Shown here: positions 1 through 64,000 of the stretch, piece by piece
Layout: each line of letters opens with the position of its first letter
Numbering within the stretch: position 1 is the first letter of the stretch
Position numbers and translations under genes: made by a program
Assembly: GCA_965214095.1 (NCBI GenBank)
Contig: OZ243938.1
Span: forward strand, 288,001 to 352,000
Origin: Candidatus Poribacteria bacterium
GTDB taxonomy: Bacteria > Poribacteria > WGA-4E > WGA-3G
Reading direction: 5' to 3'
Length of the DNA stretch: 64,000 nucleotides
Notes under the pieces: generated by a model
Seen by the model: only the letters and a program-made list of their open reading frames with translations
The model's database searches: none
What the model was told of the DNA's origin: nothing

Positions 1-798
1 CCACAAAGGACTCTCTGATGGTAAGGGTTCGACCTCTGTAACATCTAATCCGGCTCCAGCAATTTTACCTTCTTGCAAGACTTCAATTAAATCATCCTCT
101 TTGACAATTGGACCGCGGGCAACGTTAATCAAATATGCTGTCGGCTGCATCGCTGACAAGTTTTCAGCATTTATCAACCCACGCGTCTCTTCAGTCAATG
201 GACATGCAATCATTACAACATCTACCCGTCCCATTGTTTCAGTGAGTTTACTCATCGGCACAAGCTCGTCAACACTATCAGGTTTTTCGGTACGATATGC
301 ATCCACACCGATGATATACATATCAAACCCATTCGCACGTTTTGCCATCTGCATGCCGATTCCACCTAAACCGACAATCCCCATCTTGAAACCTTCTATC
401 TCAATCATCGGGGATTTGCTACCACCCCATTTACGGTTATCTTGGTTCCGAGTGAAATGATGTATGCCACGTGTTAATCCGAGTAAGAGCGCAAAGGCTT
501 GGTCAGCAACGTGTGTTCCATATAGTCCAGCAGCGTTTGTCAAGATTACATTGCTTTCACGCATTGCAGGATACATATGTTTGTCCATACCTGCACTGGA
601 TGCCTGGATCCACTTGATATTTGGCACGATCGGGAAAATATCCTCACTACAAAATCCGAAGAAAATGTCCGTATCTTTACCTTCTTCTGCTATTTCCTCG
701 CGTGAACTCGACATGACATAAGTATGGTCAGATCCAATAATACTTTCTAATCGTTCTAACTGTTCACCTTCAACTCTATGTTGTAATAATATCTTCAT
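1..798 (-). CDS. D-2-hydroxyacid dehydrogenase family protein (runs off the left edge of the window)
   Basis: Manual translation from ATG at 798: MKILLQHRVEG...IKWIQASSAGMD...LTNAAG...HVADQAFALLLGLTRG...GIVGLGGIG...INVARGPIVKE...GAGLDV. Rossmann GxGxxG and the NvaRG motif are present. Absent from the ORF track because it is truncated. Confidence 0.9.
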   Translation of the reverse strand, partial: MKILLQHRVEGEQLERLESIIGSDHTYVMSSSREEIAEEGKDTDIFFGFCSEDIFPIVPNIKWIQASSAGMDKHMYPAMRESNVILTNAAGLYGTHVADQAFALLLGLTRGIHHFTRNQDNRKWGGSKSPMIEIEGFKMGIVGLGGIGMQMAKRANGFDMYIIGVDAYRTEKPDSVDELVPMSKLTETMGRVDVVMIACPLTEETRGLINAENLSAMQPTAYLINVARGPIVKEDDLIEVLQEGKIAGAGLDVTEVEPLPSESPLW

Positions 799-830
799 AT
801 ATGTCCTTTCTATCGTAAACCTTAGTTTTA

Positions 831-963
831 TAGTGAAATGTAAAAATACGTGCACGCTCCCGGTAGATGCGGTTTCCTAACCGCATCTATGAGACTGAAC
901 AGACACCGGTTCGGTTAGGAAACCGAACCTACCGTAGTGTGTAAATAATTACGATTTTTACTA
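831..963. mobile_element. MITE with TAGT...ACTA ends and TA target duplication, carrying an inverted pair of GTAG-hairpin REP-like palindromes
   Basis: ta|TAGTGAAATGTAAAAATACGTGCAC ... GTGTGTAAATAATTACGATTTTTACTA|ta. Internal GTAG-ATGCGGTTTCCTAACCGCAT and GGTTCGGTTAGGAAACCGAAC-CTAC. Ends match 44132-44453 in inverted orientation. Confidence 0.75.
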
Positions 964-981
964 TAATCAGCCACATTATAT

Positions 982-1008
982 AGGAGAGGTTAGGAGACCC
1001 CGCCTACC
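982..1008 (-). repeat. Solo degenerate REP-like palindrome
   Basis: Reverse complement reads GGTAG-GCGGGGTC-TCCT-AACCTCTCC, a degenerate version of the GTAG-GCGAGGTTTCCTAACCTCGC unit in the elements at 47390 and 51357. Confidence 0.45.
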
Positions 1009-1064
1009 GTAGAAGAATTCTCCTGATTCTTAGGTCTCATCATCAATACATGTGTGTTTGTTGT

Positions 1065-1958
1065 CTACCAAGGAGGTGTGTCGGGTAGCAATTCTTGATA
1101 CTGACTTAGCAAAGTGTCCTCATACTTACCTGCATATTGTCCGTTAAAGAATCTGTCTATTCCTTCTTCAAGGAAATGTGCCCATGATGTGTCTTCAGCT
1201 CCTGGATTGACAGGAAAAAACAGTGCATCTACGCTGCGACCGGCTTTCAAGTCACCCGGTGAATCACCGATCATCAAAACGTGGTTTTCAGCATATTTGT
1301 CTTTTGTTGTGATGGTGAGATGTTCCGTTTTTGTTCCCATCTCTTGTCCTGCGATAAGCGCGACATATTGGTCTATATTATGTTCATCCCATTCACGTTT
1401 AAGTGCTTCATCAGGTGTAGCAGATACAACTAACACATCTGCTTTGCCTTGAAGTCTTTGTAATGCTTCTCGGACACCAGGAAATGGAGGCAGGTTATAG
1501 ACAATTTCTGCAACGCTTTCGTTAACCGCAAGACTCCATTCCATGACATGACTGAACTCATCCTTTCTTACACCTGTAGCAGTATCAATTGCGTCCTGTA
1601 GTGCTGGATTGCCAAGTTTTGTTTCAGTTTCAGTCCATTCTCGCAAGTGTGGTAGTTGTGGTATGTCTAATCCCATTTTTTTAACAAGAGACATCTCTCT
1701 CAAATAATCAAAGACGAGAATGACGGCTTTAAAGCGGTTTGTGCCACGCATTGTGGAATATAGATTGACAAAATCCCATGCTTGATGTACTTGACGTGAA
1801 ATGGATGCTAAACCGAAGTATTTCACAACGTTTACGCTGAAGCAATCGTTGTGTTTTACTTCCATACTATTGAAAACACACCCATCTGAATCAATTCCAA
1901 CAAAAAAGTCGTGTTTGGGTTCAAAATCGTATAATTCTTGTTGTGGTTTTTGAGCCAT
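1065..1958 (-). CDS. HAD-superfamily hydrolase
   Basis: Motif I DSDG, motif II VVSAT, K in GTKTEH, motif IV MIGDSPGD. Start taken at MAQK after AGGAG. Confidence 0.85.
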   Translation of the reverse strand: MAQKPQQELYDFEPKHDFFVGIDSDGCVFNSMEVKHNDCFSVNVVKYFGLASISRQVHQAWDFVNLYSTMRGTNRFKAVILVFDYLREMSLVKKMGLDIPQLPHLREWTETETKLGNPALQDAIDTATGVRKDEFSHVMEWSLAVNESVAEIVYNLPPFPGVREALQRLQGKADVLVVSATPDEALKREWDEHNIDQYVALIAGQEMGTKTEHLTITTKDKYAENHVLMIGDSPGDLKAGRSVDALFFPVNPGAEDTSWAHFLEEGIDRFFNGQYAGKYEDTLLSQYQELLPDTPPW

Positions 1959-2011
1959 ATATTCTCCTAAAAAGTGTCTTAGTCTACGGCACACGCAGTG
2001 TGCCTAATACT

Positions 2012-3475
2012 TTATTCAACAACAACTTCAGGTCGGTTTTCCAGCATCCATTCTGTATGAAAAACTGTTGGGTCTCCATCTTCTCCGACTATTGTGTTTC
2101 CATCAGGATCCAATTTATGATATGTATGTGCTCCGAAATAATCGCGCATTGCTTGGATAAGGTTTGCAGAAAGTCTGTTACTGCGGTAACTATCAAAATA
2201 TGCCAATGCGGAACTGAACGCAGGTATTGGAACACCGAGTTGCGTTGCTGTGCTAATCACATTCCGCCAATGGGGTTGTGCATCCTCAATGACCTCGCGG
2301 AAATAGGAGTCAAGCAGTAGGTTAGACAGATCTGGATTGCGTTCATACGCCTCTGCAATACGATGTAGGAATTTTGCACGGATGATACATCCGCCACGCC
2401 ACCCTAAAGCAATTTTACCGAGGTCCAAATTCCAATCATATTCAGTACTTGCTTCACGCATGAGTGCGAAACCTTGTGCGTAAGAGCATATTTTTGCAGC
2501 ATAGAGTGCATCGTGGATAGCTTGAAGTGCTGCTTCTCTGTCGCCGTCGTAAGTCCCTGATGGACCGTCAATAACATCAGATGCATTCACGCGTTCATCT
2601 TTGATTGCAGAGATACAACGTGCGAAAACAGCTTCAGCGATAGTTGGTGCAGAAATTCCAAGGTCTAATGCAGAAATGCTTGTCCATTTACCTGTGCCTT
2701 TTTGTCCTGCTTTGTCCAGAACAACATCTACAAATGGCGTGCCGTTGGTATCGCGTTGTGTAAATATGTCAGCAGTGATCTCAATGAGATAGGAATTAAG
2801 TTCTCCTTGATTCCATTTGTCAAATACCTCATGCATTTCATCTGCATTCATTCCCAATATGTTTTTCATTAAGGAGTATGCTTCACAAATCAACTGCATA
2901 TCACCATATTCAATCCCGTTATGCACCATTTTGACATAATGGCCAGCACCGTTCGGTCCTATATATGAACAACATGGTGTTCCTTCAACCTGTGCGGCGA
3001 TCTTTGTAAAGATAGGTTCTACAAGCGTATATGCCTTGGATGAACCACCTGGCATCATTGCTGGTCCTTTTAAAGCACCTTCTTCACCACCAGAAATGCC
3101 TGTTCCGATAAACAGTATATCTTGTTCATCCAATTCTGTGTGTCGTCGGATAGTGTCGTTGAAATTGGAGTTACCTCCATCAATTATTAGGTCACCTTTT
3201 GAAAGGTGAGGAACAAGTAACTCAATGAATGCATCAACCGGTTCCCCTGCTTTCACCATCAATATAATTTTACGCGGTGTTTCTAACTGTTTTATAAATT
3301 CAGGTATTGAGTGGGTGCCTACAATATTTTTTCCATTTGCTGAACCTGCAATAAAATCATCAACTCGTGAAACGGTTCTGTTAAAAACCGCCACATTAAA
3401 GCCTTTGCTTTCCATATTTAATGCAAGGTTTTCACCCATCACCGCTAATCCGATGAGTCCTATGTCTGCCGCCAA
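2012..3475 (-). CDS. gnd: NADP-dependent 6-phosphogluconate dehydrogenase (decarboxylating)
   Basis: GLAVMGENLALN, NRT, GISGGEEGA, KMVHNGIEYGDMQ, QKGTGKW, QAMRDYFGAHTY. Confidence 0.98.
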   Translation of the reverse strand: MAADIGLIGLAVMGENLALNMESKGFNVAVFNRTVSRVDDFIAGSANGKNIVGTHSIPEFIKQLETPRKIILMVKAGEPVDAFIELLVPHLSKGDLIIDGGNSNFNDTIRRHTELDEQDILFIGTGISGGEEGALKGPAMMPGGSSKAYTLVEPIFTKIAAQVEGTPCCSYIGPNGAGHYVKMVHNGIEYGDMQLICEAYSLMKNILGMNADEMHEVFDKWNQGELNSYLIEITADIFTQRDTNGTPFVDVVLDKAGQKGTGKWTSISALDLGISAPTIAEAVFARCISAIKDERVNASDVIDGPSGTYDGDREAALQAIHDALYAAKICSYAQGFALMREASTEYDWNLDLGKIALGWRGGCIIRAKFLHRIAEAYERNPDLSNLLLDSYFREVIEDAQPHWRNVISTATQLGVPIPAFSSALAYFDSYRSNRLSANLIQAMRDYFGAHTYHKLDPDGNTIVGEDGDPTVFHTEWMLENRPEVVVE

Positions 3476-3511
3476 ATCTGTTTCCTCCTATAATATGTAT
3501 GAAATATGTAT

Positions 3512-3541
3512 ATCATACACTGAAATAGACGATAAAGTCAA
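3512..3541 (-). promoter_or_regulatory. sigma70-type promoter of gnd
   Basis: Minus strand TTGACT-N18-TATGAT about 37 nt upstream of the gnd start. Confidence 0.55.
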
Positions 3542-3616
3542 CAGCAAAATGGAAGATGTTGGTGCTTGAAAATGTTTAATTACATATACACTCTCATGAT
3601 TTATTGAAATTCGGTT

Positions 3617-3657
3617 AAAAAAAATCGGTTTCAAGCCTATTGGAATGAAACCGATTT
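3617..3657 (-). terminator. Intrinsic terminator downstream of the DUF1553/DUF1501 pair
   Basis: Stem AAATCGGTTTCA / TGAAACCGATTT followed on the minus strand by a T-run (A-run 3617-3624 on +). Confidence 0.6.
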
Positions 3658-3720
3658 AATAGAAATTAAGACGATATACAATGTGTGTTTCAAATTGAAA
3701 TATTAGATTGCAGTTTCTTA

Positions 3721-3832
3721 TACCATTTCTAATAGAAAACTTCGCATTCTTGTAGCACAAACTGCCAGTTTGTGTACTCCTTCAAGACATTCTTAACAAA
3801 TATTAATGGGATAAACATTCATAGAAATGGTA
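3721..3832. mobile_element. MITE, TIR TACCATTTCTA, TTA target duplication, with one REP-like hairpin
   Basis: tta|TACCATTTCTA ... TAGAAATGGTA|tta. Internal GTAG-CACAAACTG-C-CAGTTTGTG. Confidence 0.75.
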
Positions 3833-3864
3833 TTACTTTCAAATAACATCTCAAATTGGTTTGT

Positions 3865-5358
3865 CTAACTCATTACCTGCCAAATCGGTTCTGCCCCTTC
3901 AACTCCTACGAGTTTTTGATCTAATCCACTATGGAAATAAGTGAGATGATTCGGATCTATTCCGAGTTGATGTAGGATTGTTGCGTGCAGATGTCTGACA
4001 TGAAACGGGTTTTTGACTGCAACACTACCGAGTTCATCAGTTTCGCCAATACTGATTCCACCCTTGATACCTCCGCCTGCCATCCACATCGTGAAGCCAT
4101 ACGAGTTGTGGTCACGACCTGTGCCTTTAGCATATTCTGCAGTTGGTTGACGTCCGAACTCACCACCCCACACAACAAGCGTTTCGTCCAGTAAACCGCG
4201 TTGTTTAAGATCTCTTAGAAGTCCCGCTATCGGTTTATCTGTAGCCTTAGCATGCTTGTTATGATTTCGTTCAATGTCACCGTGTGCGTCCCAATTGGCA
4301 TCATTATGGGCACCGCCAGAGTAAAGTTGAATGAATCGTACACCGCGCTCAACCAATCGTCTTGCTAAAAGACATTTTGTGCCATATTCCTCTGTTTCTT
4401 TTTCATTGATTCCATAAAGTGCTTTGATGTGTTCAGGTTCGCTGTCTAATTCAACAGCTTCGGGTGCTGCAGATTGCATCTTAAATGCTAACTCATAACT
4501 TGCAATTCGAGCCGCGAGATCGGTGTTATCAGTCCGTTTTGATAAATGTGCGGTGTTAAATTTGTGCAGATAATCAAGTAACCGTCGTTGTTCACTTTGG
4601 CTAACGTCGTTAGGACGTTCCAAATTAAGGATCGGTGCTCCTTCTGAACGAAAAACTGTTCCTTGGAAGACTGCAGGCATATACCCGCTACTCCAATTTT
4701 TCGCACCGCTGATTGGACCGCCTGTCCGGTCAAGCATTACAACATAACCGGGAAGGTTCTCGTTCTCACTACCAAGTCCATAATTTACCCAAGATCCCAA
4801 CGATGGATGTCCGCTTAACACTCGCCCTGCGTTCATCATTAGCATTGCTGAACCATGCAGAGGTGAGTCAGCAGTCATAGATTTGATGAATGCAATATCA
4901 TCAACACAAGTTGCAATATTTGGAAAGAGTCCAGAAACCCACTGTCCCGATTCCCCGTACTGTTTGAAACTCCATTTGGGACCGACTATGCGTCCTTGCG
5001 ATCTTTCACCACCACGTCCTTTTGTCTTGACTTGGACGGTTTTATCGTTTAGTTCAAATAATTTCGGTTTATAGTCAAATGTATCTACATGGCTTGGACC
5101 GCCATACATGAATAGGAAAATCACATGTTTTGCCTTTGGTGTGAAGTGTGATGGTTTTGGCGCAAGCGGGTTTTCATAGGGGGTAGCACCGTCTTCAGCG
5201 AACACCTGTGAGTTGAGAAAACCGTCAGAAGATAAGATGCTTGTCAGGGCAAGCGATGCGAAACCACCCGCAATATTCCCAATAAATTCTCTACGGGTTT
5301 CACCACAAAAATTCGATGTTGACTTTGTTTCTCTATTAATCTTAGAACGATTGTCCAT
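3865..5358 (-). CDS. DUF1501 family protein (Tat-exported, sulfatase/alkaline-phosphatase-like fold)
   Basis: TRREF Tat-like signal; IFLFMYGGPSHVDTFDYKP, LARRLVERGVRF, WDAH, WGGEFGR, WMAGGG motifs. Confidence 0.9.
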   Translation of the reverse strand: MDNRSKINRETKSTSNFCGETRREFIGNIAGGFASLALTSILSSDGFLNSQVFAEDGATPYENPLAPKPSHFTPKAKHVIFLFMYGGPSHVDTFDYKPKLFELNDKTVQVKTKGRGGERSQGRIVGPKWSFKQYGESGQWVSGLFPNIATCVDDIAFIKSMTADSPLHGSAMLMMNAGRVLSGHPSLGSWVNYGLGSENENLPGYVVMLDRTGGPISGAKNWSSGYMPAVFQGTVFRSEGAPILNLERPNDVSQSEQRRLLDYLHKFNTAHLSKRTDNTDLAARIASYELAFKMQSAAPEAVELDSEPEHIKALYGINEKETEEYGTKCLLARRLVERGVRFIQLYSGGAHNDANWDAHGDIERNHNKHAKATDKPIAGLLRDLKQRGLLDETLVVWGGEFGRQPTAEYAKGTGRDHNSYGFTMWMAGGGIKGGISIGETDELGSVAVKNPFHVRHLHATILHQLGIDPNHLTYFHSGLDQKLVGVEGAEPIWQVMS

Positions 5359-5393
5359 ATATTCTCGTCTCCAATCTTAGATTCTATATATTA

Positions 5394-5519
5394 TACCATT
5401 TCTAAATGATAATTTACCATTATAGAGACACGCGTTCGTAGTCGCGCAATTCATTGCGCCTCTTACATTCACAAAACCTCGTAACTCTTCTAATGCGACT
5501 TTATTTTTTAGAATTGGTA
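5394..5519. mobile_element. MITE (TACCATTTCTA family) with REP-like hairpin
   Basis: tta|TACCATTTCTAA ... TTAGAATTGGTA|cta. Internal CGTAGTCGCGCAATTCATTGCGCCTCTTACATTCA is identical to the copy at 35491-35625. Confidence 0.75.
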
Positions 5520-5542
5520 CTATAAATGTGAAACAGATCATA

Positions 5543-8440
5543 TTAATCAATATAGATTAACTCGTTAAAATTCAATGCGAGTAACGCAAATCGAGTAAGT
5601 GCAATTTCTTGGCTCACGTTCTCATGCTGCTGGAGTTCCTGTATGAATTTCAAAGAACGTTCAATCTCAGCTGGTTTGGGTTCACGACATAATACAAGTT
5701 GAAGTCCGAATTGCACACGGTCTTGTTCCGTCATTCCTCCTTCCCAACGCATTCTGTTTGCAAATGCAAGTGCTTGGTCATTGATAAACTTTCCATTGAG
5801 CATCGTAAGCGATTGCGTTGGTACAGTTGTCGAAAAACGAACAGGACATGTCGAATCGGTGTTCGCTTGGTCAAATTGGTTCAGAATTGGTACAAGCAAC
5901 GAACGCTTAACCTTCACATAAACACTACGCCTGTTCGCCTCATCAGGGAGTGACTTTCCCCAAACAGCCCCAGGTCTTGAGGACGTTTCCAACACTTCTT
6001 TCGGTACTTCAGGAAAGACACTCGGTCCTCCCATCTTCAAGTTCAATTTCCCTGTAATCCAAAGCACTGTATCCCGTATTTCCTCCGCAGCCAAGCGGCG
6101 CATATTAAATCGCCAAAAAAGTTCATTGTTTGCATCCTGCTGAATATATTTTGTGTTGCTCTGCGAGGACATACGATATGTGTTGGAAGTCATTATCAAC
6201 TTGTGCATCTTTTTCAATCGCCATCCAGACTCGATAAATTCTGACGCAAGCCAGTCGAGGAGTTCAGGATGTGTCGGTGGTGTTCCTAACTTTCCAAAGT
6301 CGTTTGTTGACCGAATAATCCCGCGTCCGAAGTGGTATTGCCAGATACGATTGACAATTACACGGGCAGTCAATGGGTTCTCTGCACTTGCTATCCATTC
6401 AGCAAAGATGCGACGTTTTCCAGAAGATTTTGCAGCCTGTGGCGTGGATGATATGTCAACTATAGGCGGATTTAGCACTGTAGGAAATGCAGGTTGAACC
6501 TCGCGTCCAACAAGGTGTGGATTACCACGTCGAAGAATGTGTGTTGGTGTCTGCTCACTCTCTGAAATTGTCAAAGCATAATGTTCGTAGGGTATACGCT
6601 GACGACGTTTATCGTCTCGTTGTTTTTTTATCTCGTTATAATTATCCACCAAGGTCTTTAGATGCGCGTTGTTGTTTATACTTTCGGTGTGTGTTTTTAG
6701 TAAATTGTCAAAATTGATTGCCGTGTTTGTTGAAAGGGGTTGTTTCTCAAGGTTTGGTCCTGACCAAAAAACTGCAAGTTGTGGATTATCTAATTCTTTG
6801 TTGAAATACTCAAGACGAAACGACGATTCACCTTGTGGGAGAGTAATTTCTACATCTCGTTCACCAATAAGATCAGCGATTTTAAAACCGTTTAGAATTA
6901 GTCTACACTCACCCTGAAGAATTATGTGAAAAGTATATGTTGCATCTTCTTGAACTTGTAATTTTCCCTCAAAAACTAAGCCAATGTTCTTTTTTCGACT
7001 CGCTGGTGCAAGTGAGATAAGATTGTTGAATAGTTTGCCTTCAGCGGATGGTACAATGACATCAAAATCATTTGGAAACTGATCGTACGTATCACGATAG
7101 AAGCGATATGATAAATCACGAATTGGGGATGTTCCTATGTCTGGTGCTATGGGGTCTGGATGGATTTTTGCGAGTTCAATTTTGATGTTTTCTTTAATCG
7201 GAAAAAGTTTATCTTGAAATCTTTGTTCTGCAAGTCGTTTGTCAGCGAGTTTTCTATTACGGTCAGCCTGTTGTTCTGGTGAACCAATATCGGTAAACGG
7301 TCCACGGTTATGAGGGACAATGTCATGAAAAAACGAGAGAAAACTGTAATAATCTTGCGTTGAAATCGGATCAATTTTATGGTCATGGCAACGCGCACAT
7401 CCAATTGTCATACCAAGCATCACCTGGCCCGTTGTTGAGACAATATCATCAAGATAATCGTACCGAGCGAGTTTACGATCTGCAGGTTCATCATCCCAAA
7501 CGCCAAGTCGATGATAGCCAGTTGCAATGATTGTCTCTGTTGATACGGTATCAAGTTCATCACCTGCCAATTGTTCTTTGATAAATTCATCATAAGGCTT
7601 ATCATTATTAAATGCATTTATGACATAATCTCTGTATCGCCAGACGTATGGTTTGTCTGAATCACGCTCATAACCATTTGTTTCTGCGTACCGAACAAGA
7701 TCCAGCCAATGTCGTCCCCATTTTTCACCATATCGTGGTGACTTCAGCAGTTTATCGATGAGTTTTTCATAAGCGTCAGGTGATGTATTATTTAGAAAAG
7801 CATCTACTGATTCTGGTGAGGGTGGTAATCCAGTGAGATCGTAGTAAAGTCTCCGAATAAGTGTCAGTTTGCTTGCGGGTGGGGCAGGTTTAAAACCTTG
7901 TTCCTCCAATTTTTCCAAAATGAAGGCATCAATTGGATTTCTGATCCAATCCTTAGAATGTACCGATGGTACTTCAGGTCGTTTTACAGGACGATATGCC
8001 CAATAATCAGATTCGGTCTGAAGCTTTAGCTCAGTAACACTTACATTCGCAGGATAGGGAAGTCCAATGTTGATCCATTTTGTTAAAATCTCAAGCGAGG
8101 ATTCGTCTAATTTACCTTCCGGAGGCATTAGGGCAGTATCTTGACCTACACCTATCATCTCTAGCAAGAAACTATCTGTAGGATTTTCTAACGATACAGC
8201 AGGTCCATAATGCCCGCCTTCAAGGATCTTTTCCCGACTCGTTAATTCAAGTCCGCCCTGTACTTCAACATCACCACCATGGCATTGGAAACAGTTTTTC
8301 GTCAGAATTGGCTTTACTTGAGTGTTATAAAATTCAATCTTTTCTTCATCACTCAGTTTATTTGCATAGCCGATATTTATAAAGCTTAACAATACCAAAA
8401 TTACGAGAACACGAAAACAGAAAGAATAGAAAGGTTGCAT
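5543..8440 (-). CDS. DUF1549/DUF1553 (PSD1) and planctomycete cytochrome c domain protein with a PA14-like insert
   Basis: Signal peptide; heme motifs CFQCH and CARCHDHK; NPIDAFI, RHWLDLVRYAET, NRIWQYHFGRG, HPELLDWLA, RRLAAEEIRD. Confidence 0.9.
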   Translation of the reverse strand: MQPFYSFCFRVLVILVLLSFINIGYANKLSDEEKIEFYNTQVKPILTKNCFQCHGGDVEVQGGLELTSREKILEGGHYGPAVSLENPTDSFLLEMIGVGQDTALMPPEGKLDESSLEILTKWINIGLPYPANVSVTELKLQTESDYWAYRPVKRPEVPSVHSKDWIRNPIDAFILEKLEEQGFKPAPPASKLTLIRRLYYDLTGLPPSPESVDAFLNNTSPDAYEKLIDKLLKSPRYGEKWGRHWLDLVRYAETNGYERDSDKPYVWRYRDYVINAFNNDKPYDEFIKEQLAGDELDTVSTETIIATGYHRLGVWDDEPADRKLARYDYLDDIVSTTGQVMLGMTIGCARCHDHKIDPISTQDYYSFLSFFHDIVPHNRGPFTDIGSPEQQADRNRKLADKRLAEQRFQDKLFPIKENIKIELAKIHPDPIAPDIGTSPIRDLSYRFYRDTYDQFPNDFDVIVPSAEGKLFNNLISLAPASRKKNIGLVFEGKLQVQEDATYTFHIILQGECRLILNGFKIADLIGERDVEITLPQGESSFRLEYFNKELDNPQLAVFWSGPNLEKQPLSTNTAINFDNLLKTHTESINNNAHLKTLVDNYNEIKKQRDDKRRQRIPYEHYALTISESEQTPTHILRRGNPHLVGREVQPAFPTVLNPPIVDISSTPQAAKSSGKRRIFAEWIASAENPLTARVIVNRIWQYHFGRGIIRSTNDFGKLGTPPTHPELLDWLASEFIESGWRLKKMHKLIMTSNTYRMSSQSNTKYIQQDANNELFWRFNMRRLAAEEIRDTVLWITGKLNLKMGGPSVFPEVPKEVLETSSRPGAVWGKSLPDEANRRSVYVKVKRSLLVPILNQFDQANTDSTCPVRFSTTVPTQSLTMLNGKFINDQALAFANRMRWEGGMTEQDRVQFGLQLVLCREPKPAEIERSLKFIQELQQHENVSQEIALTRFALLALNFNELIYID

Positions 8441-8590
8441 AGTTGCTCCTTTCGCACTGTGAAATTTACATCAAACACCAATGCTTGAGTATGGCAATAC
8501 CTTATGAATGGCAAAAATTTCATAATCAATTTTACAATAATAACATATTTCAGGAATAGATATCTACAAAAAAATCTGTTTTTAAGTGTC

Positions 8591-9055
8591 TCACTTCTCA
8601 CTTTCTACTTTATTCATTATATATCCGAGATTGATAAAGACTAATTTTGAACAAGTGACTTCATATTTTGCGTTTTCACATAAGAAATAAAAATCCCAAA
8701 AGATATCTTGCTCATACGGTTCGGGAGCAGACATTGTAAGTGCATTGCTAATACCCCAATCTGGTCCTCCCAATCCACTTTCATCTCGTTCATGAATGAT
8801 TTCAAAAGATTTAACATCTATGAATTCAACTTGTACCAATTGGTTATGATCTTTTCCATAAGGGTATGCATTGACAGTGAGAATAATTGTCATATCAGCT
8901 TTACGAATCCCACTTGCTTCACCATTTTCATTGAATCCTTTGTAGTTTTCAAACTTAATGTCGATTCCCTCAACATACCCATCGTGAAAACTATTGAAAT
9001 ATTTTAATGCCTTTTCAACTTCCTCATGAGTCTGTGGTTCAAATCTTTCGTTCAT
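8591..9055 (-). CDS. Hypothetical protein
   Basis: 154-aa ORF with a GGAGG Shine-Dalgarno upstream. No family recognised. Confidence 0.65.
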   Translation of the reverse strand: MNERFEPQTHEEVEKALKYFNSFHDGYVEGIDIKFENYKGFNENGEASGIRKADMTIILTVNAYPYGKDHNQLVQVEFIDVKSFEIIHERDESGLGGPDWGISNALTMSAPEPYEQDIFWDFYFLCENAKYEVTCSKLVFINLGYIMNKVESEK

Positions 9056-9267
9056 AATTCACCTCCAAAGTATATCTTATTTTTTAATATTTACATATAT
9101 ACGTTGCGTCGGATGCACTTTTTGATATATGACATCATGATTTATGAATAAATACATAATGTGGGTTTGTAATCTGGATTAAACACCGAACATAAATACA
9201 CGTCATAATATAGTATCAAATCTAACAACTCTCCGCATGAAATTTAATCGCGGAAAGGATTCTTACC

Positions 9268-11034
9268 ATTCGTAGTCTACTTGGTCTGAAAAAATACGTC
9301 AAACGCTATCGTTATCAGATTCTGTTCAGCTTCATTCTTGTGCTGATAACGAATGGACTCTTGTTGATTAGTCCTAAGATATTGCAAGTCTTTATTGATG
9401 AGATGAACGAAGCGATGAATGACACCAACTTGTCAGTCATTGAAGGTCGTACTCTGTTTTTTGCAGTGCTTATATTCGGTGTTGCACTTGTTGGTGGTGT
9501 TTTGCGATTTGCACAACGACGTATCATACAGGGTGTGGCACGACAGACAGAATTCCATCTACGCGCAGACTTTTTCCTCCATCTCCAGAAACTCTCCGCA
9601 ACCTATTACGATAATGTGAGAACAGGTGATTTGATGACTCGGGCAACGAGCGATCTGAATGCTATCCGGATGGTTCTGAGCAGTGCGATTATGTATACTG
9701 CTGATGCAATCGTATTTTTTGGCTTAGCACTGTTCATCATGTTACGGATTGATCCAACGCTGACACTTATTGCTTTGATACCTTATCCTATTCTCGCAAT
9801 AATTATACGTTTACTTGGAAAGCATATTTACACACTATATGAAAAAATTCAAGAAGGTTTTTCAACGATGAATACCAAAGTACAAGAGAATTTGTCCGGT
9901 GTTCGTGTTGTTAAAGCATATACACTTGAAGCAAGTGAGATAGAACATTTCAATGAACTAAATCAAGATTTTGTCAATCGCAATCATAACCAAATTCGAT
10001 TTATGTCCTTCTTCTTTCCACTGTTCAATTTTTTGCCTGGTATCAGTGGTGTAGTGCTTTTATGGTTGGGTGGCATACACGTAATTGAAGGTGTAATCAG
10101 TCTGGGTGAATTTGTAGCATTCTTGGCATATCTAATGATGCTTAGACGACCAATAATCACACTCGGTTTTATAGTTAACACATTTGAACGTGGTGCAGCA
10201 TCTATGGATCGTATGAACGAAATCCTTAATGAAGAACCTGAAATCTATGATGATGACGATAATGTCAAATGGAATGTGAAAAGTATCAATGGAGAAATAA
10301 AAATAAAAGACCTAAATTTTGCTTATTCAGATGGAGTCGATGTGTTAAGAAACGTTAATTTGACGATAGAACAAGGTAAAACACTTGCTATTGTTGGCGG
10401 TACAGGTTCAGGAAAGTCAACACTTGTTAGTCTTATTCCGCGAATTCGTCAAGCTGAACGTGGCTCGATCTTTATTGATGGCATTGATATTCAAGATATA
10501 CCATTAAACGTTCTCCGATCAAATATTGGCTTCGTAGAACAGGAACCTTTTTTGTTTTCAGATTACTTACGGAATAATATCGCCTATGGTGTTGAAGACC
10601 CGAATGATGAAGATATCAGACAAGCAGCACACAATGCTGATCTACTGTCTCAAATTGAGGAATTTCCTGATGGTTTGCGGACGTTTCTCGGTGAACGCGG
10701 GATTACCATTTCAGGTGGACAACGCCAAAGAAGCGCGCTTGCTCGTGCTATTATCATAAAACCTAAGATATTAATTCTTGATGATGCATTTGCAAATGTA
10801 GATACACAAACTGAAGATACAATACTTGAAAGACTTGATGAAATTATGAAAGACAGGACGACCATTATTATTTCTCACCGAATATCCACGGTTAAAGCAG
10901 CAGATCATATCATCGTGTTGAACGATGGGAGTATTGTCGAATCGGGTACACATGACCAGTTGCTTGATCAGAATGGTATTTACGCGGGGATCTATGAAAC
11001 ACAACTCCTACAAGATGAACTTGAAGAACTTTAA
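9268..11034 (+). CDS. ABC exporter, fused permease/ATPase (heterodimer subunit A)
   Basis: TM domain, Walker A GGTGSGKS, signature ISGGQRQR, degenerate Walker B LDDAFA. The frame is open upstream of the track start (9340), with a likely ATT start at 9268 after GGAAAGGA. Confidence 0.92.
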   Translation: MRSLLGLKKYVKRYRYQILFSFILVLITNGLLLISPKILQVFIDEMNEAMNDTNLSVIEGRTLFFAVLIFGVALVGGVLRFAQRRIIQGVARQTEFHLRADFFLHLQKLSATYYDNVRTGDLMTRATSDLNAIRMVLSSAIMYTADAIVFFGLALFIMLRIDPTLTLIALIPYPILAIIIRLLGKHIYTLYEKIQEGFSTMNTKVQENLSGVRVVKAYTLEASEIEHFNELNQDFVNRNHNQIRFMSFFFPLFNFLPGISGVVLLWLGGIHVIEGVISLGEFVAFLAYLMMLRRPIITLGFIVNTFERGAASMDRMNEILNEEPEIYDDDDNVKWNVKSINGEIKIKDLNFAYSDGVDVLRNVNLTIEQGKTLAIVGGTGSGKSTLVSLIPRIRQAERGSIFIDGIDIQDIPLNVLRSNIGFVEQEPFLFSDYLRNNIAYGVEDPNDEDIRQAAHNADLLSQIEEFPDGLRTFLGERGITISGGQRQRSALARAIIIKPKILILDDAFANVDTQTEDTILERLDEIMKDRTTIIISHRISTVKAADHIIVLNDGSIVESGTHDQLLDQNGIYAGIYETQLLQDELEEL

Positions 11035-11048
11035 AGAGGGACACAGAT

Positions 11049-12860
11049 ATGTTTGGTATGGGTAGTAACCTATATGAATATAGCGATGAAGAGGATGATC
11101 TTGGTAAGGTTTATGACCGAGTATTGATGAAACGTCTCATCTCTTACCTCAAACCTTACAAGTTTCAGTTGATCATTATCGCCTTTCTTATGATAGGTAC
11201 GACCCTATCGCGTCTTGTTGGACCTATTCTCCTGCAGATAGGAATTGATGAGTATATTACCCCGGGTGAATTGGATGGTTTGGGTCTAATTGCTGGTTTG
11301 CTTATATTAAGCTTGTTTGGCGAGTTTGTATTTTCATATTTTGAAGAATATCGTATGCAGATGATCGGACAAAACGTGATGCACGATCTTAGGAAGAATC
11401 TCTTTTCACACTTACAACGTTTAGATGTGCAGTATTTTGACAAGAATCCAGTGGGAAGACTGATGACACGTGTGATGGGGGATGTGCAGGTTCTGAATGA
11501 ACTCTTTACTGCGGGGGTCATCACAGTCTTTGGTAATCTGTTGAGTATACTGGGTATAATGGTAGTCATGTTGCTTTATAGCTGGAAAGTTGCACTTGTA
11601 ACGTTCACAGTGATTCCGATTATCTTTTTTGCAACACTTGTCTACCAAATTTATTCGCGTCGAGCTTTTCGTGAACAGCGCAAACAACTTGCACGTATCA
11701 ATGCGTTTTTACAGGAAAATATTGTTGGCATGACAACGATGAAGTTGTTCGCACAAGAAATGCGAAGTTACCATCGGTTTAATGAACGGAATCGAAGATA
11801 TCTCGCAGCAAACCTAAAAAGTATCTTCTATTTTTCTATTTTCCATCCGTTGATTGAAGTGACGGCATCCCTTGCCATCGCAGTGATAATCTGGTATGGT
11901 GGTGGACAGCTTGTTCAGGAGACATTATCCTTTGGTGTGTTAGTTCTATTTATACGTTTGGCGGAACGTTTATTCTGGCCTATTCGTGAGCTGAGTGAAA
12001 AATATACTATCTTTCAAAATGCAATGGCATCATCAGAACGAATATTCCATTTGCTTGACACCGAACCTTCTATTGAATCCACTGTTGACAAAAGTGGTAT
12101 AGAGACATTGAAAGGTGAGATTGAATTTCGGAATGTATGGTTTGCTTACAATGATGAGGATTATGTTCTGAAAGATGTGTCGTTCAAGGTTGCACCGGGA
12201 GAAAAGGTTGCACTTGTGGGACATACTGGGGCAGGAAAAACATCTATCATCAATCTTCTCTGTAGATTCTATGATATCAACAAAGGAGAGATACTTATTG
12301 ATGGTGTGGACATTAGAAAAATGGATCTTGAGGAATTGCGTAAGGCAATCAGCATTGTACAACAAAATATCTTTCTTTTTTCCGATTCAATTGAACATAA
12401 TATTAGTCTCAGAAACGAATCTATCTCATCTCAACAGATTAAGCAATCATCTAAAGATGTACATTTAGACCGATTTGTCCAAAAAATGCCGGACAACTAT
12501 GATACAGAACTTAAAGAGGATGGTGTAGGTTTATCAGTTGGACAAAAGCAGTTAGTTGCTTTTGCACGTGCATTGGCATCTGATCCGAGTGTCCTCATCC
12601 TTGACGAAGCGACCTCAAGTGTTGATACGGAAACTGAAATCTTGATTGAAGATGCACTCGGTCGGTTGATGAAAGATAGGACTTCTGTGGTAATTGCACA
12701 TCGTCTTTCTACGATCCAAAATGCGGATAAAATAATTGTGTTGCATCGAGGTGAAATACGAGAATCTGGATCACACAACGAGTTGTTGCAGAAGAATGGC
12801 ATCTATTATCGTTTATATCAACTGCAATATAAGGGGCAGGAAGGAAAAAAGAAACTGTGA
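11049..12860 (+). CDS. ABC exporter, fused permease/ATPase (heterodimer subunit B)
   Basis: GHTGAGKT, LSVGQKQL, LDEATSSVD, AHRLST. Pairs with the upstream gene as in TM287/288-type exporters. Confidence 0.93.
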   Translation: MFGMGSNLYEYSDEEDDLGKVYDRVLMKRLISYLKPYKFQLIIIAFLMIGTTLSRLVGPILLQIGIDEYITPGELDGLGLIAGLLILSLFGEFVFSYFEEYRMQMIGQNVMHDLRKNLFSHLQRLDVQYFDKNPVGRLMTRVMGDVQVLNELFTAGVITVFGNLLSILGIMVVMLLYSWKVALVTFTVIPIIFFATLVYQIYSRRAFREQRKQLARINAFLQENIVGMTTMKLFAQEMRSYHRFNERNRRYLAANLKSIFYFSIFHPLIEVTASLAIAVIIWYGGGQLVQETLSFGVLVLFIRLAERLFWPIRELSEKYTIFQNAMASSERIFHLLDTEPSIESTVDKSGIETLKGEIEFRNVWFAYNDEDYVLKDVSFKVAPGEKVALVGHTGAGKTSIINLLCRFYDINKGEILIDGVDIRKMDLEELRKAISIVQQNIFLFSDSIEHNISLRNESISSQQIKQSSKDVHLDRFVQKMPDNYDTELKEDGVGLSVGQKQLVAFARALASDPSVLILDEATSSVDTETEILIEDALGRLMKDRTSVVIAHRLSTIQNADKIIVLHRGEIRESGSHNELLQKNGIYYRLYQLQYKGQEGKKKL

Positions 12861-12907
12861 AACCAAGAGAAATGGTATAATATTCCAAAGAATTTATACA
12901 TTAACAG

Positions 12908-14131
12908 ATGAAATTGAAACACTTTTTACATACACTTCCAGAAAACATCAAAGACCTCTGTCAGACTGTCTTTCGTCAGTTCAAACGACATAAGTGTCTT
13001 CATCAAGCTTCATCGCTTACATTTACGACATTGCTTAGTCTTGTTCCGCTATCGGCTGTAGCACTTTTTCTATTAAACACCTTTGGTGTAGTAAATAACG
13101 AGAATTCACCATTAATTGCATCATTAAACAATTTTCTCCCCCGGTATGGAGCAGACGAAATTGTCTCAGGGATTACTGACTTTGCCAACAGGAATCTTGC
13201 TGGACTTGGCGTAGGGGGTTTTCTGTTTTTTCTATTAACTTCTACAATGCTATTTATGGCTATTGAAGATCATTTTAATCATATTTGGGGAAGTCGTCGT
13301 TTACCTTTTGTCCGTTCAATTCAGAAATATTTAGTATTCTGTATGCTATTATTGATAGGACCTCTCGTAATCTGGCTTCTTTTTTCTGCTGGAGCCAATG
13401 GTGTCTTTGCAAACATATTTCCATGGATTTCAGTCTACTGTTTGTTTGTACTTATGTATGTCGCATTGCCGAATACAACTGTATATTGGAAAGCTGCTTT
13501 AATTGGTGGATTGGTGGCTGGCAGCCTATTCCAAGTAGCACGTATCGTCTTCGCGAATTATTTTAGAATTGTATGGAGCAATTATAGTGAAATTTACGGA
13601 ACATTTGCATTGCTACTAATATTTGGTATATGGATTTATGCATCCTGGATTGTTGTGCTGTTAGGTGTTGAAGTGACAAACGCAATTCAGCAATTCTTGA
13701 AGTCTAGGGAACCATTCATAAAGATGAGCAATGACAGTAAAGAGTTAATCAATGTTCCAGGTATTATAACGTTATATCTGATTACCGCGGAACATTATTA
13801 TAATGGCAAAGGAGCTTGTTCGACTTCAGAAATAGCTGCAACAGCAAAAGTAACTGAAACTCTTGTACAAAACATCTATGATAGATTCAAAGCTGCAAAT
13901 CTTGTGTATGAAGTAGAAGGAGATACAAAAGGGTTTCTGCCAGCACGCGCATTAGACACTATAACTCTTGATGCTCTGATTGCATGTGTTGATGAAGATC
14001 TGACACAGCATTTTTCTGACGTAATTGATTCCTCACCGGAATTGGTTCAAATGTTTCAAGATATTCAGAACAATCAAGTTGAAACTTTGAAAAATACAAC
14101 TGTCGGTTCTCTATTATCTGATATCGACTAA
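12908..14131 (+). CDS. YihY/virulence factor BrkB family membrane protein with a C-terminal Rrf2-like HTH
   Basis: ASSLTFTTLLSLVP, YSEIYGTFA, WIYASWIVVLLG; C-terminal GFLPARALDTITL. Confidence 0.88.
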   Translation: MKLKHFLHTLPENIKDLCQTVFRQFKRHKCLHQASSLTFTTLLSLVPLSAVALFLLNTFGVVNNENSPLIASLNNFLPRYGADEIVSGITDFANRNLAGLGVGGFLFFLLTSTMLFMAIEDHFNHIWGSRRLPFVRSIQKYLVFCMLLLIGPLVIWLLFSAGANGVFANIFPWISVYCLFVLMYVALPNTTVYWKAALIGGLVAGSLFQVARIVFANYFRIVWSNYSEIYGTFALLLIFGIWIYASWIVVLLGVEVTNAIQQFLKSREPFIKMSNDSKELINVPGIITLYLITAEHYYNGKGACSTSEIAATAKVTETLVQNIYDRFKAANLVYEVEGDTKGFLPARALDTITLDALIACVDEDLTQHFSDVIDSSPELVQMFQDIQNNQVETLKNTTVGSLLSDID

Positions 14132-14151
14132 ATTCGTGTTAGCCAATGGCA

Positions 14152-16071
14152 TCAATGCCAGACTATATAAGTTGGCATTTTCATCACCAACCCAATGAGA
14201 CTCCAAACGCACCCAAGCGTATAATCACCTAAAATCAACCCCAAAAAGAATGGGACTGCTTGCCGATATAGTTTAACCCCGCCTATCTTCAAGACCGTTG
14301 CTTTTGCTAACCAACTAAGAAAGATTGGAAACCACAATCGTCCCATCCCTGTGCCACTGACTAACACATAACCACCGGGATGAAGAGGCCACCACAAGAA
14401 CTTAATCTTCATCACCATTAGGAAAATCGTAAATATGAAGCTGCTACCGATAACACTAAGTTCGGGTACTGCTGTCTCACGTGGACTGACAAGCCAAGTC
14501 TGTAACCGATTGAATGTCTCCCAACCCATATAAACGATCCATCCGCGTGCCTTGCTTCCTGCTCCCATATCGTATAATACATGGAGATATGCCCAGAACG
14601 TTATCAAAATGCCGAAGACAATCGCAAGTATCATGCCGATGAGTAGTTGACGGTATCCGATTTGACTGCGTTCAGCCAGTCGAAATGCTTCTAATTCACT
14701 TGGTGTTGGATGTGCGCGAAAACATCGCACAAAAGGATACAGAAATGTTAATCCGGTTAGATTTCCCAAACCTAAACGACGTGTTCCTAACCCCAAAACC
14801 ATCGTCCTTGCCGGATCTACAAGGATAAGTTGATGCAGTGGTGGACCAATTTCAGCACGGATTCGAGTAATACCCAATATCATTGGGAAGTATAGTATGA
14901 AAAACAGCCCAATTGCCCAGAGTGCCATCCCCATTTGAAAACAGAAGAAGAACAGAAACAGTATCCCAACGCCAAAGAGTATTGCTGCAGTTCTGTAACG
15001 CATCGGTTCTCCAGAATCATCTGGTGGGGATAGTCCTTGACGTTGGGTTATACCAAATATCTTACGAATAATTCGTCCATAATGTCGTCTACCCATCCAT
15101 AGAGGGATACATCCAAATGCAATCCATGCACCTGTTTGCTGTTCCAAATTATAGATGTTTCGCGCACCGAACATATCCGTTACTATTAGTTGGATACGGG
15201 TGAGAACCCAAAAGAACCAACAAGAAAACGAAAGATCGAGTGGGGTAAAGAACATCAAACCTATGCTGAATGGATAGAATGAAATGTTAATAGGTCCCAT
15301 TGCACTCCACGGTTTTGATGTGAATTGCCCGAGGTGTTTGTTCCTTATTGGAAGAGAGGGTATTTCTGGAAAGAGAAAACTCAATCCGTTCAATAATTCC
15401 ACACTGCCTGCAATTGCGAATCCCAACCACATCCAAGGTGACTTAAAGAATCTTTTTGGGTTGCTGGTTAGTGCCAATGGGAGCTGTACAATGGGATAGT
15501 TCAAACGTTCATTTTCTGTCCACTGCTTTCGAAGAAAGATGGTTACTGCTAACAGTGTCAACCATAATGCTATAACAAAGCTTGACCACGCGAGTACTGG
15601 CGTTATCCAAGCATTAAAGACCGCGGGGTTATATAGGGAAGAATCTCCATTGTAGAATCCATCCAGGACTTTTGGACTTTTAACTGCAATCCAATCAGGT
15701 ATGTTATTTCCAAAAAGGGATAACCATTCATTTTCAGGTGTCGCAAACTGAAAAGTGTGGGCAAGGACAGGAATGAGATATCCCATCATCGTATGTCCAC
15801 TAAGCGTTGTCACCATCACCACCATTACATATATCGTTTGTAAATCAGCTTGTGACATTGCGAGACGTGGTAAGAAACGTTGAAATAACAAGTTTAGAAG
15901 GACAAAAACAAGGAGGGTGAAAACAGCATTGAAGAACAGTGATGCGATAGTCAACTGTGTGGAATGCCACACCTCTGTTCCCATCAGACACCAGTAACTA
16001 TTGAAGGCGACAAGGATTAAACCAATTAGTAAGATATGTGGCTTAACACGGTTCTGCTTTCCATTAGTCAT
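14152..16071 (-). CDS. Multi-pass membrane protein (DUF6785/DUF6784-like, putative peptide transporter)
   Basis: Many TM segments; RKQWTENERLNYPIVQLP, TRIRAEIG, WWPLHPGGY and PFFLGLILGD motifs. Confidence 0.65.
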   Translation of the reverse strand: MTNGKQNRVKPHILLIGLILVAFNSYWCLMGTEVWHSTQLTIASLFFNAVFTLLVFVLLNLLFQRFLPRLAMSQADLQTIYVMVVMVTTLSGHTMMGYLIPVLAHTFQFATPENEWLSLFGNNIPDWIAVKSPKVLDGFYNGDSSLYNPAVFNAWITPVLAWSSFVIALWLTLLAVTIFLRKQWTENERLNYPIVQLPLALTSNPKRFFKSPWMWLGFAIAGSVELLNGLSFLFPEIPSLPIRNKHLGQFTSKPWSAMGPINISFYPFSIGLMFFTPLDLSFSCWFFWVLTRIQLIVTDMFGARNIYNLEQQTGAWIAFGCIPLWMGRRHYGRIIRKIFGITQRQGLSPPDDSGEPMRYRTAAILFGVGILFLFFFCFQMGMALWAIGLFFILYFPMILGITRIRAEIGPPLHQLILVDPARTMVLGLGTRRLGLGNLTGLTFLYPFVRCFRAHPTPSELEAFRLAERSQIGYRQLLIGMILAIVFGILITFWAYLHVLYDMGAGSKARGWIVYMGWETFNRLQTWLVSPRETAVPELSVIGSSFIFTIFLMVMKIKFLWWPLHPGGYVLVSGTGMGRLWFPIFLSWLAKATVLKIGGVKLYRQAVPFFLGLILGDYTLGCVWSLIGLVMKMPTYIVWH

Positions 16072-16801
16072 TAGCACCTCTACGGATGTGTTGTAATGCT
16101 TCAGACAGAATTGTGTCGTTTTGATATTGGTTTAGGACAGATTGCATTTCAGACTTTGATGGTGTTTTCTTAATTTCTCCACATAGCAGTGGTAATGCTC
16201 GGATTACATTATCTACTATTGTTATACTTGCCATCTGTGCAGTTCTTGACATTGGGTTCAGGTCGATTGTTACTACATCTTTTCCCATTTTTCGTAGTGC
16301 TTCGCATCGATCCCCGTCTTCAAGTGGCACGAAGACAACATCTGCGACGAATATACCATCAGGATGCACATATTTTCGATTGGAGTCGATATATGAGAGT
16401 TGTGCTTCAGTGGTAGGCATAAGCACTTGTTCTGCACCATGTTTTAGTAGATGTTGCCTGATTTTCTCCTCGCGACCAGATTCAGTATGAAATATGTTGA
16501 CCTCTAATGGTGTATTCAGAAGGTTTGATAATTCAACAAGATCATCAGGAACTAATGCAGCAACATTCCCATTTACGGAGATCATTGGGTGTCTTGCAAA
16601 TGATAACATCGCGGCTGCAGCGCGTATAGCGTTTATTGCAAAAGGTTGCGTTTGTTCAGATAATAGATAGTCATAAGCCTCTCCGCGTCCGTGAGCAATA
16701 AGACCATGGATAGAGGTAATTCCTAATTCTACACCTTCTACTATTTTATCTCGTAATGCAAGAGAAATATATCGTGGATGGGATTTTGGCACATCGCTCA
16801 T
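16064..16801 (-). CDS. Archaeal-type phosphopantothenate synthetase (4-phosphopantoate--beta-alanine ligase)
   Basis: PKSHPRYISL, GLIAHGRGEAYDYLL, ISVNGN, VPLEDGDR, IDLNPMSRT, IVDNVIRA match the PPS/DUF137 family. Confidence 0.9.
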   Translation of the reverse strand: MSDVPKSHPRYISLALRDKIVEGVELGITSIHGLIAHGRGEAYDYLLSEQTQPFAINAIRAAAAMLSFARHPMISVNGNVAALVPDDLVELSNLLNTPLEVNIFHTESGREEKIRQHLLKHGAEQVLMPTTEAQLSYIDSNRKYVHPDGIFVADVVFVPLEDGDRCEALRKMGKDVVTIDLNPMSRTAQMASITIVDNVIRALPLLCGEIKKTPSKSEMQSVLNQYQNDTILSEALQHIRRGAND

Positions 16802-16902
16802 AGTATAATACCAATGCTATTCTTTGAGTTCATTATACAGAAGAATAGAATTGTATTCAAGATGCATTTTGAGAAAAGAACCCCGTATATCAGATATCAA
16901 AT

Positions 16903-16932
16903 TTGACTAAATTTCAGTTCATGTGGTATATT
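16903..16932 (+). promoter_or_regulatory. sigma70-type promoter
   Basis: TTGACT-N18-TATATT with TG extension, about 35 nt before the ATG at 16967. Confidence 0.5.
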
Positions 16933-16966
16933 AGACAAATCAGATAACTATAATAGAGGAAAAATA

Positions 16967-18421
16967 ATGTATACACCGCAATATCCCGGCCCCAACGAAG
17001 AACTACTTGAAGCACAAGCAAGGGTTTGCACAGGACCACACCAAACCCGTCCGTTAGGGAAAAAGGTAAATGACGGACCACAACCTGATACAATTCTTGA
17101 AACGATATTAGAATCGTTAAATGGAAATTTGCAGGAAAAAGATGCAGTTTCAGAAGCACAAATGGGTGCATTTTTCGTGGCGATGACAATACGCAAATAT
17201 TTTCCTGAAGCAACGCAATGGTCTCCTGCTGAGAAAGCAGCATTTCAGAAATATCAACTAACATTGTTACCAATTCTTCCCAAAGAGATTCAATTTCTAA
17301 TTAATCCTGATAATGGATATATCCCAAGGAATCAGAACGAAGCCATAGTTGTAACTGCATTGGAGAAAATATTAAGAGCCAAACACCTAAGTTATGCCGA
17401 AACTCGTCAGATGTGTGAGGCAATTCTTTCTGATAATGTGAAACCTGCACTCAAAGCTGCTGCACTTATTGGTCAACGCATGAATAGAGAAACTTATGAA
17501 GAAGTCCATGGATATCTTGATGCATTCTATGCCCCAGAAAATGTCTGTCCGATTGATGTAGAGAACCTTACACACTTTGGACAACCGTATGACGGAGCAA
17601 CCCGCTATTTTCGTCCAACACTATTTGTAGCAGCAGTACGTGCGGCGTTAGGGGAACCTTCTCTCTTACATAGTGTGGACTTAATGCCACCAAAGAATGG
17701 AATTACTGAGGAGACGTTATTGAAAGCACTTGGAGCAAAAACGGATTTATCATTAGAACAGACTGCATCGTTGATTACAGACAAATCAATAGGATTCGGT
17801 TATGTCAGTCAACGTGAATATTCACCAGGTGCTTATAGTTTGCGGGAGTTACGCGTGCATATAATGAAACGTCCACCGTGGGCTGCAACTGAAAAGGCAC
17901 AACAATTCTTTTCAGCACGTCAGAAGAATTATATGGTTCTTGGATATTATCATATCGGTTATGAAAAACCGTTGCTACAAATGGCAGCAGAAAGGGGATT
18001 TCATGCCGCAGTAGCAATAAAAGGTGAAGAAGGCACCAGTCATTACGCACTGAGGCTTGGAAAACCTTCTACACCAGAGAGGATGGCAGTCAACTATTCA
18101 CAAGGATTTCGACACATGAATCGTGAACGTGAAGACTTTGCTTTGGACATTGATCCAAAAGCTTATGGATTTGAATATACTTTAAATCCAAGACCGCAGG
18201 AGGTCTCTGCGAAAGCTTATGCAAACGCGGGTATAGCAGCATTGTCTGGTGAAAAGGGACAAATCTACGATAGAATCCTTCTCAACACCGCAATGATAGA
18301 TTACCTATTAGGTATCTGTCATGATCCACATGAAGCACTCAAACGGACAAAAGCAGTTATGGATGATGGAACTGCATTGAAGCATTTAAAGGCATACATT
18401 GAAATAAGCATGGATGTATAG
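16967..18421 (+). CDS. Anthranilate phosphoribosyltransferase-like (TrpD/YbiB, glycosyl transferase family 3) protein
   Basis: AQMGAFF, LIGQRMNRET, PYDGATR, PPKNGIT, KRPPWATTEK-like segment, IKGEEGT. Lacks the GTGGD PRPP motif of true TrpD. Confidence 0.75.
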   Translation: MYTPQYPGPNEELLEAQARVCTGPHQTRPLGKKVNDGPQPDTILETILESLNGNLQEKDAVSEAQMGAFFVAMTIRKYFPEATQWSPAEKAAFQKYQLTLLPILPKEIQFLINPDNGYIPRNQNEAIVVTALEKILRAKHLSYAETRQMCEAILSDNVKPALKAAALIGQRMNRETYEEVHGYLDAFYAPENVCPIDVENLTHFGQPYDGATRYFRPTLFVAAVRAALGEPSLLHSVDLMPPKNGITEETLLKALGAKTDLSLEQTASLITDKSIGFGYVSQREYSPGAYSLRELRVHIMKRPPWAATEKAQQFFSARQKNYMVLGYYHIGYEKPLLQMAAERGFHAAVAIKGEEGTSHYALRLGKPSTPERMAVNYSQGFRHMNREREDFALDIDPKAYGFEYTLNPRPQEVSAKAYANAGIAALSGEKGQIYDRILLNTAMIDYLLGICHDPHEALKRTKAVMDDGTALKHLKAYIEISMDV

Positions 18422-18441
18422 AACATCCATGCTATTAAACT

Positions 18442-20271
18442 TCAATCTTCCAACTCAAGCTTACGTTTTTCATCTCTCAGACCAACATATACACAAGCAC
18501 CCATACCTAACAGTACAATTGCAAATGGGAAACCTGTCGCAAGTGATGCAGCTTGTAAAGACTTTAATCCTCCTCCAAGGAGTAACGCGATTGCCACTAA
18601 CCCCTCAACAGTGCACCAGAACACACGTTGTGGTACTGGTGCGTCAACCTTACCCCCGGCAGCTATGATGTCAATGATTAGAGAGCCAGAGTCTGACGAG
18701 GTAACGAAAAAGATAATAGTCAATAACATAGCTACGGATCCAAGCAGTATTGTTAACGGTAGTTCATCCAACATTTTGAAGAGTGCAATTGGATATTCAT
18801 ATAAAGCGACCTCATCTGCGACCTCTGTATATCCGTCAACCATGTTTTGATGAAGTGCAGTGCCTCCAAAAGCACTGAACCACAATAAACATAAGAGAGT
18901 CGGTATAACAAGCACAAATATCATGAACTCGCGCACCGTACGTCCCTTTGAAATGCGAGCGATAAATGTCCCTATGAAGGGAGCCCAAGCGATCCACCAT
19001 GCCCAGTAGAATGTCGTCCATCCATGGTAGAACCCTGTGTCCTCGCGTCCGATCCAGTTGCTGAGTGGCACAATCTTCATGATATAGGTGCCAAGACCAG
19101 TGAAAATACTACGGAATATGTAGAGTGTTGGACCGAGAACAAAAATAGCCAAGAGCAAAATGAACGCAAGGATTACATTAAACTGACTGAGACGTTTAAT
19201 ACCGACGTTAATGCCTGTTATCACTGAAATCAGGGCAATGGTCGTAATCACTACAATCAGTATTATCATGGTCAAGTTGTTTGACGGAATTCCATACAGA
19301 TAGTTCATCCCAGCTGTTACCTGCTTCACCCCCAATCCAAGAGAGGTTGCCAATCCAAAGATACCTGCGAATATCGCAAATGTATCAATGATGTGTCCAG
19401 GCCAACCCCATATACGGTCACCGAATATAGGATAAAACGCAGAACGAATGAGGAGTGGCAAGCCACGGTTGTATGCAAAAAATGCGAGAGCGAGTCCAAC
19501 AATCCCGTAGATCGCCCACCCTTGTAGTCCCCAGTGGAAGACAGTGGTTGCTATACCCATATTAGCAGCTTCCGCAGTACCAGCTGTCATACCGAGGGGA
19601 GGTCTTTGCAGATACTCCATTGGCTCTGACACACCGAAAAACAGAAGTCCAATTCCGATTCCGGCAGCAAATAGCATCGCAAGCCAAGTTATGTAGGAGT
19701 ATTCGGGTTTTGCATCTACACCACCGAGACGTATTTTACCAAATGGTGAGAGGGCAACAAACAGACAAAAGAGAAATATCAAGTTAGTGGAAATCATAAA
19801 CAACCAGTCAAGGTTTGTAGTGAGCCACTTTCGGGCACCATTAAAGAGTATTGGTACCTTTGCCTTAATTTTCTCCTCTAAAAGTGTAAATTTACCATCC
19901 TGAAGTATTTCTTGACTGATTTTCTTAAGATCCTTTTCCTCAAGTATCCCCTGAAAATCATCATTAGGACGTATTTTCAGTATTTTCAGCAGATCATCAT
20001 CTTGAAGTACTTCCTGGAGTCTTACCTGAAGTTCGCTTTCCTGAAGTTCACCTTCTTTGAGTATCTCCTGACGTATTTCCTGAAGTTTATCCTGAAGCTT
20101 ACCTTCCTGAAGATGGATATAGAATAGAGTGCCAACGATAAAAGCAATAATAGTTATACTGGAAATCACGAATACGGGTGTAAGGTATATCTCTAAACCA
20201 AACAGTTTTTTGTACTTACCTTCATCTACTTGATGTGGCATCTGTTGGGGTTGTTTTCCTTCTTCGTTCAT
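18442..20271 (-). CDS. BCCT (betaine/carnitine/choline) family transporter with an LQE-rich insertion
   Basis: WLAMLFAAGIGIGLLFFGVSEP, FHWGLQGWAIY, WTTFYWAWWIAWAPFIGTFIARISKGRT, FFVTSSDSG. Confidence 0.95.
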   Translation of the reverse strand: MNEEGKQPQQMPHQVDEGKYKKLFGLEIYLTPVFVISSITIIAFIVGTLFYIHLQEGKLQDKLQEIRQEILKEGELQESELQVRLQEVLQDDDLLKILKIRPNDDFQGILEEKDLKKISQEILQDGKFTLLEEKIKAKVPILFNGARKWLTTNLDWLFMISTNLIFLFCLFVALSPFGKIRLGGVDAKPEYSYITWLAMLFAAGIGIGLLFFGVSEPMEYLQRPPLGMTAGTAEAANMGIATTVFHWGLQGWAIYGIVGLALAFFAYNRGLPLLIRSAFYPIFGDRIWGWPGHIIDTFAIFAGIFGLATSLGLGVKQVTAGMNYLYGIPSNNLTMIILIVVITTIALISVITGINVGIKRLSQFNVILAFILLLAIFVLGPTLYIFRSIFTGLGTYIMKIVPLSNWIGREDTGFYHGWTTFYWAWWIAWAPFIGTFIARISKGRTVREFMIFVLVIPTLLCLLWFSAFGGTALHQNMVDGYTEVADEVALYEYPIALFKMLDELPLTILLGSVAMLLTIIFFVTSSDSGSLIIDIIAAGGKVDAPVPQRVFWCTVEGLVAIALLLGGGLKSLQAASLATGFPFAIVLLGMGACVYVGLRDEKRKLELED

Positions 20272-20307
20272 TTCAAGATTCTCCTTTATGATTGGTATGT
20301 TTGCCAA

Positions 20308-21621
20308 TTAGAAATAATAACCGAAGTTAAAATTCAACCGCCAATGCCACACATTATTCCCGTTTGCACCGACATGGTTGACACCTGTCAAGATGTTACT
20401 ATAGTTATCGTCAGTGTTTCCAACAAAGAAGTTACCATCGGATAGACCAAAATCACTATAAACATAGAGAGCCCCTAAGAATGTCCAACTTGCGCCGATT
20501 GTCACCAGGGTACTATTGTTATAGTTATCTGCCGATTTGAGAATTGTGCTCAACTCAACATAAGGAGTTACACTGTCTATCCATGAAATATCGTCAGTGC
20601 TAATTCCATCATAACGCAGAGATACTGCAGGAATCATTCCTGTTGAAGCAACTGGCCATGCAAAGTCATAAGCACCCATCGGAATCAAGTCACCTGTTTT
20701 CCATTGGGTATCATCTGAAATATTATGCGTGTAGTAGGTAAATTGTGAATAGAGCGTGAAGTTAGCGAGGGAGTTTTTCATGTGAGCAGAAAGTGCATAG
20801 TGATTGCCAGTATCTTCATCACCAACTGCTGTGCCTTTTAACAACCCAAATTGAACTGATGCTCCAATATCTGCGCTATCTGCAAGCGAGTAAATCGCAC
20901 GGAGGTTAATTTGATGTTGTTCATCGTAGCCGTTTTCACTATCACCCCATGTCACATTTCCATCAGCATCGGTTATTTCTTCCCACTTTACGACATCATA
21001 ACTATATCGTGAACTGTTCAGACTATCACCAAATCCTTGTGGTTCAGCCATAAGTGAATAACCAACAGACAATCCTAAGTCGTTAAACTTTGTATCCCAT
21101 CTTATACCTAAATCTGGATCATCAGAGAGTCCAACGTAAAAATGCTGGTCAAAGTACCAACTTGTTGAAACTCCGTATGCTGTCGGTCCGAATGGAACAC
21201 GAACTATTCCTGCTTTTACAGTACCTAGATCACCTAAATTATAGCCTAACCATCCTGTGTGAATCATACTGTAATTATCATACCAACGGAATTCAGCTCT
21301 TCCGATGATGTTTTGATACTCTATATCAGCATTTAATCTAAATATCTCAAGGTCTACATCTCCAATCTTTTCACCTCGTGGGTGCGGATTCTCATCATCA
21401 CCGTAAGTGCCGTATGCATAGTTAACCCGCATTGCCCCGCCAATTTTGATAGGACTTTTCTTCTGAACTTCCTCCTCAGCTATTACCTCAGTGTTTTCGG
21501 TTGTATCGGCAGTCAAGTAATTGGATGTTGATATGAAAATCAAAATTACGATACATAAGAGATTTCCATACCTATTCTTACTCAAGCAATAATAGTTCCT
21601 TAACTTATTATGAATGTGCAT
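20308..21621 (-). CDS. Outer-membrane beta-barrel (porin-like) protein upstream of the BCCT gene
   Basis: Signal-like N-terminus; IKIGGAMRVNY; amphipathic strands; C-terminal RLNFNFGYYF BamA-type signal. Confidence 0.75.
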   Translation of the reverse strand: MHIHNKLRNYYCLSKNRYGNLLCIVILIFISTSNYLTADTTENTEVIAEEEVQKKSPIKIGGAMRVNYAYGTYGDDENPHPRGEKIGDVDLEIFRLNADIEYQNIIGRAEFRWYDNYSMIHTGWLGYNLGDLGTVKAGIVRVPFGPTAYGVSTSWYFDQHFYVGLSDDPDLGIRWDTKFNDLGLSVGYSLMAEPQGFGDSLNSSRYSYDVVKWEEITDADGNVTWGDSENGYDEQHQINLRAIYSLADSADIGASVQFGLLKGTAVGDEDTGNHYALSAHMKNSLANFTLYSQFTYYTHNISDDTQWKTGDLIPMGAYDFAWPVASTGMIPAVSLRYDGISTDDISWIDSVTPYVELSTILKSADNYNNSTLVTIGASWTFLGALYVYSDFGLSDGNFFVGNTDDNYSNILTGVNHVGANGNNVWHWRLNFNFGYYF

Positions 21622-21748
21622 TTTTTCCCCTTTAATAGTAATTAATATCCATACGGATATATTTTGCACAGCTTAATAAACATAAAAATTGAATTAGTGT
21701 TTCGTTCATGTATCTCAATAGATAAAAATTTCCAGTTGATATAACTCA

Positions 21749-23758
21749 TTATTGCATATCCATACCAGAAAACATTAAAATTGTATTAATCAGTTGTCTG
21801 AAGTCACCAAGTGTTATAACTAACTTTGCACCAATACCACCATCTTGAACTCTTGCAGAAAAACCAATACTATAGTTCTCATCAACACCTGCTAAAAGAC
21901 CAGTGAACATCTGCATCCCTGCAGCTATATCTGGATCCATTTCTGACATCAGAGACATAATACTGTTTGCCACTGTAATCGGTGAGAATCCATAAAGGAT
22001 ATTATTGTCAGTACCTAACTTCTCAATTAGATGCTGAAAGCTTATGTTTTCAGCTAAACTCTCACCAATTTTTGCCTTACTGTCAAGGGCAGCCTGTATC
22101 TGTTGTGCTCCACCAATGCCAAAATAAAAGCGTTTATCGGAAAATGCATAAGACCATTGCCACTCTTGTGGCAAAATCATTGCAGCATTTGGGTCAACAT
22201 CAATGAAAGCATCTCCGAAATTTGGGAAGACAATGCTCTTAATCTCAACGTCATTATGAACTATGGAATTGCCATAATGAATGTCATTGAACATACTCAG
22301 TTGTGGAACATCTTCAATATTCTCTTGAATCAAGTTAACAATTTTCTCTATCTGCGTCAAAAAACTTTCATTCATATACGTTTTGAGTCTCTGTTCATCT
22401 TTAAGCGCAATAACATATAAATATTCTGGAAGTAAACTCTCATTGTAGTTGGTTAAGAAACTCATTTCGTTTGTAAAGGTTTCTTTAAACTCTAAAATAT
22501 CCTGAAATATCGTTTCGAGATGCTCAATTATCTCAGTGAAGTCTTCATCACTATCATCCAATCCACTTGTTGAAATGGCATTAAGCAAGTGTTTATTCAT
22601 TTCAAATAGAATTCCAAGATCTATATTAAATCCACCACAAGCAAATGCCTCATTTGGCAAATCATTGATGAGAGATAAATCATCTGGTTCAAGTTTATTC
22701 AAAGCTTGTTCGATTTTTCCATCTTTTTTGAAATGCAGATTCTGTGAGAGCATCACATCGGTATCTTCAATCTGGAGTGAAACACTAACTGAATTTAACT
22801 CCGTTAAGAATCCCGCAATCCATTCAGACATACCCTCAACGAGTGGCACAACCGCAGCAGAATCAGGATCACTCTGTATACTATCTATTATATCTTGGGA
22901 TTCTACTCTAAACCCCTCAATAAATGGTTCCATGACAGTTTGTAGGTTGAAATAAGCTGCTACTTGTTCAGTTCCTTTCATGATAGTAGCTAAGAATGAA
23001 GTGTAATTCATATTCTGGGTAATTGACATTAATTTCCCATTTATTATATCAATTACATTCTCACATACCTCAGGAAATTGCGCATATATAAGGATATCAT
23101 CTAAGATTACATAACTGCCTTCACCTGAACTCCAATAGGTAGTACCATTATATTCAACAGGTTCACTATCCTCAGCCTCAGTGTCTATTACCTCTTTAAT
23201 TATGTCTGGATCCCTTAAATGGACTATCGCACCAATACTTGCTGGTTCAAAACTTGTAAGGAAAATAGCAAAATCACTATCTAAATCCAAACCGATATCT
23301 TCTAATTCCACTAAAGTCTCAAAACCTGGATCAATAGTACTTGCTAAGAATTGGGCAAGAAATTCTGAATTTTGACCAGCTGGTGGCACAAGTTCGGCAA
23401 CAACATTATTAATCCTGTCATCTAATTCCAATAGACTCGGACAATAGATTACTCCCATTGCTGAATCGGGAATTAGATGTAAGACGCTTTCTTTTGGTAT
23501 TACTGCCGTTAATTTTTCAGTTTCTTTTTGCAAATCAGGTGAAGGTGAAACATCATTTTGATTTGCTACTTGAGCATGTTCTGATTCATTAAGTTCTGCA
23601 TTAAGAGCAATATATGTGTATGTTCCGCTTGAGTATTGCTCATTCAGAAATTCAAAATTTGTTTGTGGTTCTGATATTGCTTCGGTTACGCATCCGACAT
23701 AAACAAAAAATGTCATAAACATTAATATGACACTGAGTAATTGTAAATTCTTTTTCAT
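21749..23758 (-). CDS. Acidic hypothetical lipoprotein (DUF3352-like)
   Basis: Lipobox-like YVGC; SVLHLIPDSA motif; 669 aa; AGGAG Shine-Dalgarno. Confidence 0.6.
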   Translation of the reverse strand: MKKNLQLLSVILMFMTFFVYVGCVTEAISEPQTNFEFLNEQYSSGTYTYIALNAELNESEHAQVANQNDVSPSPDLQKETEKLTAVIPKESVLHLIPDSAMGVIYCPSLLELDDRINNVVAELVPPAGQNSEFLAQFLASTIDPGFETLVELEDIGLDLDSDFAIFLTSFEPASIGAIVHLRDPDIIKEVIDTEAEDSEPVEYNGTTYWSSGEGSYVILDDILIYAQFPEVCENVIDIINGKLMSITQNMNYTSFLATIMKGTEQVAAYFNLQTVMEPFIEGFRVESQDIIDSIQSDPDSAAVVPLVEGMSEWIAGFLTELNSVSVSLQIEDTDVMLSQNLHFKKDGKIEQALNKLEPDDLSLINDLPNEAFACGGFNIDLGILFEMNKHLLNAISTSGLDDSDEDFTEIIEHLETIFQDILEFKETFTNEMSFLTNYNESLLPEYLYVIALKDEQRLKTYMNESFLTQIEKIVNLIQENIEDVPQLSMFNDIHYGNSIVHNDVEIKSIVFPNFGDAFIDVDPNAAMILPQEWQWSYAFSDKRFYFGIGGAQQIQAALDSKAKIGESLAENISFQHLIEKLGTDNNILYGFSPITVANSIMSLMSEMDPDIAAGMQMFTGLLAGVDENYSIGFSARVQDGGIGAKLVITLGDFRQLINTILMFSGMDMQ

Positions 23759-23795
23759 GGATTCTCCTATCCTTGCTGATCAATAATCAACAACA

Positions 23796-24884
23796 TTAAT
23801 TCGTTGAATTTGAGATTTTTTCTTGAACTCTGTTGATCTCGTCTTTGGAAGTCAATACACTTATTTCCACTTCATAATGACGACGTCCACCTGGTTCTAT
23901 ATGATGGAGTGAACCACGTTCACGTTCAGATGCTCTACCTTCAACTCTACAGTTTGATGGTTCTAATCCCATCACATAAGCACCTTGTCCACACATTTTC
24001 CACTGCACAAAGTGAGGAAATTGTGTTTTGTGGTAACGGACAGCTATCCCTATTCCTTGATCCTCGTTAAACGCACGGTTTACAAGAGCAACACGAATAT
24101 GATTATCAACATCCGGTTCCATTTCATGATAGTAAACCTGTTCTTGAAAGTCTACAGTCGGTGGTTCCCCGAAGTTATAATTTGTAAGGTTTTTTTTGGC
24201 GTGTTCATCTCGTGGTGTTACCTGCGAGGTCGGGGCAATAAGTTCGCATCTATCTGCAAGAATTGGAAAACCGGCATTAATATGAAAGAGATACATTAGA
24301 GGACATTCTTTGTAACCAAGATTTTCAACAATGTCCTCAATGTGAATCTTTTTTGAACCTAATTCTGTCCATATTCGACGCGTGCGACACAAATGTTCTC
24401 CTAAGGCAGTTGTTTCTGTTACTTTCCCTTGTGCCCACAATATATAACGATTGCCTTCCCATCGTGTATCTACCCAAACATTTTTGGCTGGAATATGTGA
24501 TACTCTTCCGTGCAATCCGAGTTCATCTTCTCCATCTTTGTTAGGGGCACCTGCTTGTGTCATCCCACATGTTGTTAATAAACCGCCATAAAATCCGCGT
24601 AACCATCCCACTCCCTGGGATTCATAATGTGTTGCTGCTACATCTCCTGTTCCTGAACGCCAACATAATGGAATTCCATTAAAATCTGCAAAAGATATGT
24701 CCATACCTCTATTCGGTAGAACAGTGAAGTTCAATCCAGAACCGGTTCTAAAACCGATAGCGTCTGTGCCTTTTTCATTCCCATCATTTAGTTGATAAAC
24801 CTTTGCCTCTGCCACTTGTGAAATGTCTCCTAAGTGGTGAAGCAGCTGCATTCTATCATAATCTTCTCCAAAAAGATGTATCAA
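23796..24884 (-). CDS. Aldose 1-epimerase-like protein (DUF4432)
   Basis: GLNFTVLPNRGMDI, GGLLTTCG, LHGR, HINAGFP, FVQWK, MGLEPSN. Confidence 0.88.
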   Translation of the reverse strand: MIHLFGEDYDRMQLLHHLGDISQVAEAKVYQLNDGNEKGTDAIGFRTGSGLNFTVLPNRGMDISFADFNGIPLCWRSGTGDVAATHYESQGVGWLRGFYGGLLTTCGMTQAGAPNKDGEDELGLHGRVSHIPAKNVWVDTRWEGNRYILWAQGKVTETTALGEHLCRTRRIWTELGSKKIHIEDIVENLGYKECPLMYLFHINAGFPILADRCELIAPTSQVTPRDEHAKKNLTNYNFGEPPTVDFQEQVYYHEMEPDVDNHIRVALVNRAFNEDQGIGIAVRYHKTQFPHFVQWKMCGQGAYVMGLEPSNCRVEGRASERERGSLHHIEPGGRRHYEVEISVLTSKDEINRVQEKISNSTN

Positions 24885-24948
24885 GTTCTCAGTCTCCTTT
24901 ACTATGCTTGTTTGCTATTTTTTACTTCTATTGTTTTCAAGTCATGGC

Positions 24949-24979
24949 ATTATAACAGAAATACAAGCGAAATACAAGC
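24949..24979 (-). promoter_or_regulatory. sigma70 promoter overlapped by an 11-bp tandem direct repeat
   Basis: Minus strand TTGTAT-N17-TATAAT with TG extension. GAAATACAAGC occurs twice (24958-24979). Confidence 0.55.
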
Positions 24980-25015
24980 AAGGATATTTTGTGGTTTCAA
25001 TTCCTATAGATATGT

Positions 25016-25204
25016 GAGGAGTGTGCATAAAGAAAATCAATCTCAAATATGCTCTTAAAAGTAGTAGGCACGCTCCGCGTGCCGTCCACAAGATCAAATC
25101 GTCTCAATAGATTATGCTGCCACAAAGGGAACAATTACATATAAAGAAATACTTGATGAGAGACGCTGCCAATGTTGGCACATAATATATTTATGCACCC
25201 CCTC
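25016..25204. mobile_element. MITE (~190 bp), TIR GAGGAGTGTGCATAAA, 8-bp target duplication, with REP-like hairpin
   Basis: AGATATGT|GAGGAGTGTGCATAAA ... TTTATGCACCCCCTC|AGATATGT. Internal GTAG-GCACGC-TCC-GCGTGCC. Near-identical copy at 55698-55887. Confidence 0.85.
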
Positions 25205-25250
25205 AGATATGTAACTCACTGATTAAAATAGAGATAATTTATGATAATGC

Positions 25251-26417
25251 TTATATTTCTGTCCTTAAAATCTCTGCTGCATTTTGTATCACTTGAAGTT
25301 TCTGAGTCGCGATGTCCGTAGTATTTACTGGGCGATCTGCAAATGTGCCAAATCCACAATCTGGATTCAGATAAACCTGTTCTGGTTTCCGATGTTTTAA
25401 GAGTGCTCTTACTTTGTTCAACACAAAATCTACAGATTCCACCTCTATGGTACGCGGATCAACGACTCCCAGTCCAATCTCTTTGTCTTCAGGAAGTTCA
25501 CTCAGAACATCTATACTACCTGCTCGTTCTGTAGCATATTCTAACACAAACTGATTAATGTTCATCTTGCTAAAATATGGAATTAGTAGATCATAAGAAC
25601 CACGGAGTAAGACATCTTCCTGTTGACTCCAGTTTCCTCTACAAACGTGTAGGGCAGTTTTCATTTGTCCATCTATACCTTCAACGACACGATTGATTAG
25701 TTCTACAGCAAAGTTCAGTTCTTCTTCTGGACTGCTTTTCTCTGATAAGGCAGCACACATGAACGAATGTGTTTCATGTGGACCAGTAAATGCAACTTCG
25801 GTAAGGACTGGTTCATCAAATTGCACAAATTCACAACCTGCATTCTGTAAATCTTGTAATTCTTGTTGAAGTACATCAACAACATCGTTACCAAGGGACT
25901 CTTTGTCAGGATAGAATTCGTAGGAGAGTTTCTTCACCCACATTGATCTGGTTAATAGGTAGGGACCTGGGAGGGTGACCTTGATCGGTTTATTGGTATG
26001 TTCCTTAAGGAAAAGGAAATCGCTTAGGACAAGTGGTGATGTCCGTTTTAGTTTTCCATCAACCACTGGGTTTTTTAAGGCAAAGGCAGGAACATCTAAT
26101 GCATTCAGCAATTGTTCAAAAGCAGCTTTGTCTTCAACATAGTCAAGCATTTCAGCAAGTGTCATCAATCGAATGCCGTCAATGCATTCAGTGATGAAAG
26201 AATAGAAGTTATCGCGGCGTTGTTCTCCATCGCTGACGATATCTACACCGTTGTCTTCTTGCAGTTTTAGGCTTTCAATCACTGCATTGTCTGCAATTTC
26301 AGTGAATTCGTTGTCTGTGATGTTCCCTTTATTTCTGTTCCGTATCGCCCGTGATACCGTCCTTGAACGAGGCATGCTGCCAACGACGGTTACCGGAAAC
26401 TGTGGTAAATTGTCCAT
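25251..26417 (-). CDS. Cobalamin-independent methionine synthase II (core MetE-like, single barrel) family protein
   Basis: TVVGSMPR, SDGEQRR, LPGP, QFDEP; Zn ligands LHVCRGN, LEYA, NPDCGF. Alternative start at 26441. Confidence 0.9.
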   Translation of the reverse strand: MDNLPQFPVTVVGSMPRSRTVSRAIRNRNKGNITDNEFTEIADNAVIESLKLQEDNGVDIVSDGEQRRDNFYSFITECIDGIRLMTLAEMLDYVEDKAAFEQLLNALDVPAFALKNPVVDGKLKRTSPLVLSDFLFLKEHTNKPIKVTLPGPYLLTRSMWVKKLSYEFYPDKESLGNDVVDVLQQELQDLQNAGCEFVQFDEPVLTEVAFTGPHETHSFMCAALSEKSSPEEELNFAVELINRVVEGIDGQMKTALHVCRGNWSQQEDVLLRGSYDLLIPYFSKMNINQFVLEYATERAGSIDVLSELPEDKEIGLGVVDPRTIEVESVDFVLNKVRALLKHRKPEQVYLNPDCGFGTFADRPVNTTDIATQKLQVIQNAAEILRTEI

Positions 26418-26491
26418 TGTTCGTATCTCCTTCACTTTCATTTAATGTGTTATGTTTGCAAACGCCAAAGCTTCTGCAATTGCTTATCTGG

Positions 26492-26704
26492 TTATTCTAC
26501 TAACTCTCTTTCAAATATAACGATCACTTGATCTGACCGACCACTAAATGTCGGAAGGATGATTTCACAAAGTCTCCATCCTTCTTTTCCTTCAGTATTA
26601 AGTGTACTCTCCAAGTCTGGTACATCTCGGTCCGGAGTTCCGAGCAATCCTTTTGCGTTAATCGAAACATCAAGCTTTACCGTTTTATACTCGTATTTCT
26701 TCAT
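26492..26704 (-). CDS. DUF4177 family protein
   Basis: MKKYEYKTV...LNTEGKEGWRL...IFERE pattern. Confidence 0.8.
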   Translation of the reverse strand: MKKYEYKTVKLDVSINAKGLLGTPDRDVPDLESTLNTEGKEGWRLCEIILPTFSGRSDQVIVIFERELVE

Positions 26705-26726
26705 TACTATGCCTCACTATGCCTCG

Positions 26727-27206
26727 TTAAGACACTGTTACATAAGGACGCGTGTCAATGTAATAGACCAGATGTCCTTCGTTTTCTCTGAAACCAATTG
26801 AGCGAAAAAAGGACTCTTCACAATTTTCAACGATGTAGCCCGTGATGAAGGTTGCGCCCATTTTTTCAAGTTCATGACATAAACGTTCACCTAACAGAAG
26901 TCCTAATCTACTATTATCTGATTCAATCAACGATCCGTTGTTGTATTTCAGATTATCTCCTTGATAGTGGACATCAACTGAAAATTCCATGATGTGTGCG
27001 GAAAGACCGTCAAAAGTAGCGCGTGCAAGTCCGACAAGTTGATTTTCTATGTATGCAGCTACGATTAGGTGTGGGTGTTCCAGAATCCGTGCTGCGACTT
27101 CTTTGCCGAACCCGACCTCGCAAATATTGTTTCGTTCATAGAAGTTGAATAACGCATCAGCAGTGATGATAGGGTTGACTTGGATGTTTATGGGTTGTGG
27201 TGTCAT
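26727..27206 (-). CDS. GNAT-like acetyltransferase fold protein
   Basis: LVGLARATFDGLSAHIMEFSVDVHYQG ... FFRSIGF. Confidence 0.65.
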   Translation of the reverse strand: MTPQPINIQVNPIITADALFNFYERNNICEVGFGKEVAARILEHPHLIVAAYIENQLVGLARATFDGLSAHIMEFSVDVHYQGDNLKYNNGSLIESDNSRLGLLLGERLCHELEKMGATFITGYIVENCEESFFRSIGFRENEGHLVYYIDTRPYVTVS

Positions 27207-27256
27207 GGTTTACTTCGCTCACTGATGGTATGAGGTCTTTGTATCACAATTCTTGG

Positions 27257-28237
27257 TTAGACATCATCTTCCTGTTCGCTGGAATTGAGTGAAAGCAATA
27301 CACTCTCAATTTCTGGTTGGAATACCTCTATTAGTTTTAAAAGGTTCGTGATATGCCATTCTCTAATTTCCTTTAATTCATCTTCAGTGGCTTCAATTGA
27401 TTCATCACGAGAAACGATTATGAATGTCTCTTGCTTGTCAGCATTACGTTGCCATTCAAGGTTGCTTCCAAACCTCCTAATAATTTCTTCCTCACGATCC
27501 TTTAGTACATCAAAAAGTGGGATTCGCTTCTCACATTGTCCTTGATAGATTCTTAAATCTACCCTTGCTTTGTCACCTTGGGCAAATGAAACTCTGTATG
27601 CAATGCCCGAAGTTCCTGAGGCAACAGTACGTCGGTTTTCTCCTGTATTACTTCTAAAATTCTTGGTAAAATTATACTTATCTCTTAATTCATCAATAAG
27701 TTCTTGAAAGAAGATCCTATACTTTTCTTGCTTAGGTGATACATCTGTTAGACGTTTCTGTTTCTGATACTTTTGCCATTCATTCGGAAAAACAACTAAC
27801 TTAAAAACAGGGGTAAGTTTTGACTTGTCAATTTGTAGAAGTTCCACCACGACAGCAAAGAACTGAGTCTCAGTATCCGTTCTCTGATTTAACCATTCTA
27901 AAGCTTGGCGATGTTCATCCCTAATTTTTTCTGAAACCCATACCACTACTGACGCATCATTGCCACCTGCGTATGTAAGCAGTTTTCCCAGATGTTCATG
28001 GTTGGATCGCTTAAACTGGTTTTCAATCACAACAGTTCTTGGAGTCCCTTCAACTTGAGCTAACAGATCCAGAAAGAAATCCCCAACTGGTGCTTCTCTG
28101 TCTACGACCTCAAGATCCATTCCAAGTGCATCACCTAATTTATCAATATGTTCTGCAAGCCACGGTGTAAAATCATTTTCTTCGTGTTTAAATACTTTGT
28201 GTAACGGAATTGTCTTTAATTCTCCAAAGTCATACAT
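27257..28237 (-). CDS. DUF4268 protein with an N-terminal NucS-like PD-(D/E)xK nuclease domain
   Basis: EENDFTPWL, REAPVGDFFLDLL, VVIENQ, HEHLGKLLTYA; C-terminal FGSNLEWQ. Confidence 0.75.
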   Translation of the reverse strand: MYDFGELKTIPLHKVFKHEENDFTPWLAEHIDKLGDALGMDLEVVDREAPVGDFFLDLLAQVEGTPRTVVIENQFKRSNHEHLGKLLTYAGGNDASVVVWVSEKIRDEHRQALEWLNQRTDTETQFFAVVVELLQIDKSKLTPVFKLVVFPNEWQKYQKQKRLTDVSPKQEKYRIFFQELIDELRDKYNFTKNFRSNTGENRRTVASGTSGIAYRVSFAQGDKARVDLRIYQGQCEKRIPLFDVLKDREEEIIRRFGSNLEWQRNADKQETFIIVSRDESIEATEDELKEIREWHITNLLKLIEVFQPEIESVLLSLNSSEQEDDV

Positions 28238-28454
28238 TTTTCAGGACTCCTTCCATTTTTTTCACACGACCAGCCTTAATATCAGTACGCACTTTTTCAG
28301 CAAGTTGAGCGAGTTGGTCTTGCGATTCTGCAAAAGACTTTTCCCACCGCCGTTCATCTTCAAGCTCTTCAAAAATGATGGTTGCAATGGCATCTTGCTG
28401 TTCGGGAGGCAATTTATATACCTCAGTAAGCACTTTTTCAAGTAGCTGTGTCAT
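28230..28454 (-). CDS. Small antitoxin-like protein
   Basis: MTQLLEK...KLPPEQQDAIA...LEDERRWEKSFAESQDQL...AGR, a pattern I recognise from antitoxins normally upstream of RelE/ParE-like toxins. Strong AAGGAGG Shine-Dalgarno. Confidence 0.65.
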   Translation of the reverse strand: MTQLLEKVLTEVYKLPPEQQDAIATIIFEELEDERRWEKSFAESQDQLAQLAEKVRTDIKAGRVKKMEGVLKNV

Positions 28455-28480
28455 AATTGTTCCTCCTTAGTTTTACTAAC

Positions 28481-29221
28481 TTATATCACTCGCAAGTCCA
28501 CATTTATATCAACATCACGCGTCAAAGTATTCGTCACAGGAGAAGCAGTGATGGTTTCCTGCCAAAGTTTTTCTAACACTTCATCATCAGCATCCGATGC
28601 TACGTATATCGTTCCGCTGACCTCTTTAAACCCGCTATGTCCGTCCTGCTCTGTTCCAAGAAAAACAAAGATGTTATCTATCTGACCACTTAGTGATATT
28701 TCTAGCTCATCTATCTGAATTTTCTGTTGTGAAGCACGAATTTGAAAACCCATCGCTAAACAAGCACCGAGTGCACCAAGAACATATTCTACTGCACTGG
28801 GTGCCTCATCACGTACATCAAAACTTGCAGGCTGTCCAACCGACCATGAGTGATTTCTACAGAATACCTTTGCCTGAAGACCACCATCCCAATGGATACG
28901 CGTCTTCCACTGATAATCTCGTGCTTGTTCGTAGGCAATATCTGCATCCTGTTCGGCTTCACCGCGTTGTACGAAATATTTGTTATGCTCAGGATCAGAT
29001 CGCCAACCGAGATATGGGTTTTCTGTCATCCGACACCAGGCTGGCAGATCCTCTTTGACACTGATTTCTGTACTACGTATTTCCAAGACTTCTCCATCAG
29101 GAACTTTTTCCATAGATTTACGAATGAGCAAGAGTAAACCAGAACCACAGTCAAGGTTTCCACCTTCACATATATGTGATGTTTGTAAAGAATCAGGGGC
29201 ATTTAAATCTTCTTCTCGCAT
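28481..29221 (-). CDS. TusA-like sulfur carrier fused to an OsmC-family domain
   Basis: N-terminal GGNLDCGSG...DLPAWCR (TusA/SirA fold); C-terminal PSAVEYVLGALGAC...SPVTNTL (OsmC with the second Cys replaced by Ser). Confidence 0.85.
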   Translation of the reverse strand: MREEDLNAPDSLQTSHICEGGNLDCGSGLLLLIRKSMEKVPDGEVLEIRSTEISVKEDLPAWCRMTENPYLGWRSDPEHNKYFVQRGEAEQDADIAYEQARDYQWKTRIHWDGGLQAKVFCRNHSWSVGQPASFDVRDEAPSAVEYVLGALGACLAMGFQIRASQQKIQIDELEISLSGQIDNIFVFLGTEQDGHSGFKEVSGTIYVASDADDEVLEKLWQETITASPVTNTLTRDVDINVDLRVI

Positions 29222-29329
29222 ATATTTCCTTTGTGAAAGATAGATTCTGTCTTAACTTTATCTATAGAAAGTATTTGCAAATCTGTTTTATCGTTTGTCT
29301 GTTTTGTATTATATGTTTTATTTTGAAGG

Positions 29330-29544
29330 TGGGCAAGGGTGTTGTGGGTTTATTGAGAAGAATATTAGTGGTCTTAATAATGAAACCCTCCCTATGTATT
29401 CGTTTACTCTAAGTGAGAAATATCAAATGATCTTTTGGTAAACAACCATATTTACATTGGGAGGGAGACATGTTTGTCAGAATTGGGATTCAACCGAACC
29501 CAATAGGCTATTACTGCAACAGACTGCAGGAACACCTTAACCCA
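29330..29544. ncRNA. Candidate structured non-coding RNA (multi-hairpin, closed by a 14-bp terminal stem)
   Basis: TGGGCAAGGGTGTT / AACACCTTAACCCA ends; internal stems TTATTGAGA/TCTTAATAA, CCCTCCC..ATGTA/TACAT..GGGAGGG, GTTTAC/GTAAAC, GACA/TGTC, ATTGGG..TTC/GAA..CCCAAT, CTGCA/TGCAG. Confidence 0.45.
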
Positions 29545-29547
29545 ATG

Positions 29548-29907
29548 TCAATAGGTAATGCAAGATGCACCAGTAGTTAAGAACTCAACAGCCTTTGCAC
29601 CACCAACTATCAATGCACTTTCAACAAGGTTATTTTCATCCAGACTTCGTTTCTTGAAGCATGGAGAACATACCCAAATTGTTCCACCCACCTCAACAAA
29701 ATCAGACATTAATTGTTTTAGTGGTGCAAAACTTTCTTCATGAATATCATCAGCGTAACCACTCTGTGATAGATGTACACCTTCAGTGCTAAGAAATATG
29801 ACTGTTTCAACACCGGATGCAACCGAAGCATTCGCAACAACAAAACCGACAGTGGCTTTGTCGGTATTATCTTTTGCATGCGTAATGCTTATCATTAACT
29901 TCGCCAT
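29548..29907 (-). CDS. DsrE/DsrF-like (peroxiredoxin-type sulfur transfer) protein
   Basis: IFLSTEGV, GGTIWVCSPCFKKR (CxxC), IVGGA. Confidence 0.88.
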   Translation of the reverse strand: MAKLMISITHAKDNTDKATVGFVVANASVASGVETVIFLSTEGVHLSQSGYADDIHEESFAPLKQLMSDFVEVGGTIWVCSPCFKKRSLDENNLVESALIVGGAKAVEFLTTGASCITY

Positions 29908-29912
29908 TATGT

Positions 29913-30170
29913 TTATACTCCTTTTTTAATATAAAAATAGGCATTGTCTTCTCCGCAGCAATCTGCAAGAAGTTCATTGCCTATCATGTTACACCATGCC
30001 GCGATGTCTACAGGGGCACCTGGATCCAAAGCGCGGACTTGTGCTATCTGCCCTTGCTCAAGAGTTCTCATGGATTTTAATAGTGCTATAATAAGGTCAC
30101 CACATCCGAGTTCTCCTAAATCAAAAACAGCATCTGGTTTTATGTCTGGTAAAACTACTTTTTCTCCCAT
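29913..30170 (-). CDS. Sulfurtransferase TusA/SirA family protein
   Basis: FDLGELGCGD, GQIAQVRALDPGAPVDIAAWC, YFYIKK. Start uncertain (30170 or 30206). Confidence 0.8.
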   Translation of the reverse strand: MGEKVVLPDIKPDAVFDLGELGCGDLIIALLKSMRTLEQGQIAQVRALDPGAPVDIAAWCNMIGNELLADCCGEDNAYFYIKKGV

Positions 30171-30236
30171 ATAAAATAAAATACCATATAATTTTTCAGA
30201 TGTCAATCTAATTAAACCGACAATTGAGAGTTATAC

Positions 30237-31106
30237 TTAACGTTCAAGCCATCCCGGTAATTTTATGTTTTCCGACATTTTCCATGCAGTTAGATAGAGA
30301 GATGCTGTCCAACGCACACCCTCTCGTGAGCGGTCATTCGTAAACTCAATTAATTCTGTGGAAGGTTTTTTGAGTGCCTCATATTGTTCAACAAGTTCAT
30401 ATACATTATCTACCAAGTTAAAGCCTTCTTTTAACTGCTTGACAATTGCTGGAAATAAGTCACCAACCATCTCTACTTTTTGATCCTTGGCAAGTTCAGA
30501 TGGATCAAGTTTTAATACCTCAATTGATGAATCTACTTTCTCATGGATTCCACTATGCAGTTTTGAACCGTCCTTTTGAACAATACCATCAAAATGTACA
30601 GTCAAGTGTAGAGGTTGGCACATGTCTTGTGCATAGTGACCGAGAAATCCCGCATATACATAACATTTGTATTGTATTATCGGATTATCAGGCCATTTGC
30701 GATATTCTGCAAAAGCGATAGCCAGTCGTTCTGTCCATTCCGCTACTGCATAGGGTAGGTAACCAACTTTGCCTGGATCCTGATTCAACTCTGCACACAA
30801 TTTGATGAATGCATCACGATTAACTGGTACAGGATTATCTTTGATGAGTTCCAGATCAAAGTAATGTTCACCGTGTTCTGCTATCCGAGCATGTGCCATA
30901 TCACGATTCTTAGACACATCAGGATCATAAGCACAATGTGTGATCATACTTTCACCTGATGCTGACCTGAAAAATTCAGGTAATTCGTCAGGTAACGCTT
31001 TAATAGAGGCTTGTGTGAGGATGTCATGTCCACCACCCCACCATGCAAAAGTGGGAGAAGAAAGCACGAACACCGATAGAACCAATACTTGTAATATACG
31101 TTTCAT
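30237..31106 (-). CDS. Secreted S1/P1 nuclease / zinc-dependent phospholipase C-like protein
   Basis: Signal peptide then mature WWGGGH; PD, HYFD, GHYAQDMCQPLH and IHE zinc ligands. Confidence 0.8.
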   Translation of the reverse strand: MKRILQVLVLSVFVLSSPTFAWWGGGHDILTQASIKALPDELPEFFRSASGESMITHCAYDPDVSKNRDMAHARIAEHGEHYFDLELIKDNPVPVNRDAFIKLCAELNQDPGKVGYLPYAVAEWTERLAIAFAEYRKWPDNPIIQYKCYVYAGFLGHYAQDMCQPLHLTVHFDGIVQKDGSKLHSGIHEKVDSSIEVLKLDPSELAKDQKVEMVGDLFPAIVKQLKEGFNLVDNVYELVEQYEALKKPSTELIEFTNDRSREGVRWTASLYLTAWKMSENIKLPGWLER

Positions 31107-31123
31107 AATACTCCTTTATACTA

Positions 31124-32083
31124 TTAGTCAGCTGCGAGATATTCTGAAGATTCATCTTCGTGCCATTGGAATTGAAGGTCTGTAGTTTCATGCGGTTTAA
31201 ACGGTATAGCAACGGTATCAACATCAGCACCGATGATGTCTATATTCTTTAGATCCGCAGTGCCGTAACCTAATTCATTGGCATAGTTGAACAATCCAAT
31301 CTCCATAGGTTCAAATCCCATTGCTTTTGATGTGACAGCATCTGCAGCGAACACATCACCACTTGCTATAGCAATTCCGAGAGGAACTGAATTGGTGCCA
31401 CCTGGACCGTTCCCTTGTAATCCAACAGTTCCATCAACAATAGCAATGTCTGGCTTAAGATAACGTGATAACCGAAGTAGGTTGATATTTAGGCTTTGTG
31501 CTTCACGCGGAAGCTCACGATCTGCATGACTATGATAACCGTGCATTTTAATGCGGTCCTCTTTGTGCAATGTTCCCATAATCATGTTTTTCATTGCAAG
31601 GGTAACAACACCAGCATCATGCGTCTTTGCAATAGCAACAGATATGGTGCAGGGACAATCAAGAACGATCTTCGGCATCCGGACAGTATCTGACTTCCGA
31701 TCTGCAAGAAACGCTGTGGTTTCCACCCATTCAGTTTCTTGATGTAAATCAACCAGTCTGATAGGAACATCATACTCCGCTTGTAGCGCATCATATCCAA
31801 AGATTTGAAATGCTTCACCAGAAAACGATTCATTAGCACCCTCAGCGATGATAATCTCGTTTGGTCGTTGTGGAGTGCTCAATAGAAAGTCAATAGCACC
31901 ACGTATCACATCAACATGTGAGGATGCAAGTTGATTTGTGCTGGAGAGGAAATTCGGCTTTAACAACACTTGTTCACGCACTTTCGGTGTGATGTCATCA
32001 CGGATATTGTTTAGTGCTTCATAAACATTAGAACGTCGTCTTCCAGTTTTGGCAAGACCTACTTTTGTAACATTCGTAGCCAT
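31124..32083 (-). CDS. DUF362 family protein
   Basis: VLLKPN, IAEG, KTHD..VTLAMKN, IVDG..GLQGNGP, D.FAAD. Confidence 0.85.
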   Translation of the reverse strand: MATNVTKVGLAKTGRRRSNVYEALNNIRDDITPKVREQVLLKPNFLSSTNQLASSHVDVIRGAIDFLLSTPQRPNEIIIAEGANESFSGEAFQIFGYDALQAEYDVPIRLVDLHQETEWVETTAFLADRKSDTVRMPKIVLDCPCTISVAIAKTHDAGVVTLAMKNMIMGTLHKEDRIKMHGYHSHADRELPREAQSLNINLLRLSRYLKPDIAIVDGTVGLQGNGPGGTNSVPLGIAIASGDVFAADAVTSKAMGFEPMEIGLFNYANELGYGTADLKNIDIIGADVDTVAIPFKPHETTDLQFQWHEDESSEYLAAD

Positions 32084-32142
32084 ATAGTTTCTCCCTTTAT
32101 TTACAAAGGACACATCATTGATTAGAATTAAACGATTGACAG

Positions 32143-33024
32143 TTATCCATCTAAAATTGGTCGTAATAGTCCCCGATTTTTTTCTAAGAGTATAGTTGCA
32201 TCATCTTTGTTGATTCCTTTAACCAACATTACAATTGCTATCTTTGCATTACCTTCAGCTTTATTCAAAGTCTTTCGTGCAATTGCGGTTTCTACACCTG
32301 TAACAGTTTGAACAATTCTGATACACCGCTCAACTAATTTTGAATTTGTGGCATTCACATCCACCATAAGGTTATTATATACTTTTCCAATTTTCACCAT
32401 TGAAACGGTTGTCAGCATATTTAGAACTAATTTTGTTGCAGTTCCGGCTTTCAAACGAGTTGACCCTGTGATTATTTCAGGACCAACAATTGGGGTGATG
32501 AAGTGATCAACATACTCCTCTAATTCTTCTGCAGGTGGAACACACGACAGAAATATAGTTTTGACTCCAATTGCATGTGCTTGGTTTAATGCACCTAAAA
32601 CATAAGGAGTTCTTCCACTTGTTGCTATGCCAACGAGAATGTCTTTCTCTGTCAGTTTAAAGTCAAGAATTGCATTTGCACCGCGATCTAGTTTATCCTC
32701 TTCACCTTCTACTGCATTACGCAAAGCCGTATCCCCTCCTGCAATGATTCCTTGTACCATTTCTGGGTGTGTACTAAAGGTAGGTGGACATTCAGAAGCG
32801 TCCAAAACACCAAGTCTCCCACTTGTCCCCGCACCAATGTAAAAGAGGCTACCTCCATTTTGAAATGTCTTGACTATCATCTCAATTGCATGTGAGATGG
32901 ATTCTGATTCATCTGCAACTGCATCTATTGCCTTTTGATCTTCCTCGTGAAAAATCTGAACGATTTCTGAGATTGACCTTAAATCAATGTCAGTTGAATT
33001 TGGATTTCGTTGTTCTGTTATCAC
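32143..33024 (-). CDS. murQ: N-acetylmuramic acid 6-phosphate etherase
   Basis: TEQRNP, GAGTSGRLGVLDASECPPTF, SGRTPYV, GPEIITGSTRLKAGTATKLVLNM. Confidence 0.97.
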   Translation of the reverse strand: MITEQRNPNSTDIDLRSISEIVQIFHEEDQKAIDAVADESESISHAIEMIVKTFQNGGSLFYIGAGTSGRLGVLDASECPPTFSTHPEMVQGIIAGGDTALRNAVEGEEDKLDRGANAILDFKLTEKDILVGIATSGRTPYVLGALNQAHAIGVKTIFLSCVPPAEELEEYVDHFITPIVGPEIITGSTRLKAGTATKLVLNMLTTVSMVKIGKVYNNLMVDVNATNSKLVERCIRIVQTVTGVETAIARKTLNKAEGNAKIAIVMLVKGINKDDATILLEKNRGLLRPILDG

Positions 33025-33038
33025 AATCAGGTAGTATA

Positions 33039-33959
33039 CTATTCAGTTAGTTTATTATTTTCCATTGCCAATAGAACTGCACCATAAGCTGGTTCATGTA
33101 TCGGCTTAATAACATTGCTTCCAATTATTATCTTCTCAATCCATCTTTGAAGTTTATCCGCTAAAAGTGATTGATTTAATAATATTCCTCCAGTAAATAC
33201 TATATCAAACTGCTGAGTGAAATCCAATTGTACCGTCACCGTCTCAACTGCACAAGCGAGTTCACTAAATGCGTTATCTACAATTTGAATTGCTCTCTCA
33301 TCATTCATTTCTGCTGCTTCAAATACCGATCCGGACAATTGTGCGATTTCATCTCTGCTTGCAGCGTGTGTCCACCGAATCAATTCGTTTGGAGCATTCA
33401 GCTCAAGTCTCTTCAGAATCAAGTCCGTTAACAGAGTCGATTGTCCACGTTTGTCTGCTGCGCGTGTGATAGATTGTAATCCCTTTAGGGCAATATCGTA
33501 TCCACTTCCTTCATCTCCGAGTAGATAACCCCACCCACTTGCACGAACCTCTTTACCGCTCTCATTGATTCCATATACAATCGAACCTGTTCCAGAAATT
33601 ACTATCACACCTGCTTGTTTTCCTGTTCCACCAACTAATGCAATATGTGCGTCATGTGTAAGAATACGATCCTCATTTATTCCTATCTTATCGCAAATCT
33701 GTCCGATAACGATTCTATCTTCTTCTCGTCCCAATCCAGCCATACCTATGCATACTGGAATAGACTGAAACGAGGTGTTATCAATATGAGTGGATAGTTC
33801 CGTAATGATTTCAAGCAGAACTGCTTGTGTCTGTTCAATGCCAACAACGTGATAGTTTGATGGACCTGCCTGAACTTTTGCAACAATTTCACCAGTTTCT
33901 GTTGCTAAAATACTTGCTGTTTTTGTTCCTCCGCCATCAATTCCGATTACATAACTCAT
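33039..33959 (-). CDS. BadF/BadG/BcrA/BcrD ATPase family N-acetylglucosamine/MurNAc kinase
   Basis: GIDGGGTKT, GMAG, HDAHIAL, ISGTGS, GWGYLLGDEGSG; adjacent to murQ. Confidence 0.9.
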   Translation of the reverse strand: MSYVIGIDGGGTKTASILATETGEIVAKVQAGPSNYHVVGIEQTQAVLLEIITELSTHIDNTSFQSIPVCIGMAGLGREEDRIVIGQICDKIGINEDRILTHDAHIALVGGTGKQAGVIVISGTGSIVYGINESGKEVRASGWGYLLGDEGSGYDIALKGLQSITRAADKRGQSTLLTDLILKRLELNAPNELIRWTHAASRDEIAQLSGSVFEAAEMNDERAIQIVDNAFSELACAVETVTVQLDFTQQFDIVFTGGILLNQSLLADKLQRWIEKIIIGSNVIKPIHEPAYGAVLLAMENNKLTE

Positions 33960-34002
33960 AGAACACATCTATAGCACAATACTCATCAGGATAACATATT
34001 CA

Positions 34003-34031
34003 TTGACAATTCAGATTAAATCAGTTAGAGT
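34003..34031 (+). promoter_or_regulatory. sigma70-type promoter
   Basis: TTGACA-N17-TAGAGT, about 50 nt upstream of the ATG at 34083. Confidence 0.55.
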
Positions 34032-34082
34032 AATATAGCACAATTCATATCAAAACACAATCATTTTATCTGGAGATCTCTC

Positions 34083-35042
34083 ATGAAAACAATACAATGG
34101 TTTCTCTTTCTATCATTCACATTATTAGTTTTATCGGGTTGTTCACAGGACAGTACCCAAGTTGAGTGGAAAAAGGTAGACAGTGGAACAGAAGCACATC
34201 TCTACGGAATTCATTTTGGAGATGATAAACATGGTTGGACAGTCGGTACAAATGATACTATCCTGTCTACAACCGATGGTGGAAAAACTTGGACTGAAAC
34301 AAAAAATGAAAAAGTAACTGATACATCAACAGATACTAATTATACACATGTAAACTTCACATCTCCGAAGCATGGTTGGTTGGCAAGTATAGGTAAGGTG
34401 TCGTATACCGGAAGTGGTGGAAATTCATGGAGTGTTCAATACCAAGAACGCACAGTTGGAAAGAAACCTTCTGGGATATTAGACTTATATTTTGTCACGA
34501 AAACAGAAGGTTGGGCAGTTGGAGGACTTGGAACAATTCTCCATACACAGAACGGTGGTGGAAAATGGGAAAAGATCAAGACATTTTCTGATATACATCT
34601 GTGGGGTGTGTTTTTTGTTGACACTGACCACGGATGGATTGTTGGACAAGAAGGTGAAATCTTACATACAGAAGACGGTGGTAAACAGTGGATACGTCAA
34701 GATAGTAGAGTAGAACAACCTTTATTTGCTGTCCATTTTGTGGATACAATGAATGGTTGGATTGTGGGAACAGATGGTCTGATTTTGCATACTGCTGATG
34801 GTGGAGAAACATGGGACCGACAGACAAATCCTCTTAAACAGAGTCTACGAGATGTTGAATTTCGTAATGAAAAAGATGGGTGGGCAGTTGGAGAAGAAGG
34901 TATGATATTACATACCAATGATGGTGGTATCACATGGAACCCTTATCCATCGCCAACCACGCACAATTTACAGGATATTTTCTTCACAAAAAAATCTGGC
35001 TGGATTGTTGGGGAGAAGGGTACAATACTGATGAGGAAGTAG
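34083..35042 (+). CDS. YCF48/BNR-repeat beta-propeller lipoprotein
   Basis: Lipobox LSGC; repeated GW.VG..G.ILHT.DGG.TW units. Confidence 0.88.
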   Translation: MKTIQWFLFLSFTLLVLSGCSQDSTQVEWKKVDSGTEAHLYGIHFGDDKHGWTVGTNDTILSTTDGGKTWTETKNEKVTDTSTDTNYTHVNFTSPKHGWLASIGKVSYTGSGGNSWSVQYQERTVGKKPSGILDLYFVTKTEGWAVGGLGTILHTQNGGGKWEKIKTFSDIHLWGVFFVDTDHGWIVGQEGEILHTEDGGKQWIRQDSRVEQPLFAVHFVDTMNGWIVGTDGLILHTADGGETWDRQTNPLKQSLRDVEFRNEKDGWAVGEEGMILHTNDGGITWNPYPSPTTHNLQDIFFTKKSGWIVGEKGTILMRK

Positions 35043-35084
35043 ATTGCAATATGCCTCAAATATAGTGTATTCTAATGCAATTCA

Positions 35085-35480
35085 TTATTTTGATATCAAA
35101 GACAGATAGTAATCATGAAATTTATTGATATAGTGTTGTTGGATGGCAGTTGTGACAAAACCTAATCCGAACAGTGTAAGTAGAACTGCTGTTATGGGTA
35201 AGTGCCGATGCACCTGTAAATTGTATTTATGTTCAACCCAGTTAATGCTCTGTGACATTTTGTATTCTTCAAATACTCCGTAAATTCCACATGTAAAGAA
35301 TGAAAGAAAAATCCATCGCCAAAAATAGTATTCTGTCCTACCCAACCATGCATTCAGTGTTTTCATCTGCCTGTATTGCCAATACAGTAAATAAATTCCC
35401 AAAGTAAGCAGAGATAGAATAATACTGACAGCAATGTTCTGCGTAATGCTATATGTTTGATATGGGTTTTGGATTTGCAT
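35085..35480 (-). CDS. DUF4234 family membrane protein
   Basis: IILSLLTLGIYLLYWQY...FFTCGIY...IQQHYIN; paralogue of 36043-36429. Confidence 0.8.
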   Translation of the reverse strand: MQIQNPYQTYSITQNIAVSIILSLLTLGIYLLYWQYRQMKTLNAWLGRTEYYFWRWIFLSFFTCGIYGVFEEYKMSQSINWVEHKYNLQVHRHLPITAVLLTLFGLGFVTTAIQQHYINKFHDYYLSLISK

Positions 35481-35490
35481 CTATATGTTA

Positions 35491-35625
35491 TACCACTTCT
35501 AATTAAAAACTACTCATTATCAAAACAGACGCTCGTAGTCGCGCAATTCATTGCGCCTCTTACATTCAGCAAATTGAGGATAAATCTACAAATTCACAAT
35601 GACACCTTATCTATTAGAATTGGTA
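35491..35625. mobile_element. MITE (TACCATTTCTA family), TTA duplication, with REP-like hairpin
   Basis: tta|TACCACTTCTAAT ... ATTAGAATTGGTA|tta. Internal GTAG-TC-GCGCAAT-TC-ATTGCGC. Confidence 0.8.
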
Positions 35626-35666
35626 TTACAATACTTTAATCTTCTAAAGAAACTTTGTCTATAGGG

Positions 35667-36050
35667 TTACCATATAATTGGCTTTAACTTCATAAACCAC
35701 ACTGAGAGACAGAAAACAATACCACAGATTGAAATAGAATTCCGTGTTCTTGTGGATAGACCGTTCCAAACATCTGTTATCTGAGATGGAAAGAGTGCGA
35801 TACCCATTGCTAAACCTATGAGGAGAAAAGAGAGTGGATGGTAATGCCACGCATCAGTGAAATGTCCGTGCGTAATGGAAAGACAAGCGCGTGTCATACC
35901 GCACCCTGGACACGGAACATCTGTCACAGTGTGAAATACACATGGTAGCAATGAGACTTCGTCTGGTGCTTTTGCAGTGACTGCTGTAAAGATCCCAATT
36001 ACTGCCAATCCTATAAGAAAAATACGAGCAATAAGAATGTGATTAACCAT
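35667..36050 (-). CDS. DUF2752 family membrane protein
   Basis: PCVFHTVTDVPCPGCGMTRA...AWHYHP. Confidence 0.88.
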   Translation of the reverse strand: MVNHILIARIFLIGLAVIGIFTAVTAKAPDEVSLLPCVFHTVTDVPCPGCGMTRACLSITHGHFTDAWHYHPLSFLLIGLAMGIALFPSQITDVWNGLSTRTRNSISICGIVFCLSVWFMKLKPIIW

Positions 36051-36429
36051 CAGTATGGTCACCGTAGAGTTTATTGATGTGATATTGTTGAATTGCTATT
36101 GAAACAATACCTACACTGAATAACGCTAACAGAACACATAGAATCGGTAAATTGATATCTACGTACATGCCTTTGTTCGTCTGAATTTCATTGATACCAG
36201 TCGCCATCTTATATTCATAGTATAATCCGAAAATACCACATGTTAGGAAAGAGAGTAAAAGCCATAAGATGAAAGAATAATCCTCTCTTCCAAGCCAAGC
36301 GTTTAGTGTTTCCATCTGTTTGTATTGCCAATATAGACTATATAGACCACAGGTTATTATTGTAAGTATGATTCCTGTTACAATATTGCGTCTTCCCTCG
36401 TACTCTGGATATGGATACTGATCTAGCAT
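36043..36429 (-). CDS. DUF4234 family membrane protein
   Basis: RNIVTGIILTIITCGLYSLYW...LTCGIF...IQQYHIN. Confidence 0.82.
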   Translation of the reverse strand: MLDQYPYPEYEGRRNIVTGIILTIITCGLYSLYWQYKQMETLNAWLGREDYSFILWLLLSFLTCGIFGLYYEYKMATGINEIQTNKGMYVDINLPILCVLLALFSVGIVSIAIQQYHINKLYGDHTDG

Positions 36430-36493
36430 TATTATCTCCAATTTTTAATCTGTCAATGTTTGTTAGAATATATTACGAAACCTTCTTGCATTT

Positions 36494-37543
36494 TTATTCA
36501 CGCGGCAAAGTAATTGTGTCTGGCACGATAATTTCTCTCTTGATAATTTTTTCTTTTAACGATTCTACCTTCGTTATAATTTCTTCTGAGAGTAGTGGCA
36601 TGTTGTGTTCATCAACTGCATAATAGACACCACCGTCTTCTAATCCAAAGTAACGCACTCCCGCCATGAAATTTCCATCAATGGTCTCTTGTATGATACG
36701 TTGAACAGATACAGGGATTTCTTTTGCCATACTCGTCAAAACAAGTCCAGGGGCAAGGTCGTTCCCGTTGGAATCCACCCAAATAATAAAGTTCTGTGTT
36801 TCTTGTGCTGCTTCAAGGACTCCCTGTCCTGAACCACCCGCTGCAGTGTATATGACATCAACACCACTTGCATATTGTGCTAATGCGATCTCTTTCGCTT
36901 TCTCAGGTTGAATGAAACCTGTAGCATCTAAACTGATGTATTCAACAGTAATATCAGCCATTGGATTAATTTCACGAATACCTGCAATATATCCGGCTTC
37001 AAATTCATGGAGTAATGGAACATCAGCACCACCGATATAACCTATTTTTCCAGTTTCTGATTTTAGTGCTGCGATTGCTCCGACAAGGAAGGATCCTTCA
37101 TTTGATTTATAGTTTAAAGCAGCTACGTTTGGCATTTCAAGTACGACATCAAAGATAGCAAATTTCACATCTGGAAAATCTGGAGCAACAAGTCTGAGAA
37201 TATCTCCCATTTGATAACCCGCTGTTATTACAAGATCAGAGTTTTGGGCGGCTTCTCTCATCAACATCTCAGTTGCGTCAGGATCGTTTTCATTTCCGTT
37301 CAATTCTGTTAGCATTATCCCAAGTTCAGTGACAGCAGTTCTTACACCGATATGAAAACCATCACAGTAAGCAGCAGATCCAACGCAGTCATTGGGATAA
37401 ATCATCGTTACTTTTAACGGTGTTGAATCCAACATACTTGCATCATCGGTGTCAACCACTTTCTCAACATATTCACATCCGAATACGACTACAGACATTA
37501 ATACTATAATCATTGGTAAACAAGCATTCTTGATATATTTCAT
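36494..37543 (-). CDS. BMP family ABC transporter substrate-binding lipoprotein
   Basis: Lipobox VFGC; EGSFLVG, KIGYIGG, DVIYTAAGGSG, IWVDS. Confidence 0.9.
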   Translation of the reverse strand: MKYIKNACLPMIIVLMSVVVFGCEYVEKVVDTDDASMLDSTPLKVTMIYPNDCVGSAAYCDGFHIGVRTAVTELGIMLTELNGNENDPDATEMLMREAAQNSDLVITAGYQMGDILRLVAPDFPDVKFAIFDVVLEMPNVAALNYKSNEGSFLVGAIAALKSETGKIGYIGGADVPLLHEFEAGYIAGIREINPMADITVEYISLDATGFIQPEKAKEIALAQYASGVDVIYTAAGGSGQGVLEAAQETQNFIIWVDSNGNDLAPGLVLTSMAKEIPVSVQRIIQETIDGNFMAGVRYFGLEDGGVYYAVDEHNMPLLSEEIITKVESLKEKIIKREIIVPDTITLPRE

Positions 37544-37622
37544 AGGTGCTCCAAATCTGTTGGGTGACTGATTAATCCTGAGACTGCAACAATGTGTTTG
37601 GGATGATTCATACAATCCTCCC

Positions 37623-37904
37623 TCACTTATTACTAAAATGACATCGCAAACGGTACCATCTTAGCTGCCAAATCAATTTACTTAACTTAATACGGTGCAT
37701 GCTTAGTTGCTTCCCATTCATTTCAAGTACTGGAATTAGCAGTTTATATTTAGAAAACAGTCCAAGATTCTTCGTAATGTCAATTTCCTCAACAGCAATA
37801 AACGGTAATTTCGCTTGGACGTTCTTCAATATTAATTTTGCCTCATCGCAAAGCGGACAATCCGACTTCGTATAGAATTTAAGTTGAAGCGGCGTGTTCT
37901 TCAT
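37623..37904 (-). CDS. Glutaredoxin-like protein (DUF836)
   Basis: YTKSDCPLCDEAK, EIDI, IPVL. The start ATG abuts the left end of the IS. Confidence 0.8.
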   Translation of the reverse strand: MKNTPLQLKFYTKSDCPLCDEAKLILKNVQAKLPFIAVEEIDITKNLGLFSKYKLLIPVLEMNGKQLSMHRIKLSKLIWQLRWYRLRCHFSNK

Positions 37905-37968
37905 CAACGTTTCGGGCAGGAAACCCAATCCTTTAGGTTTCGGAGGAATGCCCGCTCCTGTCCTTTTC

Positions 37969-37997
37969 TTGACAACTCATGTCAGATCTGTTATACT
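37969..37997 (+). promoter_or_regulatory. Strong sigma70 promoter of tnpB
   Basis: TTGACA-N17-TATACT with TG extended -10. Confidence 0.75.
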
Positions 37998-38002
37998 ATT
38001 CT

Positions 38003-38081
38003 CAGCATTGTTGGTAGAGAATACTACCCTCTCCGCTTGGAGAGGTCTCTACCATGCCAGTAGTATTGGTAAATAATGCTG
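38003..38081 (+). ncRNA. Structured 5' leader of tnpB (three-way junction with bulge-loop kissing)
   Basis: CAGCATTGTT/AATAATGCTG, GGTAGAGA/TCTCTACC, CCTCTCC/GGAGAGG, TGCCA/TGGTA; bulge ATACTAC is complementary to loop GTAGTAT. Confidence 0.6.
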
Positions 38082-38091
38082 GAGAAAAACA

Positions 38092-39213
38092 ATGCGAACC
38101 TATAAATACAAGATACGCAACCATTCTAAGAACAAACGCTTGGGCAACCTGTTTGATGATCTTGCTGATGTGCACAATCACTTTCTGCGTTTAGAAATGC
38201 GTTATTATCGCAGAAACGGTAAATATGCTGGTAGATATAGGCTGCAACCGCATCTTACGAAGTTGCTCAAGACAACCAAGAAACATTGGGCTTGGATACC
38301 GCGTGACACTTTGGATGCAGCGATTATTCGCATAGATGCTGCATATCAACGTTTCTTTGCTGGTCAAGGCGGACTTCCTAAATTCAAACGTAAACATCGT
38401 TATCGTTCTGCGAAGTTCCAAACAGGCTATAAACTTGAAAATGGACGGGTGCTTATCTCTTTCAAGTCGTGGAATGTCTCCACACAATCTCTGAAATTCA
38501 ATCGTCGCTGGTTTTCTTTTCATCAGCACCGAGACTGGCACGGCACTGTCCGCTATGTTCAAATACTCCGTGATAGTGCCGGTGAATACTGGCTTTACAT
38601 TGTCACCGATGATACTTCTACCGAACCTATGCGACAAACAGGTGAGAGCGTAGGTATAGACTTCGGATTGAAAACATTTTTGACTTTGAGCAACGGTGAA
38701 AAGATACAAGCACCAGAATTCTTGAAACAATCCTTGAAACATCTTCGCAAACTGAATAAAGCTGTGAGTTGTAAAGTCAAAGGGTCTAACAATTGGTGTC
38801 GCGCTATTAGAGAACTCGCCCGGCATCATATCAAGATAGCAAACCAACGGCTTGACTGGCAATGGAAACTTGCTACAGACTTGTGCAGAAGGTTTGATAC
38901 GATTGCTGCTGAAACGTTGAACCTTGACGGTATGAAGCGATTGTGGGGACGTAAAGTCTCCGATCTCGGATTTTACCAGTTTATTCAATTGTTGGCATTC
39001 AAATGTTTCAAACATGATAAACAGTTTCTGCAAATCGGACAATGGACACCTACAACAAAACCTTGTAGCAACTGCGGAGATAAAAACAATAATCTTTCTC
39101 TCAATGATAGGCAGTGGACATGTTCACAATGTAATTCAGAACATGATAGAGATATAAACGCTGCTATCAACATATTACGGGCTGCTTATGATCCCGTTGT
39201 GGAGCAGACGTGA
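38092..39213 (+). CDS. tnpB: RNA-guided endonuclease TnpB
   Basis: RuvC I VGIDFG, RuvC II AAETLN, Zn finger CSNC...CSQC, RuvC III DRDINAAINI; PKFK motif. Confidence 0.95.
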   Translation: MRTYKYKIRNHSKNKRLGNLFDDLADVHNHFLRLEMRYYRRNGKYAGRYRLQPHLTKLLKTTKKHWAWIPRDTLDAAIIRIDAAYQRFFAGQGGLPKFKRKHRYRSAKFQTGYKLENGRVLISFKSWNVSTQSLKFNRRWFSFHQHRDWHGTVRYVQILRDSAGEYWLYIVTDDTSTEPMRQTGESVGIDFGLKTFLTLSNGEKIQAPEFLKQSLKHLRKLNKAVSCKVKGSNNWCRAIRELARHHIKIANQRLDWQWKLATDLCRRFDTIAAETLNLDGMKRLWGRKVSDLGFYQFIQLLAFKCFKHDKQFLQIGQWTPTTKPCSNCGDKNNNLSLNDRQWTCSQCNSEHDRDINAAINILRAAYDPVVEQT

Positions 39214-39327
39214 GACGGGTGTTCTCTTTGGAGAACAACGCTAACTGCTACGAAGCACAAGCTCAATCCTTTAGGTTTGGGTGCTATGACATTGAAAATG
39301 TACTTCTTACATAAGTGCCAACAACTC

Positions 39328-40767
39328 TTATGCTAAAATGTCTTTGACGACATGTCCATGAACATCTGTCAGTCGGAAGTCTCTACCTTGGAACCGATAA
39401 GTCAGTTTTTCATGGTCTATACCTAATAGATGAAGCATTGTTGCGTGGAAGTCGTGAACATGTACGATATTTTCAACAGCATTGTAACCAAGTTCGTCAG
39501 TATTACCGTAGCTAATTCCACCTTGAACACCACCGCCAGCCATCCACATGGAGAAGCCTTTAATGTGGTGGTCACGACCACTTCCTTGTGCCATCGGAGT
39601 CCTTCCAAACTCTCCACCCCATATAACCAAGGTTTCGTCTAACATTCCTCGTTGTTTCAGGTCATTGACGAGAGCTGCAGTTGCTTTATCTACATACCCA
39701 GCAGTTGTTTTTATTGCGTTTTGAATTCCACCGTGATGATCCCATCCTCTATGATAAAGTTGAATAAAACGAACTCCCCGTTCAGCTAATCTTCGTGCAA
39801 GTAAACAGTTGGATGCGTATGAACCATCTCCGGGTTTTGCTCCATACATATCAAGGATTTCCTGTGGCTCTTTAGATATATCGGTTAATTCAGGAACACT
39901 TGTTTGCATACGGAACGCCATCTCATATTGATTGATACGCGTTGCAATCGTTGGGTCGTCAACTGTTTCATTGAGTATACTGTTCAAACTTTGAACTGCA
40001 CCTACCACATCTTCCTGCTGGTCTTTACTTACGCCATCAGGATTTGAGACATAGTGAACTGGATCACCTTTTGAATTGAACTGAACACCTTGGAATTGTC
40101 CGGGTAGAAATCCGCTGTGCCACTGGCGCGTTGCAATCGGTTGGTCTTGTCCACCACCAGAGGAGATAAGAACAACAAAACCGGGAAGGTTTTCATTCTC
40201 GCTACCGAGACCATATAACAACCATGACCCCATACTCGGTCTTCCTGAAATTGCGGTTCCTGTGTTCATGAAGGTGTGTGCAGGGTCATGATTTATCTGT
40301 TCGGTGCGTAAAGAACGCACAATGCAGATATCATCTGCAAGGCTGCCAATGTGAGGAAATGCTGAACTCATCACCTGTCCAGAATCACCAAAATTCTGAA
40401 ATTCATGTGTTGGTCCTAAACACTTAAGTGCATTTGCCTGACCTTGTAGCTGTGCAATCGGTTGTCCTTTTGTGTAGGATCGCGGCATCGGTTTACCATG
40501 CATTTCTGCAAGTTTCGGTTTATAGTCTAATGTCTCTAAATGTGAAGGTCCTCCAGCCATGCAAAGATGTATCACACATTTTGCTTTTGGTTGCACATGA
40601 GGTTCGGTTATGATTCCTTGCCATCGCTCAATCTTTGGGGCTGCATCAACCAACGACGGTGTGAGTAGAGAAGCAAGTGCAACTGACCCGACACCACGGA
40701 CTGTTTTGCCTAAAAATGTGCGTCTTGTGAGACGTAGTTTGGTTTCTTCATTTATACCGTTTGACAT
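39328..40767 (-). CDS. DUF1501 family protein (Tat-exported, sulfatase-like fold)
   Basis: TRRTFL Tat signal; MAGGPSHLETLDYKP, LARRLAERGVRF, WDHH, WGGEFGRTP. Confidence 0.9.
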   Translation of the reverse strand: MSNGINEETKLRLTRRTFLGKTVRGVGSVALASLLTPSLVDAAPKIERWQGIITEPHVQPKAKCVIHLCMAGGPSHLETLDYKPKLAEMHGKPMPRSYTKGQPIAQLQGQANALKCLGPTHEFQNFGDSGQVMSSAFPHIGSLADDICIVRSLRTEQINHDPAHTFMNTGTAISGRPSMGSWLLYGLGSENENLPGFVVLISSGGGQDQPIATRQWHSGFLPGQFQGVQFNSKGDPVHYVSNPDGVSKDQQEDVVGAVQSLNSILNETVDDPTIATRINQYEMAFRMQTSVPELTDISKEPQEILDMYGAKPGDGSYASNCLLARRLAERGVRFIQLYHRGWDHHGGIQNAIKTTAGYVDKATAALVNDLKQRGMLDETLVIWGGEFGRTPMAQGSGRDHHIKGFSMWMAGGGVQGGISYGNTDELGYNAVENIVHVHDFHATMLHLLGIDHEKLTYRFQGRDFRLTDVHGHVVKDILA

Positions 40768-40854
40768 ACAACTGATTCCTCCTTTGCCTAATCAATAGTT
40801 ATCGTAAAGAATACATTCAATCTGTTATAGATTAAAGGTCTGTCGTTATTCTAA

Positions 40855-43800
40855 TTAATATCTCGTAATCGTCTCATGCAGATTTAAAATCACACGAGCA
40901 ACAGATGTCCATGATGCCAATTCAATAGGTTCAACACCTTGCGTTGCGGGAGCTTCACCTATAGCAGCTAATGTGTTTGCTACGCCTGGATTTTCGGTAT
41001 ATTCGCTTTTATGTTTCTCAAATAACTGCGTCATAATCTCAAGCTCTTTCGGTTGAGGTAGCCGTGATAACGCGTGTCGATATGCCCAATTGATTCGCTC
41101 TGTAGGAGTGCCACCACCTTCACGGATTATACGTGCCGCGAGAACACGTGCTGCCTCAACATAAGTCGGATCATTCAACAATGTCAGTGCCTGCATTGGT
41201 GTGTTAGATGTTGATCTTTCGGCAGTGCATTCCTGTCTGCTTGGTGCATCAAATGCCATCATACTCGGATGTAAGAAAGTTCGCTGCCAATGCGTATAAA
41301 GTCCGCGACGATACTGACTCTCCCCTTTATCATGAACATATCTTCGTTTTGGGAAGTTAAGGTTTGAATAGTATCCTACGGGTTGATACGGTCTAACACT
41401 TGGTCCGCCAATTTTGGAAACAAGAAGTCCACTTAACAATAATGCGTTGTCACGAACGATTTCCGCATCAAGCCGCCAACGCGATTGTCGTGCAATAAGT
41501 CTATTGTATGGGTCTTTTTCGCGCAGTACCTCATTTGGTTTTGAGGACTGACGATATGTATTTGAAGAAACAATCAGTTTCACCATCTGTTTGACATTCC
41601 ATCCACTTTCCATAAACTCAACTGCCAACCAATCAAGGAGTTCTGCATGGACTGGTGGTTCACCTTGTGCTCCAAGGTCATCAAGCACGCGAGAGATACC
41701 TGTGCCAAAATAAAGTGCCCAGAGACGATTGACAAAAGCACGTGCCGTCAAAGGATTATTCCTTGACACAACCCAATTTGCGAGATCAAGTCGTGTCGGA
41801 CGACGATTCTTTATATTGAAATCACCCATAAATTCAGGTATCATCGGTTCAACAATGTCACCAGAATCGTCTAACCAATTCCCTCTCGGTAATATTCGGG
41901 TTGTTCGAGGCTGAACTGAAATAGTTGTAAGTGAGAATGGACTTTTTGATCTGATCTCATTTTGACGTTTGTCTAAATCCGAAATCTGTGTGCGGATACC
42001 ATCAAGTGCTGGTGCTATTTGTCGGAAGTAATCTTCAATCTGTTTTCTTTGGTTGGTTGTTCGGACAAACGGATCAACTTGAATAGCATTAATAACAGCA
42101 CCGTCATGAGAATTCCTTGTCACTACACCAACTGTCGTTTCAATACCAGCGACATCCCAATAGGTAGTTCCACCAAATTGTGTGAATGCAATTCCATTCA
42201 GGACACTTCCTGCTTTCAAACCGACTAATGCCGGATCAACTTCAAGACGGACCCATTTTCCCAATTCTGGTAGATCACCCATCGGTTTATGCGCTGGTGT
42301 ATCACTTCCAATGTCTCCATACACTATTTTGTCTTCTCCCCAGAATGCACGGTGGTCCCAACTACCATCGTTCCATTGAAGCATAATTGTCTGAGGTGTG
42401 TTCTCAGGATCTAACCACACATAAGCATATAGAATATCACCTTCGGCAAGTGTGACCTTCCGATTTGCATTGTGGAACGAATGTTGAACAAGTTGATCTG
42501 GTGCAGCAGTTTGTATTCGTGACTTTTCTTTGCTAAAAACAGGTGCTTCAGTTTTATTAACAAATTTCCATGTACCTTCTGTTCTTCCTCCATTTGACTG
42601 TGCATCATCAACCCAAGCGAAATCTGCAGGTTCTGTTGAAGTGAGAAGTGAACGTATCTCTTCCTCCCACTTAGTCTGCTCTGCCTTTAAACCTGGAGAT
42701 GACAACTTAAAGACTTTTCGCAACCTTACTAATTCATCGTCAATCTGATCTAATTCATCCTGTTGCTCTTGAGACGGTAACATCACAACAGGATCCCATT
42801 TGCTTCCACCTCGATATACTCCGGGACCCTCAATATCTGCGAAGAAGGCAGCGAAACTGTAAAAATCTTTAGCTGTAAAAGGATCAAATTTGTGGTCGTG
42901 GCATTGTGCACAACCGAGTGTAGCACCTAACCAAACAGATGCTGTTGTGCGTACTCTATCAGCCGCATAGATTGTGAGATATTCTTTCGCTTGTGCGCCA
43001 CCTTCAGCAGTTGTTTGAATTAGTCTATTATATCCAGATGCTACCTTCTGTTCAGGGCTTGCATTGGGTATTTGATCCCCTGCCAGATTCTCTATTGTAA
43101 ATTGATTAAATGGCATATTCTCATTAAATGCTTTTATTACATAATCACGGTAGGGCCATACGCTCACATTTTCATCGGAATGATAACCACTTGTGTCTGC
43201 ATATCGCACTAAATCGAGCCAGTAGATTGCCATCCGTTCACCGAACTGGGGTTTAGATAGCAAACGGTTAATGAGATTCTCATAAGCATCTGGACTTTCA
43301 TCTCTTATGAACTGATCAACCTCACCGGGTGTTGGTAGTAACCCTGTTAAATCAAAATGCAAACGACGACTGAGTGTGCGTTTATCTGCTTCTGCAGCTG
43401 GTTCAAGTCCTTCTGCGTTCAATGTAGATAATATAAACTGATCAATCGGATTTTTGACCCAATCAGGATTTTCTATTTCTGGAAGTTCACCCCGTTTCGG
43501 AGGAATATATGCCCAATGTTCTTCCCATTCTGCACCTTCGGCAATCCACTGTATTAACGTATCTATCTGTTCTTGTGTTGGTTGACGATTTGAGTTCTGT
43601 GGAGGCATTCGTGTATCTATGTCTTCATGCGTTATTCTCTGAACCAATTCACTTTCTTCAGGTTTACCCGGTACAATTATGGGGTAACCACTTGGTTCAG
43701 AAAAAGCACCTTCTTTAATATCAAGACGTAGGTTCGCTTGTCGTACTGCTGGATCTGGTCCGTGACATGCATAACATTTATCAGATAAAATAGGACGAAT

Positions 43801-43941
43801 ATCACGATCAAATTGGAGTTTCTTCGCTTCAGTGAACTGGGAAAACTGTGTTAGCAACATCAAGATCACAAACAATCCAACCAGACATTTGAACAATTGT
43901 ATTGACGAAAATATCTTTGATTTTTGGTATTTCCAAAACAT
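40855..43941 (-). CDS. DUF1549/DUF1553 (PSD1) and planctomycete cytochrome c domain protein
   Basis: FDRDIRPILSDKCYACHG, CAQCHDHKFDP, WLDLVRYADT, ELLDWLA, TPMQALTLLN. Confidence 0.92.
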   Translation of the reverse strand: MFWKYQKSKIFSSIQLFKCLVGLFVILMLLTQFSQFTEAKKLQFDRDIRPILSDKCYACHGPDPAVRQANLRLDIKEGAFSEPSGYPIIVPGKPEESELVQRITHEDIDTRMPPQNSNRQPTQEQIDTLIQWIAEGAEWEEHWAYIPPKRGELPEIENPDWVKNPIDQFILSTLNAEGLEPAAEADKRTLSRRLHFDLTGLLPTPGEVDQFIRDESPDAYENLINRLLSKPQFGERMAIYWLDLVRYADTSGYHSDENVSVWPYRDYVIKAFNENMPFNQFTIENLAGDQIPNASPEQKVASGYNRLIQTTAEGGAQAKEYLTIYAADRVRTTASVWLGATLGCAQCHDHKFDPFTAKDFYSFAAFFADIEGPGVYRGGSKWDPVVMLPSQEQQDELDQIDDELVRLRKVFKLSSPGLKAEQTKWEEEIRSLLTSTEPADFAWVDDAQSNGGRTEGTWKFVNKTEAPVFSKEKSRIQTAAPDQLVQHSFHNANRKVTLAEGDILYAYVWLDPENTPQTIMLQWNDGSWDHRAFWGEDKIVYGDIGSDTPAHKPMGDLPELGKWVRLEVDPALVGLKAGSVLNGIAFTQFGGTTYWDVAGIETTVGVVTRNSHDGAVINAIQVDPFVRTTNQRKQIEDYFRQIAPALDGIRTQISDLDKRQNEIRSKSPFSLTTISVQPRTTRILPRGNWLDDSGDIVEPMIPEFMGDFNIKNRRPTRLDLANWVVSRNNPLTARAFVNRLWALYFGTGISRVLDDLGAQGEPPVHAELLDWLAVEFMESGWNVKQMVKLIVSSNTYRQSSKPNEVLREKDPYNRLIARQSRWRLDAEIVRDNALLLSGLLVSKIGGPSVRPYQPVGYYSNLNFPKRRYVHDKGESQYRRGLYTHWQRTFLHPSMMAFDAPSRQECTAERSTSNTPMQALTLLNDPTYVEAARVLAARIIREGGGTPTERINWAYRHALSRLPQPKELEIMTQLFEKHKSEYTENPGVANTLAAIGEAPATQGVEPIELASWTSVARVILNLHETITRY

Positions 43942-44131
43942 TTTGGAATATCTCCTCCTCAGAAATTAGTAGAAATAATGACCATATTAACCGATGAATT
44001 TGTATGTCAAGTAATTTACCATAATATATTAATATGTGCAAATCTTATAATGAGTTTACGAATTTCGTTTGATTAATATTATAATTTAAAGTATAATACT
44101 CTAAAGTATATTATAGTAAACTTTTGAATTA

Positions 44132-44453
44132 TAGTTAAAACCATAATTATTTACACACGACGGTAGGTTCGGTTAGGAAACCGAACCATAGGCGTCAATT
44201 TAGTGTAAATTAGGCGTTTTCCCCAGGACGGTAGGTGCGGTTTCCTAACCGCACGGAACCTGTGCGAGAACCTCTATGAAGGTATTTGGCACAAAGCCGG
44301 TTCGGTTAGGAAACCAAACCTACCGGGTTTGGGTAAATGAGAATTACCCGTTTAATAAATTAATCTTCATTTAGGCATTCATCGTATGGCATTCTGCATT
44401 GGTTAGGAAACCGCATCTACCGAGAAGTGCACACGTATTTTTTTATTTCACCA
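44132..44453. mobile_element. MITE (TA-duplication family) containing four REP-like GGTTTCCTAACC palindromes
   Basis: ta|TAGTTAAAACCATAATTATTTACACAC ... GTGCACACGTATTTTTTTATTTCACCA|ta. REP units at ~44161, 44229, 44299 and 44396. Inverted relative of 831-963. Confidence 0.75.
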
Positions 44454-44474
44454 TAATTCAAGAAAGGAGGAAAG

Positions 44475-45905
44475 GTGATGTTTATAAACAGAAAACAAGA
44501 ACTCAACAATTTAGAACAGATGTATCGTGCTAAAGGAGCAGAATTCTTTGTGTTGTATGGAAGACGAAGAATTGGCAAAACTGAACTTCTGAAGCAGTTT
44601 TGTAAAGACAAACGTAGTATCTATTTTCTTGCGAGTCAATTGAAAGAACGTGATCATCTCAATCAAATATTGGAAGTTGCTTTGCATGTAATAAAAGACC
44701 CGTTGCTACAGAATATGACATTCAACGATTGGGAATCTGTTCTTGTTTATTTTGCTCAAAAGGCTGAGGAAGAACCATTAGTCGTAGTCCTGGATGAATT
44801 CCAATATCTATGTGAAGATAATTCAGCACTACCTTCATTAGTCCAAAGGTTTTGGGATTTACATGGGAAAGATAGTAATTTATTCTTGATTCTATGTGGA
44901 TCACACGTCAGTTTCATGGAACGTGAGGTTTTAGCTGAACGTTCTCCTTTATATGGCAGGCGAACCGGTCAGCTTAAGTTGCAACCGTTATCCTACCGTG
45001 ACTGTGGAAGATTTTATCCAGAGTTTTCATCTCGTGAGAAAACACTGATATTTGGTATACTCGGAGGAGTTCCTTCATATCTGAGTCGCTTTACTCTAGA
45101 AAATACAGAACATCTACGTGAAGAATATAATCAATCTATAGAGCAGAACATGATAAATGAATTACTCACGCCTCAAGGTTACCTATTTGATGAGGTTAAT
45201 TTTTTGTTACGAACAGAACTCAGAGAACCCAGAACTTATGCGAGTATATTACAAGCGATAGCAAGTGGTATGACCCGTTTAAACGAAATATCGCAAAGAG
45301 TTGGACTTAACACGACAAGTACAAATAAATACGTGAGTGTTCTGCGAGAATTAGGTTTAGTAAAACGTGTTGTTCCGTTGACTGAACGTGCACCTGACAG
45401 AAGTAAAAAAGGACTGTATAAAATAGCAGATAACTATGTTAAATTTTGGCATAGATTTGTCTTACCTTTTCGAAGTCTTATAGAATCTGGAAATTCAGAT
45501 TTGGTATACAACCGGATGATTGCCCCTAATTTATCCCAATATATGGGAGAAATCTTTGAAGATGTTTGTCGTCAATATGTTGAACTCCATTGGGAGGAAA
45601 AGATAAGAAATGCGCCGAAACGGGTTGGTGCATATTGGGGATCAAATCTTGAAATAGACATAATGACGGAAAATTTAGATGATAGCAACTGGTTTGGTGA
45701 GTGTAAGTGGTGGAAAAGTCTTGTCGGTGAAAATGTCCTCAACAAACTCATAGAAAAAGTTGATTTACTTCCTGAACGCTGGAGAGAAAGAGCAAATTAT
45801 ATGTTGTTTTCGGCTTCCGGTTTTACTGATTCACTAAAACAAAGAGCATTCGATACTGGAGTTATACTCATTGATCTAAATGATCTATATGAAGACAGTA
45901 ATTGA
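44475..45905 (+). CDS. Archaeal-type ATPase (ATPase_2) with wHTH and DUF234/PD-(D/E)xK C-terminus
   Basis: FINRKQEL, YGRRRIGKT, LDEFQY, SPLYGRRT, GGVP, FEDVC, EID...GECKW. Confidence 0.88.
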   Translation: MMFINRKQELNNLEQMYRAKGAEFFVLYGRRRIGKTELLKQFCKDKRSIYFLASQLKERDHLNQILEVALHVIKDPLLQNMTFNDWESVLVYFAQKAEEEPLVVVLDEFQYLCEDNSALPSLVQRFWDLHGKDSNLFLILCGSHVSFMEREVLAERSPLYGRRTGQLKLQPLSYRDCGRFYPEFSSREKTLIFGILGGVPSYLSRFTLENTEHLREEYNQSIEQNMINELLTPQGYLFDEVNFLLRTELREPRTYASILQAIASGMTRLNEISQRVGLNTTSTNKYVSVLRELGLVKRVVPLTERAPDRSKKGLYKIADNYVKFWHRFVLPFRSLIESGNSDLVYNRMIAPNLSQYMGEIFEDVCRQYVELHWEEKIRNAPKRVGAYWGSNLEIDIMTENLDDSNWFGECKWWKSLVGENVLNKLIEKVDLLPERWRERANYMLFSASGFTDSLKQRAFDTGVILIDLNDLYEDSN

Positions 45906-45921
45906 CTAAAATAGGCATAGA

Positions 45922-47340
45922 TTATTTAGGAATGCGTTGATGTGGGTCAATGAAAGTGTTCTTATTATCCTTTTTCCGAGGAGGTGGTAAAGAATCCAAT
46001 TTTGCACGAAGTTTTGAAAGAACTTCAGCATAATTGGGATTGTCTATGAGATTGTTACACTCATTGGGATCGTTGGCAAGGTCAAAGAGCTGGTCTTGCC
46101 ATCCCTTATCCTTGTCAAAGCGGAAATACTTCATATCACTATCTTTTACCATGACAGATGGACCGTTCTGTGCACGCCAGAGTTCACTATAAACAGTATC
46201 ATTCCAATTATCTGCATTTCCTTCTATCAGAGGAACAAGTGATGATCCATCAAGCTCATCAGGCATAGGGATTTCAGCTAAATCACAAAGTGTTGGAAAG
46301 AGATCTACTAATGATACATTTTGTTCTATTATCTTTGGGGAAAGTCCAAATTTCTTTGGATACCAAATTGACAACGGGACTCGGACAGAAGGTTCAAAAT
46401 AACTCTGTTTCTCCCACAGTCCTTTTGTTCCAAGCATTTCACCGTGGTCAGAAAGAAAGACAACGATGAAGTCATCAAGAACATTCAGGTGTTCCATTTT
46501 CTCAATAACTCTACCAAACTGTGCATCCATCCACTCAATCATACCGTAATATGCAGCAGTGGCGCGGTGTGCTTGACGGTAAGTAACATCCTTACCCACT
46601 TTAACACGGAAAAAGTCTGCATAATCGAACTTCTCATTAGGTTCTTCAATAATCGGTTCAACACGTTGCATGTAGTAATTGAACAGGTCAAGCGGACATT
46701 GATATGGATAATGCGGAGCAATCAGACTGACAGCAAGACACAACGGAGCTGCTTTCGGTCGGTCATAGGATGCGTTGACAAAATATTCTTCAAGAAAAAG
46801 TAAGGCACCGTCCACATTATATTGATCGTGTAGCATCCAATGTCCTATCCCTGGTTGTGCATCCCGTATCTCTTGTGCACACTTATCTCGTTTCATTCCT
46901 GTTCCGGGTTCACGTTCAATCTGTGCAGTGTGTTCATCTTTTACAGCGGGATAGGGATAGCCATTGTTACCGATAATATCACGACCAATTCGTTCATGCC
47001 ATCCGTGCATGACATCAGTTCCCACAAAATGCATTTTGCCAGCACAACATGAATAATATCCATAGTTTCCTAATTGACCTGGAATAGTTCGCACCTCTGT
47101 CGGCATAGGGTCACCGAAGTTTAGACATCCACTATTCCGTGGATAGAGTCCGGAGAGAAAACTTTGTCGTGCAGGTACACAGACTGGTGAAGGTGTATAA
47201 GCATTGCGAAAGTAGGTCCCTTCATCCATAAAGCGAGAAAGTGTGGGTGTTCGGATAGCCGTGTCACCTTCTATTGGTAATATATCTGGTCGGTGTTCAT
47301 CGTTGATGAGTAATAGAATATGCGGTTTGTTTTGTGACAT
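45922..47340 (-). CDS. Sulfatase (choline-sulfatase-like)
   Basis: DEHRPD, CVPARQSFLSG (CxPxR), GKMHF, APHYP, SDHGEMLG, K..FEPSVRVP. Confidence 0.93.
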   Translation of the reverse strand: MSQNKPHILLLINDEHRPDILPIEGDTAIRTPTLSRFMDEGTYFRNAYTPSPVCVPARQSFLSGLYPRNSGCLNFGDPMPTEVRTIPGQLGNYGYYSCCAGKMHFVGTDVMHGWHERIGRDIIGNNGYPYPAVKDEHTAQIEREPGTGMKRDKCAQEIRDAQPGIGHWMLHDQYNVDGALLFLEEYFVNASYDRPKAAPLCLAVSLIAPHYPYQCPLDLFNYYMQRVEPIIEEPNEKFDYADFFRVKVGKDVTYRQAHRATAAYYGMIEWMDAQFGRVIEKMEHLNVLDDFIVVFLSDHGEMLGTKGLWEKQSYFEPSVRVPLSIWYPKKFGLSPKIIEQNVSLVDLFPTLCDLAEIPMPDELDGSSLVPLIEGNADNWNDTVYSELWRAQNGPSVMVKDSDMKYFRFDKDKGWQDQLFDLANDPNECNNLIDNPNYAEVLSKLRAKLDSLPPPRKKDNKNTFIDPHQRIPK

Positions 47341-47389
47341 AGTAGTTTCCAAAGATATGTGTAATGAATTAACATCAAAAATTACATTA

Positions 47390-47488
47390 TAGTGAATTAT
47401 GAATACAAGTTGACACTTTCGTCCCACGGTAGGCGAGGTTTCCTAACCTCGCCGATGCAGAGTGTTCAAGTATTCTTAAAATCTACTA
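47390..47488. mobile_element. ~100-bp MITE (TA-duplication family) with a single REP-like hairpin
   Basis: ta|TAGTGAATTAT ... AAATCTACTA|ta. Internal GTAG-GCGAGGTT-TCCT-AACCTCGC. Copy at 51357-51455. Confidence 0.78.
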
Positions 47489-47510
47489 TAATTGTAGTGT
47501 GTCTATTCCA

Positions 47511-48269
47511 TCAATAGGGTGCCATTAGATCTACTGCTCCAGAGAACTGTTTTCGCTCAAATTCGGGTGAAATCCATCTTTTACCTGGGTCTTTACCCGG
47601 TTTATAATATCCATAAACAACTGTCCACCTGGTATCACTTTCCTGTTTTCTTGGTGTTACTGCATGGGCTGCATGTGTCCACATCAAGACGACTGTTCTC
47701 TTTGGCACTGAAAGCGTTTGGATCTTCAAAGGTTCACCAGTCTTTGGATGCGTTTTCCCTACCAACCAACCATCCTGTAAGACTTCATCTGTTGCAGCCT
47801 GAATTTTAGGATCGCGGTAAAGATGACTTCCAGGCACTGCCTTCAAACCACCGTCATCCGCTTCAAATCCGTTGACATAGAAGAATATGCGAACATAACC
47901 GTAGTGGGGATCATCCTCTGAATAACCGTGACTATGCCATCCGATGCCGCCATTACCACCTGGACGATTGAGACTAACGCAGTGGTCATAACGTATCTCT
48001 TCACCAAGTACTTGGCGTGCAAGTTTGAGCATTTGTGGATGCGCGATAAGACTTTCGAGATAAGTATCATATTCTGCCGCAAATCTGTTCGGTTCATATC
48101 CTTTCTTACCACCTGGGATGAGTGATTCAATCCGAGTTAACGCTTCTGTCAATCGTTCCTGAGCATCGGAAGTAAGAAGTTTAGGTAGTACGTAATGACC
48201 ATCATGATCTAATTCCTTTCGTTCTTGATCTCCGAATGTATAATCCTGAAAAATTGGTTTCTGTGCCAT
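47511..48269 (-). CDS. Phytanoyl-CoA dioxygenase (PhyH) family protein, HxH variant
   Basis: DGHYVL, WHSHG, GGLKAVPGSHL, WTHAAHAV, DTRWTVV. Confidence 0.85.
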   Translation of the reverse strand: MAQKPIFQDYTFGDQERKELDHDGHYVLPKLLTSDAQERLTEALTRIESLIPGGKKGYEPNRFAAEYDTYLESLIAHPQMLKLARQVLGEEIRYDHCVSLNRPGGNGGIGWHSHGYSEDDPHYGYVRIFFYVNGFEADDGGLKAVPGSHLYRDPKIQAATDEVLQDGWLVGKTHPKTGEPLKIQTLSVPKRTVVLMWTHAAHAVTPRKQESDTRWTVVYGYYKPGKDPGKRWISPEFERKQFSGAVDLMAPY

Positions 48270-48290
48270 AAAAAACACCTAACTACTACT

Positions 48291-49049
48291 CTAATATAGA
48301 GACATTAACCCTTCTGTTCCGGGGATTGGCTTTTTCTCAAATTCGGGTGTAATCCAACGGGCATGAGAAGGTTTACCGGGGTTGCGATAGGCGTAGACAA
48401 CAGTCCACCGTGTATCGCTCTCCTGTTTTCTTGGCGTTACTGCATGTGCTGCATGTGTCCACATTAAGATGACTGTTCCTGGTGGGACTGATAAAGCCTG
48501 AACCTCTAAAGGTTCACCCGTCTCTTTATGGATTTTTCCAGCCAACCAACCTTCTCGTAATGCTGCATCAGTTCCACCATGAATTCTTCCATCTCGGTAA
48601 AGATGACTACCAGGTACTGCTTTCAAGCCACCATCATCTACTTCAAATCCATTGACATAGAAAAAGATGCGTACAAAACCGTAACTTGGGTCGTCATCTG
48701 AATATCCATGGCTATGCCAACCAATGCCACCATTACCTCCGTGTCTATTAAGACTGACGCAGTGGTCATATCGAATATCGTCACCAAGCACTTTTCGTGC
48801 AAGTTCCAGCATTTGTGGATGTGCAATTACACTCTCAAGGTAGCTATCATATTCGGCAGAAAATCGGTTGGGTTCATGTCCTTCCTTACTATTAGGTATT
48901 AGCGATTGAATCAGAGACAACGATTCTGTCAATTGCTCTTGTGCGTCATCTGTTAACAGACCTGGTAACACATAATGACCATCTCTGTCAAGAACTTTAC
49001 GTTCTTCAGCACCAAAAGTGTAATCATAAAAAATAGGACTAATGGACAT
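48291..49049 (-). CDS. Phytanoyl-CoA dioxygenase (PhyH) family protein, HxH variant; close paralogue of 47511-48269
   Basis: Same motifs (WHSHG, VPGSHL, HAAHAV); long identical stretches shared with its neighbour. Confidence 0.85.
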   Translation of the reverse strand: MSISPIFYDYTFGAEERKVLDRDGHYVLPGLLTDDAQEQLTESLSLIQSLIPNSKEGHEPNRFSAEYDSYLESVIAHPQMLELARKVLGDDIRYDHCVSLNRHGGNGGIGWHSHGYSDDDPSYGFVRIFFYVNGFEVDDGGLKAVPGSHLYRDGRIHGGTDAALREGWLAGKIHKETGEPLEVQALSVPPGTVILMWTHAAHAVTPRKQESDTRWTVVYAYRNPGKPSHARWITPEFEKKPIPGTEGLMSLY

Positions 49050-49087
49050 ATTAATCTCCTGAGATACTCTTGCTGTTTTATTTGAAC

Positions 49088-49927
49088 CTATTTTAGTTCC
49101 GGACCAGGTGTTCTGTTCCACTCTATCGGTTCAATGTCACCTTGATAATTTGGGTTGAGTTCCGCTATTCTGTCCCAGTCTTCCTCCGACCAATGTATTT
49201 TCTGCCGCATTCTACCAATATGAGCTTGCATTGCTTCTGGTAGCAATGCAAAAAATGGATGATACCATAATGTAATCACTGTACGTCTCTCATCCGATTG
49301 ATTGCTGTGTGATGCGTGAAGCAATCGAGAATCACCGATAACAAGATCACCAGCATTGACAGAAATGTCAATTTCACTTGGATAGTGTTGAAAAGCAGGA
49401 TGGTCAGGATTTTCTACCCGCTGTAGATCCGCACCGTGTGCATTTGGTAAAATATCATGGAGTGGATGTCTTTTTAAGTGTGAGCCTCTGATCACACGTA
49501 GACATCCGTTATAAGGTGTTGTATCAACCAAATAATACATCAGAAAAAGTTGTTGAGGGAGTGCTGTGTAACTACAAGGATCGTTCCAACCCCACCAATC
49601 CTGATGCCAAAACAGCGGTGGACTCTTCGGTGGTTTGCTAATGACATATCCTGAAGAGAATTTAGGTCTCAGGAAGCCTAAAACATCTAATGCAAGCAGT
49701 GTTCGTGGGTAGACGACTAATTCTGAAAACAAAGAGTGCATATAAATACTGATCATACTCCCAGATGATCGGGTTGCCGCCAATTGCTCCTCTGTCTGAT
49801 CGTCCAACAGTGTATCTGTAACTGAACGAAGATGGACTATCATATCATCTTTAAGCACATTCTCAACGACACAATAACCATCTGAAATCAATTGGTCATA
49901 TTTCTCTTTAGGTTTCTCAATTTCCAT
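49088..49927 (-). CDS. Phytanoyl-CoA dioxygenase (PhyH) family protein, canonical HxD
   Basis: DGYCVV, WHQD, NGCLRVIRGSH, AGD...RLLHAS..N.S..RR. Confidence 0.9.
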   Translation of the reverse strand: MEIEKPKEKYDQLISDGYCVVENVLKDDMIVHLRSVTDTLLDDQTEEQLAATRSSGSMISIYMHSLFSELVVYPRTLLALDVLGFLRPKFSSGYVISKPPKSPPLFWHQDWWGWNDPCSYTALPQQLFLMYYLVDTTPYNGCLRVIRGSHLKRHPLHDILPNAHGADLQRVENPDHPAFQHYPSEIDISVNAGDLVIGDSRLLHASHSNQSDERRTVITLWYHPFFALLPEAMQAHIGRMRQKIHWSEEDWDRIAELNPNYQGDIEPIEWNRTPGPELK

Positions 49928-49953
49928 ATTAACACTACCAGACAAAGTATTAA

Positions 49954-51327
49954 TTACTCCGCTAATTCTTTTGCTTTCTGATACTTCTGTTGCGCGAATT
50001 GTCCCCACTCTTTGATCTTCTCATTACGATAGACCTGATCTTTCCATTCTGATGCAGCCATTTTCATTGCCTCATCTTCTGTAACCGGCATTTTCACTAA
50101 TTCAGCAATTGCGAGAGTTTGTTTTTCCGCATCTTGGGAATTCGCTATTGCTTTCCATGCATCAACAAGATCGGTATGAGAGTCAATGATGAGGATACCA
50201 AATAGGTCGTTAACAATGTCCCAACGTGCGCCACCTTTATCTGCATCATAAGGAAACGGTGATATTTCCAAAGCAAAAGGATTCGTTACAACACATCGAT
50301 CCCCTAATATATCATAGAGCTCTGGGAGAACGCTTGCGCGATTAAGTCCACCCTTCCATTCTGGTCCCTCTGCATCACTATCTCGTAACATCCACAGTTT
50401 TTGTGCTTGCTCTGATAAGACAAACTCAACGAATTTCTTCGCAACCGACATGTTTGATGCACCTTTGAGTATTGCAATTGAATCTGGATTAACCACAGTT
50501 CCATCGGATGGCAATACATACTTTATTGTTTCTGTACCTAATGCTGCAATTTGACTGTACGCATAAAAGTCTATTGCCAATCCATAGAGAACTTGACCTG
50601 TACCGACATCTCTTGGAATAACGTTTGATCCTGCTGAAAACTTCTTTACATTACCACCCAATTTTGTTAGGAGTGCAAACCCGTCTTCCCATCCATGTGT
50701 TTGTAATATAATTTCATACATCATGTGTGCGCTACCGCTTTCTCTTGGATCCGCAGCACCAATTTGATTAATCAATGCTGGATTACCCAAATCCTCCCAT
50801 TTTTTCGCTTCCGGCAGCTTCTCAATCTTGCGTAACTGGTCATTATACATAATACCAAAACTTGATAAGGCTGCTCCATACCACCTATACTGTGGATCGT
50901 AGACAGGTATCCCATGATATGATTGCGGTATCTGATTAAGTTGTTCATCGGGTATTTTGTAAGATGTAAGTAAATCCATTTCAGCTAAACGGAGGTAACT
51001 GTCAGTGCCACCACCAAAGAAGATATCAATGCCAATTCCATCAGGTTTACGTTTGTACTCGTCTGCGATAAAACGATAATTAGAAGATGTACCACCGACA
51101 TCACGCCAATCTGTTTTCACAGGTCTTCCAGTCTGTTCCTCATACCATCTTTCAAAATTACTACCAAATTCAGACTCAATACTTTCTGGATGCGGAGAAA
51201 TAATGATGAGTTGATCCTGAGTCTGTTCTGTTGATTGGCAATTCCAAATTACCGTTAAACATAGCAGTAACACGAATGTTGCGAGATAGTTAAACCTAAA
51301 TGATCTAAAATTGGACATGGTTGTCAA
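49954..51327 (-). CDS. ABC transporter substrate-binding lipoprotein (Fe3+/thiamine/phosphonate-like SBP family)
   Basis: IISPH, DIFFGGG, ADPRESGS, NPDSIAILKG, AKKFVEFVLS; lipobox-like WNC. Confidence 0.85.
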   Translation of the reverse strand: MTTMSNFRSFRFNYLATFVLLLCLTVIWNCQSTEQTQDQLIIISPHPESIESEFGSNFERWYEEQTGRPVKTDWRDVGGTSSNYRFIADEYKRKPDGIGIDIFFGGGTDSYLRLAEMDLLTSYKIPDEQLNQIPQSYHGIPVYDPQYRWYGAALSSFGIMYNDQLRKIEKLPEAKKWEDLGNPALINQIGAADPRESGSAHMMYEIILQTHGWEDGFALLTKLGGNVKKFSAGSNVIPRDVGTGQVLYGLAIDFYAYSQIAALGTETIKYVLPSDGTVVNPDSIAILKGASNMSVAKKFVEFVLSEQAQKLWMLRDSDAEGPEWKGGLNRASVLPELYDILGDRCVVTNPFALEISPFPYDADKGGARWDIVNDLFGILIIDSHTDLVDAWKAIANSQDAEKQTLAIAELVKMPVTEDEAMKMAASEWKDQVYRNEKIKEWGQFAQQKYQKAKELAE

Positions 51328-51356
51328 TACTCCTATTAATAGATGTAGATTATTTA

Positions 51357-51455
51357 TAGTGAATTATAAATATAAGTTGACACTTTCACCCCACGGTAGG
51401 CGAGGTTTCCTAACCTCGCCGATGCAGAGTGTTCAAGCAATTTCAAAATCTACTA
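51357..51455. mobile_element. ~100-bp MITE (TA-duplication family), copy of 47390-47488
   Basis: Near-identical to 47390-47488, including CCCACGGTAGGCGAGGTTTCCTAACCTCGCCGATGCAGAGTGTTCAAG. Confidence 0.8.
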
Positions 51456-51469
51456 TAAAAGGGATTGTC

Positions 51470-51610
51470 TTATACACCGAAAAGTGAAATAATATCTTTC
51501 ATTTTCCAAGCCAAAACCAATATACCAATGAGTAGAATTAGATACCATACAATCATTGATTTCCGGTGCTTGGCATTGAATAATGAGCGGGGTTGTCTCT
51601 TCTGTTTCAT
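51470..51610 (-). CDS. Small (46 aa) single-pass membrane protein, not in the ORF track
   Basis: MKQKRQPRSLFNAKHRKSMIVWYLILLIGILVLAWKMKDIISLFGV; GAAGGA Shine-Dalgarno upstream; basic N-terminus followed by a hydrophobic helix. Confidence 0.55.
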   Translation of the reverse strand: MKQKRQPRSLFNAKHRKSMIVWYLILLIGILVLAWKMKDIISLFGV

Positions 51611-51781
51611 CTGTAATTCCTTCTATAGAACTTTACGAACGAAGTTTTGAAGATGATAACATATTATAGAATAGTATGTCAAAGAATATTACACGACCTA
51701 AGTGATCCTGAAGACGTGTAAAGTTTTTTGTGAATAATATTGAACAAGAATCCTAAAACTAAATAACCCATATTCCTGACA

Positions 51782-51998
51782 GGGTTATTTAGTCTTAAGT
51801 TTTTCTTGTGTATTCTTTCACAAATGCTAAATCCCCCAAGCCGGTAGGTGCGGTTTCCTAACCGCACCGAATTTGTGCAAAAACCTTTCATAGTCATTAT
51901 TCTTGTAGGTTCCAGTGCGGTTAGGAAACCGCACCTACCGGCCTGGGATTAACTTTCAGTAATCTCTATTTTGGAAAATACCTAAAACTAAATAACCC
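51782..51998. mobile_element. MITE, TIR GGGTTATTTAGT, 12-bp target duplication, with an inverted REP-like doublet
   Basis: ATATTCCTGACA|GGGTTATTTAGT ... ACTAAATAACCC|ATATTCCTGACA. Internal GTAG-GTGCGGTTTCCTAACCGCAC and its inverse. Confidence 0.85.
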
Positions 51999-52016
51999 AT
52001 ATTCCTGACACTTTTG

Positions 52017-52045
52017 TTGACAACTGATAATCTATCTGATAAAAT
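52017..52045 (+). promoter_or_regulatory. sigma70 promoter of selA
   Basis: TTGACA-N17-TAAAAT with TG extension. Confidence 0.7.
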
Positions 52046-52102
52046 GAATATCATAAGAAAAATGAGATATGGAATTTATTTTTCACATTATCGGGTGCTG
52101 AA

Positions 52103-53527
52103 TTGACAGAAAAAAAATACGATAAAAACGCGCTGCGCGAACTCCCATCAATTGAGAAACTCTTGCTGTTACCGGAGATGCAGGAGTTGATTTCATCCTA
52201 TTCACGAACTCTTGTTACGACTGCTTTAAGATCAGTTGTGTCTTCTGTCCGAGAACAAATCTTAAGCGGACAAACTATTCAACAACTTCCTTCCCCATCT
52301 GAATACGCTACATTGGCATTAAAAGAAATTGAAGAAATTACACGTTCTCCACTACGTACCGTCATTAATGCAACAGGCACTGTAACACATACAAATCTTG
52401 GACGTGCATTGCTATCTCAATCTGCATGTGATAGTCTACAAAACGCAGCTCAGAATTATGTCAATCTTGAATATGACCTTGAGACTGGTAAACGTGGACA
52501 CCGCGATAGAATAACAGAACCGCTTCTAAAACAATTAACCGGATGTGAAGCATCCACAGTTGTTAATAACAACGCTGCTGCTGTATTAATTGCCTTACAG
52601 ACAGTTGCCAAAGATAAAGAAGTAATTGTTTCGCGCGGGGAGTTAATTGAGATCGGCGGAGCATTTCGGATCCCTGACGTAATGGCAGCAAGTGGTGCCG
52701 TTTTAAGAGAGATAGGCACTACAAATAGAACACATCTCCGAGATTATGCTGAAGCCATCAACGAAAATACTGCTCTACTATTAAAGGTACATCCAAGTAA
52801 TTATAAAATTGTGGGTTTTACGTCAACACCGGAGATGCATGAATTGACCGAACTCGGCACAGAACGCGGTATTCCAACGATGGAAGATTTAGGGAGTGGT
52901 GCTTTGATTGACCTATCTCAGTATGGACTTCCGAAGGAACCGGTTGTCGCTGATAGAATCGAAAGTGGTGTTGACATCGTTACATTTAGTGGAGACAAAT
53001 TACTTGGTGGACCACAGGCGGGGATTATTGTTGGAAAAGAAAAATGGATACATCAGATTCGAAAAAACCCGCTGATGCGAGCACTAAGGGTAGATAAATT
53101 AACTATCGCTGCACTTGCAGCAACATTACAATCATATCTAAATCAAGACGCAATAGCAGACCATTTCCCAATGTTGAAACGATATACTCGGACAACTGAT
53201 GAATTAGTTATTGAGGCGGAACAATTGGTAGAGAGACTCAAAGATATTTTCAAAGATAGTGTTTCACTTGATATGTGTGAATCACAGTCAGAAATAGGAA
53301 GCGGATCTCTTCCTGTTGAGACATTACCGAGTATTGCAATAGAACTCACACCCAATACAATATCGGTAACAAAACTTTCCGAGCTCTTTAGACAAGGAAA
53401 AGTTCCGGTCATCGGTCGTATTGAAAATGATCAGTTGATATTTGATCTTCGGACCCTATATGAGTCAGAACAACAAGATTTGCTTCAAACTGCAGCGGAC
53501 ATTGCGTCAGATATTGAAAATGTTTAA
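52103..53527 (+). CDS. selA: L-seryl-tRNA(Sec) selenium transferase
   Basis: VINATG..HTNLGRA, NLEYDLETGKRGHR, VNNNAAA, SRGELIEIGGAFRIPDVM, KVHPSNY, FSGDKLLGGPQAG, RALRVDK. Confidence 0.97.
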   Translation: MTEKKYDKNALRELPSIEKLLLLPEMQELISSYSRTLVTTALRSVVSSVREQILSGQTIQQLPSPSEYATLALKEIEEITRSPLRTVINATGTVTHTNLGRALLSQSACDSLQNAAQNYVNLEYDLETGKRGHRDRITEPLLKQLTGCEASTVVNNNAAAVLIALQTVAKDKEVIVSRGELIEIGGAFRIPDVMAASGAVLREIGTTNRTHLRDYAEAINENTALLLKVHPSNYKIVGFTSTPEMHELTELGTERGIPTMEDLGSGALIDLSQYGLPKEPVVADRIESGVDIVTFSGDKLLGGPQAGIIVGKEKWIHQIRKNPLMRALRVDKLTIAALAATLQSYLNQDAIADHFPMLKRYTRTTDELVIEAEQLVERLKDIFKDSVSLDMCESQSEIGSGSLPVETLPSIAIELTPNTISVTKLSELFRQGKVPVIGRIENDQLIFDLRTLYESEQQDLLQTAADIASDIENV

Positions 53528-54350
53528 CGAAGATAAAATGAAGTATGTTTTTATAATTTCATTTGTTCTGTTATACGCTTGTATGGATAGTACTCAAGTT
53601 TCCGATGTATCGAAGGAATTAGAAGAAAGAATCGTATCGCATATTGATGATGCAGAGATGCAGTTAATTCCATCTGGTACATTTTTAATGGGCAATTCTG
53701 ATGAAGATTTAGGGGATGCGGATGAATTACCTGTGCACGAAGTGAATATTGATGCATTCTATATTGATATTTACGAAGTCACCAATGCCAAGTACCAACA
53801 GTTTGTTGTTGCAACAGGCTATTCTTCACCACCACTTTGGCATGACCAAAAGTTCAATCAACCAGATAATCCGGTCGTTAATATAAAATGGGTTGATGCG
53901 ATGGCTTATGCGAAATGGGCAAATAAACGTCTTCCGACTGAGGCAGAATGGGAGTATGCTGCCCGAGGCAATCTGATTGGTAAAAAGTTCCCATCTGGTG
54001 ATACAATTACACGCAATGATGTGAATTTTGGTGGTGAAGAAGGTGTAGATATTTGGAGATGGACATCTCCTGTCGGTAGTTTTTCACCAAATGGATTCGG
54101 GCTATATGATATGGCAGGTAATGTTTGGGAATGGTGCTTTGACGAATACAATGCTGAATTCTATTCCGTGTCATCAAAGAATAATCCTAAATATGGAAGA
54201 GAATCTGCCCCAGAAAATGAGAATTTTCGTATATTGCGAGGCGGCGGATGGGGTGGTAGCAGTGAAGATCTACGTGTTGCTGATAGATGGTACCATCTCA
54301 CATCGGGTAGTACAATCGGATTTCGGTGTGTAAAGGATGTTGGTAAATAA
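53520..54350 (+). CDS. Formylglycine-generating enzyme (SUMF1/FGE-sulfatase) domain lipoprotein
   Basis: IPSGTFLMG, YEVTN, RLPTEAEWEYAARG, NGFGLYDMAGNVWEW, GFRC. Catalytic Cys pair absent (RGGGW). Start 53520 or 53538. Confidence 0.88.
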   Translation: MFNEDKMKYVFIISFVLLYACMDSTQVSDVSKELEERIVSHIDDAEMQLIPSGTFLMGNSDEDLGDADELPVHEVNIDAFYIDIYEVTNAKYQQFVVATGYSSPPLWHDQKFNQPDNPVVNIKWVDAMAYAKWANKRLPTEAEWEYAARGNLIGKKFPSGDTITRNDVNFGGEEGVDIWRWTSPVGSFSPNGFGLYDMAGNVWEWCFDEYNAEFYSVSSKNNPKYGRESAPENENFRILRGGGWGGSSEDLRVADRWYHLTSGSTIGFRCVKDVGK

Positions 54351-54383
54351 AGATATTCTGTATAGTGGGATACATTTTGTATA

Positions 54384-54565
54384 GGGTTATTTAGTTTTCC
54401 GTTTTTCTGCTATATTTTTCACATTTCAATATAACACCTGTAGGTCGGGTAGAGGCACGAAACCCGACAAGCATTGAACGTGTCGGGTTTCGTGCCTCTA
54501 CCCGACCTACGATATAAACTCTCAGTAACGTTCATTGATTGAAAATTATTAAAACTAAATAACCC
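54384..54565. mobile_element. MITE (GGGTTATTTAGT family) with a perfect 30-bp inverted REP-like doublet
   Basis: GGGTTATTTAGTTTT ... AAAACTAAATAACCC; both flanks share CATTTTGTA. GTAGGTCGGGTAGAGGCACGAAACCCGACA (54440-54469) and its exact inverse (54481-54510). Confidence 0.8.
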
Positions 54566-54610
54566 TGCATTTTGTAGGAATGAAGAAAAAGTAATTTAGG
54601 TGTCACTTAT

Positions 54611-55681
54611 ATGTCAGTTAGTGTAGAGTTAAACCATATTACAAAAGCATTTGATACGACTTATGCAGTTAATGATGTTTCTTTGACGATTGAAGCGGGT
54701 GAACTATTTTTTCTCTTAGGTCCGTCAGGTTGTGGGAAATCAACGTTGCTCCGTGTGATTGCTGGGTTCTATCGTCCTGATGCAGGGCAGCTTATGTTTG
54801 ATGATTTGGATATGATCAATGTACCGCCGCATCAACGTAACACGGGCATGGTATTCCAAAATTACGCGTTGTGGCCTCACATGACAGTTAGTGAAAATAT
54901 TGAGTATGGATTGCAGCTCCGAAAACTTGAAAAAACGATACGGAATGAAAAAATAGATACTGTACTTGAAATGGTGGAAATGACAGAATTTAGAGACAGA
55001 CCGGTTAACACACTTTCTGGCGGGCAACAACAACGGATAGCATTAGCACGGGCGATGGTTATTGAGCCAAGTGTACTACTACTTGATGAACCGTTGAGTA
55101 ATTTGGATGCAGCATTACGTCAAAATCTGCGCGATGAAATCAAAGAAATCCACCGCAGAACGAAAATCACAACTATCTATGTAACCCACGATCAAGTAGA
55201 AGCAATATCAATGGCAGACCGTATGGCAATCATGAAAGATGGTGTCTTTACTCAAGTGGGTACACCAAGAGAAATTTACCAACATCCTGCTGATCCTTTC
55301 GTGGCAAGTTTTGTTGGAGAAACAAACTTTATATCTGGTAATATCAAAGAAATCTCAGATGGTAAAGCAACGATTGAAACTGAAGTCGGTGTCCTTCATG
55401 CAGAAAGTATTCACCATAATTTGACTCCTGGACAAGAAGTAAGTTGTTCTATTCGTCCAGAGACAATTCATATCAATGGAAGTCCAAGTTTGAACAGACT
55501 AACTGCCAAAGTCGGTTCAATCACATATCTGGGAAGAACTGAAGAATATGAACTGAGGATAGCAGATACACTGAAACTAAGAGCCATTATACATAACCCT
55601 GGGACAGATACCGTTAAACAAGGAGAATCCGTCAGCATATCAATGTCTCCAGAATCCGTTGTACCGTTACCAAAAAACTAA
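54611..55681 (+). CDS. ABC transporter ATP-binding protein (PotA/FbpC-like, with TOBE domain)
   Basis: GPSGCGKS, VFQNYALWPHM, LSGGQQQR, LDEPLSNLDA, YVTHDQ. Confidence 0.93.
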   Translation: MSVSVELNHITKAFDTTYAVNDVSLTIEAGELFFLLGPSGCGKSTLLRVIAGFYRPDAGQLMFDDLDMINVPPHQRNTGMVFQNYALWPHMTVSENIEYGLQLRKLEKTIRNEKIDTVLEMVEMTEFRDRPVNTLSGGQQQRIALARAMVIEPSVLLLDEPLSNLDAALRQNLRDEIKEIHRRTKITTIYVTHDQVEAISMADRMAIMKDGVFTQVGTPREIYQHPADPFVASFVGETNFISGNIKEISDGKATIETEVGVLHAESIHHNLTPGQEVSCSIRPETIHINGSPSLNRLTAKVGSITYLGRTEEYELRIADTLKLRAIIHNPGTDTVKQGESVSISMSPESVVPLPKN

Positions 55682-55697
55682 AAGCATACATTTAAGT

Positions 55698-55887
55698 GAG
55701 GAGTGTGCATAAAGAAAATCAATCTCAAATATGGTCTTAAAAGTAGTAGGCACGCTCCGCGTGCCGTCCACAAGATCAAAGCATCTCAATAGATTATACT
55801 ACCACAACGAGGACAATTCCATATAAAGAAATACTTGATGAGAGACGGAGCCAATGTTGGCACATAATATATTTATGCACACCCCTC
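55698..55887. mobile_element. MITE (~190 bp), copy of 25016-25204, 8-bp target duplication
   Basis: ATTTAAGT|GAGGAGTGTGCATAAA ... TTTATGCACACCCCTC|ATTTAAGT. Confidence 0.85.
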
Positions 55888-55917
55888 ATTTAAGTCACAA
55901 CTGCGAAAAATTAATCA

Positions 55918-58900
55918 ATGAACTTAACACCGAATCAACAATTTGCATTAGATATAGATCGACACATCTGCGTAACAGCGGGGGCAGGCTCTGGTAAGAC
56001 CACCGTTCTAGTTGACCGATATCTTGAAATACTTAGGCAAGAAAACATCACACCAGAAATGGTTGTTGCGATTACTTTTACTGACAAAGCCGCTGCTGAA
56101 ATGAAAGGTAGAATTATTGAGAAATTAAATGAAGTTGATAATGCAGAGATACGGACAAGGCATATTGAGCAGATGAACAGTGCACCAATATCAACAATAC
56201 ACTCCTTTTGTGGAAATATACTCAGAGAATTTCCTTTCCAAGCAGGAGTTCCGGCAAACTTCAGTATCGTACAAGGTATTGACCAAAAACTCCTAATTAA
56301 TCAATCAATACAAGAATACTTGAGAGATATTGCCACCGATCCAAACCATATTCATCACGACGCATTACGATATTCACTCCAAAGATATGGAAATCGTACT
56401 AAATTGTTAGATCTTTTTTCAATACTGATAGATAAACGTGACATCGTTGATCAACTCTTAGTTAGTGTTTATGCAGGTAGCAGTAATGGTGAAATACCTG
56501 CAGAATGGAAAGAGGCGTTTCTTGAGGAGTTACCATCTGAAACTGATGTTGATGAATTTCTTCATGCTCTATCTGCTGTTTTACAGGTTGCAACAGGTAA
56601 AAACACCACCGAAGTTGGGATATTAGGATCTAAATTAGAAATGTTACCAGATAGAAATGCACGTTCTACTGACGTTCGGAACTTGTTGAATGAGATTGCA
56701 CCTTTGATTACCACTTCAGGAGATAACATCGCAAAAAGGGATTTCATAGGCAGTCGTGTAGATGTGTCTGAACTTCAAGAGGAAATTGACATTTTAGTAT
56801 CGGTAGCAACAAAGATTAAATCTGCTCCACAGATTGATAGTGAAGATACAGAAACAGACGATCTATTTATGTTAAAGACTACAAAACACCTGCTTTCTCT
56901 ATATAATGGAATACAAAACGAATATCAAAATAACAAACTTGCACAAGGCAAACTGGATTTCACTGATTTGCAGTTGATGACACGGGACTTACTAAAATCC
57001 AATGAGACCATCCGAAACAAATTGGTTGAACGGCATAAATATTTCATGATTGATGAATATCAAGATACAAACGAAGTGCAGTATGAATTAGTTATGTTGC
57101 TCACAAATCAACTTCAAGATGCCAATCTATTTATCGTTGGTGACCCGAAACAGAGCATTTTCGGGTTTCGTGGTGCTGATGTGCGTATCTTTGATAAAAC
57201 AAGAACGATTATTGAAGGAAACGGTGGAGAGAATATTCAACTCAAGGAAAACTTCCGATCTCTCCGAAAGCCAGTTGGATTCGTCAATCACTTTTTTAAA
57301 AGTTTAATGGGAGATGGCACACAGACCGAATACGATGTACCTTTTGAAGCATTGACAAAAGCGCGTACGGACAGCGGTGAAGGATCCGTAGAAATATTGT
57401 TAGGCAATAGTGGTGATTCACCAGTTAGTGAATATAGACTCATAGCACATCACATAAACACTATGGTTGCCGATGGAATAAACTATGAGGACATTGCAAT
57501 TTTGATCCGTAATAGATCACATCTTCCTGATCTTGAAGAGGCTTTGATTTCCGCAGGTATACCCTATCTTACCACTGGTGGCGTTGGTTTCTATCAACGA
57601 CAAGAAATATACGATATCTGGAACTACCTTCACTTTCTTAATGATCCAGACAACAATCACACCTCACTGGTCGGAATATTACGCGGTCCTGCTTTCGGTA
57701 TTTCTGATACTGAGTTGTATGAAATCTCAATTCAAAGAGGTGACAGTTTCTGGGAAAAAGTAAGAAGGTTTCAAACGCCTTCTGTGCGTTTAAGAGAAGC
57801 AATTGAGATTATCAGGAATCAGATTCAGTCCGCACACCGTATGCCAGTGAATCAACTGATTCAAACTGTTGTTAATGAAACAGGACTAATTGGAACATTG
57901 AATTTAGGTCAACAAGGACAACAAAGATATGCCAACTACCAGAAACTTTTAGACCTCGCAAGACACTATGATGGCGAAGAAAACAGTCAGACTCTTGCGG
58001 ATTTCATTAATTTTCTGGATATACTAATTACGGATGAACCTCGTGAAGGACAAGCACCCATAGAAAATACAAGTGGGTTAGTAGAAATAATGACAGTTCA
58101 TTCTGCTAAAGGTAAACAATTTCCAGTTGTGATACTCCCTTGCCTTCATCGTAGTGGACGTCCTACATCAGAACCGTTTATTGACGAAAAAGTTGGTATC
58201 GGATTTAGACCTCTTAAACCTGATGAAAACTACACAAAATCTGAACCTAAGATTGCAGAAATGATGAAGAATCGTGCTGCAAATAAAGATGAAGCAGAAA
58301 AGAAGAGATTGCTTTATGTTGCTGCAACCCGCGCAAAAGATCAACTTGTGCTTTCTGGAGCACTCAGTCACTACGGTAAGACAGGCAACTTATTGAAATG
58401 GTTGTATGAACATCTTGGTATAAACACGGAAGATGAGAATGCAAGTTTAGAAGTAGCAGTTGATGAATACGCTAATCAAACCACACTACAAAATCGTGTC
58501 CAACTTAATATACCAATTGTTAAGACAATTGATGTAACAACAATTTCTGACAAACTATCACATGAAGAACATCATGAAGATTTTCCAGAACTTTCATTAC
58601 AGTCATTGCAACAAGGTTCTATTGAATTATCCTATTCAGTTATTGAACTTGCTAACTACTCCAGATGTCCATTACGATACCAGTTGGAGCATGTGTTACG
58701 AATACCTTCATTTGATAGATTACAATCTGACAGGAATGATGAAGTATTAGATTATATTGTACGTTATATTCTTTTTCGCGCTAACCAACGTCAAGATAGA
58801 CACTACCTTCACGGTATAATTGACCGTGCTTTTGAGAACTATCATGATACAAATAATGAAACACTAACTGCTGGACAAAGGGAACGGATTATGGAACACA

Positions 58901-59349
58901 TAATGAACTATCAGAACTCTGAAATAGCAGAAATGATACATAAGTCGTCTAAAACAAGAAATAGTCGTTCCATACATGCAAATATAAATGGACAGATAAT
59001 CTCAGGTAGAATTGACAGAATGTTCAAAGATGATACAGGTCATTGGAATGGAGTCAATTTTGTTACAGATAAACAGTTTGAAGCCAGATATTATGAACCT
59101 GAAAAGGAACTTATCGGTCTTATACTACATAAATCGTATCCGGAACAACAAAGTGTTTTAGTCCATTATTTCAATACTTCTTTGAATGAGTATCATACAG
59201 TATGTTATACTGAGACTGATTTTCAGGAGATTTCGGATAAATGGACAACAATAATTACTGCAATGCAGCAAGAGAGATTTGATAAAAACCTTTCACATTG
59301 TAACTTTTGTCAATTTTCAGATATACAAGATAACTGCATTGTAGATTAA
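55918..59349 (+). CDS. UvrD/AddA-like SF1 helicase with a C-terminal PD-(D/E)xK-like domain
   Basis: AGAGSGKT, ITFTDKAA, STIHSF, IDEYQDT, VGDPKQSI..FRGA, MTVHSAKG, RLLYVAATRA; C-terminal CP...CNFC...C. Confidence 0.88.
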   Translation: MNLTPNQQFALDIDRHICVTAGAGSGKTTVLVDRYLEILRQENITPEMVVAITFTDKAAAEMKGRIIEKLNEVDNAEIRTRHIEQMNSAPISTIHSFCGNILREFPFQAGVPANFSIVQGIDQKLLINQSIQEYLRDIATDPNHIHHDALRYSLQRYGNRTKLLDLFSILIDKRDIVDQLLVSVYAGSSNGEIPAEWKEAFLEELPSETDVDEFLHALSAVLQVATGKNTTEVGILGSKLEMLPDRNARSTDVRNLLNEIAPLITTSGDNIAKRDFIGSRVDVSELQEEIDILVSVATKIKSAPQIDSEDTETDDLFMLKTTKHLLSLYNGIQNEYQNNKLAQGKLDFTDLQLMTRDLLKSNETIRNKLVERHKYFMIDEYQDTNEVQYELVMLLTNQLQDANLFIVGDPKQSIFGFRGADVRIFDKTRTIIEGNGGENIQLKENFRSLRKPVGFVNHFFKSLMGDGTQTEYDVPFEALTKARTDSGEGSVEILLGNSGDSPVSEYRLIAHHINTMVADGINYEDIAILIRNRSHLPDLEEALISAGIPYLTTGGVGFYQRQEIYDIWNYLHFLNDPDNNHTSLVGILRGPAFGISDTELYEISIQRGDSFWEKVRRFQTPSVRLREAIEIIRNQIQSAHRMPVNQLIQTVVNETGLIGTLNLGQQGQQRYANYQKLLDLARHYDGEENSQTLADFINFLDILITDEPREGQAPIENTSGLVEIMTVHSAKGKQFPVVILPCLHRSGRPTSEPFIDEKVGIGFRPLKPDENYTKSEPKIAEMMKNRAANKDEAEKKRLLYVAATRAKDQLVLSGALSHYGKTGNLLKWLYEHLGINTEDENASLEVAVDEYANQTTLQNRVQLNIPIVKTIDVTTISDKLSHEEHHEDFPELSLQSLQQGSIELSYSVIELANYSRCPLRYQLEHVLRIPSFDRLQSDRNDEVLDYIVRYILFRANQRQDRHYLHGIIDRAFENYHDTNNETLTAGQRERIMEHIMNYQNSEIAEMIHKSSKTRNSRSIHANINGQIISGRIDRMFKDDTGHWNGVNFVTDKQFEARYYEPEKELIGLILHKSYPEQQSVLVHYFNTSLNEYHTVCYTETDFQEISDKWTTIITAMQQERFDKNLSHCNFCQFSDIQDNCIVD

Positions 59350-59364
59350 ATAAAGGGAAAAATA

Positions 59365-60063
59365 ATGAAAATGGCTATTCGCTCAAAACTTTCTCTCATT
59401 CTGTTAGGTTTATCAATTCTTCTTATTTCATCAGTATTTGCAGGAACGTGGCGAGACGATTTTGAAGATAATAAAACAAATGAATGGGAAGTTTACAATG
59501 AAGATAAACAGTTAGAAAAATGGTGGATCAATGATGGAGAAGCAGTTGGGGAAATATTCATTGAAGGTTTTTGGAGTTTATGGCTTACTGGAGACATAGA
59601 TTGGGAATTCTATAGTGTATCCTGCCGTGCCATGTTGGAAGAGGATAGAGAAGAGCAATCATCCTTTGGTTTAACACTACACGATAGAGGCGATGAAGAG
59701 AGTCGGTATGTGTTTATAATTGATTATATACACAACACTGCAAGGATCATTAAAGGTGTTCCTGGAGGTGGATCGGTAGTATCTGATTTCGTTGTTGAAA
59801 AGGGAGTCTGGTATGATCTTAAGGCAATTGTAAAAGAAGATGGGACTCTTGCATTTCATATTGACGACACAGTGTTTGAAGCGATAGACCCAGCACCATT
59901 AAGTGGCGGACAAGCAGGTTTTGTTATAGGCGGTTCGCGCTCCAGATTTGATAATATTGAAATTACTGGTGATAACATACCAAATGGTGGGCCTGGAAAA
60001 CCTTTTGATGTTGCACCGAAAGATAAACTCACTACTACTTGGGGAAAACTCAAAATAAAGTGA
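59365..60063 (+). CDS. Secreted ConA/LamG-like (DUF1080-like) protein with a KLTTTWGKLK C-terminal tail
   Basis: Signal peptide, GTWRDDFED, WY.L, G.AG, FDNI, tail VAPKDKLTTTWGKLK. Confidence 0.7.
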   Translation: MKMAIRSKLSLILLGLSILLISSVFAGTWRDDFEDNKTNEWEVYNEDKQLEKWWINDGEAVGEIFIEGFWSLWLTGDIDWEFYSVSCRAMLEEDREEQSSFGLTLHDRGDEESRYVFIIDYIHNTARIIKGVPGGGSVVSDFVVEKGVWYDLKAIVKEDGTLAFHIDDTVFEAIDPAPLSGGQAGFVIGGSRSRFDNIEITGDNIPNGGPGKPFDVAPKDKLTTTWGKLKIK

Positions 60064-60184
60064 GTAAATCAGTAAATACTCACCTGCATACCGGTAAGAA
60101 ATGGAAAAAGGAAATAAAATCTGCAGTTCTGTTCATGTCAAAAACCGCGTTGATGTTTATGTCAATTCGTATATTAATTCAACA

Positions 60185-61828
60185 ATGCAGCGTATGCTGA
60201 CATTTTGTTTCTTTGTTTATTTCTTTCTCTTGACAGTGAATATTCCAGCAGAACAACTGCCACAATTCACTGATATCACCAGAGAAGCAGGGATTACTTT
60301 CATCCACAATAACGGTGCATTCGGTAAAAAATATCTGCCAGAAACAATGGGGTCAGGATGTGCTTTCATTGACTATAATAATGATGGATGGCAGGATATT
60401 CTTCTTGTAAATGGAATGGATTGGGAGAATCAGAAAACAGGTAAATCGCAAACACCGGCACTCTATAGGAATAATCGAGATGGAACTTTCGCAGATGTTA
60501 CCACATCTTCTGGCTTGAATAATTCAATGTATGGCATGGGTGTTGCTGTTGCTGATTACGATAACGATGGAGATGATGACATATACCTGAGTTGCCTTAA
60601 CGCAGATAGATTGTTTCAAAACAGTGGGAATGGCACATTTCTGGATGTGACTGAAAAAGCAGGTATTACCAACCCCGGTTTTGGCACAAGTTGTGCTTGG
60701 CTTGATTACAATCAAGATGGACATCTTGATATATATGTGGCGAATTATGTTGAGTGGACAATTGAGACAGACCTTTTTTGCACACTTGACGGCAAAAACA
60801 AATCCTACTGTACACCCAAATCTTACAAAGGTCAGTCAAGTAAACTCTTTCGCAACCGGGGAAATGGAACATTTGTTGATGTATCCCGCCAAGCAGGAAT
60901 AAGCGACCCGTTCAGCAAATCCTTAGGGATATGTATTCTTGATTACAATCAAGATGGTCTCCCCGATATTTTTGAAGCCAACGATACACAACCCAACAAA
61001 TTATATCAGAATAATGGGGATGGAACTTTCATTGAAGTAGGTATGTTGGCAGCGGTGGCATATAACGAAAGTGGTGTAGCAACAGGGGCAATGGGTGTTG
61101 ATGCAGCTGACTATGACCGTATTGGTAGAGAAAGCCTTATCATAGGTAATTTTTCCAACGAAATGTTGAATTTATACCATAACGATGGTGGCTTCTTCAT
61201 TGACGATGCACCTGTAGCACAAATTGGTCATACGAGTCTTTTGACGCTTACATTCGGTTGCTTTTTCTTCGATTTTGACCTTGATGGACATGAGGATATT
61301 TTTACTGCAAATGGGCATGTTGAAACTGATATAAACAGTGTTCAGAGTGAAGTTACTTATGCACAGTCCCCGCATCTATTTCGTAATTTGTCAGATGGTA
61401 AGTTTGCAGATGTCTTGGACAAAGTTGGCAATGATTTAGGTAAGCCTATCGTTGGACGAGGGGCTGCTTATGCTGATATTGATAACGACGGAGACCTTGA
61501 TATACTCGTCACTACATCCAACGGTCCAGCACATTTATACCGTAATGACGGTGGAAATCGTAATAATTGGTTGAAAATAAAACTGGTTGGAAAGAAAAGT
61601 AATCGGAATGGAATTGGCTCACGTATCCGTATAACTTCTGCAACTGGCACACAGACAAAGACTGTAAAAAGTGGGTCAAGTTATTGTTCTCAAAGTGAGT
61701 TGAATGCAATTTTCGGGGTGAAGGACGATACGATAGTTGAAAAAATTGAGGTTACTTGGCAAAGTGGTACTGTGACTACACTCAAGAATAGTAAAGTGAA
61801 TCAATTAATCATAATCAATGAAGAATAA
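60185..61828 (+). CDS. CRTAC1 / ASPIC-UnbV family FG-GAP repeat protein
   Basis: FTDIT..AGI, ETMGSG, repeated DYNNDG/DYDNDG Ca loops, GRGAAYADIDNDGD, NRNGIG, SYCSQ. Confidence 0.9.
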   Translation: MQRMLTFCFFVYFFLLTVNIPAEQLPQFTDITREAGITFIHNNGAFGKKYLPETMGSGCAFIDYNNDGWQDILLVNGMDWENQKTGKSQTPALYRNNRDGTFADVTTSSGLNNSMYGMGVAVADYDNDGDDDIYLSCLNADRLFQNSGNGTFLDVTEKAGITNPGFGTSCAWLDYNQDGHLDIYVANYVEWTIETDLFCTLDGKNKSYCTPKSYKGQSSKLFRNRGNGTFVDVSRQAGISDPFSKSLGICILDYNQDGLPDIFEANDTQPNKLYQNNGDGTFIEVGMLAAVAYNESGVATGAMGVDAADYDRIGRESLIIGNFSNEMLNLYHNDGGFFIDDAPVAQIGHTSLLTLTFGCFFFDFDLDGHEDIFTANGHVETDINSVQSEVTYAQSPHLFRNLSDGKFADVLDKVGNDLGKPIVGRGAAYADIDNDGDLDILVTTSNGPAHLYRNDGGNRNNWLKIKLVGKKSNRNGIGSRIRITSATGTQTKTVKSGSSYCSQSELNAIFGVKDDTIVEKIEVTWQSGTVTTLKNSKVNQLIIINEE

Positions 61829-61865
61829 TCCAAAAAGTATGCCTAATATATAATACTATTGTGCA

Positions 61866-62285
61866 TTATAAATCAAATATTACTTGTGCTTCCCAATCAC
61901 CGTCTGTGTTTTGAACGACATATAATTGGTGATATGTTACTGCTTTAATTTCAGTATATACGATATGTTTGTCAAAATCTGTGGGTTCACCGTACACCTT
62001 AGCGATTAATTCTGTTGAACTGATTGATGTTATTTCAACGCTCTTGAAGAACATCTCTTCTGTTTCATGTTTGAAAATCAATTCATCTAACCATGCAACT
62101 AATAGCATTTCAACCGTATCGGATTCAAGTTTAACATCCAATGATGTAGTTTCATCAATTGAATCAATAACAGCTATCATTTCAAATAATCCTTGTGCTG
62201 CATTAGTAAAGAGAGAATGTAGAGAATCACCCCTAACAAGCATCCCCGCATCTGCAGTATGTTCTATGTATTCAAATGGTTTCAT
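61866..62285 (-). CDS. Archease
   Basis: EYIEHTAD, LVAWLDEL, EIKAVTYHQL, C-terminal IFDL. Confidence 0.93.
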   Translation of the reverse strand: MKPFEYIEHTADAGMLVRGDSLHSLFTNAAQGLFEMIAVIDSIDETTSLDVKLESDTVEMLLVAWLDELIFKHETEEMFFKSVEITSISSTELIAKVYGEPTDFDKHIVYTEIKAVTYHQLYVVQNTDGDWEAQVIFDL

Positions 62286-62382
62286 AGTTATAGGAACAGA
62301 ATCATCAATTCAAGATTAAGTTTGAGATATTATAGACAAGAAACTATTTTGTGTCATCAACATTTTCTATAGGAAGCTAACA

Positions 62383-64000
62383 ATGCGTAGTTCTTTTCTT
62401 CGGCATATTAAACGAATATGTTTCTACATTCTCATAGGATTGTTCTGTCTTATAACGTGTGATTTACTTGCAGAACCTTGGAAATGTGGTACTCCGCTCT
62501 TATGTGAGAATTTTACACATGAACATAACGAAGACATTATCAATACCATTGGGATCTCTTCTTTACAAGCTGCACCCGCAGAAATAGGTCAGACCAATCG
62601 GTTCTTTGTACACATACCGGAAGCATCAATTGACGCAACATGTGTTGCGGTTGGAAAGTACTGTTATATCTTCGTTGAAGACACTTATAAAAATATGCTG
62701 ACTGAAAATCAAGCCAAAGATGTCGCTGATACTTTTGATACAGAGATATATCCCAAAGTTCACCATTGGATCGGTTCAGAAACACAACCTGGTTTAGATC
62801 GCGACAACAGAATAACCTTATTATTCCATGATGTAGGTATGAATCAGTCAGGACAAAATTATGGTGGATATTTTTCTCCTGCCGATCTTCATCCTACGCA
62901 TCCGACAAGTAACAGACGAGACATTGTTTATATGGATATATTTCAGTATAAACAACGAAGCAGACTTACCTTCAACAGTATACTTGCCCACGAATTTGCA
63001 CATCTAATCAACTGGTATCAGAACGGTGGCACATCAGACCAACGGTGGTTAGAAGAAGGAATCGCATCCTTCACTGAATGGGGGATATATGGATATGTTC
63101 ATACAATCTTTGTAGATGGATATCTTGCTGACCCAAGCATCTCTTTGACAACGGCTAACACGCTTGATTCATATTACGGAGCTGCGTTTATGTTTCTGCT
63201 ATACCTATATGAGAACCATGGCGGGATCAATTTCATTCGCAGACTTGCAGATGAAGATAAACTTGGTTTACCAGCGATTGATACATCTTTAGCAGATAGT
63301 GAGAATCTGATTTCTATCTTCCTCAATTGGGCAACTGCAAATTGGTTAAACAACTCAAAATATGGAAAGAATCTTAACTACCAAAATCTGCTAAATCGTA
63401 AAGTCACTAATCGCACACCACAGGTGATTCAGTATCCAACGACATCAGATAACATACATGTTGATAGTTGGGGCGTAAGATATATACTCTTTAGAAACCT
63501 ACCGCCAAAATTTGAATTGACCTTAACTTCAAACAAGGATGCATATCTATATGCAAATGTTGCTTATTTTTCACCAGATAGAAACCAACCATTTATCAAA
63601 TCAGTTTTACCTATATTTGATGAGAACGGAGTAGAAAGCAAACAAATCAACAAAATAGAGATAGGCAACCTAAACCACGACGGTGAGATCCTTTTAATCG
63701 TCACGTCTGAGTATCCACAAAGTTTTCAATACACTGCGAAACAAGATGACGCAATTACTACGATAGACATTGAAAAACTAATACAGACTCATCAACGGAA
63801 TTATAATCACTCTATTGAAAATTGGTTTCCACTTACAGATACATATCATCCTCAAAGCAACACACAACCGATATATTCAAACGAAAATAATGGATTCTCT
63901 TTAACCCCGACCAATCAATCTATTGAACTTGAACCTGTCTCTCAAATACATCTCTCCAGCAATTACAATGAGATTTTGATAAGAGACAATATTGCTTACG
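62383..64000 (+). CDS. Secreted zinc metallopeptidase (M30/gluzincin-like; runs off the right edge)
   Basis: Manual translation: signal peptide, KCGTP, GGYFS, ILAHEFAHLIN, WLEEGIA, YGAAFMFLLYL. Absent from the ORF track because it is truncated. Confidence 0.8.
   Translation, partial: MRSSFLRHIKRICFYILIGLFCLITCDLLAEPWKCGTPLLCENFTHEHNEDIINTIGISSLQAAPAEIGQTNRFFVHIPEASIDATCVAVGKYCYIFVEDTYKNMLTENQAKDVADTFDTEIYPKVHHWIGSETQPGLDRDNRITLLFHDVGMNQSGQNYGGYFSPADLHPTHPTSNRRDIVYMDIFQYKQRSRLTFNSILAHEFAHLINWYQNGGTSDQRWLEEGIASFTEWGIYGYVHTIFVDGYLADPSISLTTANTLDSYYGAAFMFLLYLYENHGGINFIRRLADEDKLGLPAIDTSLADSENLISIFLNWATANWLNNSKYGKNLNYQNLLNRKVTNRTPQVIQYPTTSDNIHVDSWGVRYILFRNLPPKFELTLTSNKDAYLYANVAYFSPDRNQPFIKSVLPIFDENGVESKQINKIEIGNLNHDGEILLIVTSEYPQSFQYTAKQDDAITTIDIEKLIQTHQRNYNHSIENWFPLTDTYHPQSNTQPIYSNENNGFSLTPTNQSIELEPVSQIHLSSNYNEILIRDNIAY

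Follow-up and report, generated by a model that had tools for sequence, protein, structure and literature searches.

The closest described systems to the gene set reported here are the core methionine synthases and the sulfur relays built from TusA and DsrE proteins. MesD, which works with MesX, is described as a single MetE-type barrel that lacks the folate-binding N-terminal domain; it occurs in aerobes only and shares the genome with MetH in 75% of cases (Price, Deutschbauer & Arkin 2021, PMC7857596; Shewanella structure 3RPD). The same study names S, E and D as homocysteine contacts and H, C, E and C as zinc residues, and describes MesB and MesC as occurring solely in organisms with the CoFeSP (CdhD) pathway. 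On the carrier side, YedF (Lin et al. 2015, PMC5322559) and the TusA/DsrE relays of sulfur oxidation and tRNA thiolation pair the two folds, with cysteines kept on both.

We analyzed a 64,000-nucleotide window of Candidatus Poribacteria DNA that encodes a TusA-like, a DsrE-like, a TusA-OsmC and a MetE-like protein, and found that it contains a disrupted Poribacteria copy of a widespread cassette. Like MesD, the cassette enzyme is a single MetE-type barrel without the folate-binding domain, keeps the zinc and homocysteine residues and is usually found alongside MetH, and each of the two depends on, or is strictly linked to, an adjacent-encoded partner of unknown chemistry. However, the cassette enzyme is only 22% identical to 3RPD by structural alignment, where Price et al. 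split families at under 30%, and it has an extra invariant loop cysteine. In place of MesX it is accompanied by TusA, DsrE and TusA-OsmC or, in a second cassette type, by OsmC, an SBP-like protein and in most cases an ACAD-like protein, and the cassette is found in anaerobes (Brocadia) as well as aerobes. Pfam family PF08908 had no match in any of five cassette genomes, nor in the control genomes.

MesA, MesB and MesC resemble the cassette enzyme in their single barrel and conserved functional residues and are set apart from it by their descriptions, not by direct sequence comparison. Brocadia, a cassette carrier, does have CoFeSP (CdhD family, 357.7 and 121.6 bits), but unlike MesB and MesC the cassette is also present in genomes without a CdhD-family match (G000 and G045); in two Bacillota genomes (G042 and G043) such matches lie only inside MetH. 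Full-length MetE (EC 2.1.1.14) shares the catalytic barrel fold (T. maritima 1T7L, TM 0.76), the zinc ligands and the homocysteine contacts, whereas the cassette enzyme is about 21% identical to it, has no N-terminal barrel, carries family-specific inserts that include the C221 loop and has dedicated carrier partners. In contrast to YedF and the TusA/DsrE relays, the cassette has one gene for TusA and another for DsrE, with a second TusA domain encoded behind them, and shows C-G in place of CPxP in TusA and CSPC in place of CGxC in DsrE. Its acceptor is a MetE-fold zinc enzyme, a pairing with TusA/DsrE on which we found no paper.

The cassette is disrupted in the Poribacteria window

The four genes expected from a sequence-only reading, with their LGCG, CSPC and LDCG motifs and a single-Cys OsmC domain, were confirmed at their positions, all on the minus strand. 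The TusA-like ORF (29913..30206) encodes 97 aa from a TTG, but an ATG at 30170 is the probable start because the resulting 85 aa product (29913..30170, motif LGCGD) fits homologues of 68-135 aa. The DsrE-like gene (29548..29907; 119 aa, VCSPC) is followed by a 326 nt spacer (29222..29547) and the gene for the TusA-OsmC fusion (28481..29221; 246 aa, with LDCGSG in the TusA part and GAC in the OsmC part). The MetE-like ORF (25251..26441) spans 396 aa; since its homologues have 388 aa, translation probably starts at M9 (26417), giving a gene at 25251..26417. A minus-strand terminator-like hairpin, which is a consensus match only, lies about 170 nt past its stop codon (25067..25083).

The genes had been read as a co-oriented set. 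They do share a strand, but four unrelated ORFs that were overlooked separate TusA-OsmC from the enzyme, so that the set is not contiguous. This insertion (26492..28454, minus strand) is outside the conserved module and encodes a 74 aa product with no family (28230..28454), a 326 aa DUF4268 protein that is a defence candidate (27257..28237; PADLOC PDC-S11, 322.7 bits), a 159 aa product with no family (26727..27206) and a 70 aa DUF4177 protein (26492..26704). Elsewhere in Poribacteria the interval between TusA-OsmC and the enzyme ranges from 0.08 to 9.2 kb. Of 24 genomes from the genus, six have enzyme and carriers far apart or on separate contigs; among these six is the closest relative (96% identity), in which 189 kb lie between them.

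The spacer holds two hairpins just past the DsrE stop codon that are kept among Poribacteria (17 predicted pairs, 7 with compensatory changes in 13 sequences), and a promoter-like site (29336..29308) ahead of TusA-OsmC. Rfam gave no match in this spacer, which is possibly a Poribacteria-specific regulatory or processing element.

The gene set is conserved and fused in other phyla

The four intervening ORFs, and the separation of enzyme and carriers in a quarter of the genus genomes, are what would be expected if the genes stood together by coincidence or through common descent in a single genus. Conservation, co-occurrence and fusions in other phyla argue against this explanation, to which we assign a vanishingly small probability. 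We collected 48 non-Poribacteria enzyme loci of both cassette types from genome contigs, with taxa assigned by record title: Planctomycetota including Brocadia, Chloroflexota, Nitrospinota, Beta- and Alphaproteobacteria, Actinomycetota, Armatimonadota, Acidobacteriota, Bacillota, Methylomirabilis and Entotheonellaceae. The TusA, DsrE, TusA-OsmC and MetE-like genes are directly adjacent, in this order and on one strand, in 32 of these loci, with median gaps of 29, 15 and 18 nt (31 loci with all ORFs called). Five further loci keep the order as far as the contig reaches, four are uninformative because their upstream DNA is too short, and seven hold a second partner set, consisting of OsmC and an SBP-like protein with an ACAD-like flavoprotein in five of the seven.

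Among 151 genomes of the Neobacillus family (Bacillota), 34 contain the enzyme at an identity of at least 74%, and exactly those 34 also contain TusA-OsmC, always adjoining the enzyme. TusA and Meth_synt_2 domains are present in one chain in 6 of 14 longer representatives, and of 80 metagenome loci, 74 encode a TusA domain fused in frame to the enzyme. Immediately upstream, 65 of these 74 have DsrE, and the remaining nine are truncated by the start of the contig. As a control, the nearest core-MetE paralogues outside the family (33-40% identity, from genomes of the same order) were found to have unrelated neighbors. The grouping is therefore beyond chance, and the cross-phylum adjacency, the co-occurrence in 34 of 151 genomes and the 74 of 80 fusions rule out a chance neighborhood in practice. 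The proposed co-occurrence of enzyme and carriers is thus borne out (32 plus five truncated loci of 48). The enzyme is genetically tied to a special LDCGSG TusA-type carrier domain, OsmC-fused here and enzyme-fused in other lineages, and the small TusA and DsrE-like genes are always directly upstream of this domain. In the literature searched, we found no paper describing a TusA/DsrE/TusA-OsmC/MetE-like module, in agreement with the suggestion that it is undescribed.

The second cassette type has the SBP-like protein in place of TusA and DsrE, together with the ACAD-like flavoprotein in 8 of 10 loci. The nearest NCBIfam families of these proteins include SfnB, 3-sulfinopropanoyl-CoA desulfinase and SsuA-like proteins. 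Their best matches are the M. tuberculosis Rv1679/Rv1680 families (NF049984, NF049985), and the N-terminus of the Rv1681 radical SAM family (NF049973) gives a weak match to the cassette TusA domains; none of these scores reaches its curated cut-off. The last member of the mycobacterial set is a radical SAM protein, whereas the cassette ends in a MetE-like enzyme; we found no paper on Rv1679-Rv1680-Rv1681.

The enzyme retains the MetE active site and has an added loop cysteine

The MetE-like protein matched Pfam Meth_synt_2 with 120.7 bits (cut-off 21), and its sole match to Meth_synt_1, the N-terminal barrel, covers a 47-residue stretch, which indicates a single barrel. In a 34-sequence alignment the H-x-C, E and C zinc motifs (H257, C259, E293, C354) and the Ser/Glu/Asp homocysteine positions (S14, E65, D201) are invariant. 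Thus, the prediction of a single-barrel enzyme with an intact zinc site and no folate-binding barrel held in both the Pfam search and the alignment: the enzyme has the MetE fold in single-barrel form and keeps all MetE zinc and homocysteine residues. The 152 near-full-length family members all have G[ST]xPR, DEP, DCG[FL] and the loop motif F[ML]C[AG], and 148 have DGE. A further family-specific invariant cysteine, C221, sits on a mobile loop; the AF2 model has a pLDDT of 87.7, with low confidence at loop 211-229.

The carriers keep their cysteines, but the OsmC cysteine is dispensable

Two Pfam TusA matches, of 28.1 bits (TusA-like) and 26.8 bits, fall just below the 28.6 cut-off; the Neobacillus orthologues score 40.7 and 33.7 bits. 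The GCG[DE]L and PAWC motifs, whose cysteines are present in the window protein, are common to the TusA-like orthologues of 32 non-Poribacteria loci. The DsrE-like protein (Pfam PF02635, 48.5 bits, cut-off 22.7) has C80 and C83 kept in 33 of 33 aligned orthologues and is 60-81% identical across phyla. In TusA-OsmC, the TusA domain has invariant C18, C25 (LDCGSG) and C63 (PAWC), and the rest matches Pfam OsmC (56.3 bits, cut-off 27.5), with OsmC structures as top Foldseek matches (AF2 pLDDT 87.9). The OsmC-fold domain is without the second peroxidatic Cys. Asp replaces its single Cys in 5 of 35 type I proteins, the second-type OsmC proteins have either Asp or Ser at this position (7 of 7), and the fused TusA::MetE-like form is without any OsmC domain. 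A single-Cys OsmC is therefore not an essential part. Of the functional unit then proposed, three carriers plus enzyme, the strong linkage stands, with the qualifications that the OsmC Cys is dispensable and the set is interrupted in the window. The chemistry suggested with it, in which a protein thiol or persulfide would be alkylated or S-methyl groups would be relayed, is a hypothesis.

MetE is inactivated by thiol oxidation, and OsmC-family proteins are thiol peroxidases. The cassette enzyme might be a core methionine synthase of the usual kind that takes its methyl group from an unrelated donor, with the carriers and OsmC serving only to hold the cysteines of its zinc site and loop in reduced form or to supply its zinc. 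This explanation would fit the CxxC-type CSPC motif of DsrE and the promoter-like site before TusA-OsmC, by which carriers and enzyme may not be wholly co-transcribed in the window. However, with the second catalytic Cys absent throughout and the first absent from the proteins counted above, the OsmC domain is not a peroxidase. Furthermore, the DsrE conservation and the enzyme-tethered carrier domain point to a stoichiometric catalytic partner, and the cassette is also present in strictly anaerobic Brocadia. We consider such a protective or repair role very unlikely.

A selenopersulfide relay was also considered, in which the enzyme would make or process a seleno-amino acid, or methylate selenium for storage or detoxification. 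In five Neobacillus/Bacillus loci the regulator that adjoins the cassette in divergent orientation is a LysR protein of the selenium-associated family (NF040786, 302.8 bits against a cut-off of 250), which also argues against a methionine synthase, and both LysR_Se and YedF, a TusA-DsrE fusion, are selenium-linked (Lin 2015, PMC5322559). The best NCBIfam match of the OsmC domain, below cut-off, is 'OsmC-related (seleno)protein', and the genomes with selD include G000, two of Brocadia and one of Acidobacteriota. Two truncated representatives (P0139, P0191) stop one residue before the loop Cys, as an in-frame UGA (selenocysteine) would give, but 162 loci (flanks of 4-10 kb) showed neither an in-frame stop there nor a selD-like gene. 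Moreover, the LysR adjacency is limited to one clade, selD is present in 134 of 151 Neobacillus-family genomes regardless of the cassette, and the carriers G146 and G188, as well as a Nitrosomonadales carrier (G044, a 1.7 Mb MAG), show none. A selenium function is in our view distinctly unlikely.

A partner-dependent methionine synthase is proposed

We propose that the cassette represents a fifth family of core methionine synthases, one that depends on partners and is fed from a carrier cysteine, a reading to which we give roughly an even chance, and we infer that its most likely physiological product is methionine. Cysteine-bound cargo would pass from the small TusA to DsrE, then to the TusA domain and the loop Cys or zinc site of the enzyme, where it would meet zinc-activated homocysteine. 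Such a core synthase would be folate-domain-free and B12-independent, analogous to MesD with MesX. Speculatively, a persulfide held by either the loop Cys or a carrier, being both a strong nucleophile and a good leaving group, might shuttle a methyl group to homocysteine and so fill the role of cob(I)alamin in MetH. Against a methyl relay, we know of no role for persulfide carriers in methyl transfer, and a thiolate normally attacks the sulfur, not the carbon, of a methyl disulfide.

A MetH-type gene is present in 21 of 29 cassette genomes and full-length MetE in 3 of 29. This pattern resembles that of MesD/MesX, which favors the proposed reading, but it also means that most carriers do not have to rely on the cassette as their sole synthase. 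Bacillota methionine genes are usually under SAM, T-box or cobalamin riboswitches. None of these was detected near the 33 loci scanned (10 from Bacillota: seven type I and three second-type), which argues against the methionine-synthase reading; the window region also has no riboswitch. In favor of the reading, a cystathionine gamma-synthase-family gene is located 3' of the enzyme, on the same strand, in two alphaproteobacterial loci. Also in favor, the cassette gene is the single Meth_synt_2 gene in each of four Brocadia genomes (one complete), none of which has an S-methyl_trans domain, and the complete genome, the sole one so searched, had no match at the MetE or MetH model cut-off.

The carriers could instead bring persulfide sulfur to the zinc site, where the enzyme would attach it to a four-carbon amino acid through a C-S or S-S bond. 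In one variant of this idea, homocysteine (or methionine directly) would be made from activated homoserine without PLP; in the other, homocysteine persulfide would be formed and removed. Members of the TusA and DsrE families are established persulfide or thiosulfonate carriers, and the resemblance of the second-type SBP-like and ACAD-like proteins to sulfur-acquisition proteins fits sulfur delivery better than methyl delivery. In addition, the four Brocadia genomes have no true Cys_Met_Meta_PP enzyme (best match 41 bits, partial), HcyBio, MetX or MetA, and G000 has no MetX, MetA or HcyBio. Without known homocysteine-forming enzymes, and with Brocadia read by others as a methionine auxotroph (Feng 2024), the 'sole synthase' argument is weakened; Lawson 2017 notes that Brocadia has a methionine synthase but that other methionine-synthesis steps were not identified. 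However, true Cys_Met_Meta_PP enzymes are present in 19 of 24 other cassette genomes, so the cassette is no general replacement, and a homocysteine-making enzyme would leave Brocadia without any methionine synthase. The Cys-rich zinc site is of the kind that activates a bound thiol, and the pocket residues are those known to position homocysteine with its sulfur on zinc, a geometry that suits S-alkylation and not C-gamma displacement. We therefore regard sulfur insertion as rather unlikely. On the reading that we propose, a core methionine synthase fed from a carrier cysteine, this gene set, which is conserved across many bacterial phyla, may be an unrecognized route to methionine.

Genes of the cassette in the window

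The ORF listing and Pfam searches confirmed the four co-oriented genes described in the sequence-only reading, all of which lie on the minus strand. They encode a TusA-like protein (29913..30206, with a probable start at ATG 30170 that gives 85 aa), a DsrE-like protein of 119 aa (29548..29907), a TusA-OsmC fusion of 246 aa (28481..29221) and a MetE-like protein (25251..26441), hereafter the enzyme, whose start is probably M9 at 26417 because its close homologues are 388 aa long. Pfam scores were 48.5 bits for DsrE (cut-off 22.7), 56.3 for OsmC (PF02566) and 120.7 for Meth_synt_2. The TusA (PF01206) matches of the two window proteins, at 28.1 and 26.8 bits, were slightly below the cut-off of 28.6, and their Neobacillus orthologues scored above it (40.7 and 33.7 bits). 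None of the four cassette proteins of the window matched NCBIfam at the equivalog level, and the top NCBIfam match of the enzyme was PRK04326, with 218.8 bits vs a cut-off of 406.

Four extra ORFs, which the sequence-only reading does not mention, separate the TusA-OsmC gene from that of the enzyme. Two of them form a pair inserted within the cassette (27257..28454, minus strand). One is the gene of a DUF4268 protein that matched PDC-S11, a candidate defence family of PADLOC, with 322.7 bits, and the other is a 74-aa ORF that overlaps the start of this gene by 8 nt. The other two encode a 159-aa protein of no family and a DUF4177 protein. All 24 genus relatives that were searched contained the enzyme (82-96% identity), TusA-OsmC and DsrE. 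In 18 of them, TusA-OsmC and the enzyme shared strand and contig, with TusA-OsmC 0.6-13 kb upstream. The two genes were distant or on separate contigs in the remaining 6, one of which is the closest relative, with 189 kb between the genes and opposite strands. In other Poribacteria, the interval between the two genes ranged from 0.08 to 9.2 kb. The varying spacing among genus relatives therefore indicates that the interval behaves as an insertion hot spot in Poribacteria.

Two hairpins (29373..29547, minus strand) immediately 3' of the DsrE stop codon are kept in 13 Poribacteria, with compensatory changes in 7 of 17 pairs, and a long-range pairing of CTCCCTCC with GGGAGGG is possible close to them. 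They had no match in Rfam, and could represent a processing site, an attenuator or a small RNA. The flanking regions (23796..24884 and 30237..32113, both minus strand) encode DUF4432, a 289-aa protein without a family and DUF362, which are companions of the cassette in many Poribacteria and do not occur with it in other phyla.

Conservation of the cassette across phyla

A search for related loci, restricted to one genome per species, yielded 79 loci, 31 of them Poribacteria-like and 48 from other groups, and all carriers were bacteria. TusA-OsmC was absent from 16 same-order genomes of other families, in which MetE-like proteins had 40% identity or less. When the 48 non-Poribacteria loci were sorted by tblastn with the window proteins, TusA, DsrE, TusA-OsmC and the enzyme were found adjoining, in that order and on one strand, in 32, and five more showed the same arrangement as far as the contig end. 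A second partner set was present in seven, and the last four had less than 210 nt of upstream DNA, which is too short to judge. Every non-Poribacteria locus with sufficient DNA has a partner set. The median gaps between the four genes were 29, 15 and 18 nt (31 loci with all ORFs called). The 48 loci came from Brocadia and other Planctomycetota, Chloroflexota, Nitrospinota, Gallionella/Nitrosomonadales, Alphaproteobacteria, Thermoleophilaceae, Armatimonadota, Acidobacteriota, Bacillus/Neobacillus, Methylomirabilis and Entotheonellaceae. The cassette occurs in at least ten phyla, and among its carriers are anammox bacteria, nitrite and iron oxidisers, symbionts of sponges and soil Bacillota.

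When 697 flanking ORFs of 38 non-Poribacteria loci were clustered, no further neighbour family proved widespread across phyla; the exceptions were the partners of the second set and, in 5 Bacillota loci, a gene for a LysR regulator. As a control, we inspected the nearest core-MetE paralogues outside the family in same-order genomes (33-40% identity), and found no carrier genes nearby; their neighbours encoded a peptidase, an MFS transporter, a hydantoinase and DUF6785. In the Neobacillus family, 34 of 151 genomes contained the enzyme at 74% identity or more, and the identical 34 contained TusA-OsmC, which was always adjoining. A relative with 47-49% identity occurred in three more genomes, and one of the 34 had such a relative as its second copy.

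A few neighbouring genes were seen only locally. In one Neobacillus locus (L091:11187-11639) and related ones, a classical two-Cys OsmC gene, distinct from the OsmC domain that belongs to the cassette, lies directly 3' of it. In one Nitrosomonadales MAG (L066:13140-14870), genes for a corrinoid-binding protein and for a methyltransferase of the URO-D family lie downstream of the cassette at a distance of 2 kb, but we rejected them as part of the module because they lie behind a porin gene and are confined to this locus.

Three architectures of the cassette

The arrangement of the window (type I) is one of three. Type II was found in 10 loci, comprising the seven of the 79 related loci and three Bacillota loci, and combines the enzyme with an SBP-like protein and an OsmC of the same subfamily that stands alone; 8 of the 10 add an ACAD-like flavoprotein. 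The top NCBIfam match of this flavoprotein was the Rv1679 family (248-442 bits) and that of the SBP-like protein was the Rv1680 family (212-255 bits), all under the cut-offs. As a single case, one Acidobacteria type II locus (L079) also carries an EgtB-like gene (DinB_2 + FGE-sulfatase, 5026-6366) 3' of the enzyme and a fused OpuAC-permease gene (462-2405; a betaine-type transporter) 5' of the set.

In type III, the TusA domain and the enzyme form a single chain. Among the longer matches of the representative search, 6 of 14 combined TusA with Meth_synt_2, and we used one such fusion as a query to scan metagenome contigs, which gave 80 loci. A TusA domain with an LDCGSG-type motif was in frame with the enzyme, without OsmC, in 74 of these; DsrE was directly upstream in 65 of the 74, and the other nine end at the contig start. 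A gene fusion of this kind is a classic sign that the carrier TusA domain and the enzyme work together. One TusA::MetE-like fusion protein, P0158 (503 aa), has lost the loop cysteine, the H-x-C motif and the C-terminal cysteine, and is probably an inactive paralogue.

The cassette can dispense with OsmC in type III and with TusA and DsrE in type II; the sole constant of all three types is the enzyme with its loop cysteine (C221). The sequence-only reading had proposed co-occurrence of the carriers with MetE-like orthologues as a check on the system, and this co-occurrence was borne out by the complete sets (32/48 loci), the identical genomes (34/151) and the fusions (74/80). The functional linkage suggested by these comparisons is about as strong as comparative genomics allows, and we consider it extremely improbable that the genes have no functional link.

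The enzyme has the MetE fold and an additional invariant cysteine

The absence of an N-terminal folate barrel, as claimed previously, agreed with our results. Two-barrel MetE has Meth_synt_1 and Meth_synt_2 in about 750 aa, whereas the enzyme has 388 aa, PF08267 matched only its residues 169-215, and TIGR01371 gave 105 bits vs a cut-off of 930. In E. coli MetE, the zinc ligands are H641, C643, E665 and C726, and homocysteine is contacted by S433, E484 and D599, according to the residues listed by Price et al. (2021, PMC7857596). The matching residues of the enzyme are H257, C259, E293 and C354 for zinc and S14, E65 and D201 for homocysteine. All seven were invariant in 34 type I sequences, so that the zinc site reported earlier (H-x-C/E/C) is indeed intact. 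Among 152 near-full-length members of all three types, the motifs G[ST]xPR, DEP, DCG[FL] and the loop motif F[ML]C[AG] were each present in 152 and DGE in 148; the strict H-x-C pattern was found in 143 and the strict Glu pattern in 131, with misses that may reflect limits of the patterns.

The AlphaFold model of the enzyme (pLDDT 87.7, pTM 0.90) was of low confidence only at residues 211-229, the invariant loop that holds C221. A loop that is conserved yet poorly modelled is what would be expected of a mobile catalytic element. In Foldseek searches, Thermotoga maritima MetE matched with a TM score of 0.76 and 21% identity, the MesD structure 3RPD with 22% and Listeria 1YPX with 21%. Because these top matches share only 21-22% identity with it, the enzyme represents a distinct family within the MetE fold. 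A complex prediction for the enzyme with zinc and TusA-OsmC scored 0.08 against a mark of 0.32, and is uninformative either way on binding.

The putative carrier proteins

DsrE has the PF02635 fold, and its C80 and C83 (CSPC) were present in 33 of 33 sequences. Its identity across phyla was 60-81%, and its conservation was at least equal to that of the enzyme. Classical TusA has a conserved N-terminal cysteine at the start of helix 1, in the motif CPxP. This cysteine is conserved in the TusA domains of the cassette, but the motif is C-G, not CPxP, and the Pfam scores straddle the cut-off. In the TusA domain of the fusion, C18, C25 and C63 were invariant in type I; C18 was absent from the type III proteins examined.

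The OsmC domain has the OsmC fold, with 1LQL, 2ONF, 2OPL and 1NYE as the top Foldseek matches, but lacks the two-Cys pair. The second catalytic position is an invariant Ser-Pro (S227-P228), and the first cysteine has given way to Asp in 5 of the 35 type I sequences and to Asp or Ser in all 7 of the type II sequences, where the assignment of the peroxidatic and resolving positions is assumed to follow E. coli OsmC. Given the state of both positions, the OsmC domain of the cassette is not a peroxidase. A repair role of the carriers seems very unlikely to us.

Comparison with known methionine synthases

Methionine synthesis belongs to central metabolism, and its last step is known to be carried out by MetH, by MetE and by the four core families MesA to MesD. 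For the MesD/MesX system, the methyl source is still unknown. Like MesA-MesD, the cassette enzyme has just one catalytic barrel, in which the zinc and homocysteine residues are conserved. Its comparison with MesA, MesB and MesC was based on NCBIfam scores (all below cut-off), the 3RPD structure and phyletic criteria. MesD has MesX (DUF1852, PF08908) as a neighbour, whereas no such gene was present in any cassette locus; a search of 5 cassette genomes for PF08908 gave no match, although the control genomes gave none either. No CdhD-family (CoFeSP-type) match was found in the genome of the window or in G045, and in two further genomes (G042 and G043) the match was only inside MetH. The enzyme is thus, by these searches, not MesB, MesC or MesD, because the cassette is present in genomes that lack a CoFeSP-type match and MesX was not found. 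As far as the account of Price et al. (2021, PMC7857596) extends, MesA is restricted to methanogens, whereas all cassette carriers are bacteria. In a literature search, from which subscription journals and supplements were out of scope, we found no paper describing the module.

Methionine, sulfur and selenium as possible functions

We hypothesized that the cassette is a methionine synthase that depends on its partners and is fed from the cysteine of a carrier, a proposal for which comparative evidence leaves the balance about even. In four of four Brocadia genomes, one of them complete, S-methyl_trans domains were absent and the single Meth_synt_2 gene was that of the cassette. Searches with the MetE and MetH models covered the complete genome alone, and neither gave a match that reached cut-off there. 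Among the 29 cassette genomes tested, a MetH-type gene was present in 21 and full-length MetE in 3. The genome of the window has a 1254-aa MetH-like ORF and an S-methyl_trans-MTHFR fusion, and no full MetE. This pattern of MetH co-occurrence resembles that of MesD genomes, 75% of which contain MetH by the figure given in Price et al. (2021, PMC7857596). The gene 3' of the enzyme in two alphaproteobacterial loci belongs to the cystathionine gamma-synthase family.

Homocysteine derived from S-adenosylhomocysteine is recycled by methionine synthase, which is needed even in auxotrophs. Because this recycling also needs a synthase, the Brocadia case supports a synthase role, as judged by gene content, without proving de novo methionine synthesis. 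The account of Brocadia in Lawson 2017 has a methionine synthase present and the other methionine steps not identified, and anammox bacteria are taken as methionine auxotrophs in what Feng 2024 reports of them.

Several results complicate the methionine reading, namely the lack of riboswitches, the LysR regulator, the type II partners, which resemble sulfur-acquisition proteins, and the pathway gaps of Brocadia. No SAM or B12 riboswitch was found near the cassette in 33 loci (Rfam, gathering threshold), and a search of positions 24000..33000 of the window (Rfam, E up to 1) gave nothing relevant. In Brocadia, a true Cys_Met_Meta_PP enzyme, HcyBio, MetX and MetA were all not found. These gaps, together with the type II partners, would fit a cassette that inserts sulfur or performs persulfide chemistry on homocysteine. 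However, 19 of 24 other carriers keep PLP sulfhydrylases (Cys_Met_Meta_PP), so the cassette is generally no substitute for them, and we consider this function unlikely.

The divergent regulator in the five Bacillota loci belongs to a LysR family that has been linked to selenium, as presented in Lin 2015 (PMC5322559), which raised the question of whether the cassette handles selenium. Furthermore, selD was found in the genome of the window, two Brocadia genomes and one Acidobacteriota genome, and two truncated representatives, P0139 and P0191, known here as protein sequences, end exactly before the loop cysteine, as an in-frame UGA would cause. On the other hand, neither a selD-like gene nor an in-frame stop at the loop cysteine was found in 162 loci. 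In the Neobacillus family, 134 of 151 genomes have selD irrespective of the cassette and two cassette carriers do not have it; we therefore discarded it as a discriminator there. Selenium handling by the cassette appears quite unlikely.

The selD gene of the window's genome (C1:1272212-1273138, outside the window) contains one in-frame TGA, and the organism probably decodes selenocysteine for this reason. Two genomes of the same order and another family each have a distant DsrE-like ORF with 23-25% identity and one in-frame TGA (G027:C303:647-979 and G030:C74:15425-15751), which may encode selenoproteins.

Under an extended form of the methionine synthase proposal, which we regard as quite doubtful, the cassette would be a self-contained methionine route without B12, a folate-binding domain or a PLP sulfhydrylase, in which the nucleophile is a protein persulfide or selenopersulfide on a carrier or on the loop cysteine. 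The persulfide might stand in for cob(I)alamin, with sulfur in place of the cofactor, and shuttle a methyl group to homocysteine; alternatively, the persulfide sulfur might itself enter the amino acid.

Significance

As a methionine synthase, the cassette would constitute a fifth core family, and to our knowledge its partner set has never been linked to methionine-synthase chemistry. If the carriers move methyl or sulfur via a persulfide, this would amount to group-transfer chemistry of a new type. The presence of the cassette in cultivable Neobacillus and Bacillus strains means that ordinary genetics and biochemistry can test these proposals. Anammox genomes have repeatedly been reported without a complete methionine pathway, which the accounts in Lawson 2017 and Feng 2024 take as cross-feeding. 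Their sole methionine-synthase-type gene is that of the cassette, which is accompanied by its own putative sulfur relay. If the self-contained route is correct, anammox bacteria would be prototrophic for methionine via the cassette, contrary to their published reading as auxotrophs.

Follow-up and report, generated by a model that had tools for sequence, protein, structure and literature searches.

The window, a stretch of 64,000 nucleotides from a Candidatus Poribacteria contig (OZ243938.1), contains a tnpB gene that is preceded by a short, highly paired leader with a kissing loop. The original prediction offered three functions for this leader: a switch of translation, a site through which TnpB regulates itself, or an additional RNA component for TnpB proteins of this clade. 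Here the question is whether the leader is a genuine RNA structure, where else it occurs, and which function its conservation favors.

Host Element and Promoter

The tnpB gene (38092-39213, + strand, 373 aa) belongs to an IS1341-type (tnpB-only) element of the IS200/IS605 family, placed at 37900-39290 on the + strand by the limits of its homology in other contexts. In six of the seven compared loci, the homology extends from 37897-37900 to 39290-39293; in the seventh (L090), it begins only at 37949. The gene product matches the Pfam families OrfB_IS605 (1.9e-23) and Cas12f1-like TNB (9e-19) and is homologous to ISDra2 TnpB (8bf8, E = 3.7e-38, residues 21-365). A subterminal imperfect hairpin of the kind recognized by TnpA is located at the left end (37921-37950, + strand) and recurs as a direct repeat at the right end (39259-39288, + strand), where the element ends at ~39290. 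The two hairpins are 80% identical (family D1), and the left-end copy covaries in the alignment of homologues. The leader RNA is found downstream of this hairpin, 104-182 nt inside the left end.

The omega-RNA (reRNA) covers the tnpB 3' end together with the right end of the element and carries the guide. The leader shares the element and the strand with it, but is 5'-terminal, lacks any segment derived from the flank, and is found in places without tnpB as well. Assignment of the leader as the TnpB omega-RNA was rejected from its position 5' of tnpB and inside the left end, in agreement with the original prediction that the two RNAs are separate.

The promoter predicted upstream of the leader was recovered as well. 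It is a near-consensus promoter of the sigma-70 type and occupies 37969-37997 on the + strand, with TTGACA at 37969-74, a 17-nt spacer, and TATACT at 37992-97; the promoter scan gave 11 of 12 matches and a TG-extended -10 box. A promoter census placed the -35/-10 pair at a constant distance from the module in 65 instances of the motif. A promoter was missing from 35 rows, most of which were reverse-strand matches. The -10 box ends 7 nt before S1, a segment in the 5' strand of the closing stem, in 40 of 50 cases of sequence variant A. Promoter and structure are linked. Judged from the promoter, transcription probably starts near 38004, and the molecule would be an RNA with its 5' end near that point.

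Structure of the Leader

The segment 38003-38081 is predicted to form a three-way junction (P1, P2, and P3) with a 7-bp bulge-loop pseudoknot. The closing stem P1 pairs 38003-12 with 38072-81 over 10 bp, including one G.U. Its 5' strand contains S1 (38005-12, + strand), which lies at the predicted 5' end of the RNA, and its 3' strand is S2 (38072-38081, + strand), with the complement of S1 at 38072-79. P2 (38013-38053, + strand) consists of the 8-bp stem P2a (38013-20/38046-53), the 7-nt bulge ATACTAC (38021-27), and the 7-bp hairpin P2b (38028-34/38039-45) with the loop GCTT. P3 (38055-38071, + strand) is a 5-bp hairpin (38055-59/38067-71, one G.U), and its loop GTAGTAT (38060-66) is the exact complement of the P2 bulge. 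In the alignment, the strands of the junction are variable and measure 0, 4-5, and 1-2 nt. Farther downstream, S2 is directly repeated as S3 (38088-38095, + strand), which holds the tnpB ATG (38092-94) and is an alternative partner for S1. The linker between S2 and S3 is purine-rich in the alignment of variant-A tnpB leaders; in the window, it contains the Shine-Dalgarno-like motif GGAGA (38081-85, + strand), read from the sequence.

Stems, bulge, hairpins, complementary loop, GGAGA, and ATG were all located where they had been predicted. The minimum free energy of 38003-38094 as RNA was -39.3 kcal/mol, compared with -18.3 ± 3.0 kcal/mol for 200 dinucleotide shuffles. A chance fold was dismissed because none of the shuffles was as stable (z = -7.04). 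In the nested minimum free energy structure, P3 is lengthened to 7 bp and its loop shortened to 3 nt, a form in competition with the pseudoknot pairs. From this single sequence the pseudoknot is therefore only a possibility, and it is the homologues that settle the matter.

Covariation among Homologues

The covariation of the kissing pairs, named in the original prediction as a check, was evaluated in 27 homologous leaders of variant A. All 7 pseudoknot pairs are changed on both sides; covariation was counted sequence by sequence, and relatives in the alignment are not independent of one another. The pseudoknot cells are 97.3% paired in these homologues, and one position shows all four Watson-Crick types. 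For the complete structure, 97.3% pairing was determined as well, compared with 84.7% in shuffles, 0 of 500 of which reached the observed value. Sliding the partners by 1-3 columns reduced pairing to 32-46%. Five of the 7 pseudoknot pairs covary in variant B (91.7% paired), and the same number covary in variant E (96.8% paired). The best-supported helix is P2b, which is 98.9% paired and has two-sided changes in 6 of 7 pairs. In P2a, 5 of 8 pairs are constant within variant A, and variants B, C, and E show compensatory differences in this stem; its sequence is fixed inside each variant while the adjoining helices vary freely. The junction strand J3/1 reads GA in variant A, compared with a GUUAAAG-like sequence in variant B. 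A covariance model scored the sense strand at 74-99 bits and the antisense strand at 12-24 bits. On the fold energy and this comparative evidence, the putative leader RNA has a real, conserved, pseudoknotted three-way-junction structure.

Two coding explanations were rejected. Small ORFs over the leader (59-60 aa) were discounted because compensatory changes and indels fit a structure, and an upstream ORF from an ATG within S2 was discounted because its frame and length vary among the homologues.

Two Competing Closing Helices

S1 is complementary equally to S2 and to S3. This duplicated closing strand, which allows both S1:S2 and S1:S3, is a new feature beyond the original prediction. In the 27 leaders, S1:S2 is 95.7% and 94.4% paired and S1:S3 is 96.9% and 94.4% paired, with compensatory changes. 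One S1 column covaries with both partners (AU in 14, UA in 8, plus CG and GC). Among the distinct variant-A instances on the forward strand, filtered by S1 type, 49 of 55 carry S3. A perfect S3 match was observed in 38 of the 121 "variant A" rows of the motif census, about half of which are the reverse strand of the near-palindromic P2a, compared with 18 of 1210 trials with a foreign S1. An automatic tally of the better partner, S2 or S3 (23, 16, 15), was discarded because it included spurious picks. By eye, neither S2 nor S3 is systematically the better match to S1.

Energies of the closing helices were computed without the pseudoknot contribution. By this measure, the two states are nearly balanced: S1:S3 is more stable in 17 of the 27 leaders and S1:S2 in 9, with one tie. 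When the window leader was folded as a growing chain, S1:S2 was predicted from 38078 to 38093 and flipped to S1:S3 at 38096, where S1:S3 had -41.4 kcal/mol compared with -36.1 kcal/mol. With P3 held in a pseudoknot-competent form, values of -36.9 and -35.5 kcal/mol were obtained for the two states of the window leader. Its most stable S1:S3 fold contains an alternative, non-conserved hairpin that would break the pseudoknot.

S3 is located over the ATG in most tnpB leaders. In leaders of GIY-YIG nuclease genes it ends ~25 nt before the ATG, upstream of the Shine-Dalgarno sequence, and in variants B and E it is found 6-9 nt upstream of the ATG. Because S3 is off the start codon in some leaders and some are followed by no ORF, start-codon occlusion is not the sole role of the module.

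The idea of a translational switch was retained as the favored reading, but not the pairing first proposed for it. An exact complement between GGAGA and TCTCC is present in 3 of the 27 homologues, and the TCTCC strand is part of the highly paired P2b; conserved instead is the duplicated strand S2/S3 over the ATG. With a confidence slightly short of even, we favor a cis-acting leader whose two closing helices, only one of which can form at a time, would control translation in the manner of the MS2 maturation-gene leader. The strong promoter of the element would produce a transcript whose first nucleotide opens the structure or adjoins it. The three-way junction core (P1, P2, P3) is locked by the 7-bp pairing of P2 bulge and P3 loop. 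During transcription S1:S2 would form first and leave the ribosome-binding site and the ATG free. Once the ATG region is made, S1:S3 would become possible and would bury the start codon, so that translation of TnpB would be kept low, or confined to a short period on nascent RNA. Transcription of the element would meanwhile be high and would also supply the 3' guide RNA. Such a gate leaves the elaborate pseudoknotted junction and the invariant P2a unexplained; a simple occluding hairpin would suffice.

In the Levivirus maturation-gene 5' UTR, as described in the available text of PMC4615214, a 5' sequence pairs with the ribosome-binding site and closes a cloverleaf, and a metastable alternative partner delays this closure. 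The window leader resembles the MS2 leader of that text in being a multi-branched 5' leader with long-distance closure of near-5' sequence with the ribosome-binding site. Common to both is also an earlier-forming exclusive partner that would open the site briefly, with both structures supported by covariation. Closure over the start codon is seen in the window, where S1:S3 holds the ATG, but not in the GIY-YIG leaders. The earlier-transcribed exclusive partner is represented by S1:S2, which covaries and is predicted to fold before S3 exists. The MS2 leader differs in having a four-arm cloverleaf and no bulge-loop pseudoknot, and has no sequence or fold homology to the window leader. Its transient partner is a local hairpin, whereas that of the window leader is a direct repeat of the final partner. 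Furthermore, MS2 RNA is copied by a replicase and the window leader is transcribed from a promoter, and the timing of folding has been shown for MS2 but only computed for the window leader.

A second precedent comes from the IS200/IS605 family itself, to which the window element belongs. In the IS200 tnpA 5' UTR, a stem-loop containing the Shine-Dalgarno sequence represses translation 20-fold, and the leader is processed into small RNAs (PMC5435999, available text). In IS200, tnpA is controlled by a simple stem-loop together with an antisense RNA and Hfq. The window leader, in contrast, is pseudoknotted, has two closing helices, and precedes tnpB and other genes.

Distribution and Downstream Genes

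A covariance-model search detected the module in 97 of 151 sampled genomes of the phylum, in up to 24 copies. Covariance-model matches totaled ~380. Within the sample searched, it is limited to two families of one phylum. Outside the phylum, one exact-pattern scan each of viral and metagenome contigs gave 3 and 7 matches, respectively, and blastn gave no match to the leader among plasmids and phages. The module precedes tnpB in 27 of 42 assessable distinct instances of family f1 and in 12 of 24 new loci of family f3, where tnpB was assigned by N-terminal likeness (5 Pfam-confirmed). It fronts TnpB clades that are only 22-44% identical to the window TnpB.

The module was also found before other genes. 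It precedes GIY-YIG nuclease genes at 5 loci and in 3 viral contigs with no IS ends nearby, and no TnpA-type end hairpin was detected in the 170 nt upstream at the GIY-YIG loci. Further downstream genes encode an AbiJ/TIR defense protein, an MvaI/BcnI endonuclease, and a secreted hydrolase-like protein. The module lacks a nearby downstream ORF at no fewer than 8 f3 loci and 3 f1 loci, and it occurs at long 5' UTRs (+128 and +271 nt) and at a tnpB-less derivative of the element. Tandem modules are present at L184/L192, 6 nt apart, and at L071. The promoter-plus-leader cassette has spread between unrelated genes, and the pseudoknot still covaries where the cassette precedes genes other than tnpB.

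Because the module precedes several TnpB clades, GIY-YIG genes, a defense gene, and ORF-less stretches, it is not TnpB-specific. The original suggestions, a site of autoregulation and an additional RNA subunit for the nuclease, would fit the fact that most instances precede tnpB. Neither suggestion is supported, however, since the covarying module is found at GIY-YIG genes without IS ends, at the AbiJ/TIR, endonuclease, and hydrolase-like genes, and at TnpB clades of such low identity. We consider a TnpB-specific role very improbable.

Elements of the IS200/IS605 family transpose as single strands, using hairpins. The leader could thus act as single-stranded DNA in TnpA-mediated transposition, not as RNA; in line with this, the structure is strand-specific by its covariance-model scores, and it also folds with DNA parameters (z = -5.8). 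However, the DNA fold fails to give the predicted structure, the hairpin shared by the element ends is located elsewhere, and the leader has no right-end counterpart. The constant 6-7-nt gap to the -10 box and the presence of the module at GIY-YIG genes devoid of an upstream end hairpin also argue against a DNA structure, a reading that we find hardly credible.

In another reading, the leader is a general 5'-end module that protects the transcript, whether mRNA or non-coding, from 5'-end-dependent decay or sets a processing site. With S1 beginning at the predicted +1/+2, the transcript would always have a base-paired 5' end, and the occurrence before ORF-less stretches, at long 5' UTRs, and at the tnpB-less derivative is consistent with such a role, as is the spread of the cassette between unrelated genes. 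However, a plain 5' hairpin would be enough for transcript protection, and both the covarying pseudoknot and the retention of S3, over the ATG in most tnpB leaders, are left unexplained. We regard this role as unlikely, though worth consideration.

Searches for Known Relatives and Transcripts

The Rfam comparison, including the IS605-associated motif, gave no family match. A cmscan of Rfam 15 over 36500-41000 (E ≤ 10) returned four chance-level matches only (best E = 2.3), far below the gathering scores, and no match to RF03065, any purine family, or any ribozyme family. The sole match in the leader was RT-17, at 17.7 bits compared with a gathering score of 40.4 (E = 8.7). Five loci with other variants gave nothing in Rfam at E ≤ 1 except one unrelated weak match. 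RF03065 is the Rfam family IS605-orfB-I, named in the available text of PMC11701678; its likeness to the leader is that of a structured RNA motif by IS605 orfB (tnpB), an association read from the family name. A small self-cleaving ribozyme, such as the hammerhead, was rejected, given the short, variable junction strands, compared with the core consensus, and the lack of an Rfam ribozyme match. Likeness to a tRNA D-arm was judged a coincidence: GGTAGAG occurs in 12 of 46 tRNAs of the genome and the 10-mer in a single one, and the likeness is absent from variants B and E.

No account of a tnpB leader RNA emerged from full-text literature searches, and in a term search of a 2026 OMEGA-system review, leader, UTR, translation, and left end were absent from the main text. 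Eight metatranscriptome runs had only 5-13% of the sampled words, and genomic data sets with such words were also found. Four of the eight runs, compared at 90% likeness, gave contigs of related elements over the hairpin of the left end, over the right end, and over portions of tnpB. The region 37994-38087 was uncovered by the contigs of these relatives. The contigs show neither starts nor absence and are therefore neutral on the leader RNA.

A Possible Sensor RNA

The layout of the leader invites comparison with the purine riboswitches, which, in the available text of PMC5480868, have a P1-P3 junction, a P2-P3 tertiary contact, and a P1 strand involved in switching. In a sensor RNA of this kind, a small molecule or a phylum-specific host protein would bind the junction and stabilize one closing helix, and expression of the nuclease and defense genes would be coupled to the state of the cell. 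The conservation of two alternative P1 helices and the tandem copies, as with some riboswitches, are consistent with a sensor. The invariance of P2a in each variant next to freely varying neighbors suggests recognition by something, and the restriction of the module, within the searched sample, to two families of a single phylum would fit dependence on a host factor. The contact in the purine riboswitch, however, is between two loops, compared with a 7-bp Watson-Crick bulge-loop pseudoknot in the window leader. In addition, the junction strands are short, unconserved between variants, and variable also within variants. The downstream genes are nuclease, mobile-element, and defense genes and include no metabolic pathway that would indicate a ligand, and no ligand or protein candidate emerges from the data. 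A sensor function appears rather doubtful. The same low expectation applies to its boldest form, a new class of sensor RNA through which a host factor or metabolite jointly switches on Poribacteria TnpB clades, GIY-YIG, and AbiJ/TIR genes.

Implications

Little is known about the control of TnpB expression. The leader is a compact, strongly covarying RNA fold that is matched by no family in Rfam 15 and has a testable two-helix design. It fronts several clades of RNA-guided nucleases, as well as homing-type endonucleases, in an uncultivated phylum of sponge symbionts. If the favored translation gate is true, the element would be strongly transcribed for its guide RNA while the nuclease protein is kept scarce. 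A sensor module, in contrast, would reveal the signal to which these elements react, and a common sensor class would give RNA-guided transposon nucleases their first known shared regulatory input. Either way, the ~90-nt cassette is a candidate component with which TnpB expression might be tuned.

Architecture of the Leader and Its Host Element

Reading of positions 37700-38300 located every leader element named in the original prediction. As read from the plus strand, a promoter (TTGACA, 37969-74; 17-nt spacer; TATACT, 37992-97; scan score 11/12, with a TG-extended -10) precedes a 10-bp closing stem with one G.U pair (P1, 38003-12 with 38072-81). The stem encloses an 8-bp helix (P2a, 38013-20 with 38046-53), the bulge ATACTAC (38021-27), the hairpin CCTCTCC-GCTT-GGAGAGG (P2b, 38028-45), and a 5-bp hairpin (P3, 38055-59 with 38067-71) with a loop, GTAGTAT, that complements the bulge exactly. 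GGAGA (38081-85) and the tnpB ATG (38092) follow. The minimum free energy (MFE) of the RNA 38003-38094 was -39.3 kcal/mol compared with -18.3 ± 3.0 for 200 dinucleotide shuffles (z = -7.04), none of which matched the leader. The nested MFE structure extends the second hairpin to 7 bp in competition with the kissing pairs, so the pseudoknot cannot be proved from a single sequence.

The tnpB ORF (38092-39213, plus strand) matched Pfam OrfB_IS605 (1.9e-23) and Cas12f1-like TNB (9e-19), and residues 21-365 of its product are homologous to ISDra2 TnpB 8bf8 (E = 3.7e-38). Repeat comparison found a 30-nt plus-strand segment at 37921-50 and again at 39259-88; IS200/IS605 elements are expected to carry such a pair of subterminal hairpins. 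Judged against copies at other sites, the element spans ~37900-39290, with the left edge at 37897-37900 in six of seven loci compared. The leader occupies element positions +104 to +182, between the left hairpin and tnpB. No tnpA lies inside the element, and tnpA-tnpB elements are present elsewhere in the same genome. The listed TTG start of a glutaredoxin-like gene (37623-37928, minus strand; Pfam Glrx-like) falls within the left end. The element was therefore inserted at or just upstream of the gene start, and the gene likely uses a later start codon.

The promoter at a fixed distance (65 instances; the -10 ends 7 nt 5' of S1, the 5' strand of P1 at 38005-12, in 40 of 50 cases of variant A, the sequence type of the window), the occurrence of the module without IS ends, and strong structure scores on the sense strand only favour, at the level of sequence, action as RNA rather than DNA. 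Among the metatranscriptome contigs compared with the element, none extended over the leader. That a structure beside the left hairpin serves instead as single-stranded DNA in transposition appears, against this evidence, extremely improbable.

Covariation and Sequence Variants

A DNA search (E ≤ 0.01) covered 112 genomes of the family and recovered the leader from 78; 27 diverse leaders were aligned. Standard pairs filled 97.3% of 885 cells compared with 84.7% in shuffles (0 of 500 reached the observed value), and sliding the partners by 1-3 columns left 32-46% paired. The predicted bulge-loop pairing was borne out by two-sided changes at all seven pseudoknot pairs (97.3% paired; one position is GC in 9 leaders, UA in 9, AU in 5, and CG in 3), and six of seven P2b pairs covaried; sequences were counted one by one, and those that are related do not provide independent evidence. 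Within variant A, five of the eight P2a pairs (GGTAGAGA/TCTCTACC) were invariant. The architecture was kept with other sequences in variants B (GGCAGACA/TGTCTGCC), C (GCGGTGG/CCACCGC), and E (GTGGGAGA/TCTCCCAC), and P2a is thus, by sequence comparison, a helix of fixed sequence within each variant. The pseudoknots of B and E covaried independently, each at five of seven pairs, with 91.7 and 96.8% pairing, respectively.

Several individual loci were unusual. Two complete motif copies of a further variant (GGTAGCGA/TCGCTAT) stand in tandem, 6 nt apart, at L184/L192 (G142:C1:5955533-5955695). Three variant B copies (L120, L126, and L138) carry a ~30-nt insert (CCCCTTCCCAGTAACGGGTGGGGACCCCGG-like) in the P2b loop, also present upstream of L050 and L055, which looks like a small mobile repeat tolerated at the P2b tip. 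L118, L127, and L161 join the variant B P2a 5' strand GGCAGACA to a 3' strand like that of L132 and L138 (GGAAACCGACA/TGTCGGTTTCC type), and look like recombinant copies with P2a broken. Three loci of the window's genome (L012-L014; TnpB 57-58% identical) carry a leader of another kind: the 7-nt loop of its long hairpin, TCGTTAG, is matched by the complement CTAACGA immediately 3', forming an H-type pseudoknot where the other leaders have a three-way junction. In the window, AGTTGGTAGAG at 38009-38019 (S1/P2a) resembles a tRNA D-arm; GGTAGAG occurs in 12 of the genome's 46 tRNAs and the 10-mer in one. The likeness is probably a coincidence because variants B and E lack it.

A Duplicated Closing Strand

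An additional pairing extends the original description. The 8-nt S1 is complementary to the 3' strand of P1 (S2, within 38072-81) and, equally, to S3 (38088-95), a direct repeat of S2 8-12 nt downstream that includes the tnpB ATG. With S1:S3 substituted for S1:S2 in the 27 leaders, pairing was 96.9% and 94.4%, and the same S1 column covaried with both strands. In 49 of 55 distinct forward variant A instances, S2 and S3 were both present and each formed at least 7 of the 8 pairs; three others were without S3 and three were atypical. A perfect S3 was observed in 38 of 121 cases compared with 18 of 1210 trials with a foreign S1, in a census that includes reverse-strand artefacts. In variants B and E, S2 adjoins S3, which lies 6-9 nt 5' of the ATG.

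In constrained folds of the 27 leaders, the S1:S3 state was more stable in 17, S1:S2 in 9, and one was a tie. For a growing window chain, computation gave S1:S2 between 38078 and 38093 and a flip to S1:S3 at 38096 (-41.4 versus -36.1 kcal/mol). With P3 held open for the pseudoknot, the two closing states had energies, computed without a pseudoknot term, of -36.9 and -35.5 kcal/mol. These fold energies, which exclude the pseudoknot, make the system almost bistable in theory.

Distribution and Downstream Genes

A covariance model (R1) built from 26 leaders found three copies in the window's genome and matched 97 of 151 sampled genomes of the phylum, with up to 24 matches per genome: 81 of 99 in family f1 and 15 of 26 in family f3. 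No match was found in 25 genomes of seven other families of the phylum. Searching with the TnpB protein yielded 79 loci, all titled Candidatus Poribacteria or uncultured Poribacteria. On these the model gave 56 sense-strand matches at E ≤ 1e-4, every one just 5' of tnpB, and antisense scores of only 12-20 bits.

Of the 43 distinct instances in f1 loci, 25 stand before a TnpB that the window's protein can detect, 17 do not, and one locus was too short. The 17 comprise two of a distant TnpB clade (L086, assigned by Pfam, and L041, which resembles L086 and L049), three GIY-YIG nuclease genes, one AbiJ-NTD4 + CAP12/Pycsar-TIR gene, one MvaI/BcnI endonuclease gene after a second, tandem structure, three orthologous genes similar to a secreted 3-keto-disaccharide hydrolase, one tnpB-less derivative of the element, and six with ORFs lacking a Pfam match or no ORF, one of these motifs being truncated. 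Five f3 genomes added 24 loci: 12 TnpB-like by N-terminal likeness (five Pfam-confirmed, of several clades), two GIY-YIG, two forming one tandem pair, and eight followed by a conserved stretch without an ORF. The GIY-YIG leaders retain S1, S2, and S3, with S3 upstream of the Shine-Dalgarno sequence, and their pseudoknots show compensatory differences from one leader to another. The module is not TnpB-specific. A TnpB autoregulation site or RNA component of this TnpB clade, as originally suggested, is not supported, since the leader also precedes GIY-YIG, AbiJ-NTD4/TIR, endonuclease, and hydrolase-like genes; a TnpB-specific role is very unlikely.

Other features of these loci were recorded. 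Two genomes share an arrangement of two paralogous GIY-YIG genes that are separated by ~5.3 kb, both have their own copy of the leader, and contain repeated GTHHFLG-like motifs (L074/L182 in G147; L080/L183 in G162), and three IMG/VR contigs carry similar leaders. At the endonuclease locus (L071), the first motif is of variant A, and the second structure, behind it, resembles variant B. The ORF-less f3 stretch (L186, L190, L194, L201, L195, L199, L206, and L187) spans 150-250 nt with recurring ...AACCAAGCCC... and ...GAGTCTAAACGCC... segments, and no Rfam family matched it; L201 also has a tRNA gene, 244 nt downstream. The stretch could be an undescribed non-coding RNA driven by the same cassette. 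The tnpB-less, MITE-like derivative (L059:1114-1700; window's genome, C1 ~80095-80177, minus strand) runs from a left-end hairpin through a promoter, the leader motif without S3, and ~330 nt without a long ORF to a right-end-like hairpin. Its insertion point immediately follows the right end of a tnpA-tnpB IS605-type element, and it may express RNA only. Variant B tnpB loci, including L130, L133, L135, and L141, have a Lys/Arg-rich, A-rich N-terminal extension before the RTYK motif. GC-rich hairpin inserts in the extension put the first ATG out of the TnpB frame in several copies, which may reflect decay of these copies or mark a site of recoding.

Relation to Known Leaders and Proposed Mechanism

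Rfam 15 contained no match to the window leader (E ≤ 10) or to the other variants; the IS605-associated motif IS605-orfB-I (RF03065), included in this check as proposed, gave none. Full-text searches of the literature returned no description of a tnpB leader RNA, and in a 2026 OMEGA review, as far as a term search covers its text, UTR, leader, translation, and left end were all absent. We rate the leader as belonging with the alternative-structure leaders of mobile-element genes, with an uncatalogued fold. Its closest analogue within the IS family is the IS200 tnpA leader (PMC5435999), and the closest working analogue is the Levivirus maturation-gene 5' UTR (PMC4615214).

S3 does not always lie over the start site, and the fold exceeds the needs of simple occlusion; a mechanism based on it is therefore proposed tentatively, at slightly less than even confidence. 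That the leader senses a host factor or ligand is unlikely, and a role as a 5' stability or processing module is about equally doubtful. Under the proposed cis-acting mechanism, S1:S2 and S1:S3 would alternate in closing the pseudoknot-stabilised junction, and S1:S3 would bury the ATG in the window. Translation of TnpB would thereby be kept low, or be limited to RNA still being transcribed, with the promoter remaining strong.
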